Source: an uncultured Anaerolineae bacterium
GTDB taxonomy: Bacteria; Chloroflexota; Anaerolineae; B4-G1; SLSP01
Assembly (NCBI GenBank): GCA_965602565.1
Contig: CBFCZM010000001.1
Location: 1 to 40,027 of the forward strand
DNA: 40,027 bases
Direction: 5' to 3'
The notes under the pieces were generated by a model, which saw nothing but the letters and a program-made list of their open reading frames with translations, was not told where the DNA came from and made no database searches. Shown piece by piece: positions 1-40,027 of this stretch (its first letter is position 1; each line of letters opens with the position of its first letter). A program made the position numbers and the translations under genes.

Positions 1-1758
1 TCCCGGTATTCACTCATATCCACCCGTAGAAGCGCGTCCTTATCATCAAACAAGAACGCCGCCAGGGCTTTCGCAGTCTCGGTCTTGCCCACACCGGACG
101 GACCCAGGAAAAGGTAACTACCGATGGGACGACGGGGATCCTTGAGCCCTGCACGGGCGCGCCGGATTGCATCCGCAATCACACCGATGGCCTCGCCCTG
201 GCCCACGATGTACTCGCAGAGTGCCTCCTCCATCCGCAACAACTTGTCGGCCTCTTTCTCCATCACCTGATACACCGGAATGCCGGTCCACACCGAAACG
301 ATGTCGGCAATGTCTTCCGCCTCCACCGTCTCATCCAGTTGATGGCGATTCAGCCACTCCTCGCGCTGCTCGGCGAACTCCTGTTCCAGCCGCAGGCGCT
401 GCGTCTTGGCATCGGCGGCCCGCTCATAGTCGCGCATACTGCCCGCCGCCTCTTCCTCAACCCCCAGGCGGTTGATCTCCGCCTCCTTGGCCTTCAGATC
501 AGGAGGCAAGGTGAAGAGCGTCACGCGCAGCTTGGCGGCAGCCTCATCCATCAGATCGATAGCCTTATCCGGCAGGTGGCGATCAGGCACGTACCGGTGC
601 GAGAGTCGCGCCGCAGCCACCAAAGCCTCATCGCTGATGCGTACCTTGTGGTGTGCCTCATACCGATCCCGCAAACCGCGCAGCATCTCAATAGTGTCCT
701 CGACCAAGGGTTCTTCCACAAACACCGGGGCAAACCGGCGCTCCAACGCGCCGTCCTTCTCGATATACTGGCGGTACTCATCCAGCGTCGTGGCCCCGAT
801 GCACTGCAACTCACCGCGAGCCAGAGCAGGCTTGATCATATTGGAAGCATCCAGAGATCCTTGGGCGTTGCCGGCGCCGACTACCGTGTGCAGCTCATCG
901 AGGAAGAGGATATTCTCCCCCTGGGAGCGCTGAAGCTCCTCAAGAATCGACTTCAGGCGTTCCTCAAACTCTCCCCGGAACCGCGTCCCGGCGACCAAGG
1001 CCCCCAAATCCAACAGGAGCAGGTTCTTGCCCTTGAGGATCTCGGGCACATCATCGTTGGTGATATTCTGTGCGAGCCCTTCCACGATCGCCGTCTTTCC
1101 CACACCCGGCTCGCCGATCAGCACGGGATTGTTCTTTGTGCGTCGGACCAGGATCTGGATCACCCGTTGGATCTCTTTTTCTCGTCCGATCACTGGGTCC
1201 AGCTTGTGCTCCCGGGCAGACTGGGTGAGATCCCGGCTGAAGCGAGCCAGCGTACGGAACTTCGATTCAGCCTGCGGGCTGGTGACCCGTTGCCCCCCGC
1301 GCATGCTAACGATCGTCTCGCGGACCCGCTCGCGCGTGACGCTGTTGTCGCGCAGTAACTTCGAGACCGGAGTGTTCTGCTCAACCGTAATGGCGAGCAG
1401 CAGATGCTCCGTGGAGATGTACTCGTCCTTGAGCGCCGTGGCTTCCTCTTGGCTCAGGTCGAGGATGCGTTTCATCCTTGGGGTGATGAAGACCTGTTGA
1501 TTGCCGCGAGCCCCGTAGATCCCCGGGCGGGGATTGTCACGCAGCAGTGCATCCAGCGCCTCACTTAACTGAAGCGGTTCGGCGCCCAGTTCCTTTAGAA
1601 TGGCGGGAACCGTGCCCTCCTTCTGCTGGATGAGCGACAGCAACAAGTGTTCTACATCGACCTGGCTATGGCCATAACGTGTCATCAGCTCCACAGCCCG
1701 CTGGGCTGCTTCCTGAGCTCGTTCGGTGAAACGATCAAAGCGCATCATAGGCGACATA
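1..1758 (-). CDS. clpC: Clp/Hsp100 AAA+ chaperone-ATPase, ClpC-type, N-terminal ~586 aa (3' end runs off the window start)
   Basis: Reverse-strand translation from the ATG at 1758 starts [19 protein letters not shown]. It shows Clp_N-type repeats, NBD1 Walker [18 protein letters not shown] (nt ~1081-1130), a short UVR-like middle region ([15 protein letters not shown], nt ~400-460) and NBD2 Walker [18 protein letters not shown] (nt ~61-120). There is no stop before the window edge, so it is absent from the ORF track. About 345 aa between the two Walker A motifs favours ClpC over ClpB. Confidence 0.85.
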
Positions 1759-1763
1759 CCCCC

Positions 1764-2486
1764 TTACAAGCCAAGCGCGCCGTTCGTATAGGTGATCAGG
1801 GCTGCACGTGCAGCGGCCTGTTCCGCCATACGCTTGCTCGCGCCGGTTCCCTGTCCGGCAACGTCCACACCGACCAGAACCTGGGAGGTAAATGTCTTCG
1901 CGTGATCGGGGCCGGCCTCGTCAACAATCTGGTAGGCCGGTGTCTTGCCGAGCTCGGCCTGGGTCCACTCCTGGAAACGGGACTTTGCATCAACATAGGA
2001 CTCAGCGTCAAGAATCGCCTCAGCCCTACGGGCAAACCACGGCTCCAACCGGGACCAAATGACACTCAGCCCTCCGTCAAGATAGAGTGCACCGACAGCA
2101 GCCTCCAGGGCATCACACAGGTTCGCGGCACGCTCACTACCTCCGCTCTCCTCCTCACCCCGCCCAAGCCGGAGAGCGAAGCCAAGCTCCAGTTCACGAG
2201 CCAGGCTCGCCAGCGTCGTAGTGCGAACCAGAGTTGCGCGCAGGCGCGTCAATGGTCCTTCAGGGAAATCCCGGTACGTACGATACAGCCATACGGCGAC
2301 CAGGAAATCCAGGACTGCATCTCCCATGAACTCCAGACGCTGGTTGTGATGCTCTTCACCGCCCTCTTCGGGATGTTCGTGAGCATACGATGGGTGCGTG
2401 AGTGCCAGTTCCAGAAGTGTCAGGTCCCGAAATGTATACTGTAGGTTTGCTTGGATTCTGAGTAGGGGATCTTCACTCTTACCCAT
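1764..2486 (-). CDS. rnc: Ribonuclease III
   Basis: RNase III signature NQRLEFMGDAVLDFLVAVWLY preceded by LALTHPSY, with a C-terminal dsRBD-like region. I prefer the ATG at 2486 (MGKSEDPLL, with GGGAGA 4-5 nt upstream). The longest ORF starts at 2540. Confidence 0.9.
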   Translation of the reverse strand: MGKSEDPLLRIQANLQYTFRDLTLLELALTHPSYAHEHPEEGGEEHHNQRLEFMGDAVLDFLVAVWLYRTYRDFPEGPLTRLRATLVRTTTLASLARELELGFALRLGRGEEESGGSERAANLCDALEAAVGALYLDGGLSVIWSRLEPWFARRAEAILDAESYVDAKSRFQEWTQAELGKTPAYQIVDEAGPDHAKTFTSQVLVGVDVAGQGTGASKRMAEQAAARAALITYTNGALGL

Positions 2487-2591
2487 GAACTCTCCCAAGA
2501 GATCGTGCACGGAAGGGGTGAATCTCCACAACCGTCTCATGGATTATAGCATACTCAAGACCGCGAGGGTAGTCCCAAAGGCGTGCAAACA

Positions 2592-3416
2592 TCATAGACC
2601 GTAGTTGCTCATCAACAGCTTCTCAAACAACCGACCAGGCAGCACCCGGCTGGCCACAACTGCCAGCTTCTCGTAGAATGGGCCGACCAAATACCGGGGA
2701 CGCGGCGCTCGCAGATTGACGATCCGTACTAGCGCCGCCCCCACGACCTCTGCAGAGGCACCGTTTATCTCATCTGACTCAATCCTGCTCAAAGCTGCCG
2801 CATAGTCGGCTCGGTAGACCGGACTGGTCTGTGACGCCGCAGTGTGTCGTCGATTGGCAGTGAAGGGTGTATGAATATCGCCCGGCTCCAGCAGCACGAC
2901 GTTGATGCCAAAGCGCTGCACCTCCATACGCAGCGAAGCAGTGAGGCCCTCCAGGGCGAACTTGCTGGCGCTGTACAGACCCTGATAGGGCAGCCCCATC
3001 AAACCACCAATAGAACTTACGTTGACGATAAGGCCGCTGCCCTGTTCGCGCATCGTCGGAAGCACCACCAGGCACACGCGCATGGGCCCGAAGAGATTCG
3101 TCTCAAACAGAGCCTGGGCTTCAGCCACCGAAGTATCCTCAACACTACCGCCGTAACCAAAGCCCGCGTTATTGACCACGACGTCAAGACGCCCGGTTGC
3201 TTCGAGCACCGATTGCACACCGGCCTCGACAGAGTTCGCATCATCGACATCCATCTGCAGGAATGTGAAACCGGGGGCCTCCCCCGGTGGCGTGCGGCTC
3301 GTACCATAGACCTGATCGCCCTGCGCCACCAATGCATCGGCACAAGCCCTGCCGATGCCGCTGCGAGCACCGGTGATGAGCACGATTCTGCGTTCCGATC
3401 GGTTCATTTTGGACAT
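2592..3416 (-). CDS. Short-chain dehydrogenase/reductase (SDR) family oxidoreductase
   Basis: N-terminal Rossmann motif VLITGARSGIGRA, NNAG motif (VVVNNAGFG) and catalytic YSASKFALEG (YxxxK). Confidence 0.85.
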   Translation of the reverse strand: MSKMNRSERRIVLITGARSGIGRACADALVAQGDQVYGTSRTPPGEAPGFTFLQMDVDDANSVEAGVQSVLEATGRLDVVVNNAGFGYGGSVEDTSVAEAQALFETNLFGPMRVCLVVLPTMREQGSGLIVNVSSIGGLMGLPYQGLYSASKFALEGLTASLRMEVQRFGINVVLLEPGDIHTPFTANRRHTAASQTSPVYRADYAAALSRIESDEINGASAEVVGAALVRIVNLRAPRPRYLVGPFYEKLAVVASRVLPGRLFEKLLMSNYGL

Positions 3417-3608
3417 ACTCCTCGCAACCTGGCTGTTCGCTTCATCCTAGCGCAACAATGGGCAAGTGCAAGAAAGCTGCACCTGGCTGTGGTATACTTA
3501 CGGCGATGAGCACCATCAACGAACAGCTCGATCAGCGCGCTCCTCTACATCGAACTGGTTGAGTCTGTATCGCTGACATCACGAGCAAACACACGCGCTG
3601 GGTGATTA

Positions 3609-4310
3609 GTGGGAAGTGAGAAGCTGATGAGGAGGTCCAGGCTGGAACCCAAACACCGCGATAGCAGCGACGGGTTCAGCGCCAGTACTATACCACGTCC
3701 GGAGACAACCGGCGAACGCATTGCCCATTGGGTTTCACAACTGGGCAGCCCGCCGGCGGCCGGCGTCGCGGCATCATCCATCACGGTTGCACGGCTGACT
3801 GTGCCAGGGCTTTGGCAGTGGGTTGCAATCTACGTCCTCCTGGCCTTGGCTGCCCCCCTGGGCTTCCTGATCTGGCAGGTACGCCAAGGGCACGTCACAG
3901 ATCTTGACGTCTATTTCCGCAAGCAGCGGAAGGGATCCCTCTTGGTGACCATCGCCGGGTTGGGACTCACGTGGCTGTTGATGAACCTGGGCAGCGCGCC
4001 CCCTATCTTGCGGTTCATGGTGGGCGCCGGACTGCTGACGTGGGCAGCGATCTACTTGGTTACCTTGCGCTGGAAGATCAGCATCCACGCCGCCTCCATC
4101 TCCGGAATGGGCTTCTTCCTTGTCTGGGGATTTGGATTGGGCGCAGTACCCGCCCTACTCGCGATTCCGGCGGTCGGTTGGTCGCGCGTCAAGCTCCGCC
4201 GGCACACACCGGCACAGGTGCTCGCCGGTACGGGATTGGGATGTCTTGCGGTCGCAGTAGCCGTGCTCTGCAGCCCCGGCCTTCGCACACCGGGATTCCT
4301 GACTCGCTAG
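3609..4310 (+). CDS. Integral membrane protein, PAP2 (type-2 phosphatidic acid phosphatase)-like; start uncertain
   Basis: About five hydrophobic helices. PAP2-like C2/C3 motifs: KISIHAASISG and WSRVKLRRHTPAQVLAG (compare SRxxxxxHxxxD, with the last D replaced by Q). The first ~60 aa of the longest ORF (GTG at 3609) look non-globular, so the true start may be downstream. Confidence 0.5.
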   Translation: MGSEKLMRRSRLEPKHRDSSDGFSASTIPRPETTGERIAHWVSQLGSPPAAGVAASSITVARLTVPGLWQWVAIYVLLALAAPLGFLIWQVRQGHVTDLDVYFRKQRKGSLLVTIAGLGLTWLLMNLGSAPPILRFMVGAGLLTWAAIYLVTLRWKISIHAASISGMGFFLVWGFGLGAVPALLAIPAVGWSRVKLRRHTPAQVLAGTGLGCLAVAVAVLCSPGLRTPGFLTR

Positions 4311-4517
4311 CGTAGGAGAGAAGGGGAACAGGATCGCGTCTTTGGGATGCTGTTCCGCGCCTCCGACGAGGAGACACGCGCAACGCCAGGCAGCGGGTCG
4401 GGGCTGCATCAATCGCGACGCCTGTCGGCCCCCCAGAACGGGGATATCGGGGTCGAAGGCCAACCTGGTCGCGGGTTCACCTTCTGGGTGACCCTGCCCG
4501 CGTCCCAACCGGGCTAG
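4311..4517 (+). pseudogene. Relic of a histidine-kinase C-terminus (HATPase_c G2 box to end)
   Basis: Translation is RRREGEQDRVFGMLFRASDEETRATPGSGSGLHQSRRLSAPQNGDIGVEGQPGRGFTFWVTLPASQPG*. This matches the end of HATPase_c: (E)RIFE.F.R, then GSGLGL, then GG.I.VES..G.G..F.F.LP. There is no DHp/H-box or N/G1 boxes and no usable start. It lies in the same frame as the upstream ORF, separated only by the TAG at 4308-4310. Confidence 0.45.
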
Positions 4518-4559
4518 AACATCCAACGCACGCAAACCAGCCACCACCGGAGATACAGT

Positions 4560-7463
4560 ATGCGCTTCTGGACAAAGGTGCTTTCAGGGATCGGCGTCGT
4601 CCTGCTAAGTACAGCCACCGGCACCCCAGGCCGTGCCGGACTGGGTGCGGCTGCGTCCGAGATCCCCACCATCCGAGACACCGCGCCGTCGCGCCCCGAA
4701 GCTCTTCTTCCCGCGCCGGTGCCTCTCAGACTGAGAATCGGCACATTCGATCCGCTGCTGACTTCGCCAAAGGTGCCGGCGGCGCTGCAACGCAGCCCTG
4801 CAGCGGGAGCACCTTCACTGCAGCTGGTGCAATTCCCAGGACCTATCCAGGACAGCTGGTATGCCGCACTACAAGACGCAGGTTTGGGCATCGTGCTCTA
4901 CATCCCGGACTACACATATCTAGTCTGGGGAACAGAAGCTGCGGTGCGTGAGCTGGCGACCGGATCACAGGTTCGATGGACGGGCAGTTACGAGGCATCC
5001 TATGCACTGCACCCCAGACTTCAGCAGTCGCTCGACGAGCCATCTGCCGGCCCCGCCGTCGTGCAGGTCTACGACCATGCAGGCGCTGAGATGACCCTTG
5101 CCACGATCCGGGCGCTAGCCACAGAGGTCGTGCGACCGGCAGAGACTGTCGGACACCTGACCAATCTGGGTATCCGCGTAACGGGGACCAACCTCTCACA
5201 GATTACGACCCTCCCCGAGGTGATCACCGTCGAACCATTGCTCCACCCGGACCGTCTGGACGAGATACAGGGCCAGATCATGGCCGGCAACCTTACACCG
5301 GATGGAGGCCGGCCGGCAGCAACCGGATACCTGACGTGGTTGACCGCGACCGTTGGGTTCACCACAACCCCGGAGGTCTACCCCATAATCGACATCACCG
5401 ACGACGGCATCGATGATGGCGATGTGACGCCTCAGCATGCCGACTTCTACGAAGACGGCGACCCCGGCAAACCGGACCGGTTGATCTACAACGCAAACTG
5501 GACCACGGACCCGACCGCCGACGGAGGTGGCGGCCACGGCAACATCAACGCAGCCATTGCCGGCGGCTACAATGGACTGGCCGGCGCGCCTTACGAAGAC
5601 GCCAACGGCTACAACCTCGGATTGGGAATCAACCCATTTGGCCGTGTCGCGGGGTCCAAGGTCTTCGGCAACACCAGCGGCTGGGCTTTTCCCAGGTATA
5701 CTGACCTGGTTGCCGGGTCCTATTCTGGTGGCGCCCGCATCATCTCTAATTCCTGGGGAGACACGGATGGCGACGGCTCGTATCTGGTCGCCGATCAGAC
5801 CTATGACGCCCTGGTGCGCGATGCCGATTCTGCCGCCCCGGGAGAGCAGCCTGTGACGATTGTCTTCTCGGCCGGCAATTCCGGCAACGGGGCCAGTACC
5901 ATCGGTTCGCCGGCCAACGCCAAGAACGTCATCACGGTCGGTGCCACGGAGAGCTACCGGCCCACATGGACCGATGGATGCGGTGTCAACGCCGCCGCAG
6001 CTGACAACGCCAACGATATTCCCGGGTTCTCCAGCCGCGGCCCCACGACGGATGGTCGTGTGAAGCCCGAGTTGGTTGCACCGGGGACCCATATCCAGGG
6101 CGCTGCATCCCAGACGGCGAATTACACCGGCTACTATGTATGTGACAGGTACTATCCCAGCAGTCAGACGCTCTACGCGGCCTCCTCGGGCACAAGCCAT
6201 GCAACCCCCGCGGTCGCGGGCGCCGCCTCGCTGCTGACCTACTTCTATCAGGATCAAGTCACAGCCGCCGCTCCCAGCCCGGCGATGGTCAAGGCTTACT
6301 TGGTCAGCTCCGCGCGCTATCTCAACGGCGTCAGCACCGGTGACACGCTCCCCTCAAACAACCAGGGATATGGCGCCGTGGACCTGGGTATTGCCTTCGA
6401 CGACACTCAGCGGATTGTGCACGACCAACACACCGTGCTCCATACGACAGGTGAGTCCCACGTGATCCAGAGTTCTGTCGCCCAGAGTGATAGGCCCCTC
6501 AGGATCACCCTGGCCTGGACTGATCCTCCTGGCCCAACCGTTGGGGCGGCCTACGTCAATGATCTCGATCTCGTCGTGACCGTCGAGGGGCAGACCTACC
6601 TGGGAAACGTCTTCTCCGGTGCCCACTCGGTCGCAGGCGGCAGTGCCGATCCCCGCAACAATGTGGAGGGCGTCTTCTTGCCCGCCGGCCTTCACGGCAG
6701 CCTCACGATCACGGTTGCGGCGACCAATCTGGCCAGTGACGGCGTGCCGGCCGATGTAGATCCTACCGATCAGGACTTCGCACTGGTCTGCTACAACTGC
6801 CAGCAGGAGAGCCCCTTCGCCCTGTCGATCACGCCCTCTGAACTGGCCATATGCCGTCCCGACACGGCCATTTTCACAGTGACCACCTCGCCGGCGTCCG
6901 GGTTTGACAACGACATCGCGCTCGCGGCGACAGATGTACCCACTGATGCCGTGGCCCTGTTTACCCCCAATCCGGTCACAGCCGGCGACACTAGCCGACT
7001 CACAGTTAGCATGACCACAGCCACCACGACAGGCACCTACCAGCTTGCCATCGCCGGCGCCGCGCAGACCCACGCCGTGACGACAACCGCTACACTGAAC
7101 GTCAGGACCACTCCAGAGGGACAGGCAGCCCTGATCAGCCCGGCTAGTGGGACCTCAACGACCACCGCCTCGCTGCCACCACTGGCGTGGGCACCCATCG
7201 CGGGCGCAACGCGCTATACCGTTGCCGTCGCCACCGACCCTGAGGTCTCGACGGCGGTCTACATCACCACCACCCAGGCGCTCACGCATACCATACCGCG
7301 GGATCTGGCGCCGGACACGACCTACTATTGGCAGGTGACTGGCTCGAATCTATGCGGGCCCGGCATCCCCTCACCCATCTTCAGCTTCACCCTCGAACGC
7401 CGGGGCCTCCTTCACTACTACCTACCCCTGTTCTTCATCCCCCCTGCCGACGAGGCCAATTGA
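4560..7463 (+). CDS. Secreted subtilisin-like serine protease (peptidase S8) with C-terminal beta-sandwich/Fn3-like domains
   Basis: N-terminal signal-like segment MRFWTKVLSGIGVVLLSTATG. Catalytic motifs: Asp IIDITDDGIDDG, His GGGHGNINAAIAGG, oxyanion Asn IISNSWGD, Ser SGTSHATPAVAGAASLL. A P/fervidolysin-like domain follows (LRITLAWTDPPG, DLDLVV), then repeated T/A-rich Ig/Fn3-like modules. Confidence 0.9.
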   Translation: MRFWTKVLSGIGVVLLSTATGTPGRAGLGAAASEIPTIRDTAPSRPEALLPAPVPLRLRIGTFDPLLTSPKVPAALQRSPAAGAPSLQLVQFPGPIQDSWYAALQDAGLGIVLYIPDYTYLVWGTEAAVRELATGSQVRWTGSYEASYALHPRLQQSLDEPSAGPAVVQVYDHAGAEMTLATIRALATEVVRPAETVGHLTNLGIRVTGTNLSQITTLPEVITVEPLLHPDRLDEIQGQIMAGNLTPDGGRPAATGYLTWLTATVGFTTTPEVYPIIDITDDGIDDGDVTPQHADFYEDGDPGKPDRLIYNANWTTDPTADGGGGHGNINAAIAGGYNGLAGAPYEDANGYNLGLGINPFGRVAGSKVFGNTSGWAFPRYTDLVAGSYSGGARIISNSWGDTDGDGSYLVADQTYDALVRDADSAAPGEQPVTIVFSAGNSGNGASTIGSPANAKNVITVGATESYRPTWTDGCGVNAAAADNANDIPGFSSRGPTTDGRVKPELVAPGTHIQGAASQTANYTGYYVCDRYYPSSQTLYAASSGTSHATPAVAGAASLLTYFYQDQVTAAAPSPAMVKAYLVSSARYLNGVSTGDTLPSNNQGYGAVDLGIAFDDTQRIVHDQHTVLHTTGESHVIQSSVAQSDRPLRITLAWTDPPGPTVGAAYVNDLDLVVTVEGQTYLGNVFSGAHSVAGGSADPRNNVEGVFLPAGLHGSLTITVAATNLASDGVPADVDPTDQDFALVCYNCQQESPFALSITPSELAICRPDTAIFTVTTSPASGFDNDIALAATDVPTDAVALFTPNPVTAGDTSRLTVSMTTATTTGTYQLAIAGAAQTHAVTTTATLNVRTTPEGQAALISPASGTSTTTASLPPLAWAPIAGATRYTVAVATDPEVSTAVYITTTQALTHTIPRDLAPDTTYYWQVTGSNLCGPGIPSPIFSFTLERRGLLHYYLPLFFIPPADEAN

Positions 7464-7529
7464 CAGCCGAATAGCAGCGTGGAAAGACAGCCTACAGCCC
7501 ATGCGACCCGTCGCTCCCACAGTCATCCT

Positions 7530-7557
7530 TTGACACGTGGACCAATCCCGGTAGAAT
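7530..7557 (+). promoter_or_regulatory. Sigma-70-type promoter upstream of the Mo-hydroxylase-like gene
   Basis: TTGACA (7530-7535), 16 nt spacer, TAGAAT (7552-7557), about 40 nt upstream of the ATG at 7597, which has GGTGAGGA as its SD. Confidence 0.5.
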
Positions 7558-7596
7558 TGGGGAAATACGTCACGTTGTTTTCCCAGGTGAGGATCT

Positions 7597-10500
7597 ATGT
7601 TGATCTCGGTGACCTTGAATGGCGAGAGGCGTCAGTTTGGTGTCGCTCCGCAAGAGACGCTGTTCCGCCTTCTGCGACGTGAGGGATTGCATGGCGTCAA
7701 GTTTGGCAGCGAGGACGGCTCGGACGGTTACAGTACCGTGTTGGTCAACGGGCGCCCGCACAGCAGTGTCGTGTTGCTGGCGGCCCAGGCCGACGGTGCG
7801 GAGATCGTCACCGTGGAAGGGCTGAGCGAAGGTCGCCAATTGGGCTGGCACCGTCAAAGCGCCTACCACCCGCTGCAGAAAGCCTTTGTCGAAACCGGCG
7901 CCATCCAGAGCGGCTACGATACCCCTGCCTTGATCCTCGCCGGTCTGGCACTCCTCACCCGCACCGCCAGCCCCACCGAAACCGAAGTCCGTGACGCTAT
8001 CAGTGGGATTGTTTCCCGCGAGACCGGGCATGTCAAACCCGTGGACGCCATTCTGCGCGCAGCGGCCTACCTACGTGGTGACACCCCCCCACCGATCGGC
8101 GGAGAATCGGGCGCGGACCTCTTCGTGATGCCGGACACGCTGTTACCCTCCGGAGAAGCCCTGGCCGAAAGCTCACCTGCTGATGATATCGGGCCGTCTG
8201 AGTCGGGGAGCACCTCGAGCGGTGGTGTACAAACACGGATCAAAGCCCTGCCCACGGTCTTTGTAACTGCAGAATCCCAGGAATTCACCGTCGTCGGGCA
8301 GCCGCTGCCAAAGGTTGATGCCCCGAAACTGGCACGGGGACATGCCGCGTTCGTCGCCGATTTTGAGCGGCCGGGCATGCTCTACGGCAAGATCCTGCAC
8401 AGTCCCCACGCCCACGCGCGGATCAAGGATATCGACACCCACGATGCCGAGGCCCTACACGGCGTCCGTGCGGTGCTCACATATAAGAACGTGCCCCACG
8501 TCATCTACTCCACCGCTGGGCAATCCTACCCCATACCCGGGCCTCTCGACTACGTCAGCTTCGACAACAAGGTGCGTTACGTCGGTGATCGGGTTGCGGC
8601 CGTGGCAGCTGACACCCCGGAGATCGCTGAGGAAGCGCTTTCGCTGATCCGCATAGACTACGAGGTCCTCCCTCCTGTACTCGACCTCGACGCGGCGATG
8701 GCGGAGGGCAGCCCTATCATCCACGATGAGGAGGACTACGTCCCCTTCGGCGAGAGCGATCCCACAAAGAATCTCGTCGCCAAGGTCAAGATCGATGTCG
8801 GTGACGTTGACGCGGCCTGCGAACGAGCGGCTCACGTCTTCGAGACAACCGTGGATACGCAGCGAATGAAGCACGTGCCGCTGGAACCATGGGTGACCCT
8901 GACCTACTGGGATGAGGACGATCGACTCGTCATCCTGACGTCCACACAGGTCCCATTCCACGTGCGCCGTATCCTGGCCCCCGTGTTGGGCCTGTCGGAA
9001 CGCCAGATTCGTGTGATCAAGCCGCGCATCGGCGCGGCCTTCGGCAACAAGCAGGAGATCTACGAGGATATCCCGGCCCATCTGACCATCGCGACCGGTC
9101 GCCCGGTCCTGCTCAAACTCACGCGCGAGGAGCAGTTCATCTACACAACCACACGCCATCCGATGCGCGTCAAGTTCCGCATCGGCGTCGACGACGACGG
9201 GACGATGGTGGCACAGGATATGCGGGCACTGAGCGATACGGGCGCCTACGGTGGCCATGGGCTTACGGTCCTGGGCAACACCGGCCACAAAACGCTGCCC
9301 ATCTATGACACCCCGAATGTCCGCTTCTGGGGCGAGACCTACTACACGACGCTGCCGCGAGCCGGCGCCTTTCGGGGCTACGGTGTAACACAAGGTGTAG
9401 TGGCGACAGAGACGCTGATCACGCAGGCCGCCCGCGAATTGGGATGGGATCCTCTGGAGTTCCGGTTGAAGAACATCATCTCCCCGCACACCGAGAACAT
9501 TATGAGCAAGACGTGGAGCGAGGGGCGTGAGGCGCGCGGCGAGATCATTGAGACTAACGCCCTCCGCGAGGCCGCCATTCAGGGCGCATCGGCGGTGGGT
9601 TGGGTCCAGAAGTACGGGAATGCGCAATGGCACACGGTATTGGGGAAACCCCATCTGCGCCGCGGGATCGGGGTGGCATTCTTGATGCAGGGGTCCGGCA
9701 TTCCCAACCTCGACATGGCGGCGGCCAGTATGAAGATGAACGACGATGGCTCTTTCAACCTGATGATGGGGGCAACAGACCTGGGCACGGGGTCGGACAC
9801 AGTGTTGGGCCAGATCGCGGCTGAAGTAGTGGGATGCGGCTTGGACGATCTGATCATCCGCTCTTCCGATACCGACGTCACGCCGTTCGACAAGGGGGCC
9901 TACGCCTCCAGCACGACTTACATCAGCGGCGGCGCGGTCGCGCGCGCGGCGGAGGATGTGGCACGGCAGATCAAAGCCGTAGCCGCCGATATGGCCGGTG
10001 GCGAAGCCGGTGACTTCACGTTGGGGCAGGGGCGCGCCTGGCGCGACGATGGGCTGAGCCTCAGCTTCCGCGAGATCGCACTGCACGCGTTGCACACACA
10101 GAACCAGCACCAGATTATGGGGCATGCATCATTCGTGAGCCCCGTAAGCCCACCGCCCTTCGCTGCGCAGTTCGCCGAGGTCACCGTCGATACGGAGACC
10201 GGGCAGACTACGGTCGACAATCTTCTGATTGCTCTGGATTCGGGCCAGATCATCAATCCATTGACAGCCAGCGGGCAAGCCGAAGGAGGCATGCATCAGG
10301 CCCTGGGATATGCGCTGACGGAGGAGTTGATCTACGACGCTCAAGGCCGGACTGTGAACCCACGCTTTGACGACTACCGTGTCTTCCGCGCCGACGAAAG
10401 TCCGCCTATGCAAACGCTCTTCATCGAAACCTTCGAACCCTCTCACCCGGTCGGGGCCAAATCGGTGGCCGAGATCGTCGTCAATGGTGTGACGCCGGCA

Positions 10501-10614
10501 GTACTGAATGCCATCCACGATGCTACTGGTATCATGCTTAAGCAAACTCCAGCCACTCCGGAGCGATTGTGGAAAGCACTACAAGCCCAGGCGCCGCCAA
10601 AGGTTACAGCATAA
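7597..10614 (+). CDS. Single-chain xanthine dehydrogenase/aldehyde oxidase/CoxSL-family protein: cysteine-less [2Fe-2S]-like N-domain fused to a molybdopterin-binding domain
   Basis: Residues 1-165 have the CoxS/XdhA-small-subunit fold pattern (TVEGL, HPLQ, SPTETEVRDAISG). After a ~70-aa linker comes the a/b-hammerhead (GHAAFVADF, LHSPHAHARIKDID, VRYVGDRVAAVAA) and Mo-binding lobes (TSTQVPF, IGAAFGNK, TTTRHPM, GAFRGYG, DLGTGSDTV, FAEVTVDTETG, GAKSVAE). Confidence 0.9.
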   Translation: MLISVTLNGERRQFGVAPQETLFRLLRREGLHGVKFGSEDGSDGYSTVLVNGRPHSSVVLLAAQADGAEIVTVEGLSEGRQLGWHRQSAYHPLQKAFVETGAIQSGYDTPALILAGLALLTRTASPTETEVRDAISGIVSRETGHVKPVDAILRAAAYLRGDTPPPIGGESGADLFVMPDTLLPSGEALAESSPADDIGPSESGSTSSGGVQTRIKALPTVFVTAESQEFTVVGQPLPKVDAPKLARGHAAFVADFERPGMLYGKILHSPHAHARIKDIDTHDAEALHGVRAVLTYKNVPHVIYSTAGQSYPIPGPLDYVSFDNKVRYVGDRVAAVAADTPEIAEEALSLIRIDYEVLPPVLDLDAAMAEGSPIIHDEEDYVPFGESDPTKNLVAKVKIDVGDVDAACERAAHVFETTVDTQRMKHVPLEPWVTLTYWDEDDRLVILTSTQVPFHVRRILAPVLGLSERQIRVIKPRIGAAFGNKQEIYEDIPAHLTIATGRPVLLKLTREEQFIYTTTRHPMRVKFRIGVDDDGTMVAQDMRALSDTGAYGGHGLTVLGNTGHKTLPIYDTPNVRFWGETYYTTLPRAGAFRGYGVTQGVVATETLITQAARELGWDPLEFRLKNIISPHTENIMSKTWSEGREARGEIIETNALREAAIQGASAVGWVQKYGNAQWHTVLGKPHLRRGIGVAFLMQGSGIPNLDMAAASMKMNDDGSFNLMMGATDLGTGSDTVLGQIAAEVVGCGLDDLIIRSSDTDVTPFDKGAYASSTTYISGGAVARAAEDVARQIKAVAADMAGGEAGDFTLGQGRAWRDDGLSLSFREIALHALHTQNQHQIMGHASFVSPVSPPPFAAQFAEVTVDTETGQTTVDNLLIALDSGQIINPLTASGQAEGGMHQALGYALTEELIYDAQGRTVNPRFDDYRVFRADESPPMQTLFIETFEPSHPVGAKSVAEIVVNGVTPAVLNAIHDATGIMLKQTPATPERLWKALQAQAPPKVTA

Positions 10615-10636
10615 ATGGCAATACAACGGTATCAGA

Positions 10637-10672
10637 GGCGGCGCCCCTAGAAGCGCCGCTCTTTTCTTGTTT
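10637..10672 (+). terminator. Intrinsic terminator after the Mo-hydroxylase-like gene
   Basis: 7-bp GC stem gcggcgc (10638-10644) pairs with gcgccgc (10653-10659). The loop is 8 nt, followed by the T-rich run tcttttcttgttt. Confidence 0.6.
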
Positions 10673-10779
10673 GGCATGCTAATCTCCTATACGGGGGCGA
10701 CGTCCAGGAGAGATTGCGATCGGGGCACCGGCCCGGACAGCAATTAGAGAACCGTATCCCCGATCAGCAGGAGGGAGGA

Positions 10780-12669
10780 ATGGAAAGGATGAATTGGGAA
10801 AAGTATCATCTACCAGAAGACGTGACCGAGGTGCTTGCGAAGAGCCCCAGCGTCACCGTCATCAGCACCATCAACGAATTGGTGAACTTGGCGTGTGGCG
10901 GGCTGGGCAGCAGCCACTTTGAGGTCACCTACGACTTGCCGGAGCAAGGCCAGGTCGTTGAGGCGATCGTGGCACGCGTCCGGAATGGCGTATCGGTCAA
11001 CTATCAGGAGCCGTATATGCGACGGCGCGACCCCGACTGCCTGGTGATCGCGGACAACCTGGCCACGGACAAACCCACCTTCCGGCAGCGATACGGCGAA
11101 GACTTCGAAGGTATGCGCTCGGCGACCTTTGAGTGGCTGGCGGAACAGCCGCTGGCTATGTTCGGCTACACCGCCGGGCAACCCGGCATGGGGATGGATT
11201 CTGTCGTCATCGCTCCCGCCAACGCCGGATTCTTCGCCCTGAGCCTGGCACTGCTCCAGGGCATCGTTCCGGAGAGCGAGATCCCCGGTGATTTCGTCCC
11301 CCGGTCCATCATCTACGTGGCTCCTGTCTTCCGGCACACGCACTTTTCCGGCAAGCAGGTTGTCGTGCACAACCGGCTGCCCGACATGCATGAAGTCTTC
11401 TCCTACAACCTCTACCCGGGGCCTAGCGCCAAGAAGGGCGTCTACGGTATGCTCATCACGCAGGGCGAGCGGGAAGGATGGGTCACCACGCACTGCTCAA
11501 CCGTAAGAGTTGTGACGCCCTACGACAACGTGACCACTATGATGCACGAAGCCGCCAGCGGCGGCGGCAAGAGCGAGCTACTGGAACACGCGCACCGTGA
11601 GGACGACGGGCGGATGCTGTTGGGCGAAAACATGCTCACCGGTGAACGCCGCTACATAGAGATCCCGCGCACATGTAAGCTTGAGCCCGTCGCAGATGAC
11701 ATGGCGCTCTGCCACCCGTCGCTCCAACATGGCTCGGGCAAGCTTTCGGTAGCAGACGCCGAAGATGCCTGGTTCCTGAGGGTCAACCATATCGACCACT
11801 ACGGCACCAATGTGCATCTGGAACGCCTCACCGCTGAGCCGACGGTCCCCCTCCTCTTCTTGAACATCTACGCTGTCCCCGGCAGCCGCGCATTGATCTG
11901 GGAACACATTGAGGATTCGCCAGGAGAACCGTGCCCCAACCCTCGGGTCGTGATCCCACGGCGTCTATTCCCCAATATCGTCAACGAGCCAGTGGAAGTC
12001 GACATCCGTAGCTTCGGTGTGCGGACACCCCCGTGCACCGAGGACCACCCCACATACGGCATCATCGGTCTGTTCCACATTCTGCCGCCAGCCTTGGCTT
12101 GGCTGTGGCGGCTGGCGGCACCGCGGGGATATGACAACCCAAGCATCGTCGATACCGAGGGGATGAGCAGTGAGGGCGTTGGCTCCTACTGGCCCTTTGC
12201 GACCGGACGACGCGTCGATCAGGCCAACCTGTTGCTGGCCCAATTCAGGAACAACCCGAACACCCGCTACGTCCTCTGCCCGAACCAACACGTGGGTGTC
12301 TGGCACACGGGATTTATGCCCGAATGGATTATGCGCGAATATCTGGCCCGCCGTGGTACGGCGAGGTTCAAGCCTGAGCAAATCCGGCCCGCGCGCTGTG
12401 CGCTGCTCGGCTATGCGCTGCACCAGTTCCAGGTGGAGGGCCGCTTTGTCTCGCGCTGGTTCCTCCAGGTTAACACACAGCCGGAGGTGGGCACCTCCGG
12501 CTATGATGATGGCGCCCAGCAACTCTACGACTTCTTCAGTGAACAGCTCAATCTGTATCTCACTGAGGATCTGGATCCCCTGGGACGCGCCATCATCGAC
12601 TGTTTCATGGACCGGGGATCGGTATCGGACTACAATGGACTTATCCCCGCGGTTGACTTGACAGACTAG
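10780..12669 (+). CDS. PEPCK/HprK-like P-loop protein of unknown function (possibly the DUF4914 family, from memory)
   Basis: Start ATG at 10780 follows GGAGGGAGGA; the ATG at 10789 is an alternative, and the longest ORF starts at 10714. P-loop EAASGGGKSELLEH resembles HprK/P GxSGxGKSE. Downstream, GLFHILPPALAWLWRLAAPRGYDNPSIVDTEGMSSEGVGSYWPF resembles the PEPCK-ATP segment DAFGVLPPVS.L...A.YHFLSGYTAK.AGTE. About 630 aa with no TM segments. Confidence 0.75.
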   Translation: MERMNWEKYHLPEDVTEVLAKSPSVTVISTINELVNLACGGLGSSHFEVTYDLPEQGQVVEAIVARVRNGVSVNYQEPYMRRRDPDCLVIADNLATDKPTFRQRYGEDFEGMRSATFEWLAEQPLAMFGYTAGQPGMGMDSVVIAPANAGFFALSLALLQGIVPESEIPGDFVPRSIIYVAPVFRHTHFSGKQVVVHNRLPDMHEVFSYNLYPGPSAKKGVYGMLITQGEREGWVTTHCSTVRVVTPYDNVTTMMHEAASGGGKSELLEHAHREDDGRMLLGENMLTGERRYIEIPRTCKLEPVADDMALCHPSLQHGSGKLSVADAEDAWFLRVNHIDHYGTNVHLERLTAEPTVPLLFLNIYAVPGSRALIWEHIEDSPGEPCPNPRVVIPRRLFPNIVNEPVEVDIRSFGVRTPPCTEDHPTYGIIGLFHILPPALAWLWRLAAPRGYDNPSIVDTEGMSSEGVGSYWPFATGRRVDQANLLLAQFRNNPNTRYVLCPNQHVGVWHTGFMPEWIMREYLARRGTARFKPEQIRPARCALLGYALHQFQVEGRFVSRWFLQVNTQPEVGTSGYDDGAQQLYDFFSEQLNLYLTEDLDPLGRAIIDCFMDRGSVSDYNGLIPAVDLTD

Positions 12670-13048
12670 TCAGAGGTATACTGTGGTCAGCTATCAGCAG
12701 CAACAGAGAGATCGCCTGGTCAGCCGAGCACATGAGATCCTGCAGATGATGGGCTACGATAGTGTTGATTCGACACGCGAGGCGCTCTGACGTGGCGGGC
12801 TGATCCTACTCAAAGTACCGGAGCGGCGGCTTGAGATTGCGAACTGGGTGCGCAGCCAAGCCATTGGGGAGCAGTTTCGCCTATGGTCACTCACTATGCC
12901 CAGCATCGTCAGGACCAGAACTACCAAGGCGGGTTCCGGAATGGGTAGGGGCCACGCTGACCGCCCGGCGACGGGCCTTTCTTGCGTGTTTGCGCCCGTT
13001 CTCAAACCCTCCCCTGATCGGGGGCCCTGCCAAAGAGAGGAAAACCGC

Positions 13049-13363
13049 ATGGGATTACCAGAGCAGCGCATCCGATTGGTCGCTGCGGACCCGATCGAAG
13101 TGGGCGTGTGGAGACTGCTGCCTTCAGTTCTCGTTAGCACGTCGTCGCTTCGGAGTCCGAACAAAAGCGCTCTCCACTTTGTGCGCCTTCGTCCGGCATC
13201 GATCGTGGTGGAGAGCCAAAACAGTGCGGAGTGGATCGAGATTCCCAACACAACGGGGAATATCCTGAGCACAATGGCTGCTGCGGCAGCAGGGATCGCA
13301 CTGGTCAGCAGTTTGATCATCACGGTAAGTCTGTTTCTCAAGAACCCGAGAGAAGGGAGATAG
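13049..13363 (+). CDS. Small tail-anchored membrane protein with a weak GerW/YtfJ-like core
   Basis: ATG at 13049 with AGAGAGGA 7 nt upstream. C-terminal hydrophobic helix ILSTMAAAAAGIALVSSLIITVSLFL. The stop is 5 nt before the gerW-like ATG. DPIEVG...LLPSV...VRLRPASIVVES..AEWIEI loosely follows the GerW pattern without the Gly-rich loop. Confidence 0.5.
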   Translation: MGLPEQRIRLVAADPIEVGVWRLLPSVLVSTSSLRSPNKSALHFVRLRPASIVVESQNSAEWIEIPNTTGNILSTMAAAAAGIALVSSLIITVSLFLKNPREGR

Positions 13364-13368
13364 CCTCC

Positions 13369-13833
13369 ATGGAAGCGGTCAAAGCGCTCTTTGAGCGGCT
13401 GGACAGAGTACCTGAGGAAGTCAACGTCAACGCCGTCTTCGGCACACCCGAGACGATCGAGGGGATCACCCTGATCCCGGTAGCCGAAGTCATGTATGGT
13501 TTCGGTGCGGTGGCAGGTTCAGGCCCCAGCGGAGAGGGCGACGAGGATCACGAGTGCAGTGAGGACGATGATCCCTGCCTCGACGGAGCGCCTGCCGGCG
13601 CAGACGCGTCCGCTGACGCTGACGTGAGCGAAGCCGCCATCGGCTCCGGCGCCGGTGCCGCCGCCGGAGCGAAAGCACGCCCGATCGCCTACATCACCGT
13701 GGGTCCGGAGGGCGCCCGCGTTCAGCCCATCGTGGATGAACAGAAGGTCTCCCTTGCCGGCATTCTGCTGGGTTTCTGGGCTATCGGTTGGGCAGGCCTG
13801 GTGCTGAAGACGCTGTTCACGCGCCGCTCCTAG
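13369..13833 (+). CDS. gerW: GerW/YtfJ-family (sporulation protein YtfJ-like) protein with acidic insert and C-terminal TM helix
   Basis: MEAVKALFERL...VNAVFGTPETIEGITLIPVAEVMYGFGAVAGSG...ARPIAYITVGPEGARVQPIVD matches the GerW pattern (IPV.kV.FGFG.GGG...P.A.lvv....vr..p.). GGGAGA SD before the ATG at 13369. Confidence 0.8.
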   Translation: MEAVKALFERLDRVPEEVNVNAVFGTPETIEGITLIPVAEVMYGFGAVAGSGPSGEGDEDHECSEDDDPCLDGAPAGADASADADVSEAAIGSGAGAAAGAKARPIAYITVGPEGARVQPIVDEQKVSLAGILLGFWAIGWAGLVLKTLFTRRS

Positions 13834-13838
13834 CCTGG

Positions 13839-14636
13839 ATGCCCGTCGAACGCATCGAACACACCCCAACAGGGCTCGCCTGGTATCAGTTTACTGGCGA
13901 GCCTTTGCCTTCCAGGGAGCGGTTTGTCCACGCCATGGTGACGCGGCTAGGCGGGGTCAGTCAAGGCAGCTATGCGGGCCTCAACCTGGGTGGCACCGTA
14001 GGAGACGCCCCCGTTGCCGTACAGGAAAACCATCGACGCTTGTTCCAGGCCTTCAGCATCAGCGAGGACCAGGTCGTCAGCCCACACCAGGTACACCGCA
14101 ACAGCGTCGCTTGCGTTGGTCTACGGGACGGCGGCACCGTCATCCCGGAGACGGACGCCTTGACCACAGCCACGCCCGGCATTGCCCTGCTCTTGCGCTT
14201 CGCCGACTGCGTGCCCGTGCTGTTCTACGATCCCGCGCACCACGTTGCGGCACTGACGCACGCCGGCTGGCGCGGGGTAGCCAGTGAGGTCGTCTCCGCC
14301 ACGGTCGCCGCGCTCACACAGCAGTTTGGGACGCGACCGCGGGATCTCTGGGCAGGCGTTGGACCGGCCATTGGTGTGCAACACTATGAGGTCGGTGAGG
14401 AGGTCATCAAGGCTGTGCAGCGCACACTGCCGCCGGGAGTGCAGGTCGCGGAGAAGCAGGATCAACGGTGGCACCTCGACTTGCCCGGGGCCGTAGGGGC
14501 TCAACTGCAGGCGCTGGATGTCGGCCACGTCGATCTCTCAGGGCTGCACACGGCGGGCCACACGGACAAGTGGTATTCACATCGTGGCGAGAAGGGGAAG
14601 ACCGGCCGGTTTGGCGTTCTCGTCATGCTGAAGTAG
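13839..14636 (+). CDS. pgeF: Peptidoglycan editing factor PgeF / YfiH (DUF152, laccase-domain) family protein
   Basis: Motifs HQVHRNSV, DAL.T, ADCVPVLFYDP and LTHAGWRG. The preferred ATG at 13839 (MPVERIEH) lies 5 nt after the gerW-like stop. Confidence 0.85.
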   Translation: MPVERIEHTPTGLAWYQFTGEPLPSRERFVHAMVTRLGGVSQGSYAGLNLGGTVGDAPVAVQENHRRLFQAFSISEDQVVSPHQVHRNSVACVGLRDGGTVIPETDALTTATPGIALLLRFADCVPVLFYDPAHHVAALTHAGWRGVASEVVSATVAALTQQFGTRPRDLWAGVGPAIGVQHYEVGEEVIKAVQRTLPPGVQVAEKQDQRWHLDLPGAVGAQLQALDVGHVDLSGLHTAGHTDKWYSHRGEKGKTGRFGVLVMLK

Positions 14637-14711
14637 ATAACCTCCCCGCAGGCATCGTGTCTTTGGGGAGGCCATGATCACGCCGTAGCATTGCTGCCCA
14701 TCAAATCGTAT

Positions 14712-16355
14712 CTAGGGTGACAACCCCTGAATCTCAAACGTGAAGCCGAGGACGTTCAGCAACACCGAATCAGCGTCCTGAGGGGCTTTGAATTGCAGCT
14801 CGAAGTCCTGGTAGTCATCCGGCGGGATCGTCCAGGGTAGCAGGGGCGTCGATATCTCCAGATCACTGCGCCCACTCCCCGACGTCACCTCCACGGCCTC
14901 AGCCGCGACGCGAAGGTCAGACTCACCATCATTGTAGACGGTACCGGAGATCACTATCACATCGCGGTCTGCATCCAGGAAAACGTCGTAGAGTTCCACG
15001 TCCGGCTCTGCCGGGCCTGGTCTCGGCGGCTCGAAACCCAGCACCACACTGGCCTGATCGGCAGAAGTGGGATCGGCCCGGAACCGCCACACAAGCGGGG
15101 CAGACACCCCACGCGGGATGACGTAACCGGCGCTACCAAGGGCCGAACCACCGGCCGCAATCGGCGCCGTCAGGCGACCTGCGCTACCCAGCACGCTAGC
15201 GGGTTCATTGAGAACATACCGCTGCCCAGCCGCGTCCTCGAGGACCATGTCGAAGTAGGTCGGATCCACGACGCTCGCTAACGTGTTCGTGATCTGGTAC
15301 TCAACGACAAAGTACCACGAATCCGCACTCGGGGTCGTATTCTCAACTAAGCCGGAACTTACGACGCGGACGGAGAGCCCGTCGGCGCTTTTCTCCGCGG
15401 TCGGCAGCACAGCTTCCGGCAAGTAGCGGGCGCTTACAATCAGCCGGGCCGGCTGATTGCCACCCAGCACCATCAAGGTCAGGCCAGGGCGATCCTGACT
15501 CATCGGGGTGGTATCTTCGCTGTCCACACGTTTGACCTGCGGCGACCCGAAGGCCAATTGGGTCCCGTTCTCCAGGGTCAGGGTGATCCGATCTGCAGAG
15601 GACAGGCCCGACAAGAGCGATTCCGTCGTCGATGCGTAAGGCAGGCCGACTACGTAGTTGATCACTGTACCGTGCATCCACAGGGCTATCTGCTGCTGCT
15701 CAGTGGGCAGAGGCCAGCGACCGTGTTCCGGCAGCACGGCGACGACCGGGAAACCTGTACCGGCAACGCTCAGCTGCGTGGGTGCGATCGTCTCCAGCGG
15801 CGTGTTGTCCTCCTGCAAGACGGTCAGCTCCGCCGGAATCTCCGGTGGCGACAGGAACGTCGTCAACTTGGTGACGCTCACCACGTCCGCTCCCCCAGTT
15901 GGGCGATCGCGCTGGAGCGAAAGCACACCACCAACGACGACCCCGATCATAATGAGAGCGCCCAGGACGATCAGGAGAATGGCCCACGTGGGAGGGGTGA
16001 CACGCCGCCGTGGCTGGCTTGGCTGTGGCTTAGTCATAGGGTCGACTCGCGGCCTGGGCGGCACAGCGGCGGTCTCTTGAGCCGCCTCCGCAGCAAGTTG
16101 AGGACCTTCTGTCGCGGGAGGCGTTTCGGGAGCATCGGCTGTGAAGTAATCATAGGCCTGACGCTTCTCGCTGTTGGCCAGGACATCATAGGCCTCGTTG
16201 ATCTCCTTGAAGTGCTCCTCGGCCTGAGGGTCCGTGCTGAGATCAGGATGATAGGCACGTGCCTGGCGCCGGTAGGCAAGCCGGATCTCCTCCAGAGAGG
16301 CTGTCGGCAGAACTCCCAGGATGGCATAGTAGTCTCTAACGCTTTTCTGAGTCAT
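14712..16355 (-). CDS. J-domain membrane protein with extracytoplasmic sortase-like (no Cys) and two DUF4352-like beta-sandwich domains
   Basis: N-terminal J domain [33 protein letters not shown] with the HPD motif. Then a Pro-rich linker, one TM helix ([22 protein letters not shown]) and a ~400-aa C-terminal region (see findings). Confidence 0.85.
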
Positions 16356-16378
16356 GACGTCTGTCGATACCCCATGGC

Positions 16379-17983
16379 CTACGGTATGGTGTCCGGCAAC
16401 GACGGCGGTGCAATCCGAACCTTGACCTCTGGCTTGGACGCCTCAATGAGGCGATCAACGCCCAATAAGGGGACGACGACGCGGACCGTCCCTATCGTCG
16501 GCACAGTGAAGGACAACTGCCCCTGGTCATCTGTATATCCCTGCGCCAGTTCCCGCTGCCCATCAGGTGACAGCACCTGAATGAAGAAGCCCGTGACACC
16601 CTCACCGGCCCCCATCGCTCCATCCTGATCCGCATCGAGATATGCGATCACCCGGAACGTCCGGAAGCCGGTCGGCTCAGGGGTTTCCACCGGCGGCTCA
16701 GGGCGTGTCACAAGCCGGAACGTCAACTCCACATCCTCCGCGACAACTGGGGGCGGCGTGGGCGTGGCAACAGCAGGCGCTTGCAGCGTGGGGGTCGGCG
16801 CCGGTGTCGGCATATCGTTGTCCACGATTGGGGTCTGCCCCGGTTGCGGCGTTGGATCTCCCAGCACCGAGAGATCGCAGGTCACCGCGTAATCGCTGCT
16901 CACCGTGTCCCGGGTTGCCATGCGCGCCCCCTGCCCAATGAGAATATAGACGTAACCCTCATAGGTAGCGTAATACGAGAGCCGGCTGTTGAAGTCGCCC
17001 AATGCGATGTCGTCGTTGGCCATCAAGTAGTTCTGCTCACTCGCCCCGCTGTAGAACACCATCCGCGGATCCACCGCAGGACCGAGATCCGAGGTCTCGC
17101 AGGTCAGCTGCAGACCGGGCTTGACCCGGATCTTCAGAAAGTCATTGTCCACATCCCCGCCGCCCCAGGGAACGAAGTTCATGTTGTAGGTTAGCCCCGG
17201 AGCAATCGTCGTGGCAATGTTGAAATCGAAGTTCGGCTCATACTGATCGAAGCCCGTCATCCAGGTCGACCCGGGTTGCGGCGTGGCTGTCGGTCCGGGC
17301 GTGGTCGTTGCGGTTGGCGAGGGTGTCGGTGTCGGCGCCGTGTAGTTGTAGATCAGGCTGTAAGTATCACCCGTGCACTGCGCGCTGACCTGGAATACCT
17401 CGACGTAGTAAGGGCCGTAATCATCCGGGATCAACGTGACGATGGCATAGTAGGTAGACGTATCGATGTCGGCGAGAACCTCTTGCTGATGCATGTCGTA
17501 GACACGGATACCGAGATTGTAGTTCAACGTCCTATCAGGCTTGGCCTGGATTGTGTACTTGGCCCCGATGACGGCATTGTCGAGACGGTAGAAATCGGAC
17601 TCCGTAGGAATGAAAGAAGCTGGCGGATCATTGGTGCTTGAGATCAGTGACAGGTCCGTGTAGTTGGAGACCTGGATATTGGTTCCGAAGCCGTGGTTAT
17701 TCCACGTAGTATCCGTCGTCGTCGTTGACGTCGTCTCAAGCGTGCAGCTGATCGCGCTCTGCACGAGCGTAAGGTCCGGCAAGGTACGGTATGAACTGAG
17801 CAGTGGCCGATCGCTGTGGATGGGCAGCGCCGCAGCCACAGGGAGATCAGCCGCAAATCCAGGGACAGCCACCGTGGTCCCTTGGCCGCCCAGCAACAGC
17901 CATACCAGGCTCAACATCACCAGGGAGCTTCCGACTAGACCCGCCAGGGTCAGGACACGCCTGGGAACCGTCTGAAAGCTCAT
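16379..17983 (-). CDS. Secreted/anchored protein with two PPC-like (pre-peptidase C-terminal) domains, PT-rich linkers and a C-terminal Cna-B/CarboxypepD_reg-like domain
   Basis: Preferred ATG at 17983 ([31 protein letters not shown], signal/anchor) with GGGAGA upstream; the longest ORF starts at 18055. PPC-like segments are [22 protein letters not shown]...IRVYD and [18 protein letters not shown]...VYILIG. PT linkers are [19 protein letters not shown] and PTPAPTPT. C-terminal [33 protein letters not shown]...[11 protein letters not shown]. Confidence 0.75.
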
Positions 17984-18056
17984 TTCTCGTCTCCCGGGAG
18001 GTTCGTCAATCCGCACACCATCCGGATAGCCGAGCCCCAACCACGGATTGCACACT

Positions 18057-20246
18057 TCAGTGTTCCGGCAGCGGCTCCATCGGCGCCATATGGCTCAGCA
18101 GCTTCTTCACGCCGATGCCATTGCCGAAAATCGCCGTCACCATCTCCTGTCGGCCTTCGTATTCGCTCTCGAGTACCATACCCTCACCATAGTACGTGTG
18201 CTTCACCCGCTGCCCGGTCTTGAAGCGCAGCTCAGGCAGGGGCTCAACCGTTCGCGGCTCACCCGACTGCGTTCCCCACGAGGATACCGACCAACTGGGC
18301 TTGGCGCCACGACGATTGCGGTCTTCCGGTTGCCTGAGTACCTCGTCGGGCAGATCCTTGAGGAACCGCGAGGGCGCAGAGGGCTCACTACCACGATACC
18401 CACGCCACCCACGACGGAAGGCATAGGTCAGATAGAGCCGCTCCTCCGCACGCGTCATCCCCACATACAGCAGGCGTCGCTCCTCAGCCACCTCCGACGG
18501 AGACTCGATAGAGCGGCTATGGGGCAGCAGCCCCTCCTCCAGGCCTGCCAGGAAGACGACACGATACTCCAACCCTTTGGCGCCGTGGAGCGTCAGCAGC
18601 GTGACTGCGTCGACCTCATCGGCCAACTCATCCACGTCTGCGACCAAAGCCACATCGGTGAGGAAGTCCACCAGAGAGACGGAGGGTGTTTCCGCCACAA
18701 CGGCGCGCAGCGCCATCACGTTTTCCCAGCGCGATTCCCCCCGATCGCTACCGTCACGCACATAGGACTCAAAATCGATATCCGCCAGCAGCCGGTCGAT
18801 AAGCCGTGCGACGCTGACCTCATCGCGCAGCACCGTCCACTGATGGGCCAATGTCGCAAAGGTGGTCAGCGCACGCTCGGCACGACCGCGCAACGTGCCG
18901 GAACGCACCAGCGACACCAATCCCTGATACAGGCTGGTTCCCAACCTCTGCGCTTCGGCAGCGACCTTGCCCACCGTCCCGGCGCCGATACCTCTGGGTG
19001 GCACATTGACCACCCGCATAAAGCTGACGTCGTCATCGGGGTTCTGCGTAAGCCGCAGGAATCCCAGGACGTCTTTGATCTCCTTACGCGAATAGAACCG
19101 TGTCGCCCCAATCAGACGATAAGGAACATTGCCACGGATGAAGCTCTCTTCAAGAGCGCGAGACTGCGCATTCGTCCGGTACATTACCGCAATATCGCTG
19201 TGTTTGTGGCCGGTACGCAGCAGTCGTTGGATCTCCCGCACGATGTAGTCGGCCTCTTCCTGTTCATCATAGGCCTCGTGGAGCGTCACCGGATATCCGC
19301 CGGACTTGGACGTGAAAAGATGCTTTGACGTCCGGTCAGGATTCTGAGCGATGATCGCCTGCGCCCCATCCAAGATGATCTGGCTGGAGCGATAGTTCTC
19401 CTCCAACAGGAATTCCTGTAGTTCCGTGAAATCCTCTCGCAGCCTCATAATATTGCGGCTATCCGCACCGCGCCACGAGTAAATCGACTGATCCTCATCA
19501 GCAACCACATAGAGGCTCTGATGCCCCAGGGCCAAATGCTTCAGGATCACATACTGTGCGACATTGGTGTCCTGGAACTCATCGACCAGGACATACCGGA
19601 AGCGATCCCGATACTGGTCGCGGAGCGTCTCATCTGTCCGGAGCAGTCGAGCGGTCTCCATTAGCAGATCATCGAAGTCCAGGCCGTCATTCTTCCGCAG
19701 ACTCTCCTGATACAACACGTAAGCGCGCACGACAATCTCATCGTAGTAGGTGCGCACCGGGTACTTCTCCGGCGTGAGGAGCTCATTCTTGGCACCGGAC
19801 ACGGCATTCAGAAGCGAACGAGGGCGATAGCGCTTGTCGTCCAGGCCCATATCAGCGACAACCTGCTTCATCACCGTCAACTGGTCATCGGTATCGAAGA
19901 TCAGATAGTTGGGCGACAGCCCCAATACCTCAGCCTCCCGTCTCAGAATACGCGCACACGCCGCGTGAAAAGTCCCCAAAGCCATCGGACGCGTCGACGT
20001 GTCCCCGAGCATACGGTCCAGCCGGTGTCGCATCTCGCGGGCAGCCTTGTTGGTGAACGTCACCGCAAGCACGTGCCAGGGAGCGACAGCCAGCTCTGAA
20101 AGCATCCACGCGATACGATGCGTCAGCACGCGGGTTTTCCCTGAGCCCGGGCCGGCAATCACCAGCGCCGGCCCCAGAGGAGCGGTCACAGCGGCCCGCT
20201 GTTGGGCGTTGAGCACACGAAGTAGAGGGTGGTTTCCGTATTCCAT
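18057..20246 (-). CDS. pcrA: ATP-dependent DNA helicase PcrA/UvrD (SF1A)
   Basis: Motif I VIAGPGSGKTRVLTHRIAW and motif II VLVDEFQDTN, with later helicase motifs (VGMTRAEERLYL). C-terminal Tudor-like GQRVKHTYYGEGMVLESE. Preferred start is the ATG at 20246 (MEYGNHPLL); the longest ORF starts at 20255. Confidence 0.9.
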   Translation of the reverse strand: MEYGNHPLLRVLNAQQRAAVTAPLGPALVIAGPGSGKTRVLTHRIAWMLSELAVAPWHVLAVTFTNKAAREMRHRLDRMLGDTSTRPMALGTFHAACARILRREAEVLGLSPNYLIFDTDDQLTVMKQVVADMGLDDKRYRPRSLLNAVSGAKNELLTPEKYPVRTYYDEIVVRAYVLYQESLRKNDGLDFDDLLMETARLLRTDETLRDQYRDRFRYVLVDEFQDTNVAQYVILKHLALGHQSLYVVADEDQSIYSWRGADSRNIMRLREDFTELQEFLLEENYRSSQIILDGAQAIIAQNPDRTSKHLFTSKSGGYPVTLHEAYDEQEEADYIVREIQRLLRTGHKHSDIAVMYRTNAQSRALEESFIRGNVPYRLIGATRFYSRKEIKDVLGFLRLTQNPDDDVSFMRVVNVPPRGIGAGTVGKVAAEAQRLGTSLYQGLVSLVRSGTLRGRAERALTTFATLAHQWTVLRDEVSVARLIDRLLADIDFESYVRDGSDRGESRWENVMALRAVVAETPSVSLVDFLTDVALVADVDELADEVDAVTLLTLHGAKGLEYRVVFLAGLEEGLLPHSRSIESPSEVAEERRLLYVGMTRAEERLYLTYAFRRGWRGYRGSEPSAPSRFLKDLPDEVLRQPEDRNRRGAKPSWSVSSWGTQSGEPRTVEPLPELRFKTGQRVKHTYYGEGMVLESEYEGRQEMVTAIFGNGIGVKKLLSHMAPMEPLPEH

Positions 20247-20253
20247 GCCCACC

Positions 20254-20281
20254 ATTGTAGCATAGCGGAGGGCCCGAGCAA
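20254..20281 (-). promoter_or_regulatory. Putative promoter giving a leaderless (or near-leaderless) pcrA mRNA
   Basis: On the minus strand: TTGCTC (20281-20276), 16 nt spacer, TGcTACAAT (-10 at 20259-20254), 7 nt, then the ATG at 20246. Confidence 0.4.
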
Positions 20282-20370
20282 CTGTCTGGCCGTTCAGAAC
20301 GCGGGCGAAGACCTGATTAGGCCTGTCGCCACGCCGCCGGAATAGCCCTCGACCATTCCAGAACGCCCCC

Positions 20371-22035
20371 TCAGCGCTTCCGCACGATGGACCATACGAC
20401 CCGCGCGCCGATCAACAACACCAGAATGAAGCTGAGGATGACAATAGTCTGCACAACCCAGTTGGTGTTCGTGACCACCGGAATGAGTCCGGCCAACCCT
20501 ATCGTCATGCCGGCGATGATCACGCTCAGCGCCAGTCGTGTGAACAGGCGATCCAAGGTCTCTAGGTTGGCCCGGTCAAAGGAGAGCGGTATCGGTTCTC
20601 GCTTCTCCAACCTGTCGATCAGCAGTTGCCCGGCGTGAGGGATTTCCTCAAACAGATCCCCCCACGCCAATCCCCGCCGGACCATGTCGGACAACCAATT
20701 CCGGTCGGGCAAGACTGCCCTCAGGATCAACTGGGTGACGTAAGGTCTGGAGAATTCGAAGATATCGAAATCCGGGGCCAGCGTCAGACCGATCCCTTCC
20801 ATCATCGCCAAGGTCTTTGCCAGCAGCCAGAAGTTGCTGGGCAGCTTCAGCCGGTGCTCGAAGACGACCGGCATAACGTCCTCCATAACCTCTTGGAGAT
20901 GCATCTCTCGCAGCTGCAGCCCACTATAGTGATGCAGCAGCCGCTCAATATCGCGGGTAAGGTTCTTCCGATCAACATCCACGGGAGCCGCCCCAATATG
21001 GATCAACTCCTCGGTCGCGCCTTTGGCGTTGAGTTGGACGGCCACATTGTAGAGGCGGATCAGATTGACACGGTCGGCGCGGCTGAGATAGCCCACCATG
21101 CCGAAGTCCATCGCGCCGATCACATTGTCCTGCATCACCATGAAGTTGCCTGGGTGTGGATCGGCGTGGAAGAACCCGTCCACCAGCACCTCTTGGATGA
21201 TCATCTTTGCGGCATTGGTGGCGATCGCCTGACGGTCATAGCCAGCAGCGTCAATCGCCGCGATCTGGTCAATCTTGATCCCCTCAATGTACTCCAGCAC
21301 CAGCACTCGCTTCGTCGTGGTGTCCCAGTACACCCACGGGATATGGACCCCCGGCACATCCTGGAAGTTCTTCCGGAAGCGATCAGCGTTCCGCCCTTCC
21401 GAGACGTAGTCGAGTTCGCTGTTGACCGTATCGGCAAAATCCTCGGCGATCTCGACAAGATCGTAAACCTTGCCCAGCGGCGTGTGGTTCTGCACATAAC
21501 GGGCGAGATCGTGGATAATCTCCAGATCCGTCTTCAGCGTACGCAGGATGTTCGGGCGCTGGACCTTGATCGCGACACGCTCGCGCGTCGATAGCTTCGC
21601 AAGATGGACCTGCGCCAGGGATGCCGAGGCCAAGGGCACCGTGTTTATCTCATCAAAGACATCCTCCAACGGAGCATCAAGCTCTTGCCGGAGGACGATC
21701 TCGATCTCTCCCCAGGCAACCGGCGGCACCTCATCCTGGAGTTTGGTGAGCTCGGCGATGTAGTCAGGGGGGAGCAGGTCGGGCCGCGTGCTCAGCACCT
21801 GCCCAAGTTTCACAAAGGCCGGGCCCAGCTCCTCAAGCGCCTGGCGGAAATGCAACGGAAGCGACGCAGGTTCCGGCTTAGGGAGAGGAGTGAGCTCACG
21901 AAGCCAGAAGGGCTCCGAAGGGAGCTGGGAGATCGCGAAACCGAATCCGTGGCGCGTGAAGACGGTCAGAATCCGCCGGTATCGCTGCAGATGCCGGATG
22001 GGACGCGTAATCGTAGGGAAATTGAAGACCGTCAA
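20371..22035 (-). CDS. ubiB: ABC1/UbiB-family atypical protein kinase
   Basis: ASASLAQVHLAKL...VAIKVQRP, HADPHPGNF and DFGMVG motifs, plus two C-terminal TM helices. TTG start at 22035 preceded by GGTGAGGG. Confidence 0.9.
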   Translation of the reverse strand: MTVFNFPTITRPIRHLQRYRRILTVFTRHGFGFAISQLPSEPFWLRELTPLPKPEPASLPLHFRQALEELGPAFVKLGQVLSTRPDLLPPDYIAELTKLQDEVPPVAWGEIEIVLRQELDAPLEDVFDEINTVPLASASLAQVHLAKLSTRERVAIKVQRPNILRTLKTDLEIIHDLARYVQNHTPLGKVYDLVEIAEDFADTVNSELDYVSEGRNADRFRKNFQDVPGVHIPWVYWDTTTKRVLVLEYIEGIKIDQIAAIDAAGYDRQAIATNAAKMIIQEVLVDGFFHADPHPGNFMVMQDNVIGAMDFGMVGYLSRADRVNLIRLYNVAVQLNAKGATEELIHIGAAPVDVDRKNLTRDIERLLHHYSGLQLREMHLQEVMEDVMPVVFEHRLKLPSNFWLLAKTLAMMEGIGLTLAPDFDIFEFSRPYVTQLILRAVLPDRNWLSDMVRRGLAWGDLFEEIPHAGQLLIDRLEKREPIPLSFDRANLETLDRLFTRLALSVIIAGMTIGLAGLIPVVTNTNWVVQTIVILSFILVLLIGARVVWSIVRKR

Positions 22036-22133
22036 ATGTCCTGACCCTCACCAAGCATATCTTGCAGAGGAAACTCACGAGCAGCCACGGGTTAGGTTCA
22101 CCTCAAACATTGTGGCACTGTTACGGTGTTTCG

Positions 22134-22898
22134 TCAAGCTTCAGGGCGACGCGCACCCGGATGACGGTACCCAAGAATCCGGTATTTCATCAGGGTCCAC
22201 AAGACCGTGAAGCCATCGCGCCAGGAGATCTTCTTCCCCTCTGTGAACTCGCGCCCGCTGTAGGAGATCGGCACCTCGTAGACGCGGTACCCGCACAACA
22301 GGATCTGCGCCGTGATCTCCGGATCAAACCCCCAGCCGCTCGCCTTGAGGTCAAGCTTGTCGGCCACCTCACGGGTGAAGACTTTGTAGCACGTCTCCAT
22401 ATCCGTCAGGATCGTGTTGTAGAGAAGATTTGTCACAAATGTGAGCCCGCGGTTCCCCAACATATGCCAGAAGAACATCGCCTTGGTTGGCCCTCCGCGA
22501 AATCGTGACCCATAGACCACCTGCACACGGCGCTCCAGAATCGGCTGTAGAAGCTTGACATAGTCGCGCGGATCGTATTCCAGATCGGCATCCTGTACCA
22601 AGCAGATATCCCCGGTCGTGGTCTCTAGCCCGGTCCTAACCGCTCCGCCCTTGCCCTGATTCTTCTCATGGAAGACGATCACCACGTCGGGTTCACCACG
22701 GAGGGTCTCCAGATAATCGCGCGAGCCATCGGTCGACCCATCGTCAACGATGACGATCTCGCGATCAAGATGCATCACAGCCTCATCAGCGTGGGCCGAC
22801 CAGACAGGGACGTCGAGATGAACCACTCGCACACGACTCACGATCTCTTCAATCGTCTCGATCTCGTTGTATACCGGTACAATCACTGATAGCTTCAC
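22134..22898 (-). CDS. Family-2 glycosyltransferase (polyprenol-phosphate sugar transferase-like)
   Basis: KLSVIVPVYNEIETIEEIV, VIVDDGSTDGS and QDADLEYDP motifs. Confidence 0.85.
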   Translation of the reverse strand: MKLSVIVPVYNEIETIEEIVSRVRVVHLDVPVWSAHADEAVMHLDREIVIVDDGSTDGSRDYLETLRGEPDVVIVFHEKNQGKGGAVRTGLETTTGDICLVQDADLEYDPRDYVKLLQPILERRVQVVYGSRFRGGPTKAMFFWHMLGNRGLTFVTNLLYNTILTDMETCYKVFTREVADKLDLKASGWGFDPEITAQILLCGYRVYEVPISYSGREFTEGKKISWRDGFTVLWTLMKYRILGYRHPGARRPEA

Positions 22899-22918
22899 AA
22901 GGTCCTCCCGAGTGAGAC

Positions 22919-23524
22919 CTACCTATGTCGCTGTGTACGCCGGCCCCGTGGCCACACATCAGCAAGTAGTACAGCGCGTTCACCGGCGCTGAGCTCCCGC
23001 CACCGGCCAGGAATCAGATCCGGCGTGAGTGCCACGCGGCCGATCCCCACCCGAACCAAACGCACCGTAGGGTGTCCCACCGCAGCCGTCATCCGCTTGA
23101 TCTGGCGGTTCATGCCCTCTCGAAGTCCGATGCGCAGCCAGGACGTCTTCTCCGGAGAGGGCAGCGGCTTGGGAAAGGGGGGAAGCGGCGGTTCACCGGC
23201 GAGAATCTCCACATCGGCCGGCAGAGTTCGGCCCAGCTTGATCTCCACGCCCTCGCGCAACAACGTCAGGACTTCGATCCCAGGCTGTCCCAAGACAAGT
23301 ACATCGTAGATCTTGGTGTGGTTGAAGTCAGGATGCGTAAGACGATGCAGCGTCTGCCCATCATTGGTCAGCAGCAGCAGCCCTTCACTATCCAGATCCA
23401 GCCGCCCCGCCGGCTGTAGATCAGCGGGAATGCCCATATCGATCAGATTCTCACGGCCCCCGGAGCTTCGCTGGCGGGTGCTCAATACCCCGAACGGCTT
23501 ATAGGCAATGACATAGCGATACAC
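22919..23524 (-). CDS. Pseudouridine synthase, RsuA/RluB/RluE family (no S4 domain)
   Basis: Catalytic-Asp motif AGRLDLDSEGLLLLTNDG and REGMNRQIKRM. About 200 aa. Confidence 0.85.
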   Translation of the reverse strand: MYRYVIAYKPFGVLSTRQRSSGGRENLIDMGIPADLQPAGRLDLDSEGLLLLTNDGQTLHRLTHPDFNHTKIYDVLVLGQPGIEVLTLLREGVEIKLGRTLPADVEILAGEPPLPPFPKPLPSPEKTSWLRIGLREGMNRQIKRMTAAVGHPTVRLVRVGIGRVALTPDLIPGRWRELSAGERAVLLADVWPRGRRTQRHR

Positions 23525-23527
23525 GAC

Positions 23528-24310
23528 TCACCGCCAGTCTCCCAGCGACCACCCCGCCAGCGGCTGTAGGAGATCATAGGCCGTGAAGTCCAAGTCGATG
23601 GGCGTCACCGAGATGTAGCCCTGTGCAGTCGCCGCGAAGTCGGTCCCATCCTCCATGATACCCGTAGGAGGATCGCCCCCAATCCAGTAGTAGGGTCTAC
23701 CAGAGGGATCCTCTCGCATAACCAGCACGTCGCGATACACCCGCCGCCCCATACGCGTCACGCGCACCCCTTGGATCTCGCAGGACCGCAGATTGGGCAC
23801 GTTAACGTTCAGAACAACGCCATCCGGCAAGCCCTGCCGGATCACAACTTGCGCCAGGTACACTGCGAAGTCAGCGGCAACTGAGTAGTCCGCGACAGTC
23901 TCGTAAGAGTCCAGAGAGATCGCAAAGGCCGGCATTCCTCCAATGGCACCTTCCATGGCAGCCGTCACCGTGCCGGAGTAGGTCAGGTCGTGGCCGAAAT
24001 TCCCACCGCGGTTGATGCCGGAAATCACCAGGTCCACCGGGTCGGGCACGACGCCCAGCAGCCCCAGGGCTATAGCGTCTGAGGGAGCGCCATCTGTCAC
24101 CAGGACCGGTGCCCCGCCGGCCAGCCTCCCCTCACGCACGCGCAGCGGCCGATGCATAGTCTTCACATGTCCAGATGCACTCCAGTTGCGGTCGGGAGCA
24201 ATCACCGTGACCCGGGCAACATCACCAAGGGCCGTCGCCAGCGCGTCGATGCCGGGCGCATCGACACCATCGTCATTTGTCACCAACAGGTGGGGCAGTC
24301 TAGCGCCCAT
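23528..24310 (-). CDS. surE: 5'/3'-nucleotidase SurE
   Basis: LLVTNDDGVDAPGI, SGINRGGNFG and YSGTVTAAMEG. The ATG at 24310 is preferred over the TTG at 24325. Confidence 0.9.
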   Translation of the reverse strand: MGARLPHLLVTNDDGVDAPGIDALATALGDVARVTVIAPDRNWSASGHVKTMHRPLRVREGRLAGGAPVLVTDGAPSDAIALGLLGVVPDPVDLVISGINRGGNFGHDLTYSGTVTAAMEGAIGGMPAFAISLDSYETVADYSVAADFAVYLAQVVIRQGLPDGVVLNVNVPNLRSCEIQGVRVTRMGRRVYRDVLVMREDPSGRPYYWIGGDPPTGIMEDGTDFAATAQGYISVTPIDLDFTAYDLLQPLAGWSLGDWR

Positions 24311-24505
24311 AGGCTGATACCCCAATTGGACAGACCATCAAGACACCATCCCCTCCAAACGACCTCATTAGCGCCGGGCATTATACTTGCTCAAACCAAC
24401 GTGGCAAGTCTCAGGTTTGGGTCGCCAAAACAACCCAAAACCGTGATTGTTGATTTCGCAAAGGTCAGTGTTGCTGACATCCCCACCAGGGTCAAGCATG
24501 TTTAC

Positions 24506-24534
24506 TTGTCGCGCATCAACATTAACTGTATAAT
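24506..24534 (+). promoter_or_regulatory. Sigma-A-type promoter for spoVS
   Basis: TTGTCG (24506-24511), 17 nt spacer, TGTATAAT (extended -10; TATAAT at 24529-24534), in an AT-richer 250-bp divergent intergenic region. Confidence 0.5.
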
Positions 24535-24576
24535 GAACTTGATTGGATGTCTGGTGCTGCACACAAGGAGGCTTAC

Positions 24577-24858
24577 ATGGAATTGGTCAAAGTCGCGGCT
24601 AACTCCCGCTCAACCTCCGTTGCAGGAGCCATCGCAGGAATCATCAGAGAAAGGGGGAGGGTCGATGTCCAGGCCATCGGAGCAGGTGCCGTCAACCAGG
24701 CAGTGAAGGCCATTGCCATTGCCCGAGGATACCTGGAACTTGAGAGCATCGAGATCGCCTGCATCCCAACATTCATCGAAGTACTCATCGATGGTAGGGA
24801 ACGCACAGCCATACGTCTGGCAGTCGAATCGGACTTCGCTAAGCAACCCCAGCTCTAG
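24577..24858 (+). CDS. spoVS: SpoVS family protein
   Basis: MELVKVAANSRSTSVAGAIAGIIRERGRVDVQAIGAGAVNQAVKAIAIARGYL is a near-textbook SpoVS sequence. AAGGAGG sits 6 nt upstream of the ATG at 24577. Confidence 0.9.
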   Translation: MELVKVAANSRSTSVAGAIAGIIRERGRVDVQAIGAGAVNQAVKAIAIARGYLELESIEIACIPTFIEVLIDGRERTAIRLAVESDFAKQPQL

Positions 24859-25847
24859 GCCACCTCTACCACCGGCATATCTAGCAGCAGGCTTTCCACT
24901 GATAGCTGCTTGTTTGCATTGGAGAGCAGCGCTGACTGCGCGTGTTCCAACGCGGACAACACCTGAACGGTCTGCTCCACATCCGTCGCGGAGGCGACTG
25001 CTTCCAGCGCCCGACGATGCTCAATGTGCATCAGCGCCGCGCCATTCTGTGAGTGGAGAAGCAGCACGTCGCGCCAGAACGTAAGCCAGTACTCCAGCGT
25101 CTCGGGTAAAGCATCGCTCTCACTCGCCAGCGCTTTGGCCGTCTCAAATCTCGTCGGAAGATCCTGTCCCAGAATCGCAATTAGCAGTTCCAGTGTGGAC
25201 TGCATCTGCTCATACGCCTCGGCCTGTGTCGCAGCGCGCACCGCCCATCCCATGCGACCACCGGAAATTCGGGCCAACCGCTCCGCTAGGCCGGGATCCA
25301 CCAGCCACTCTGAAACCAGTGCCTCGGCCACCAATCGGCTTGGTAACGGGCGAAGCACGATCTGCTGGGACCGCGAGACAATCGTGGGCGGCAAGACATC
25401 GGCATCGGTCGCCAGTAGGATGAGGTGCGCGTGGGAGGGCGGCTCCTCCAGCGTCTTGAGAAGTGCGTTGGCGGCCCCGGGCGTCGCACGCTCGAAATCG
25501 CTGATCAGCACAATCTTGCGCGGGCCTTCTCTGGGTGTTAGCACCAGAAAGCGCTCCACCTGGCGGATCTGATCGATCTTGAGGTGCAACGCGGAGCCCT
25601 CAGGTTCCACCACAACAAAGTCAGGGTGGTTGCCGGACCGCACTTTGCGACATGCCAGGCACGTGCCGCACGGTTTGTCATTAGCGGCCTGGCACAGCAT
25701 AGCCGCGACAAGTTGTTGCGCCAGCGTGTGCTTGCCCACGCTTTCAGGACCGGTGATCAGCAATGCATGGGGAACCTCATCCCGCGCCAGCGCCTGACGC
25801 AGCCCCTGCACCGCCCACTGATGCCCCACAACAGGCCAGGGTTTCAT
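24855..25847 (-). CDS. holB: DNA polymerase III delta' subunit
   Basis: HALLITGPESVGKHTLAQ P-loop-like motif, Zn module C..C..C (PCGTCLACRKVRSGNHPDF), and the SRS motif TIVSRSQ. Confidence 0.85.
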   Translation of the reverse strand: MKPWPVVGHQWAVQGLRQALARDEVPHALLITGPESVGKHTLAQQLVAAMLCQAANDKPCGTCLACRKVRSGNHPDFVVVEPEGSALHLKIDQIRQVERFLVLTPREGPRKIVLISDFERATPGAANALLKTLEEPPSHAHLILLATDADVLPPTIVSRSQQIVLRPLPSRLVAEALVSEWLVDPGLAERLARISGGRMGWAVRAATQAEAYEQMQSTLELLIAILGQDLPTRFETAKALASESDALPETLEYWLTFWRDVLLLHSQNGAALMHIEHRRALEAVASATDVEQTVQVLSALEHAQSALLSNANKQLSVESLLLDMPVVEVA

Positions 25848-26419
25848 AGGTCAGTCTCCCTCTGTCCCGCAGCCGCCCGGGCACACGCAGCGATAGCCTG
25901 ACCCGCTATCAACGCCGGCACGTCCTCACGGCTGTAAGGCGTGACGTGAACGACCGAGACCCCGGTGGCCGGCAACTCCGCCACAGCTTGCCGCACAAGC
26001 GACGGCCGCACGACCAGCACCGCAAACACGTAGGACTCGCGCGCCAAGAGAGCCAGCGCATCCACCCAGCCTTGCCGGTGTTTGAGCTCCAGCGGCCCCA
26101 CCTCGTCAAGGACAAAGACCTCTGTCGGAAAGCTGCCGGCTAGCGCACGGGCACTGCGTGTCATGGCCGCAGCATTCATCTTGAAGTGGCCTAGAGGCGA
26201 AGCAGATGGGGCATCAAATGGATCGGTCAGCTTGTACACTGACTCAGTATGCAGCTCCCTGACCTCCAAATCATGGGGCCCGGTGCGTTGGGTCAACAGC
26301 CCGGATACAGACACTCCGGCTTGACGGATTGTCGTCGATGCTCGCTTCAGAGCTGTAGTCTTGCCAGCCTGACGCTCGCCTGTTACCAGCATAATCCTCG
26401 GATCGGATGACACGCCCAA
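25844..26419 (-). CDS. Small P-loop NTPase (THEP1/DUF2478-like)
   Basis: Walker A MLVTGERQAGKTT and Walker B-like VFVLDEVGPLELKHRQGW. The stop overlaps the holB start (ATGA at 25844-25847). The start is ambiguous: TTG at 26419, GTG at 26413 or ATG at 26392. Confidence 0.7.
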   Translation of the reverse strand: MGVSSDPRIMLVTGERQAGKTTALKRASTTIRQAGVSVSGLLTQRTGPHDLEVRELHTESVYKLTDPFDAPSASPLGHFKMNAAAMTRSARALAGSFPTEVFVLDEVGPLELKHRQGWVDALALLARESYVFAVLVVRPSLVRQAVAELPATGVSVVHVTPYSREDVPALIAGQAIAACARAAAGQRETDL

Positions 26420-26561
26420 GATAGTTGGGGCCTCCTGAAGCCCGGTCAGATGATCACTTCACACAGGACACAGGACGAGAAGGGCAGGAATCCTCGACGC
26501 CTCCCTTTCCCAAATCCCCGTGTCGCCTTGGTGACCTGGCTCAGGTCCATTCTTATACAAG

Positions 26562-26589
26562 AAGGCCGGTTGGCAAACCAACCGGCCTT
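26562..26589 (-). terminator. Hairpin immediately 3' of ssrA
   Basis: Perfect 12-bp stem aaggccggttgg / ccaaccggcctt with a 4-nt loop, 2 nt after the tmRNA CCA end. The following T tract is weak (cttgtat). Confidence 0.5.
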
Positions 26590-26591
26590 GC

Positions 26592-26988
26592 TGGTGGAGA
26601 TGGCGGGAATCGAACCCGCGTCCGAAGAATTCGACGGTGAGCATCTACAAGCGTAGTCGGCGATTTTGGTTTCGCGCGGGGGTCGTTGCCGACCACGCCC
26701 ATCCGCGCTGAGCCGATTGGTCTTGGACTGGCCTATCGGCGTCTACCAGTCTGCACGCCTACTTTATTTCACCTGGCTCCACCACGTATGCGAGATGGTG
26801 AAGGGGCGTGGCCGGATACCCGGTCAGGTCTTGGGTCTAGTCACCTACTGCTTACGCAGCGACGGCGACCGGTGCCCAATTGTTTGCCATATTGTTGGCA
26901 GTTTAGGTTTGCTTCTGGGTTTACGGAGACGAAGCCTCCCCGGCTCGCAGCCCACGGCCAGCCTCCCCCGTCGAAACCGATCATCCCC
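26592..26988 (-). ncRNA. ssrA: tmRNA (SsrA)
   Basis: Minus strand starts GGGGATGATCGGTTTCGACGGGGG and ends GGGTTCGATTCCCGCCATCTCCACCA. The acceptor stem pairs with a G3-U wobble. The internal tag reading frame GCA AAC AAT TGG GCA CCG GTC GCC GTC GCT GCG TAA encodes ANNWAPVAVAA* (26852-26887). Confidence 0.9.
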
Positions 26989-26994
26989 ATCACT

Positions 26995-27022
26995 AGTATA
27001 GCAGAATCGGCGGAGACATCAA
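26995..27022 (-). promoter_or_regulatory. Putative ssrA promoter
   Basis: On the minus strand: TTGATG (27022-27017), 16 nt spacer, TGcTATACT (-10 at 27000-26995), then 6 nt to the tmRNA 5' G at 26988. Confidence 0.45.
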
Positions 27023-27052
27023 GGCAAGGATGATCTATGCTATAGTATAGCC

Positions 27053-27421
27053 ATGGACCGACTTACATTCCGACGCCTCGTCTCCGAGGCGATCGACGGG
27101 TTGCCGTCAGAGATCCGAGACCGGCTTGACAACGTCGACATCGTGGTCGAGGATTGGCCCAGCCGCGCGGTGTTGGTAAAGGCGGGACGGCAGCACCCGG
27201 CTCTGCTGCTGGGATTCTATGAGGGCGTTCCCCAGACGAGACGCACGCGTCACTATGAACTAGTATTACCCGACAAGATCACCATCTTCCAGCATCCCAT
27301 TGAACTGCAGGGCCAGACCCCGGCGGAAGTGCGCAACCTCGTGCAGCACGTGGTGCGCCACGAGATCGCGCACCACCTCGGAATCGACGATGCACGCCTC
27401 CAGGAACTGGGCGCCTACTAG
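27053..27421 (+). CDS. Small zincin metallopeptidase-family protein (DUF1025/Zincin_1-like)
   Basis: 122 aa with a C-terminal HEIAHHLG (HExxH) motif and the typical N-terminal FRRLVSEAIDGLP...LDNVDIVVED. Confidence 0.8.
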   Translation: MDRLTFRRLVSEAIDGLPSEIRDRLDNVDIVVEDWPSRAVLVKAGRQHPALLLGFYEGVPQTRRTRHYELVLPDKITIFQHPIELQGQTPAEVRNLVQHVVRHEIAHHLGIDDARLQELGAY

Positions 27422-27491
27422 CATACATACAGGGCACCGCCCCAGGCGGAGCGGCATCATCGTCTAGGAAACGAATCAACAGCGACGGCAG

Positions 27492-29678
27492 CTATTCGCA
27501 GTTGGACTTGTCCGCAGCTGGTGCGTCCAACGCTAGAACGTCTCGCAGCGCAGGAACGTAATAACGCTCCGTGTACTCCTTCACCATGCGCCGCGTTGAG
27601 AACCGTGGCCCCACCGTGCGGATAGCCTCACGCATCATCTCCACCCACCCGTGCGGGATACGGTCTTGATCGCGATCGTAGTACAGAGGCACCACCTCTT
27701 CCTCCAGCACAGAGTACAGCGCGGCGGCTTCCACCCAGTCTTTGGACGCTTCATCATGGGCCTCAACCTTTGATTCGATAGCCCAGCCATTGCGTCCATT
27801 GTACGCCTCGGCCCACCAGCCATCCAGGATGCTCAGATTCAGAACACCGTTGAACGCAGCCTTCATGCCGCTTGTCCCACTCGCCTCGTTGGGTTTCCGC
27901 GGCGTGTTGAGCCACACATCCACGCCCTGAACAAAATAGCGTGCAATGTGCATATCGTAGTCCTCGACGAAGCCGATACGCCCGCCAAACCTCGGATCGC
28001 GGGCGCAGTTGTATATCTGCTGTAGCATCAGCTTGCCCGGATCATTGGCCGGATGCGCTTTGCCGGCGAAGATGAACTGAATTGGACGATACGGATTGTG
28101 TACCAGCGCCAGAAGTCGCTCGATATCCTGGAAGATCAAGTTCGCACGTTTGTACGTCGCAAAGCGGCGGGCGAAGCCGATCACCAGGGCATCCGGATCG
28201 AGGAAAACGCCCGAAGCCAGCAGCTGCGCCGGAGGGGCAGCCCGCGATATCCAATCCTGCCGGGCTCGTTCTCGAATTGTGGCGAACATCTTGCGCTTGA
28301 GATGTGAGTGAGCTTCCCAAAGGTCGCCATCGGCGATCTCCGCCACGCGCGCCCACAACAGGGGATCATCCTGATGGCGCACCCAGTCGGGGCTGATGTG
28401 CTTCCGATAAAGCCGGTGCATGGCCTCGCCGGCCCAGGATGACAGGTGAATGCCGTTGGTCACGTGGCCGATCGGCACATCCTGCTCTCTGCGATCCTGC
28501 CATAGATTGTGCCACATGGACCGGCTCACCTCGCCGTGGAGCTTGCTCACTCCGTTGGCGCGCCCGGACAGCGTGAGAGCCAGCTTGGTCATGTTGAAAG
28601 CGGTCCCATAGCCAGCGTCATGGCTGCCCAGTGCCAGGAAGTCGTCACGACTGAGGCCGAGCTGCGACCAGAAGCCGTGGAAATACTTGTCGATCAGGCC
28701 GAAATCGAAGGCATCGTGACCTGCGGGCACAGGTGTGTGTGTGGTGAAGATCGTGCTGGCACGCACGCGCTCGCGAGCTTCCTCAATGCTGTAGCCATGC
28801 TCAACGTACTCACGGACCCGTTCCAGCACCATGAAGGCAGAATGGCCTTCGTTGATGTGCCAAACGCGCGGCGCAATGTCCAGGGCTCGGAGTACGCGAA
28901 CCCCACCAATGCCCAACAGGATCTCCTGCTGTATCCGCATCTCATGATCGCCACCGTAGAGGCGGGCGGTCAACTGTCGATCCCAGGGCGCGTTCGCCTC
29001 CACACCCGAATCAATCAGATAGAGACGTGCACGTCCGGTCAGCACTTCCCAGAGCTGGAGGTGGATTTGACGGTCGCCAACATCGACCAGAACGGTACCT
29101 TCAGCGCTCTCCTGAGACACGATGGGCCGCAGCGCCACCTCTTCCGGATTCATAGGCGGATAGATCGCCTCTTGCCACCCACTGTGGTCCAGGCGCTGGC
29201 GGAAGTATCCCTGCTCATAGAGGAATCCCACGGCGACAAAGGGCAACCCCAGATCGCTTGCCTCTTTCGTGTGATCACCTGACAGCACACCCAGGCCGCC
29301 AGAATAGATCGGCAGCGAGCTGTGCAGACCGAACTCGGCTGAGAAGTAGGCGATAGGGTATTCGTTGAAATCCGAGTACGCTCGCCGATACCAAAGATCA
29401 CCATCCTTGGTGTCCCGGTCCATCTCCATCAGCACCGCATCAAAATCCCGCAAGAAGGCAGGGTCCTCCGCGAGTCGCTGAACTCGATCCTCAGGAGTAT
29501 CCCTGAGAATCCGCACCGGATTGTGACGGGTCGTAGTCCAGAGGGATCGATCGAACCGCTTGAAGAGGTCGCGCGACGGACGATGCCACGACCACCAGAA
29601 ATTGTAGGCCAGCTCCTCGAGTCGCGCCAGGCGGGGCGTTAGCTTCTGCTTAATGACGTCATTTGGTTTGTTGTCCAC
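27492..29678 (-). CDS. glgP: Alpha-glucan (glycogen/maltodextrin) phosphorylase, GT35
   Basis: PLP-lysine motif EASGTSGMKAAFNGVLNLSILDGWW and N-terminal YFSAEFGLH...YSGGLGVLSGDH, typical of the alpha-glucan phosphorylase subfamily. Confidence 0.9.
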   Translation of the reverse strand: MDNKPNDVIKQKLTPRLARLEELAYNFWWSWHRPSRDLFKRFDRSLWTTTRHNPVRILRDTPEDRVQRLAEDPAFLRDFDAVLMEMDRDTKDGDLWYRRAYSDFNEYPIAYFSAEFGLHSSLPIYSGGLGVLSGDHTKEASDLGLPFVAVGFLYEQGYFRQRLDHSGWQEAIYPPMNPEEVALRPIVSQESAEGTVLVDVGDRQIHLQLWEVLTGRARLYLIDSGVEANAPWDRQLTARLYGGDHEMRIQQEILLGIGGVRVLRALDIAPRVWHINEGHSAFMVLERVREYVEHGYSIEEARERVRASTIFTTHTPVPAGHDAFDFGLIDKYFHGFWSQLGLSRDDFLALGSHDAGYGTAFNMTKLALTLSGRANGVSKLHGEVSRSMWHNLWQDRREQDVPIGHVTNGIHLSSWAGEAMHRLYRKHISPDWVRHQDDPLLWARVAEIADGDLWEAHSHLKRKMFATIRERARQDWISRAAPPAQLLASGVFLDPDALVIGFARRFATYKRANLIFQDIERLLALVHNPYRPIQFIFAGKAHPANDPGKLMLQQIYNCARDPRFGGRIGFVEDYDMHIARYFVQGVDVWLNTPRKPNEASGTSGMKAAFNGVLNLSILDGWWAEAYNGRNGWAIESKVEAHDEASKDWVEAAALYSVLEEEVVPLYYDRDQDRIPHGWVEMMREAIRTVGPRFSTRRMVKEYTERYYVPALRDVLALDAPAADKSNCE

Positions 29679-29746
29679 GGTCCACTCCCAGCAACTGCGA
29701 CCCTAGCTTCTGACATGGCGGCGTGCGCCCAATCGGATCGAAGAAG

Positions 29747-30583
29747 TCACAGTCGCATCCACAACACTAATATGAGCATCAGCAGGCCGATCATGGCAAA
29801 TTCAACGATGATGCGCCGCGTCAATCGACCAAGCAGATGTTGGTACCCAATCCCACTCCAGACGTACAGACCCAGCGTCAACATCGTCGCTGCCGTCCAC
29901 GTCGAGATAGGCCAATAGCCAAGTACCCAGGCAAGTTCACTCTCCAGAACAGCGATCGTACCACTGTAGAGCAACACCTGACTGGTTTGAACCCCAGTCG
30001 CGCTCAGGAGGTCCAGGATCAACAGCCCGCTGAGCAAGAACACACCCGGCGCGGTGATCAGAGCCCGTCCCTGCTGCCCAAGAATCAACCTGAACAACAC
30101 GAATCCCACCAGGTAGTCTACCACGTTGAGAAGTGTGCGAGCTCCCGGATAGGTCGGGCTCCGCGGCGATAGCGCCTGATAGCTCAGATGCACCAGGAAG
30201 CCGATGATGGCACCACCCAGAATCAACGTACCCATCCAAATAGCCCAAGTAGCGGCCTGGATAAGGAACGCTGACACCAATAGGGCCCCCATTGAGGGCG
30301 CTATCAGGGCAAGAATGAGTGGACGTTCCTTGGTTTCTCGGAGGGGATGGTCCTGAAGGATCGAAAGCGTCCCGGTGGCCACCAGCCCCACCACGAGGAG
30401 CGTTAGGAGAGCACCACCGTCGAAGGTGAATCCCAGCGGAGATCCCAGAATCTGGAGCGCGCCCCAGTTCAGCGTGGGCAGATCCACAAAACGAAAGAGC
30501 GTCACGCTTGTCAAGGTCACCGCCAAGAGAACACTTAGCTTGCCCTGTTGGGGACGGTGTCGCTCTGTCACTTGATCTAGCAT
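29747..30583 (-). CDS. Polytopic integral membrane protein, unknown function
   Basis: 278 aa with about 8 hydrophobic helices and no recognisable motif. Sits between glgP and rho on the same strand. Confidence 0.6.
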   Translation of the reverse strand: MLDQVTERHRPQQGKLSVLLAVTLTSVTLFRFVDLPTLNWGALQILGSPLGFTFDGGALLTLLVVGLVATGTLSILQDHPLRETKERPLILALIAPSMGALLVSAFLIQAATWAIWMGTLILGGAIIGFLVHLSYQALSPRSPTYPGARTLLNVVDYLVGFVLFRLILGQQGRALITAPGVFLLSGLLILDLLSATGVQTSQVLLYSGTIAVLESELAWVLGYWPISTWTAATMLTLGLYVWSGIGYQHLLGRLTRRIIVEFAMIGLLMLILVLWMRL

Positions 30584-30684
30584 TCGGCAATTGTACCGGG
30601 TGGACAGCGGTTGTCAACCCCATATCCCACCGGATGGCAAATTTCTTTGCGCGCCCGCATCTCAGTAGGGGCAAGGCAACAGGA

Positions 30685-30714
30685 GACCTGGGAGACAGTG
30701 AAGTCTCCCAGGTC
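30685..30714 (-). terminator. Strong hairpin 3' of rho
   Basis: Perfect 12-bp stem gacctgggagac / gtctcccaggtc with a 6-nt loop, 15 nt after the rho stop. No clear T tract. Confidence 0.5.
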
Positions 30715-30728
30715 ATCGTACGGCAAGA

Positions 30729-32192
30729 CTATCCCAGATCGCGGGTCAGGACGTCCAGGAACTCCCGGTTTGTGCGCGTCTTGCGCATCCGCTGCAGCAG
30801 CGCCTCGTGGGCAGCCGTGATGTCGTACCCCTGGGTTGTCGTCGTTCCGGTCATCAACTGGGAGATCATCCGGCGCATCAACCACACTTTGCGGAGGGTC
30901 TCCCTATCCAGCAACAGCTCTTCGCGACGCGTGCCCGACCGGATGATATCGAAAGCCGGGAAGATACGACGTTCCTCGAGTTTGCGGTTCAAATGAAGCT
31001 CCATGTTGCCCGTGCCCTTGAACTCCTCGTAGATCATATCATCCATACGGCTGCCCGTGTCGACCAAACACGTGGCCACCATTGTCAGACTGCCGCCCTC
31101 CTCGATGTTCCGGGCCGCTCCGAAAAACCGCTTAGGCGGGTAAAGCGCCGCCGGATCCAGGCCGCCGGAGAGTGTGCGCCCACTCGGCTGCACAACCAGG
31201 TTGTAGGCGCGCGTAAGCCGTGTGAGGCTATCCATCATAATCACGACATCCCGCCCGATCTCGGTCAGACGCCGGGCACGGTTGAGAGCCATTTCGGCAA
31301 CGTGAGTCTGATGCTCCACCGTCTCGTCAAAGGTCGAACTGATCACCTCGGCGTCAACGGAGCGGTCCATGTCGGTGACCTCCTCAGGACGCTCACCGAT
31401 CAGCAGGACAATGAGATGCGCATCGGGGTGGTTTGCCGATATACCGTTGGCGATCTCCTTCAAAACGGTCGTCTTCCCGGCCTTGGGCGGCGAGACAATC
31501 AAACCACGCTGACCGAACCCCACAGGTGCTACCAACTCAAGAAGCCGCTGAGTGATCATCCGCGGCCCGGTGTTCAGATTGAAGGCTCGAGTGGGGAAGA
31601 TGGGGGTCAATCGCTCGAAGCGCGGGCGATGCTTCGCCAACTCAGGATCCATACCGTTCACGGCCTCAATGCGCAATAGACTGCGGTACTTCTCCGTGTC
31701 CTTGGGTGGCCGAACCTGGCCAACAACCATATCACCGGTGCGCAGGCCAAAACGCCGGATCTGGCTCTGAGAGACATAGACATCGTCTGAACCGGGTGCA
31801 TAGCGAGAGGAGCGCAGGAACCCGATCCCTTCACCCGTGATCTCCAGAATCCCGCCGCCAAAGCTGAATCCCTCACGCTCTGCCTTTGCCTTCAGCAGCA
31901 GAAGAATGAGGTCATCCTTCTTGAGACCGCTGTAGCCGGACACGTGATACTCACGCGCCAACTCACGCAGCTCCTGCAGTCGCTTGCGCTCCAAGTCCGC
32001 CATGTCCATCTTGCGAAGGCTGTCGGATCCCGATTCCTGTCTCCGATCCCCGCGCTGCTTGCCAGCGACCGGCGCGACCTCGACACTGTTCTCACCCTCG
32101 GGCGTTTCCAGGGTCTCAACTTCTGCTCCCTCGTCTATGAGTTCCGGGGGTTGGACCTCATCCTCAACTTGCACTTGCTCTTCCGGATCCAC
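30729..32192 (-). CDS. rho: Transcription termination factor Rho (with acidic N-terminal extension)
   Basis: Rho_N ([25 protein letters not shown]), CSD-like RNA-binding domain, Walker [19 protein letters not shown] and [13 protein letters not shown] start at 32192 with AGGAGG 6 nt upstream. Confidence 0.9.
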
Positions 32193-32310
32193 GCTGTTCC
32201 TCCTAAGTGGTTATCTCTCTAACCATAGCTGTCTTCTGATTCAGTATGCGATCACTGGCTAGACACCCGCGTCGCGACGCTACCAACCAACACCCATCAC
32301 GCTGTCTCAT

Positions 32311-33156
32311 CTATGCGAGCAGCGTGGCCAACATATAGCCCAGAATCCCCGCCCAGAGGATACTGTCCACACGATCCAGGACACCGCCATGCCCCGGAAT
32401 CAGACTACCTGTGTCTTTGACCCCGACCTCTCGCTTCATCATCGACACAAGAAAGTCGCCGGCGGGACAGAAAACACTCACAGCAAACCCCAGCACGAGA
32501 CCATGCCAGAGCACCAGCCCGTGCACAGTCCCTGCGATCTGGGTGCTCAACCACGCCAGAAGGAGCCCACTGACAGGGCCACTCAGCACTTGAGCAGCAT
32601 AGCCCTCCCAGCTCTTCCCGGGGCTGATCGTCGGCGCCATCTTGTGGCGCCCTATTCGACGGCCCACAGCATAGGCTGCAGAATCGCCAATCCAAACCAC
32701 GCCACACGTCACCAAGAGCCACCATAGGCCATCTGGTCGTGCTCTCAAAGCAATAAGGTAGCCACCACCCGAACCAATATACATCCCGCCGGCCACCATC
32801 AGAGCCCAGAGCTCGACGGCACTATGCTGATCAGGCTTCTGCGTAGCCTGATGCAGCGCCCACAAACTCTGCGCAAGCATTGCCACGGTCACGAGAGGAA
32901 GTCGCCAAGCTCCCAGCGCCCATATGGCATCAGCCTGCCAGGCTAGGATGAGCAGCGCAAGGAGGGGATAACTCATCAAATAGCCCAGGCGACGAAACAT
33001 CCGCGCGTACTCAAGACCGCCTAGCAGCATCGCCAGGACGATCAGGAGCACGTACGGCCATCCACCCACCACGAAAGCGGTCACGACAAGAGGCAGCATT
33101 ACGGCTGCACTGATCACACGCTTCTCGAACAACCTATCCACGCCTCCTTCGGACAA
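32311..33156 (-). CDS. cdsA: Phosphatidate cytidylyltransferase
   Basis: Signature SMMKREVGVKDTGSLIPGHGGVLDRVDS in a polytopic membrane protein. The start is uncertain: TTG at 33156 is the longest, and in-frame TTG/GTG alternatives lie just downstream. Confidence 0.85.
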   Translation of the reverse strand: MSEGGVDRLFEKRVISAAVMLPLVVTAFVVGGWPYVLLIVLAMLLGGLEYARMFRRLGYLMSYPLLALLILAWQADAIWALGAWRLPLVTVAMLAQSLWALHQATQKPDQHSAVELWALMVAGGMYIGSGGGYLIALRARPDGLWWLLVTCGVVWIGDSAAYAVGRRIGRHKMAPTISPGKSWEGYAAQVLSGPVSGLLLAWLSTQIAGTVHGLVLWHGLVLGFAVSVFCPAGDFLVSMMKREVGVKDTGSLIPGHGGVLDRVDSILWAGILGYMLATLLA

Positions 33157-33510
33157 GGTCTATACCACTGCGGCCCACAAAGAATCGCGGGACTCAAGTA
33201 GCACCTGACGGCACCAGCAATTGCTTGGGGTCCACCTGACATGTGGAGAGTTGTGCACTACCTCGCTGACTAAGGTTTCCTGCTGGGCCTAGAACACGTA
33301 GTAGTCAACTCTGCCTGCCGCGTAGCAGCAAGCCAGACAACAGGCGCCTTGGCTGAAACGAGGCATACGTTCACTTATGGGTTACTGCGAACTGTGAAAA
33401 TGCTTTGATTGTTCGGCATCAAATGGGGAGACCAAGCCCCAGTCAGATGGGGCGTTCCCGGGGGAAGACAATGCAGATTACTGATTCCGGCACCTGCTAC
33501 TACCGACAAC

Positions 33511-34245
33511 TCAACTGCTCAGCCCACCAAACCGGCGGTCGCGTTGGCCAAAAGCTTGAAGAGCCTTATAGAACTCGCCCTTATCAAAGTCTGGCCAATA
33601 CAACGGCGAGATGTAGTACTCAGCATAGGCGCCCTGCCATAGCAGGAAATTGCTGACCCGGAACTCGCCGCTGGTTCTGATGATGAGCTCGACCTGCGGC
33701 TGGCCTGCCGTATAGAGGCGCGCGCTGATCACTTCCTCTGTGATGTCCTCAGGCGGGATCTGCTCACGCACGATTTCGCGGACCGCGGCCGTGATCTCTT
33801 GGCGCCCACCATAGTTGAAGGCAATGTTGGCAACCAGACGGTCGTTGTTCTTCGTGAGTTCAATCGCCGCTTGGATTCGCGACTTGAGGACATCAGACAG
33901 TGGAGCCAAATCCCCGACGTGCCTCAATTGTACACCATTTCTGTGCAGTTCGTCAACTTCTTTGTCCAGCGACTCGGACAGCAGGCGCATAAGGCCACGC
34001 ACCTCGGCCTCTGGGCGGTTCCAGTTCTCGGTTGAGAACGCGTACAGCGTCACCACAGGTACACCTAGTTCAACAGCTGCCTGCAGGACGTGGCGCAGAT
34101 TCTCAACCCCTGCGCGGTGCCCTCGCAGGCGAGACATGCCACGTTGGCGTGCCCAACGCCCGTTGCCGTCCATAATGATACCGACATGCTGGGGCAACCT
34201 GGGGAGGCGTGGGTAGGTCTTCTCAGCCGTTTTGCTCATACGCAT
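33511..34245 (-). CDS. uppS: Isoprenyl transferase (undecaprenyl-diphosphate synthase family)
   Basis: HVGIIMDGNGRWA, YAFSTENWNRP and RTSGEFRVSNFLLWQ. Confidence 0.9.
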   Translation of the reverse strand: MRMSKTAEKTYPRLPRLPQHVGIIMDGNGRWARQRGMSRLRGHRAGVENLRHVLQAAVELGVPVVTLYAFSTENWNRPEAEVRGLMRLLSESLDKEVDELHRNGVQLRHVGDLAPLSDVLKSRIQAAIELTKNNDRLVANIAFNYGGRQEITAAVREIVREQIPPEDITEEVISARLYTAGQPQVELIIRTSGEFRVSNFLLWQGAYAEYYISPLYWPDFDKGEFYKALQAFGQRDRRFGGLSS

Positions 34246-34409
34246 TCCATTGAACCACTTGAGTCTGTGAAGGAAAGCAAGAGGAGAGGCGAGAGGGCGC
34301 CTAAGGTTTCGGTCTCGCCGTCATACTAGCAACGAGCACGGTCTGCGCAACCAAGATAGACATCCGAACCTGACGATGCGGATATGTATCCCATTATACT
34401 CCAGAAAAC

Positions 34410-34967
34410 CTAGATCTCCATGATGTCGTGTTCTTTGCGACCACCGACATCACCGGCCTCGGCTACATATTTGTCCGTCAGCTCCTGAAGTTGATCCTGA
34501 CCGCGGCTGAGATCGTCCTCAGAGATGAGACCTTCGCCCTTGAACTCACGCAGATCCGCCAACGCATCGCGGCGGACGTTCCGCAGCGCGACCCGTGATT
34601 CCTCAACCCGTCGGCTGACTCGCTTGACCATCTCCCGGCGGCGTTCCTCGGTCAACCGGGGGACAGGGATGCGGATGATTCGACCATCGCTACTTGGGTT
34701 GAAACCAAGGTCAGCCTGCAAGATGGCTCTCTCGATCGCACCAAGTGACGATGGGTCGTAGGGACGAACGACCAGCAGATTGGGCTCTGGGGCGGAGATC
34801 ACGGATAGCTGGTTCAGCGGCGTGGGAGTGCCATAGTACTCAACCATCACCCGCATCACCAATGCCGGCGACGCACGACCAGTGCGGACGCTCCGCAGAT
34901 CCATCTCGAGCGCTTGCACAGTCTTGACCATACGGCCTTGGGTCTCCGAAAGCAGTTCCTTGATCAT
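34410..34967 (-). CDS. frr: Ribosome recycling factor
   Basis: 185 aa with LRSVRTGRASPALV, IRIPVPRLTEERRRE and RNVRRDA. Confidence 0.95.
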   Translation of the reverse strand: MIKELLSETQGRMVKTVQALEMDLRSVRTGRASPALVMRVMVEYYGTPTPLNQLSVISAPEPNLLVVRPYDPSSLGAIERAILQADLGFNPSSDGRIIRIPVPRLTEERRREMVKRVSRRVEESRVALRNVRRDALADLREFKGEGLISEDDLSRGQDQLQELTDKYVAEAGDVGGRKEHDIMEI

Positions 34968-35023
34968 CTCGGCCTCCTAGAGTAAGGTCAGCTTATCACC
35001 AGCGTCTCGGTTCCCGGGCGTCG

Positions 35024-35740
35024 TCAGCCGCCGATCAATGTACCGACCGACTCACCACGCACGACACGCTCCAGACTACCTTCATCCCACAAGTTCAACA
35101 CCACAATGGGGACTTGATTGTCCATGCACAACGTGATCGCCGTGGAATCCATGACTCTGAGCTGCAGGTTGAGGGCCTCTAGATACGTTAAGCGATCAAA
35201 CCGCTGCGCACTCGCATCTTGGTGAGGGTCTTTGTCATAGACGCCATCCACCTTCGTGGCTTTGATCAGAAGATTGGCGCCGATCTCTGCCGCACGAAGC
35301 GCAGCGGCAGTGTCCGTAGTGAAGTACGGATTTCCGGTGCCCGCGCCAAAGATAACAACGCGTCCTTTTTCCAGATGCCGCATCGCGCGCAAACGGATAT
35401 AGGGTTCGGCGATGGCGCGCATCTCAATGGCCGTCTGCATCCGGGTGACCACTCCTTCACGTTCCAGAGCGTCAGCAAGAGCCAGAGCATTCATTACCGT
35501 CGCTAGCATGCCGATCTGGTCCGCACGTGCACGATCCATACCGTGTGAGATACCGTCCAGACCCCGCCACAGATTGCCTGCCCCTATCACGACACCTACT
35601 TCGATCTCCTGCGAGTGAATCGCAGCGATCCGCGCCGCCACTTCCTCGACGCGTGCCGGATTGATACCATGTCCGCCGGGGTTGGAGAGAGACTCCCCGC
35701 CAATCTTGATGATCACGCGTTTGTACAACGACTGAGTCAC
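35024..35740 (-). CDS. pyrH: UMP kinase
   Basis: [39 protein letters not shown] and [13 protein letters not shown]. Confidence 0.95.
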
Positions 35741-35772
35741 AATCCCCCCTCACTTTGAGAAGAGCCTGGGGG

Positions 35773-36378
35773 TTAGTCCCCCAGGCTGTGACCTAACTGG
35801 AACCGGGAGAATCGTCGGATGACGATGTTCTCGCCGGTCTTCGAGATCTGCGTCTTGAGGAGTTCCTCGATCGTGATGTCCTCATCGCGAATAAAGCTCT
35901 GCGCAAGCAGACAAACCTGCCCGAAGTACTTCTCCATCCGGCCTTCGATGATGCGCTCGACGATTCTCTCGGGCTTGCCCTCTTCCAGAGCCTGAGCACG
36001 ATATGAGCTCCGCTCGTGCTCAATCACGCTCTCAGGAACATCGCTGCGGCTGACATATTCAGCTGACATCGCAGCGATCTGCATCGCAACATCGCTCACG
36101 AAACCCTGGAACTCATCGGTCCGCGCCACAAAATCCGTCTCGCAGTTCACCTCAACCAGCACACCGATACGTCCACCACCATGGATGTAGGCGTGAACAA
36201 GACCCTCATTGGCCTCGCGGTTCATGCGCGTAGCAGCCTTGGCCAAGCCCTTGTCGCGCAGATAGTTGACAGCCTTGTCAAAATCTCCACCATGCTCTTG
36301 AAGTGCCTTGCTGCAGTCCAGAATACCTGCGGCTGTCGCCTCCCGCAATTTCTTAACCATAGCGGCAGTCACTGTCAT
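35773..36378 (-). CDS. tsf: Elongation factor Ts (short form)
   Basis: [24 protein letters not shown] (UBA-like N-terminus) and [12 protein letters not shown]. The start overlaps the rpsB stop (ATGA). Confidence 0.95.
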
Positions 36379-37292
36379 GCCCCATCCTCCGTGTTGTCTT
36401 CGCCGCTATCGTCGCTGTCGGCGCTGTCGACGCTGTCGTCACTATCCTCGTAATCGTGATCTTCGTCGTCAGAGGCCACGGCATCATCCGTGTCCGAGTC
36501 CGTGTCATCATCCTCGAACTGGATGCGGCGCAGGCGAGCCAAGGTCTCGGCACTCAGATACTTCTCGTCCTCAGCAAAGATCTCTTCCTCTTCTGGAGCC
36601 ATTTCCTTGCGTAGCGCCAGCCCCTCGAGTGCAGCATCAGCCATCTTCGAGGTCATCAGACGAATAGCACGGATGGCGTCATCGTTGGCCGGAATGATGT
36701 AGTCGATCTGGTCAGGATTGCAGTTCGTGTCCACGACAGCAATGATGGGGATTCCCAATCGATCCGCCTCCTGAATGGCGGTCTCCTCTTTCTTCACATC
36801 AACAATGAAGACGGCCCCAGGAAGATTCTCCATATCCCTGATGCCGCCCAACCGAGCATTCAGCTTCTCGATCTCACGATCGCGCATCAGGGACTCTTTC
36901 TTCGTAAGCAGCTCGAACTCACCGGCTTCCCGGCGCGCCTCAAGATCCTTGAGGTGGTCGATGCGCTCTTTGATAGTCCGCCAGTTGGTCAGCGTACCAC
37001 CCAGCCAACGCTGGTTGACGTAAGGCATGTTGCAGCGCGCAGCTTCCTGCCGGATGCTTTCCTGTGCCTGACGCTTGGTGCCGACAAACATCACTTTCTT
37101 GCCCTGCGCCACGATATCCCGCGCAAGCGCGTACGCTATCTCAAGTGCTTTCACCGTCTGCTGAAGATCGATAATATGAACCCCGTTCCGTTCAGTGTAA
37201 ATGTACCGGGCCATCTTGGGATTCCAACGTCGTGTCCGATGCCCAAAGTGGACACCGGTCTCCAACAACTGCTTCATCGATACAATCGCCAT
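36375..37292 (-). CDS. rpsB: 30S ribosomal protein S2 with ~75-aa acidic C-terminal tail
   Basis: [29 protein letters not shown]. The preferred ATG at 37292 lies 9 nt after AGGAGG; the longest ORF starts at 37385. The tail is rich in D/E/S. Confidence 0.95.
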
Positions 37293-37420
37293 ACTGCTCA
37301 TCCTCCTAAGATTTGTTTTGGGCCTCCGCAGTGTTCTTCCTGATTGGGGACCAGGATTCGCTGGCACCCCCCCGAACAGTCCCACTGCGTGTGTTTTACT
37401 GTGAGATTACCCAGCTGGAC

Positions 37421-37448
37421 ATTCTACCACAGAAGCCTAGTCCGACAA
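37421..37448 (-). promoter_or_regulatory. Putative rpsB-operon promoter
   Basis: On the minus strand: TTGTCG (37448-37443), 16 nt spacer, TGgTAGAAT (-10 at 37426-37421), about 130 nt upstream of the rpsB ATG. Confidence 0.4.
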
Positions 37449-37583
37449 CTGGGCCCAAGGTCTGGCAGTTCTCTGGGAGTCTGGTAAGATGTTGTCCGTC
37501 GTGCGGTCTGCAGGTGCCGATCCCGGCCTCCTACCCGCAGACATCGTCACGCAATCAAGATGCCATTCCTAAGTCTGGAGTAG

Positions 37584-39104
37584 ATGATGGGACCGAACAC
37601 GCCGCTCCTCCCCGAAGCTGTAATGCCCTACAATTGGCTCTGGGGTTACCTTATCCCCATTGGGTTCCTGATGCTCGTATGGGGTGGACTGGCACCCCGC
37701 CGAGCGCGCCGGTTGACACCAGTTGCTGCCACCGCAGTGGCCCTGGCGGTCATCGGCTACTGGGCCGCCGGTTTCGCACTGCATATGGGGGGCGCATACC
37801 CTGTCACGCAGGATGCTTCCCTGGAGGCGCTCAGGGCGATGCTCTCTCTGGTCCCGGATAACCCCGGATGGGGCGTCGTCGGACTGGCGGGCTTCTTTCT
37901 CTCGGGTGACAATATCACACCAGCGATCATCGGTCTCTTTCTGACTTACCTGCCGCTGATCGCCACTGCCGTGGTTCTGGTCACCGTCGCCCTGGCCCAA
38001 ACACGCCGCTGGATCATGATTCTAGCCGGCACACTGACCGGCGCTGTGATCGTGCCGGTGGCTGCCTGCTGGATGTGGGGCAGCGGGTGGCTGTCGCATC
38101 TGGGCGCGACCTTGGGGCTGGGCAGCGGATTCGTGGACTTCGGAGGTAGTGCACTGATCCTGTGGCTCCCGGGCATGATTGTGTTGCCGGTTCTGCTGCT
38201 TCAGGGGCATCACCCGGACTCAGAAGAGGATCCAGTGCCGCCCACGAACCATGGCCCGCTCATTTCCAACATCGGCGCGCTGCTGATGGGCATCGGGTGG
38301 CTCGGATGGGGGCTCTCCCGATCTTTCCACGTCTCCGGCGCCGCTATCGACTGGTACCGGGCGGCCATGAACGTGCTCCTTGGAATGGCTGGTGCCGTTG
38401 TGACCTCACAGCTATACGGTTGGATGGCCACTGGCAGACCCGAAGCCCTGCTTTCATCGCTGGGCCTTGGCGCCGGATGGGGCGCGCTGCTCGCCTGCGC
38501 GCCATTTGTGCCGCCCTGGGCAGCACTGGTAGTCGGTCTACTGGCAGGCCTGCTCTTCCCGTTGATCCACTACGTGGCCAACAAGAAGCTGCGCAGCCAC
38601 GGCGCGGCAACCGCCGTTTCCTTGGCCCTGACCAGTGGGTTTCCCGGCGTCCTGGGATTGGCCTTTCTGGCCGATGGCCGCTGGGGACAGGGATGGAACG
38701 GAATGGGACAGGGATTGTCTCCCGAAGGCGCCGTCGTCGGCCCGGGCGTTGTCGGAGTTTTTGTTGCCGGCAACGCACAGCAGCTTTCCGCCCAATTGAT
38801 CGGCCTGCTGGCTCTCGCACTGTGGGGTCTACTCTGGGGAGGGATCATTGGCGTCATTGCCAGTCCAAAGTTGTTGGGCTCGACTTCGTACCGCGCCAGG
38901 AGAGCAGCTACAGGTGTCAGACCAAGCCAGATTCCGGCCACTGATGAGATCCACACAGACGCACTCCCCGAGCCAACGCCGCAGTCGGTCGTAGCCGAGG
39001 AACTCACCGTGGATGACGGCACGCCAAGCGTATCCAATGCGCCGACCGTGGCTGGCGAGGCTGAGGAGACAGCAGCACTCCTGCCGACGAATGGGGAGAG
39101 CTAA
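37584..39104 (+). CDS. Amt/Mep/Rh-family membrane protein, divergent (twin-His pore residues absent), with ~75-aa hydrophilic C-terminal tail
   Basis: Collinear with AmtB along 11 TM segments: LVWGGLAPRRAR (compare GGL.R.KN), VALAQTRR (compare GALAER.R), WMWGSGWLSHLG...FVDFGGSALIL (compare WGGG.L...G..DFAGG.VVH), GIGWLGWGLS (compare GWFGFNAGS), and SGFPGVLGLAFLA (compare GVHG..GI.G.L..G.FA). Confidence 0.8.
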   Translation: MMGPNTPLLPEAVMPYNWLWGYLIPIGFLMLVWGGLAPRRARRLTPVAATAVALAVIGYWAAGFALHMGGAYPVTQDASLEALRAMLSLVPDNPGWGVVGLAGFFLSGDNITPAIIGLFLTYLPLIATAVVLVTVALAQTRRWIMILAGTLTGAVIVPVAACWMWGSGWLSHLGATLGLGSGFVDFGGSALILWLPGMIVLPVLLLQGHHPDSEEDPVPPTNHGPLISNIGALLMGIGWLGWGLSRSFHVSGAAIDWYRAAMNVLLGMAGAVVTSQLYGWMATGRPEALLSSLGLGAGWGALLACAPFVPPWAALVVGLLAGLLFPLIHYVANKKLRSHGAATAVSLALTSGFPGVLGLAFLADGRWGQGWNGMGQGLSPEGAVVGPGVVGVFVAGNAQQLSAQLIGLLALALWGLLWGGIIGVIASPKLLGSTSYRARRAATGVRPSQIPATDEIHTDALPEPTPQSVVAEELTVDDGTPSVSNAPTVAGEAEETAALLPTNGES

Positions 39105-39110
39105 CAGATC

Positions 39111-39698
39111 GTGCGTGTAATCGCAGGTGCAGCCAGGGGACGCCGACTCCAATCCGTCAAAGGCCCCGGTACCCGACCTATGACCAATAGGGCGAAAGCA
39201 GCGCTTTTCAGTATCCTTGATTCACACGTGAGGGACTCGGAATTCCTCGATCTCTTCGCCGGTACCGGCCAGGTCGCCATTGAGGCGTTGAGCCGAGGGG
39301 CCGAACGGGCGGTCTTGGTGGAGGTGAACGCAGCCGCCCTGCGCACCATCCAGACCAACCTACGCACAACCACCCTGGAGAAACGCGCATCTCTGGTCCG
39401 CGCGGATGTTTTCAAGTACCTTGCGCGGCCACCTGCGCCATTCGACTATATCTTCATCGCACCCCCGCAGTACCGCGGATGGTGGACACGGGCGCTGTCA
39501 CTCATCGATGCAGGCCCCGACTGGCTCTACGATGACGGATGGGTGATCGTCCAGATCAATCCCAATGAATACGAGAACGTGGAACTGGAAAACCTGACCC
39601 TCTTCGATCAACGCACCTACGGCAGCGTGATGCTCTGCTTCTACGCACGACAGGAGGACGTAGCGTTAGGAGAGGACGAGCCGCACAGAGAGGCGTAG
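39111..39698 (+). CDS. rsmD: 16S rRNA (guanine966-N2)-methyltransferase RsmD
   Basis: VRVIAGAARGRRL...GTRPMTNRAKAALFSIL, SAM motif DLFAGTGQVAIEALSRGA and IFIAPPQY (DPPY-like). The GTG start lies 6 nt after the upstream stop. Confidence 0.85.
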   Translation: MRVIAGAARGRRLQSVKGPGTRPMTNRAKAALFSILDSHVRDSEFLDLFAGTGQVAIEALSRGAERAVLVEVNAAALRTIQTNLRTTTLEKRASLVRADVFKYLARPPAPFDYIFIAPPQYRGWWTRALSLIDAGPDWLYDDGWVIVQINPNEYENVELENLTLFDQRTYGSVMLCFYARQEDVALGEDEPHREA

Positions 39699-39731
39699 AT
39701 CAAGCCGGATTCACTACCTACCGTATGCAAC

Positions 39732-39759
39732 GGGGCGGCAACTATCCAGTTGCCGCCCC
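39732..39759. terminator. Hairpin between convergent rsmD and the ABC permease gene (possible bidirectional terminator)
   Basis: Perfect 11-bp stem ggggcggcaac / gttgccgcccc with a 6-nt loop. There is no strong T tract on either side. Confidence 0.5.
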
Positions 39760-39800
39760 GCGCATTGTGATGGATCCATGGCTGCCCGGGTACGCAATTG

Positions 39801-40027
39801 CTACCGTGCCGCCACCATTTCAGGAATCTGCGTTTTGCGTTCCGCCCAACCCAGTAGGCGGCTCGTCGCAAGAGTCAACAGGAAGTAAAGGACACCGGTG
39901 GTGAAGAAGATCAGCAGCGGTTCGTGCAAGGTGCCATTGACCTGCTGAGCACGCCGCATCAACTCCGCCAATCCCACGGCATAGACCAAGGATGAATCTT
40001 TGACGACGACGGCGGCCTCGTTGGACC
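39801..40027 (-). CDS. Amino-acid ABC transporter permease (HisM/GlnP-type), C-terminal fragment; 5' end beyond the window
   Basis: Minus-strand frame is open to the window end: ...SNEAAVVVKDSSLVYAVGLAELMRRAQQVNGTLHEPLLIFFTTGVLYFLLTLATSRLLGWAERK, the typical end of polar amino-acid ABC permeases (EAA-loop region). Confidence 0.7.
   Translation of the reverse strand, partial: SNEAAVVVKDSSLVYAVGLAELMRRAQQVNGTLHEPLLIFFTTGVLYFLLTLATSRLLGWAERKTQIPEMVAAR

What the first reader, a model, noticed from the sequence alone, without database searches (positions are those of the whole stretch)
7597..8091. All eight [2Fe-2S] cysteine ligands replaced, at exact canonical spacing, in a fused molybdenum-hydroxylase-family protein
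The 1005-aa ORF has the single-chain architecture of XO-family enzymes: a double [2Fe-2S] module, a linker, an a/b-hammerhead and Mo-pterin lobes (compare D. gigas MOP or a CoxS-CoxL fusion). The N-terminal 165 aa align without gaps to the family ligand pattern C-x4-C-x2-C-x11-C ... C-x2-C-x31-C-x-C. Every ligand column is nevertheless non-Cys: S38, D43, S46, V58, S105, D108, S140 and E142 (GSEDGSDGYSTV; HSSVVL; IQSGYDTPA; GIVSRETGH). Residues 1-170 contain no cysteine at all, and I count only two in the whole protein. Neighbouring non-ligand motifs are well kept (TVEGL, HPLQ, SPTETEVRDAISG). The Mo domain keeps its hallmarks, including TSTQVPF, AFGNK, TTRHP, GAFRGYG and the active-site Glu context GAKSVAE. 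So the fold looks maintained while the only known intramolecular electron wire of this family cannot be bound in the usual way. Eight independent codon changes cannot be a sequencing error. This suggests either a Mo enzyme with a non-canonical electron path or a non-redox role, or a pseudoenzyme. I know of no described cysteine-less member of this family.
Basis: partly seen in the sequence, partly recalled or inferred. Interest (0 to 1): 0.72.

Follow-up and report, generated by a model that had tools for sequence, protein, structure and literature searches.

The report
Molybdenum hydroxylase without its iron-sulfur wire
This gene encodes a well-conserved xanthine-oxidase-family molybdenum enzyme that keeps the fold of its two iron-sulfur domains but has lost all eight cluster-binding cysteines, and E. 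coli's own XdhD turns out to share this overlooked trait, so how such enzymes move electrons is an open, testable question.

Summary
ORF 7597..10614 (+, 1005 aa) has the single-chain FeS-module + hammerhead + Moco-domain architecture. All eight [2Fe-2S] ligand columns are non-Cys (S38 D43 S46 V58; S105 D108 S140 E142), and the protein has only two Cys (C408, C747).

It is neither an error nor a decaying gene. About 79 protein clusters from Anaerolineae MAGs share the state. The N-terminal module evolves under purifying selection as strong, relative to the Mo domain, as in Cys-bearing relatives. Every Mo-site hallmark residue is invariant.

The loss appears stepwise. A sister group keeps the distal cluster (CCCC) but has already lost the Moco-proximal one (S-[DE]-S-E). 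Neither group has the FAD-subunit gene that accompanies 38 of 43 canonical relatives.

The loss is also recurrent. At least three further lineages lost one or both clusters independently. One is E. coli K-12 XdhD, still annotated "Fe-S binding" and shown in 2025 to reduce urate.

Best reading: an active Moco enzyme with a vestigial, structural ferredoxin-like module and no canonical electron wire. The turnover route is inferred, not shown.

New variant of a known kind; interest 0.62.

The parts
7530..7557 (+). sigma-70-like promoter (TTGACA-16-TAGAAT, 11/12), about 40 nt upstream of the ATG
   Evidence: consensus scan only; 7 sites found against 1.6 expected in the region
7597..10614 (+). CDS, 1005 aa: fused FeS-like module + linker + a/b hammerhead + two Moco-binding domains (XO/molybdenum-hydroxylase family)
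7597..7809 (+). Residues 1-71: plant-ferredoxin-like sub-domain (site of the distal cluster Fe/S II in canonical enzymes). No Pfam Fer2 hit. Predicted folded (pLDDT 79-95).
7708..7770 (+). Former distal-cluster ligand codons: S38 (AGC), D43 (GAC), S46 (AGT), V58 (GTC). Conservation in the clade: S 99%, D 80%, S 97%, V 55% (rest I/T/A).
7834..7857 (+). Residues 80-87: family-specific insertion between the two sub-domains (contains invariant G83 W84). Low model confidence.
7810..8052 (+). Residues 72-152: Fer2_2 helical sub-domain (site of the Moco-proximal cluster Fe/S I in canonical enzymes). Pfam hit above threshold despite having no Cys.
7909..8022 (+). Former proximal-cluster ligand codons: S105 (AGC), D108 (GAT), S140 (TCC), E142 (GAG). 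Each is at least 99% conserved in 75 clade members, with synonymous codon variation.
8092..8292 (+). Residues 166-232: fast-evolving linker, predicted disordered (pLDDT below 50 for 168-218)
8338..8673 (+). Ald_Xan_dh_C a/b-hammerhead domain (res 248-359)
8767..9477 (+). MoCoBD_1 (res 391-627), including TSTQVPF (448-454), AFGNK (481-485), TTRHP (518-522) and GAFRGYG (590-596). These are invariant across relatives that keep, partly lack or fully lack the Cys ligands.
9511..9531 (+). Residues 639-645, the W-S-E-G-R motif. E642 aligns with E. coli XdhD E606 (reported to orient urate). The segment is absent from E. coli XdhA.
   Evidence: PMC12507026
9643..10404 (+). MoCoBD_2 (res 683-936)
10453..10473 (+). 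GAKSVAE (res 953-959). E959 is the catalytic-Glu column, aligned to GAKEASE of 4-hydroxybenzoyl-CoA reductase alpha.
10637..10670 (+). Terminator-like GC-rich hairpin plus T-tract, 23 nt after the stop codon. With the promoter it suggests a monocistronic unit.
   Evidence: pattern scan only

Best explanation
[quoted passage not shown] It belongs to a fused lineage related to XdhA+XdhC and XdhD and has lost both [2Fe-2S] clusters. The two ferredoxin-like sub-domains persist as a cluster-free structural module that packs against the Mo domains and helps form the pterin pocket. The loss was stepwise. First the Moco-proximal cluster (Fe/S I) was lost together with the adjacent FAD-subunit gene, which cut the Mo -> Fe/S I -> Fe/S II -> FAD wire. 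The now-orphan distal cluster was lost later. Because the Mo site is unchanged but no internal relay or FAD partner remains, the Mo centre is most likely turned over directly at the active site. That means a ping-pong of two substrates, or of a substrate and a small diffusible reductant or oxidant, at Mo (hydroxylation/dehydroxylation, i.e. hydroxyl transfer or dismutation). The substrate is probably a purine-like N-heterocycle. SHOWN: ligand loss, its conservation, purifying selection, Mo-site invariance, absence of a FAD gene nearby, independence from other loss lineages. INFERRED: the structural role of the module, the order of events, and above all the turnover route and the substrate.
For: (1) The ligand columns are all non-Cys and the whole protein has only 2 Cys, so no Cys-ligated cluster is possible.
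(2) The clade is real: 76 full-length clusters at 70-93% identity and 24 non-redundant DNA loci share the state. Clade bootstrap is 100%.
(3) There is no relaxation of selection. NG86 omega is 0.16 (res 1-71), 0.12 (72-165) and 0.095 (Mo domains). dN relative to the Mo domain is 1.88 and 1.09 in this clade, against 1.96 and 1.23 in all-Cys relatives. Close pairs (dS 0.26-0.6) give omega 0.01-0.22.
(4) The proximal-site replacements S105/D108/S140/E142 are at least 99% conserved with synonymous variation.
(5) All 27 checked Moco/active-site hallmark positions, including Q451, K485, R520, R593, Y595 and E959, are invariant in all four ligand-state groups.
(6) The fold is kept: AF2 pTM 0.82, N-module pLDDT about 80-95, whole-chain Foldseek hit to D. 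gigas MOP with TM 0.83.
(7) A FAD-subunit gene lies within the flanks of 38/43 all-Cys loci (39/44 with L114) but of 0/13 proximal-lost and 0 of about 25 all-lost loci. No extra XO-family or FeS-subunit gene lies near any of the latter two groups.
(8) The gene has its own promoter-like and terminator-like sites.
(9) A and B share S-[DE]-S-E plus 11 other derived substitutions, 14 shared sites in all, and group together in the NJ tree.
(10) Precedent for activity without the ligands: E. coli XdhD also lacks all eight, yet purified XdhD-YgfM reduces urate to 2,8-dioxopurine (PMC12507026). The query family shares XdhD's E606-bearing insertion.
(11) The canonical route is Mo -> Fe/S I -> Fe/S II -> FAD, with Fe/S I on the C-x2-C//C-x-C motif next to the pterin (PMC8615798 and PMC3624778).
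(12) From my own knowledge, not tested here: Mo-only ping-pong catalysis has precedents (NADPH-dependent biotin sulfoxide reductase; anaerobic dismutation of xanthine by xanthine oxidase).
Against: No biochemical data exist for this clade. Cofactor content, substrate and turnover route are all unknown.
A+B monophyly has only 50% NJ bootstrap on the Mo domain, so the order of losses rests partly on shared derived residues.
Many dS values are near saturation (median pS 0.62-0.69).
As a set, the eight replacement residues are not significantly more conserved than the domain background (6 of 8 at 90% or more, against 52% background; P = 0.17).
Absence of a FAD gene was tested only within +/-6-8 kb, so a partner could be encoded elsewhere.
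E. coli XdhD keeps a translationally coupled FAD subunit and uses NADH. So at least one cluster-less lineage still receives electrons from a flavin by an unknown route, which weakens the 'everything happens at Mo' inference.
The AF2 model has no cofactors and I could not inspect coordinates.
Confidence: 0.6

Rival explanations
1. It is still a conventional redox enzyme, but the wire is supplied in trans. A separately encoded partner (ferredoxin, flavodoxin, flavoprotein or cytochrome) docks and exchanges electrons with the Moco directly or through a new path (for example aromatic residues or the pterin edge).
For: E. coli XdhD lacks the ligands yet co-purifies with the FAD subunit YgfM and uses NADH. 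Several other loss lineages keep a FAD gene next door (L064, L082, L041; about half of the distal-lost group). Both cluster-less groups A and B gained a conserved Trp (H432W), and A gained Y45 beside the former C46.
Against: There is no FAD, FeS or XO-family gene within +/-6-8 kb in about 38 A+B loci, and apart from DUF4914 no conserved neighbour at all. The gene looks monocistronic. In canonical structures the FAD is too far from Mo for direct tunnelling (own knowledge). The vestigial module still occupies the site where a small FeS subunit would dock.
Confidence: 0.2
2. It is a pseudoenzyme: a catalytically dead XO-family protein kept for a structural, regulatory or binding role.
For: Loss of every known electron-transfer cofactor and of the FAD partner. 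Low AF2 confidence in some cofactor loops such as 478-486, which is, however, usual for apo models.
Against: All Moco-binding and catalytic positions are 100% invariant in 25 clade members and identical to those of Cys-bearing relatives. Mo-domain omega is about 0.095, as low as or lower than in canonical clades. The cluster-less E. coli XdhD is active.
Confidence: 0.1
3. The former pockets still bind a metal centre through O-ligands. Either [2Fe-2S] clusters are bound by Ser/Asp/Glu, or a mononuclear Fe/Mn/Mg/Ca site in the S-D-S-E pocket acts as relay or structural ion.
For: S105/D108/S140/E142 are at least 99% conserved. An acidic residue at column 142 arose in at least four independent loss lineages although Cys->Glu needs three nucleotide changes. 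Two carboxylates restore the -2 charge of a [2Fe-2S](Cys)4 site (inference).
Against: No all-oxygen-ligated [2Fe-2S] cluster is known (own knowledge). The distal pocket has a hydrophobic V/I/T/A at column 58 and a variable D43. In other loss lineages column 108 is A or N and column 140 is D or I. The convergent carboxylate is explained equally well by a hydrogen bond to the pterin amino group, which in canonical enzymes contacts the last Fe/S I cysteine (own knowledge, not tested).
Confidence: 0.07
4. It is an artefact or a decaying gene: a sequencing or assembly error, or a recently inactivated copy.
For: None found.
Against: The same state occurs in dozens of independent assemblies. The ORF is intact, there is strong purifying selection and a 100% supported clade.
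Confidence: 0.01

Closest known systems
E. coli XdhD (YgfN, b2881; TIGR03313-type fused Mo/'Fe-S' subunit; urate -> 2,8-dioxopurine reductase with YgfM)
   Same: Single-chain FeS-like module + Mo domains. 36% identity over the full length. The N-terminus hits Pfam Fer2_2 but not Fer2 and has no Cys at any of the eight ligand columns. They share the W-S-E-G-R-type insertion carrying XdhD E606 = E642 here. Catalytic Glu and Moco motifs are conserved.
   Different: The loss is independent: different replacement residues (D-A-D-x / S-N-S-D), a separate 100%-supported clade, and 0% bootstrap for grouping with the query clade. XdhD keeps a translationally coupled FAD subunit (ygfM) and sits in the ygfK-ssnA uricolytic cluster, whereas the query has neither. 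The TIGR03313 score of 645 is far below the 1102 cutoff.
Canonical fused relatives in Anaerolineae/Chloroflexota (all eight Cys; e.g. P0113 in CP070811, L114)
   Same: 52-61% identity, same length and architecture, the same inter-domain insertion, identical Mo-site residues.
   Different: They have both clusters and, in 38/43 loci (39/44 with L114), a FAD_binding_5/CO_deh_flav_C subunit gene next to them. 46 positions are fixed differently in the query clade.
Desulfovibrio gigas aldehyde oxidoreductase (MOP; PDB 1sij/1vlb)
   Same: Single polypeptide with an N-terminal double ferredoxin-like module and Mo domains and no FAD domain. Best whole-chain structural match: TM 0.83 normalised to the target, 26% identity.
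   Different: MOP binds two [2Fe-2S] clusters through the eight Cys. The NCBIfam aldehyde-oxidoreductase model scores 412 against a 1100 cutoff. The query has a roughly 65-residue disordered linker.
4-Hydroxybenzoyl-CoA reductase alpha subunit (HcrA, PDB 1rm6_A) and E. coli XdhA
   Same: HcrA is the closest solved sequence for the Mo part (357 bits). XdhA_XDHase is the joint best NCBIfam model (645 bits). XdhA is 34% identical. 4-HBCR and XdhD are reductive dehydroxylases, showing that the fold works in both directions.
   Different: Both work with separate FeS (and FAD) subunits carrying all the Cys. Scores are below the family cutoffs (521 against 995; 645 against 780).

Membership tests
Xanthine oxidase / molybdenum hydroxylase family | a/b-hammerhead plus two Moco-binding domains | tested here: met
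   Pfam PF01315 (E 5e-29), PF02738 (E 2e-74), PF20256 (E 2e-67), all above gathering scores. Foldseek finds MOP, 4-HBCR, CODH, Qor and XDH.
Xanthine oxidase / molybdenum hydroxylase family | Catalytic glutamate and Moco-contact motifs (TQ, GxxFGxK, R-H, AFRGYG, GAKSxxE) | tested here: met
   E959 aligns with the Glu of GAKEASE in 1rm6_A. All motif positions are invariant in 113 family members. Mapping to bovine numbering (Q767, R880, R912, E1261) is from memory.
Xanthine oxidase / molybdenum hydroxylase family | Two [2Fe-2S] clusters bound by C-x4-C-x2-C-xn-C and C-x2-C-xn-C-x-C | tested here: not met
   All eight columns are non-Cys (S D S V / S D S E). There is no Cys in residues 1-170. The domain fold and the Fer2_2 profile match are retained.
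Xanthine oxidase / molybdenum hydroxylase family | FAD-binding subunit or domain (present in most members, absent in MOP) | tested here: not met
   tblastn with a clade-C FAD subunit finds none in the window (40 kb) or within the flanks of about 25 clade loci, against 38/43 canonical loci. A gene elsewhere in the genome cannot be excluded.
Xanthine oxidase / molybdenum hydroxylase family | Bound Mo-pyranopterin (MCD/MPT) with a terminal sulfido or selenido ligand; hydroxylase activity | not testable with these tools
   Needs purified protein (ICP-MS, EPR, activity). No Moco riboswitch lies upstream, which is uninformative.
E. coli XdhD / TIGR03313 (Se_sel_red_Mo) | Score at or above the NCBIfam trusted cutoff | tested here: not met
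   645 bits against a 1101.9 cutoff.
E. coli XdhD / TIGR03313 (Se_sel_red_Mo) | Placement inside the XdhD clade | tested here: not met
   EcXdhD+P0147+P0157 form a separate clade (100% bootstrap). Grouping with the query clade has 0% support.
E. coli XdhD / TIGR03313 (Se_sel_red_Mo) | Gene context: ygfM (FAD), ygfK, ssnA and other uricolytic genes | tested here: not met
   The window's neighbours are an S8 protease, DUF4914, a Cu-oxidase_4 protein, DnaJ, UvrD and so on. The E. coli context is.
E. coli XdhD / TIGR03313 (Se_sel_red_Mo) | Fused architecture with a Cys-less Fer2-like/Fer2_2 module; E606-bearing insertion | tested here: met
   This is a resemblance in how it is built. The trait arose independently.
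XdhA-type xanthine dehydrogenase (NF043082) | Score at or above the NCBIfam cutoff | tested here: not met
   645 bits against a 780 cutoff. 34% identity to E. coli XdhA.

The most novel reading that the evidence does not exclude
A sizeable, recurrently evolving set of xanthine-oxidase-family enzymes operates with Moco as the only redox centre. The set includes this Anaerolineae clade and E. coli XdhD. That would imply an undescribed way of cycling the Mo centre in this family: two-substrate hydroxyl transfer or dismutation at Mo, or direct hydride or electron delivery from NAD(P)H, flavin or F420 to the Mo site. The former Fe/S I pocket would have been converted into a carboxylate/Ser network that holds the pterin.
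Probability: 0.35. Interest if true: 0.85.

Novelty: new variant of a known kind. Interest (0 to 1): 0.62.

Why it matters
Textbook descriptions of the xanthine oxidase family treat the two [2Fe-2S] clusters as an obligatory wire between Moco and the external acceptor (PMC8615798, PMC3624778, PMC3958847).

Here a whole conserved clade has dispensed with the wire while keeping the catalytic site untouched. The same thing happened independently several times, including in E. coli XdhD. That enzyme is of current medical interest (gut urate degradation), and its electron path from YgfM/NADH to Mo has apparently never been questioned.

The natural series of all-Cys, proximal-lost and all-lost proteins, with matching loss of the FAD gene, is a ready-made experimental system. 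It can be used to ask what the FeS domains contribute besides electron transfer, and how a Mo hydroxylase can turn over without them.

It also exposes a systematic annotation error: "Fe-S binding" is assigned from a Fer2_2 profile hit alone.

Tried and rejected
1. DUF4914 as a functional partner. It is the only conserved neighbour (14 clade loci) and also follows the all-Cys relative L114. But it is absent next to the more divergent clade members (L001, L097-L100, L118, L120), and a terminator-like hairpin separates it from the Mo gene. Elsewhere (Limisphaerales, Oscillochloridaceae, another metagenome) it is not next to any XO-family gene. I rejected it as evidence of function. It has no PDB sequence homolog and no literature.

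2. Moco riboswitch or other RNA element upstream: none.

3. Neighbouring paralog supplying FeS domains: none in any all-lost or proximal-lost locus.

4. General Cys depletion of the organism as the explanation. Other window proteins average 0.56% Cys and this protein 0.20%. The background is low, but the loss is specific to this clade, since sister clades have 11-16 Cys.

5. Enrichment test for conservation of the replacement residues against the domain background: not significant (P = 0.17). I therefore do not claim that the pockets as a whole have a new function.

6. The first bootstrap run with Biopython NJ timed out. I redid it with a numpy NJ.

The metagenome scan supplied them.

8. Literature: seven searches and nine papers found no statement that XdhD or any XO-family member lacks the FeS ligands. 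Xi et al. 2000 could not be retrieved. The library covers open-access papers only.

9. The 50%-identity representative search added few close relatives. It did reveal further non-canonical fused proteins: P0123, P0147 and P0157.
Full report
OBSERVATION

The ORF at 7597..10614 (+) encodes 1005 aa. Pfam finds Fer2_2 (72-152), Ald_Xan_dh_C (248-359), MoCoBD_1 (391-627) and MoCoBD_2 (683-936), all above their gathering scores. It finds no Fer2 (PF00111) match. NCBIfam's best models are XdhA_XDHase and TIGR03313 (the E. coli XdhD type), each at 645 bits and both below cutoff. The small-subunit models (XdhC, glyceraldehyde-DH gamma, HcrC, PucE) match residues 3-160.

Residue-by-residue phmmer alignments to four solved [2Fe-2S] subunits place S38, D43, S46, V58, S105, D108, S140 and E142 on the eight ligand cysteines. 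BLASTP against E. coli XdhC does the same. The protein has only two Cys, C408 and C747. One correction: there is an 8-residue insertion (about 80-87) between the two sub-domains, so the alignment is not gapless. Both ligand motifs keep their exact spacing.

IS IT REAL AND MAINTAINED?

A search of 5.8 billion proteins returned 120 top hits that fall into three blocks.
- A: P0001-P0079, 70-93% identity, mostly named Anaerolineae MAG proteins. All eight columns are non-Cys, reading S-D-S-[VI] / S-D-S-E.
- B: P0080-P0096, 60-63% identity. These read CCCC / S-[DE]-S-E.
- C: P0097-P0120, 57-59% identity. These keep all eight Cys.
Total Cys falls from 12-16 per protein (C) and 10-14 (B) to 1-8 (A), mostly 1-6.

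DNA loci from genome and metagenome scans gave 24 non-redundant A loci, 13 B loci, 43-44 all-Cys loci and about 31 loci of a fourth state, D. State D reads D-[ST]-D-G / CCCC, meaning the distal cluster is lost and the proximal one is kept.

Nei-Gojobori estimates within A give omega 0.16 for residues 1-71, 0.12 for 72-165, 0.33 for the linker and 0.095 for the Mo domains. The ratio of dN in each N-terminal sub-domain to dN in the Mo domain is 1.88 and 1.09 in A, against 1.96 and 1.23 in the all-Cys group. Close pairs with unsaturated dS (0.26-0.6) give omega 0.01-0.22. The cluster-less module is therefore as constrained as a cluster-binding one.

The proximal-site replacements are at least 99% conserved over 75 sequences, with synonymous variation at D108, S140 and E142. 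The distal site is looser (D43 80%, V58 55%). As a set, the eight sites are not significantly more conserved than the domain background (P = 0.17).

AF2 with a 40-sequence alignment gives pTM 0.82 and pLDDT of about 80-95 in the module. The linker is predicted disordered. Foldseek's best whole-chain match is D. gigas MOP (TM 0.83 normalised to the target).

IS THE MO SITE INTACT?

All 27 hallmark positions I checked are invariant in A (25), B (13), all-Cys (44) and D (31). They include T450, Q451, G479, F482, G483, K485, Q486, E487, R520, H521, G590-G596, D765, G767-S772, G953, K955 and E959. E959 aligns with the active-site Glu context of 4-hydroxybenzoyl-CoA reductase alpha, the closest solved sequence at 357 bits.

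The family also carries the W-S-E-G-R insertion whose Glu (E642) aligns with E606 of E. coli XdhD. That residue is reported to orient urate, and the segment is absent from XdhA (PMC12507026). This points to a purine-like substrate, but it is only a lead.

CONTEXT

A FAD_binding_5/CO_deh_flav_C subunit gene lies within the flanks of 38 of 43 all-Cys loci. Four of the five exceptions have less than 2 kb of upstream DNA. The all-Cys locus L114 from the metagenome scan also has one. No such gene occurs in any of the 13 B loci or the roughly 25 A loci. No A or B locus has another XO-family gene or a small FeS subunit nearby, whereas many all-Cys loci do.

The only conserved neighbour in A is DUF4914, on the same strand in 14 loci, 130-400 bp downstream in 13 of them and about 3.2 kb in L089. 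It is missing from the more divergent A members. A terminator-like hairpin separates it from the Mo gene. It is not linked to XO-family genes outside Anaerolineae. I treat it as synteny.

The gene has a near-consensus promoter-like site at 7530-7557 and a terminator-like hairpin at 10637-10670. The rest of the window is ordinary chromosome: S8 protease, DnaJ-domain protein, UvrD, ABC1 kinase, SurE, holB, a glycogen phosphorylase-like protein, Rho, CdsA and tmRNA.

EVOLUTION

A neighbour-joining tree on 754 Mo-domain columns, with 200 bootstraps, supports A at 100%, B at 100% and A+B at 50%. A+B plus a subset of all-Cys proteins (L003, L005, L010, L042, L061) gets 52%.

A and B also share 14 derived residues relative to the all-Cys and D groups. 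These include S105, S140, E142, H432W, E513Q and C659A. The most economical history has two steps. First the proximal cluster was lost together with the FAD gene, giving the B-like state. Then the orphan distal cluster was lost, giving A.

Other loss lineages are separate.
- E. coli XdhD + P0147 + P0157: 100% support as a clade, 0% for grouping with A.
- STAD[DE]SADE proteins (L064, L082, L083): 100% as a clade, 0% with A.
- L079 (DTDQSNDE).
- L041 (DSDGSCDE), nested in D.
- The D group itself.

Across these independent losses of the proximal site, column 105 is always Ser. Column 142 is nearly always Glu or Asp, although Cys->Glu needs three base changes. From memory of the MOP and XDH structures, the last Fe/S I cysteine contacts the pterin amino group. 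A carboxylate there could keep that contact. I could not test this without model coordinates.

E. COLI XdhD

Translating b2881 from NC_000913.3 shows no Cys in the first ~190 residues. The ligand columns read D-A-D-x / S-N-S-D. Its N-terminus scores 50 bits on Fer2_2 with no Fer2 hit, the same signature as the query. RefSeq calls it "molybdopterin-binding subunit and Fe-S binding subunit".

Li et al. 2025 purified XdhD with a ~30 kDa protein, putatively YgfM, and showed NADH-dependent reduction of urate to 2,8-dioxopurine. The paper never mentions [2Fe-2S] or cysteine. The parallel preprint describes the Clostridium enzyme as having FeS domains. No paper in seven searches notes the missing ligands. 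So the trait exists in a model organism and is compatible with activity, but as far as I can see it has gone unremarked.

MECHANISM

The canonical route is Mo -> Fe/S I -> Fe/S II -> FAD, with the pterin between Mo and Fe/S I (PMC8615798, PMC3624778). In the query neither cluster can be bound, no FAD partner is nearby, and the Mo site is unchanged.

I therefore commit to the following reading: an active Moco enzyme in which the ferredoxin-like module is structural and the Mo centre is cycled directly at the active site by a second substrate or a small redox molecule (confidence 0.6 for the whole statement). The parts on ligand loss, maintenance and Mo-site integrity are shown. The turnover route is inferred.

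Rivals: a trans-acting redox partner (0.2), a pseudoenzyme (0.1), O-ligated metal sites acting as relay (0.07), and artefact or decay (0.01).

LIMITS

- The trees are NJ only.
- dS is partly saturated.
- Absence of a FAD gene was tested only locally.
- I had no access to model coordinates.
- The literature search covers open-access text only.
- Mapping to bovine and MOP residue numbers, and the Mo-only precedents, are from my own knowledge.

Noticed in passing
L151 11317-14187 (E. coli K-12 NC_000913.3, xdhD b2881): E. coli XdhD is annotated as a fused Mo-binding and 'Fe-S binding' subunit, yet it has no cysteine at any of the eight [2Fe-2S] ligand columns (D-A-D-x / S-N-S-D) and none in its first ~190 residues. 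It still has a translationally coupled FAD subunit (ygfM) and is reported to be active with NADH. How electrons pass from FAD to Mo is unexplained.
   Followed up: partly
L008-L076 (e.g. L019 8001-10970, L013, L021, L045): About 31 Anaerolineales/Chloroflexota species genomes carry a fused homolog that has lost only the distal (plant-ferredoxin-type) cluster (D-[ST]-D-G) but keeps the proximal CCCC. This is the opposite order to the query lineage. About half still have a FAD-subunit gene within 8 kb.
   Followed up: partly
window 10714-12669 (+): A DUF4914 protein (Pfam 1026 bits) lies just downstream. The family is unusually conserved (67-93% identity in the top 120 hits, including Verrucomicrobiota and Chloroflexia; more than 8000 homologs) and contains a P-loop-like ASGGGKSE motif. 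It has no PDB sequence homolog and no paper mentions it. Function unknown.
   Followed up: partly
window 26592-26988 (-): A full-length tmRNA gene (Rfam RF00023, 149 bits).
   Followed up: no
window 4560-7463 (+): A large S8 subtilase (967 aa) with a long Thr/Ala-rich C-terminal extension lies directly upstream. It is conserved in that position in the closest relatives (L084, L091, L092, L115, L116).
   Followed up: no
L083 1742-4711 and 5896-8613: Two full-length fused XO-family genes lie in tandem. The first has all eight ligands lost (STADSADE). The second is only 29% identical to the query, and I did not examine its ligand state.
   Followed up: no
window 7834-7857 (res 80-87) and homologs: There is a family-specific insertion with invariant G83-W84 between the two ferredoxin-like sub-domains. 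It is present in all Anaerolineae relatives whatever their ligand state, and absent from E. coli XdhD, XdhC and all PDB homologs. Model confidence is low and its role is unknown.
   Followed up: no
window 339-1355 (+), 1647-2441 (+), 16382-18055 (-): Three long ORFs (339, 265 and 558 aa) have no Pfam match at E <= 0.001. I did not check whether they are real genes.
   Followed up: no
P0080-P0096; L002, L004, L103-L113: In the clade that lost only the proximal cluster, the retained distal CCCC cluster can no longer be wired to Moco, yet it is conserved in all members. Its sub-domain evolves somewhat faster relative to the Mo domain (dN ratio 2.69, against about 1.9-2.0 elsewhere). The role of this orphan cluster is unexplained.
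   Followed up: partly
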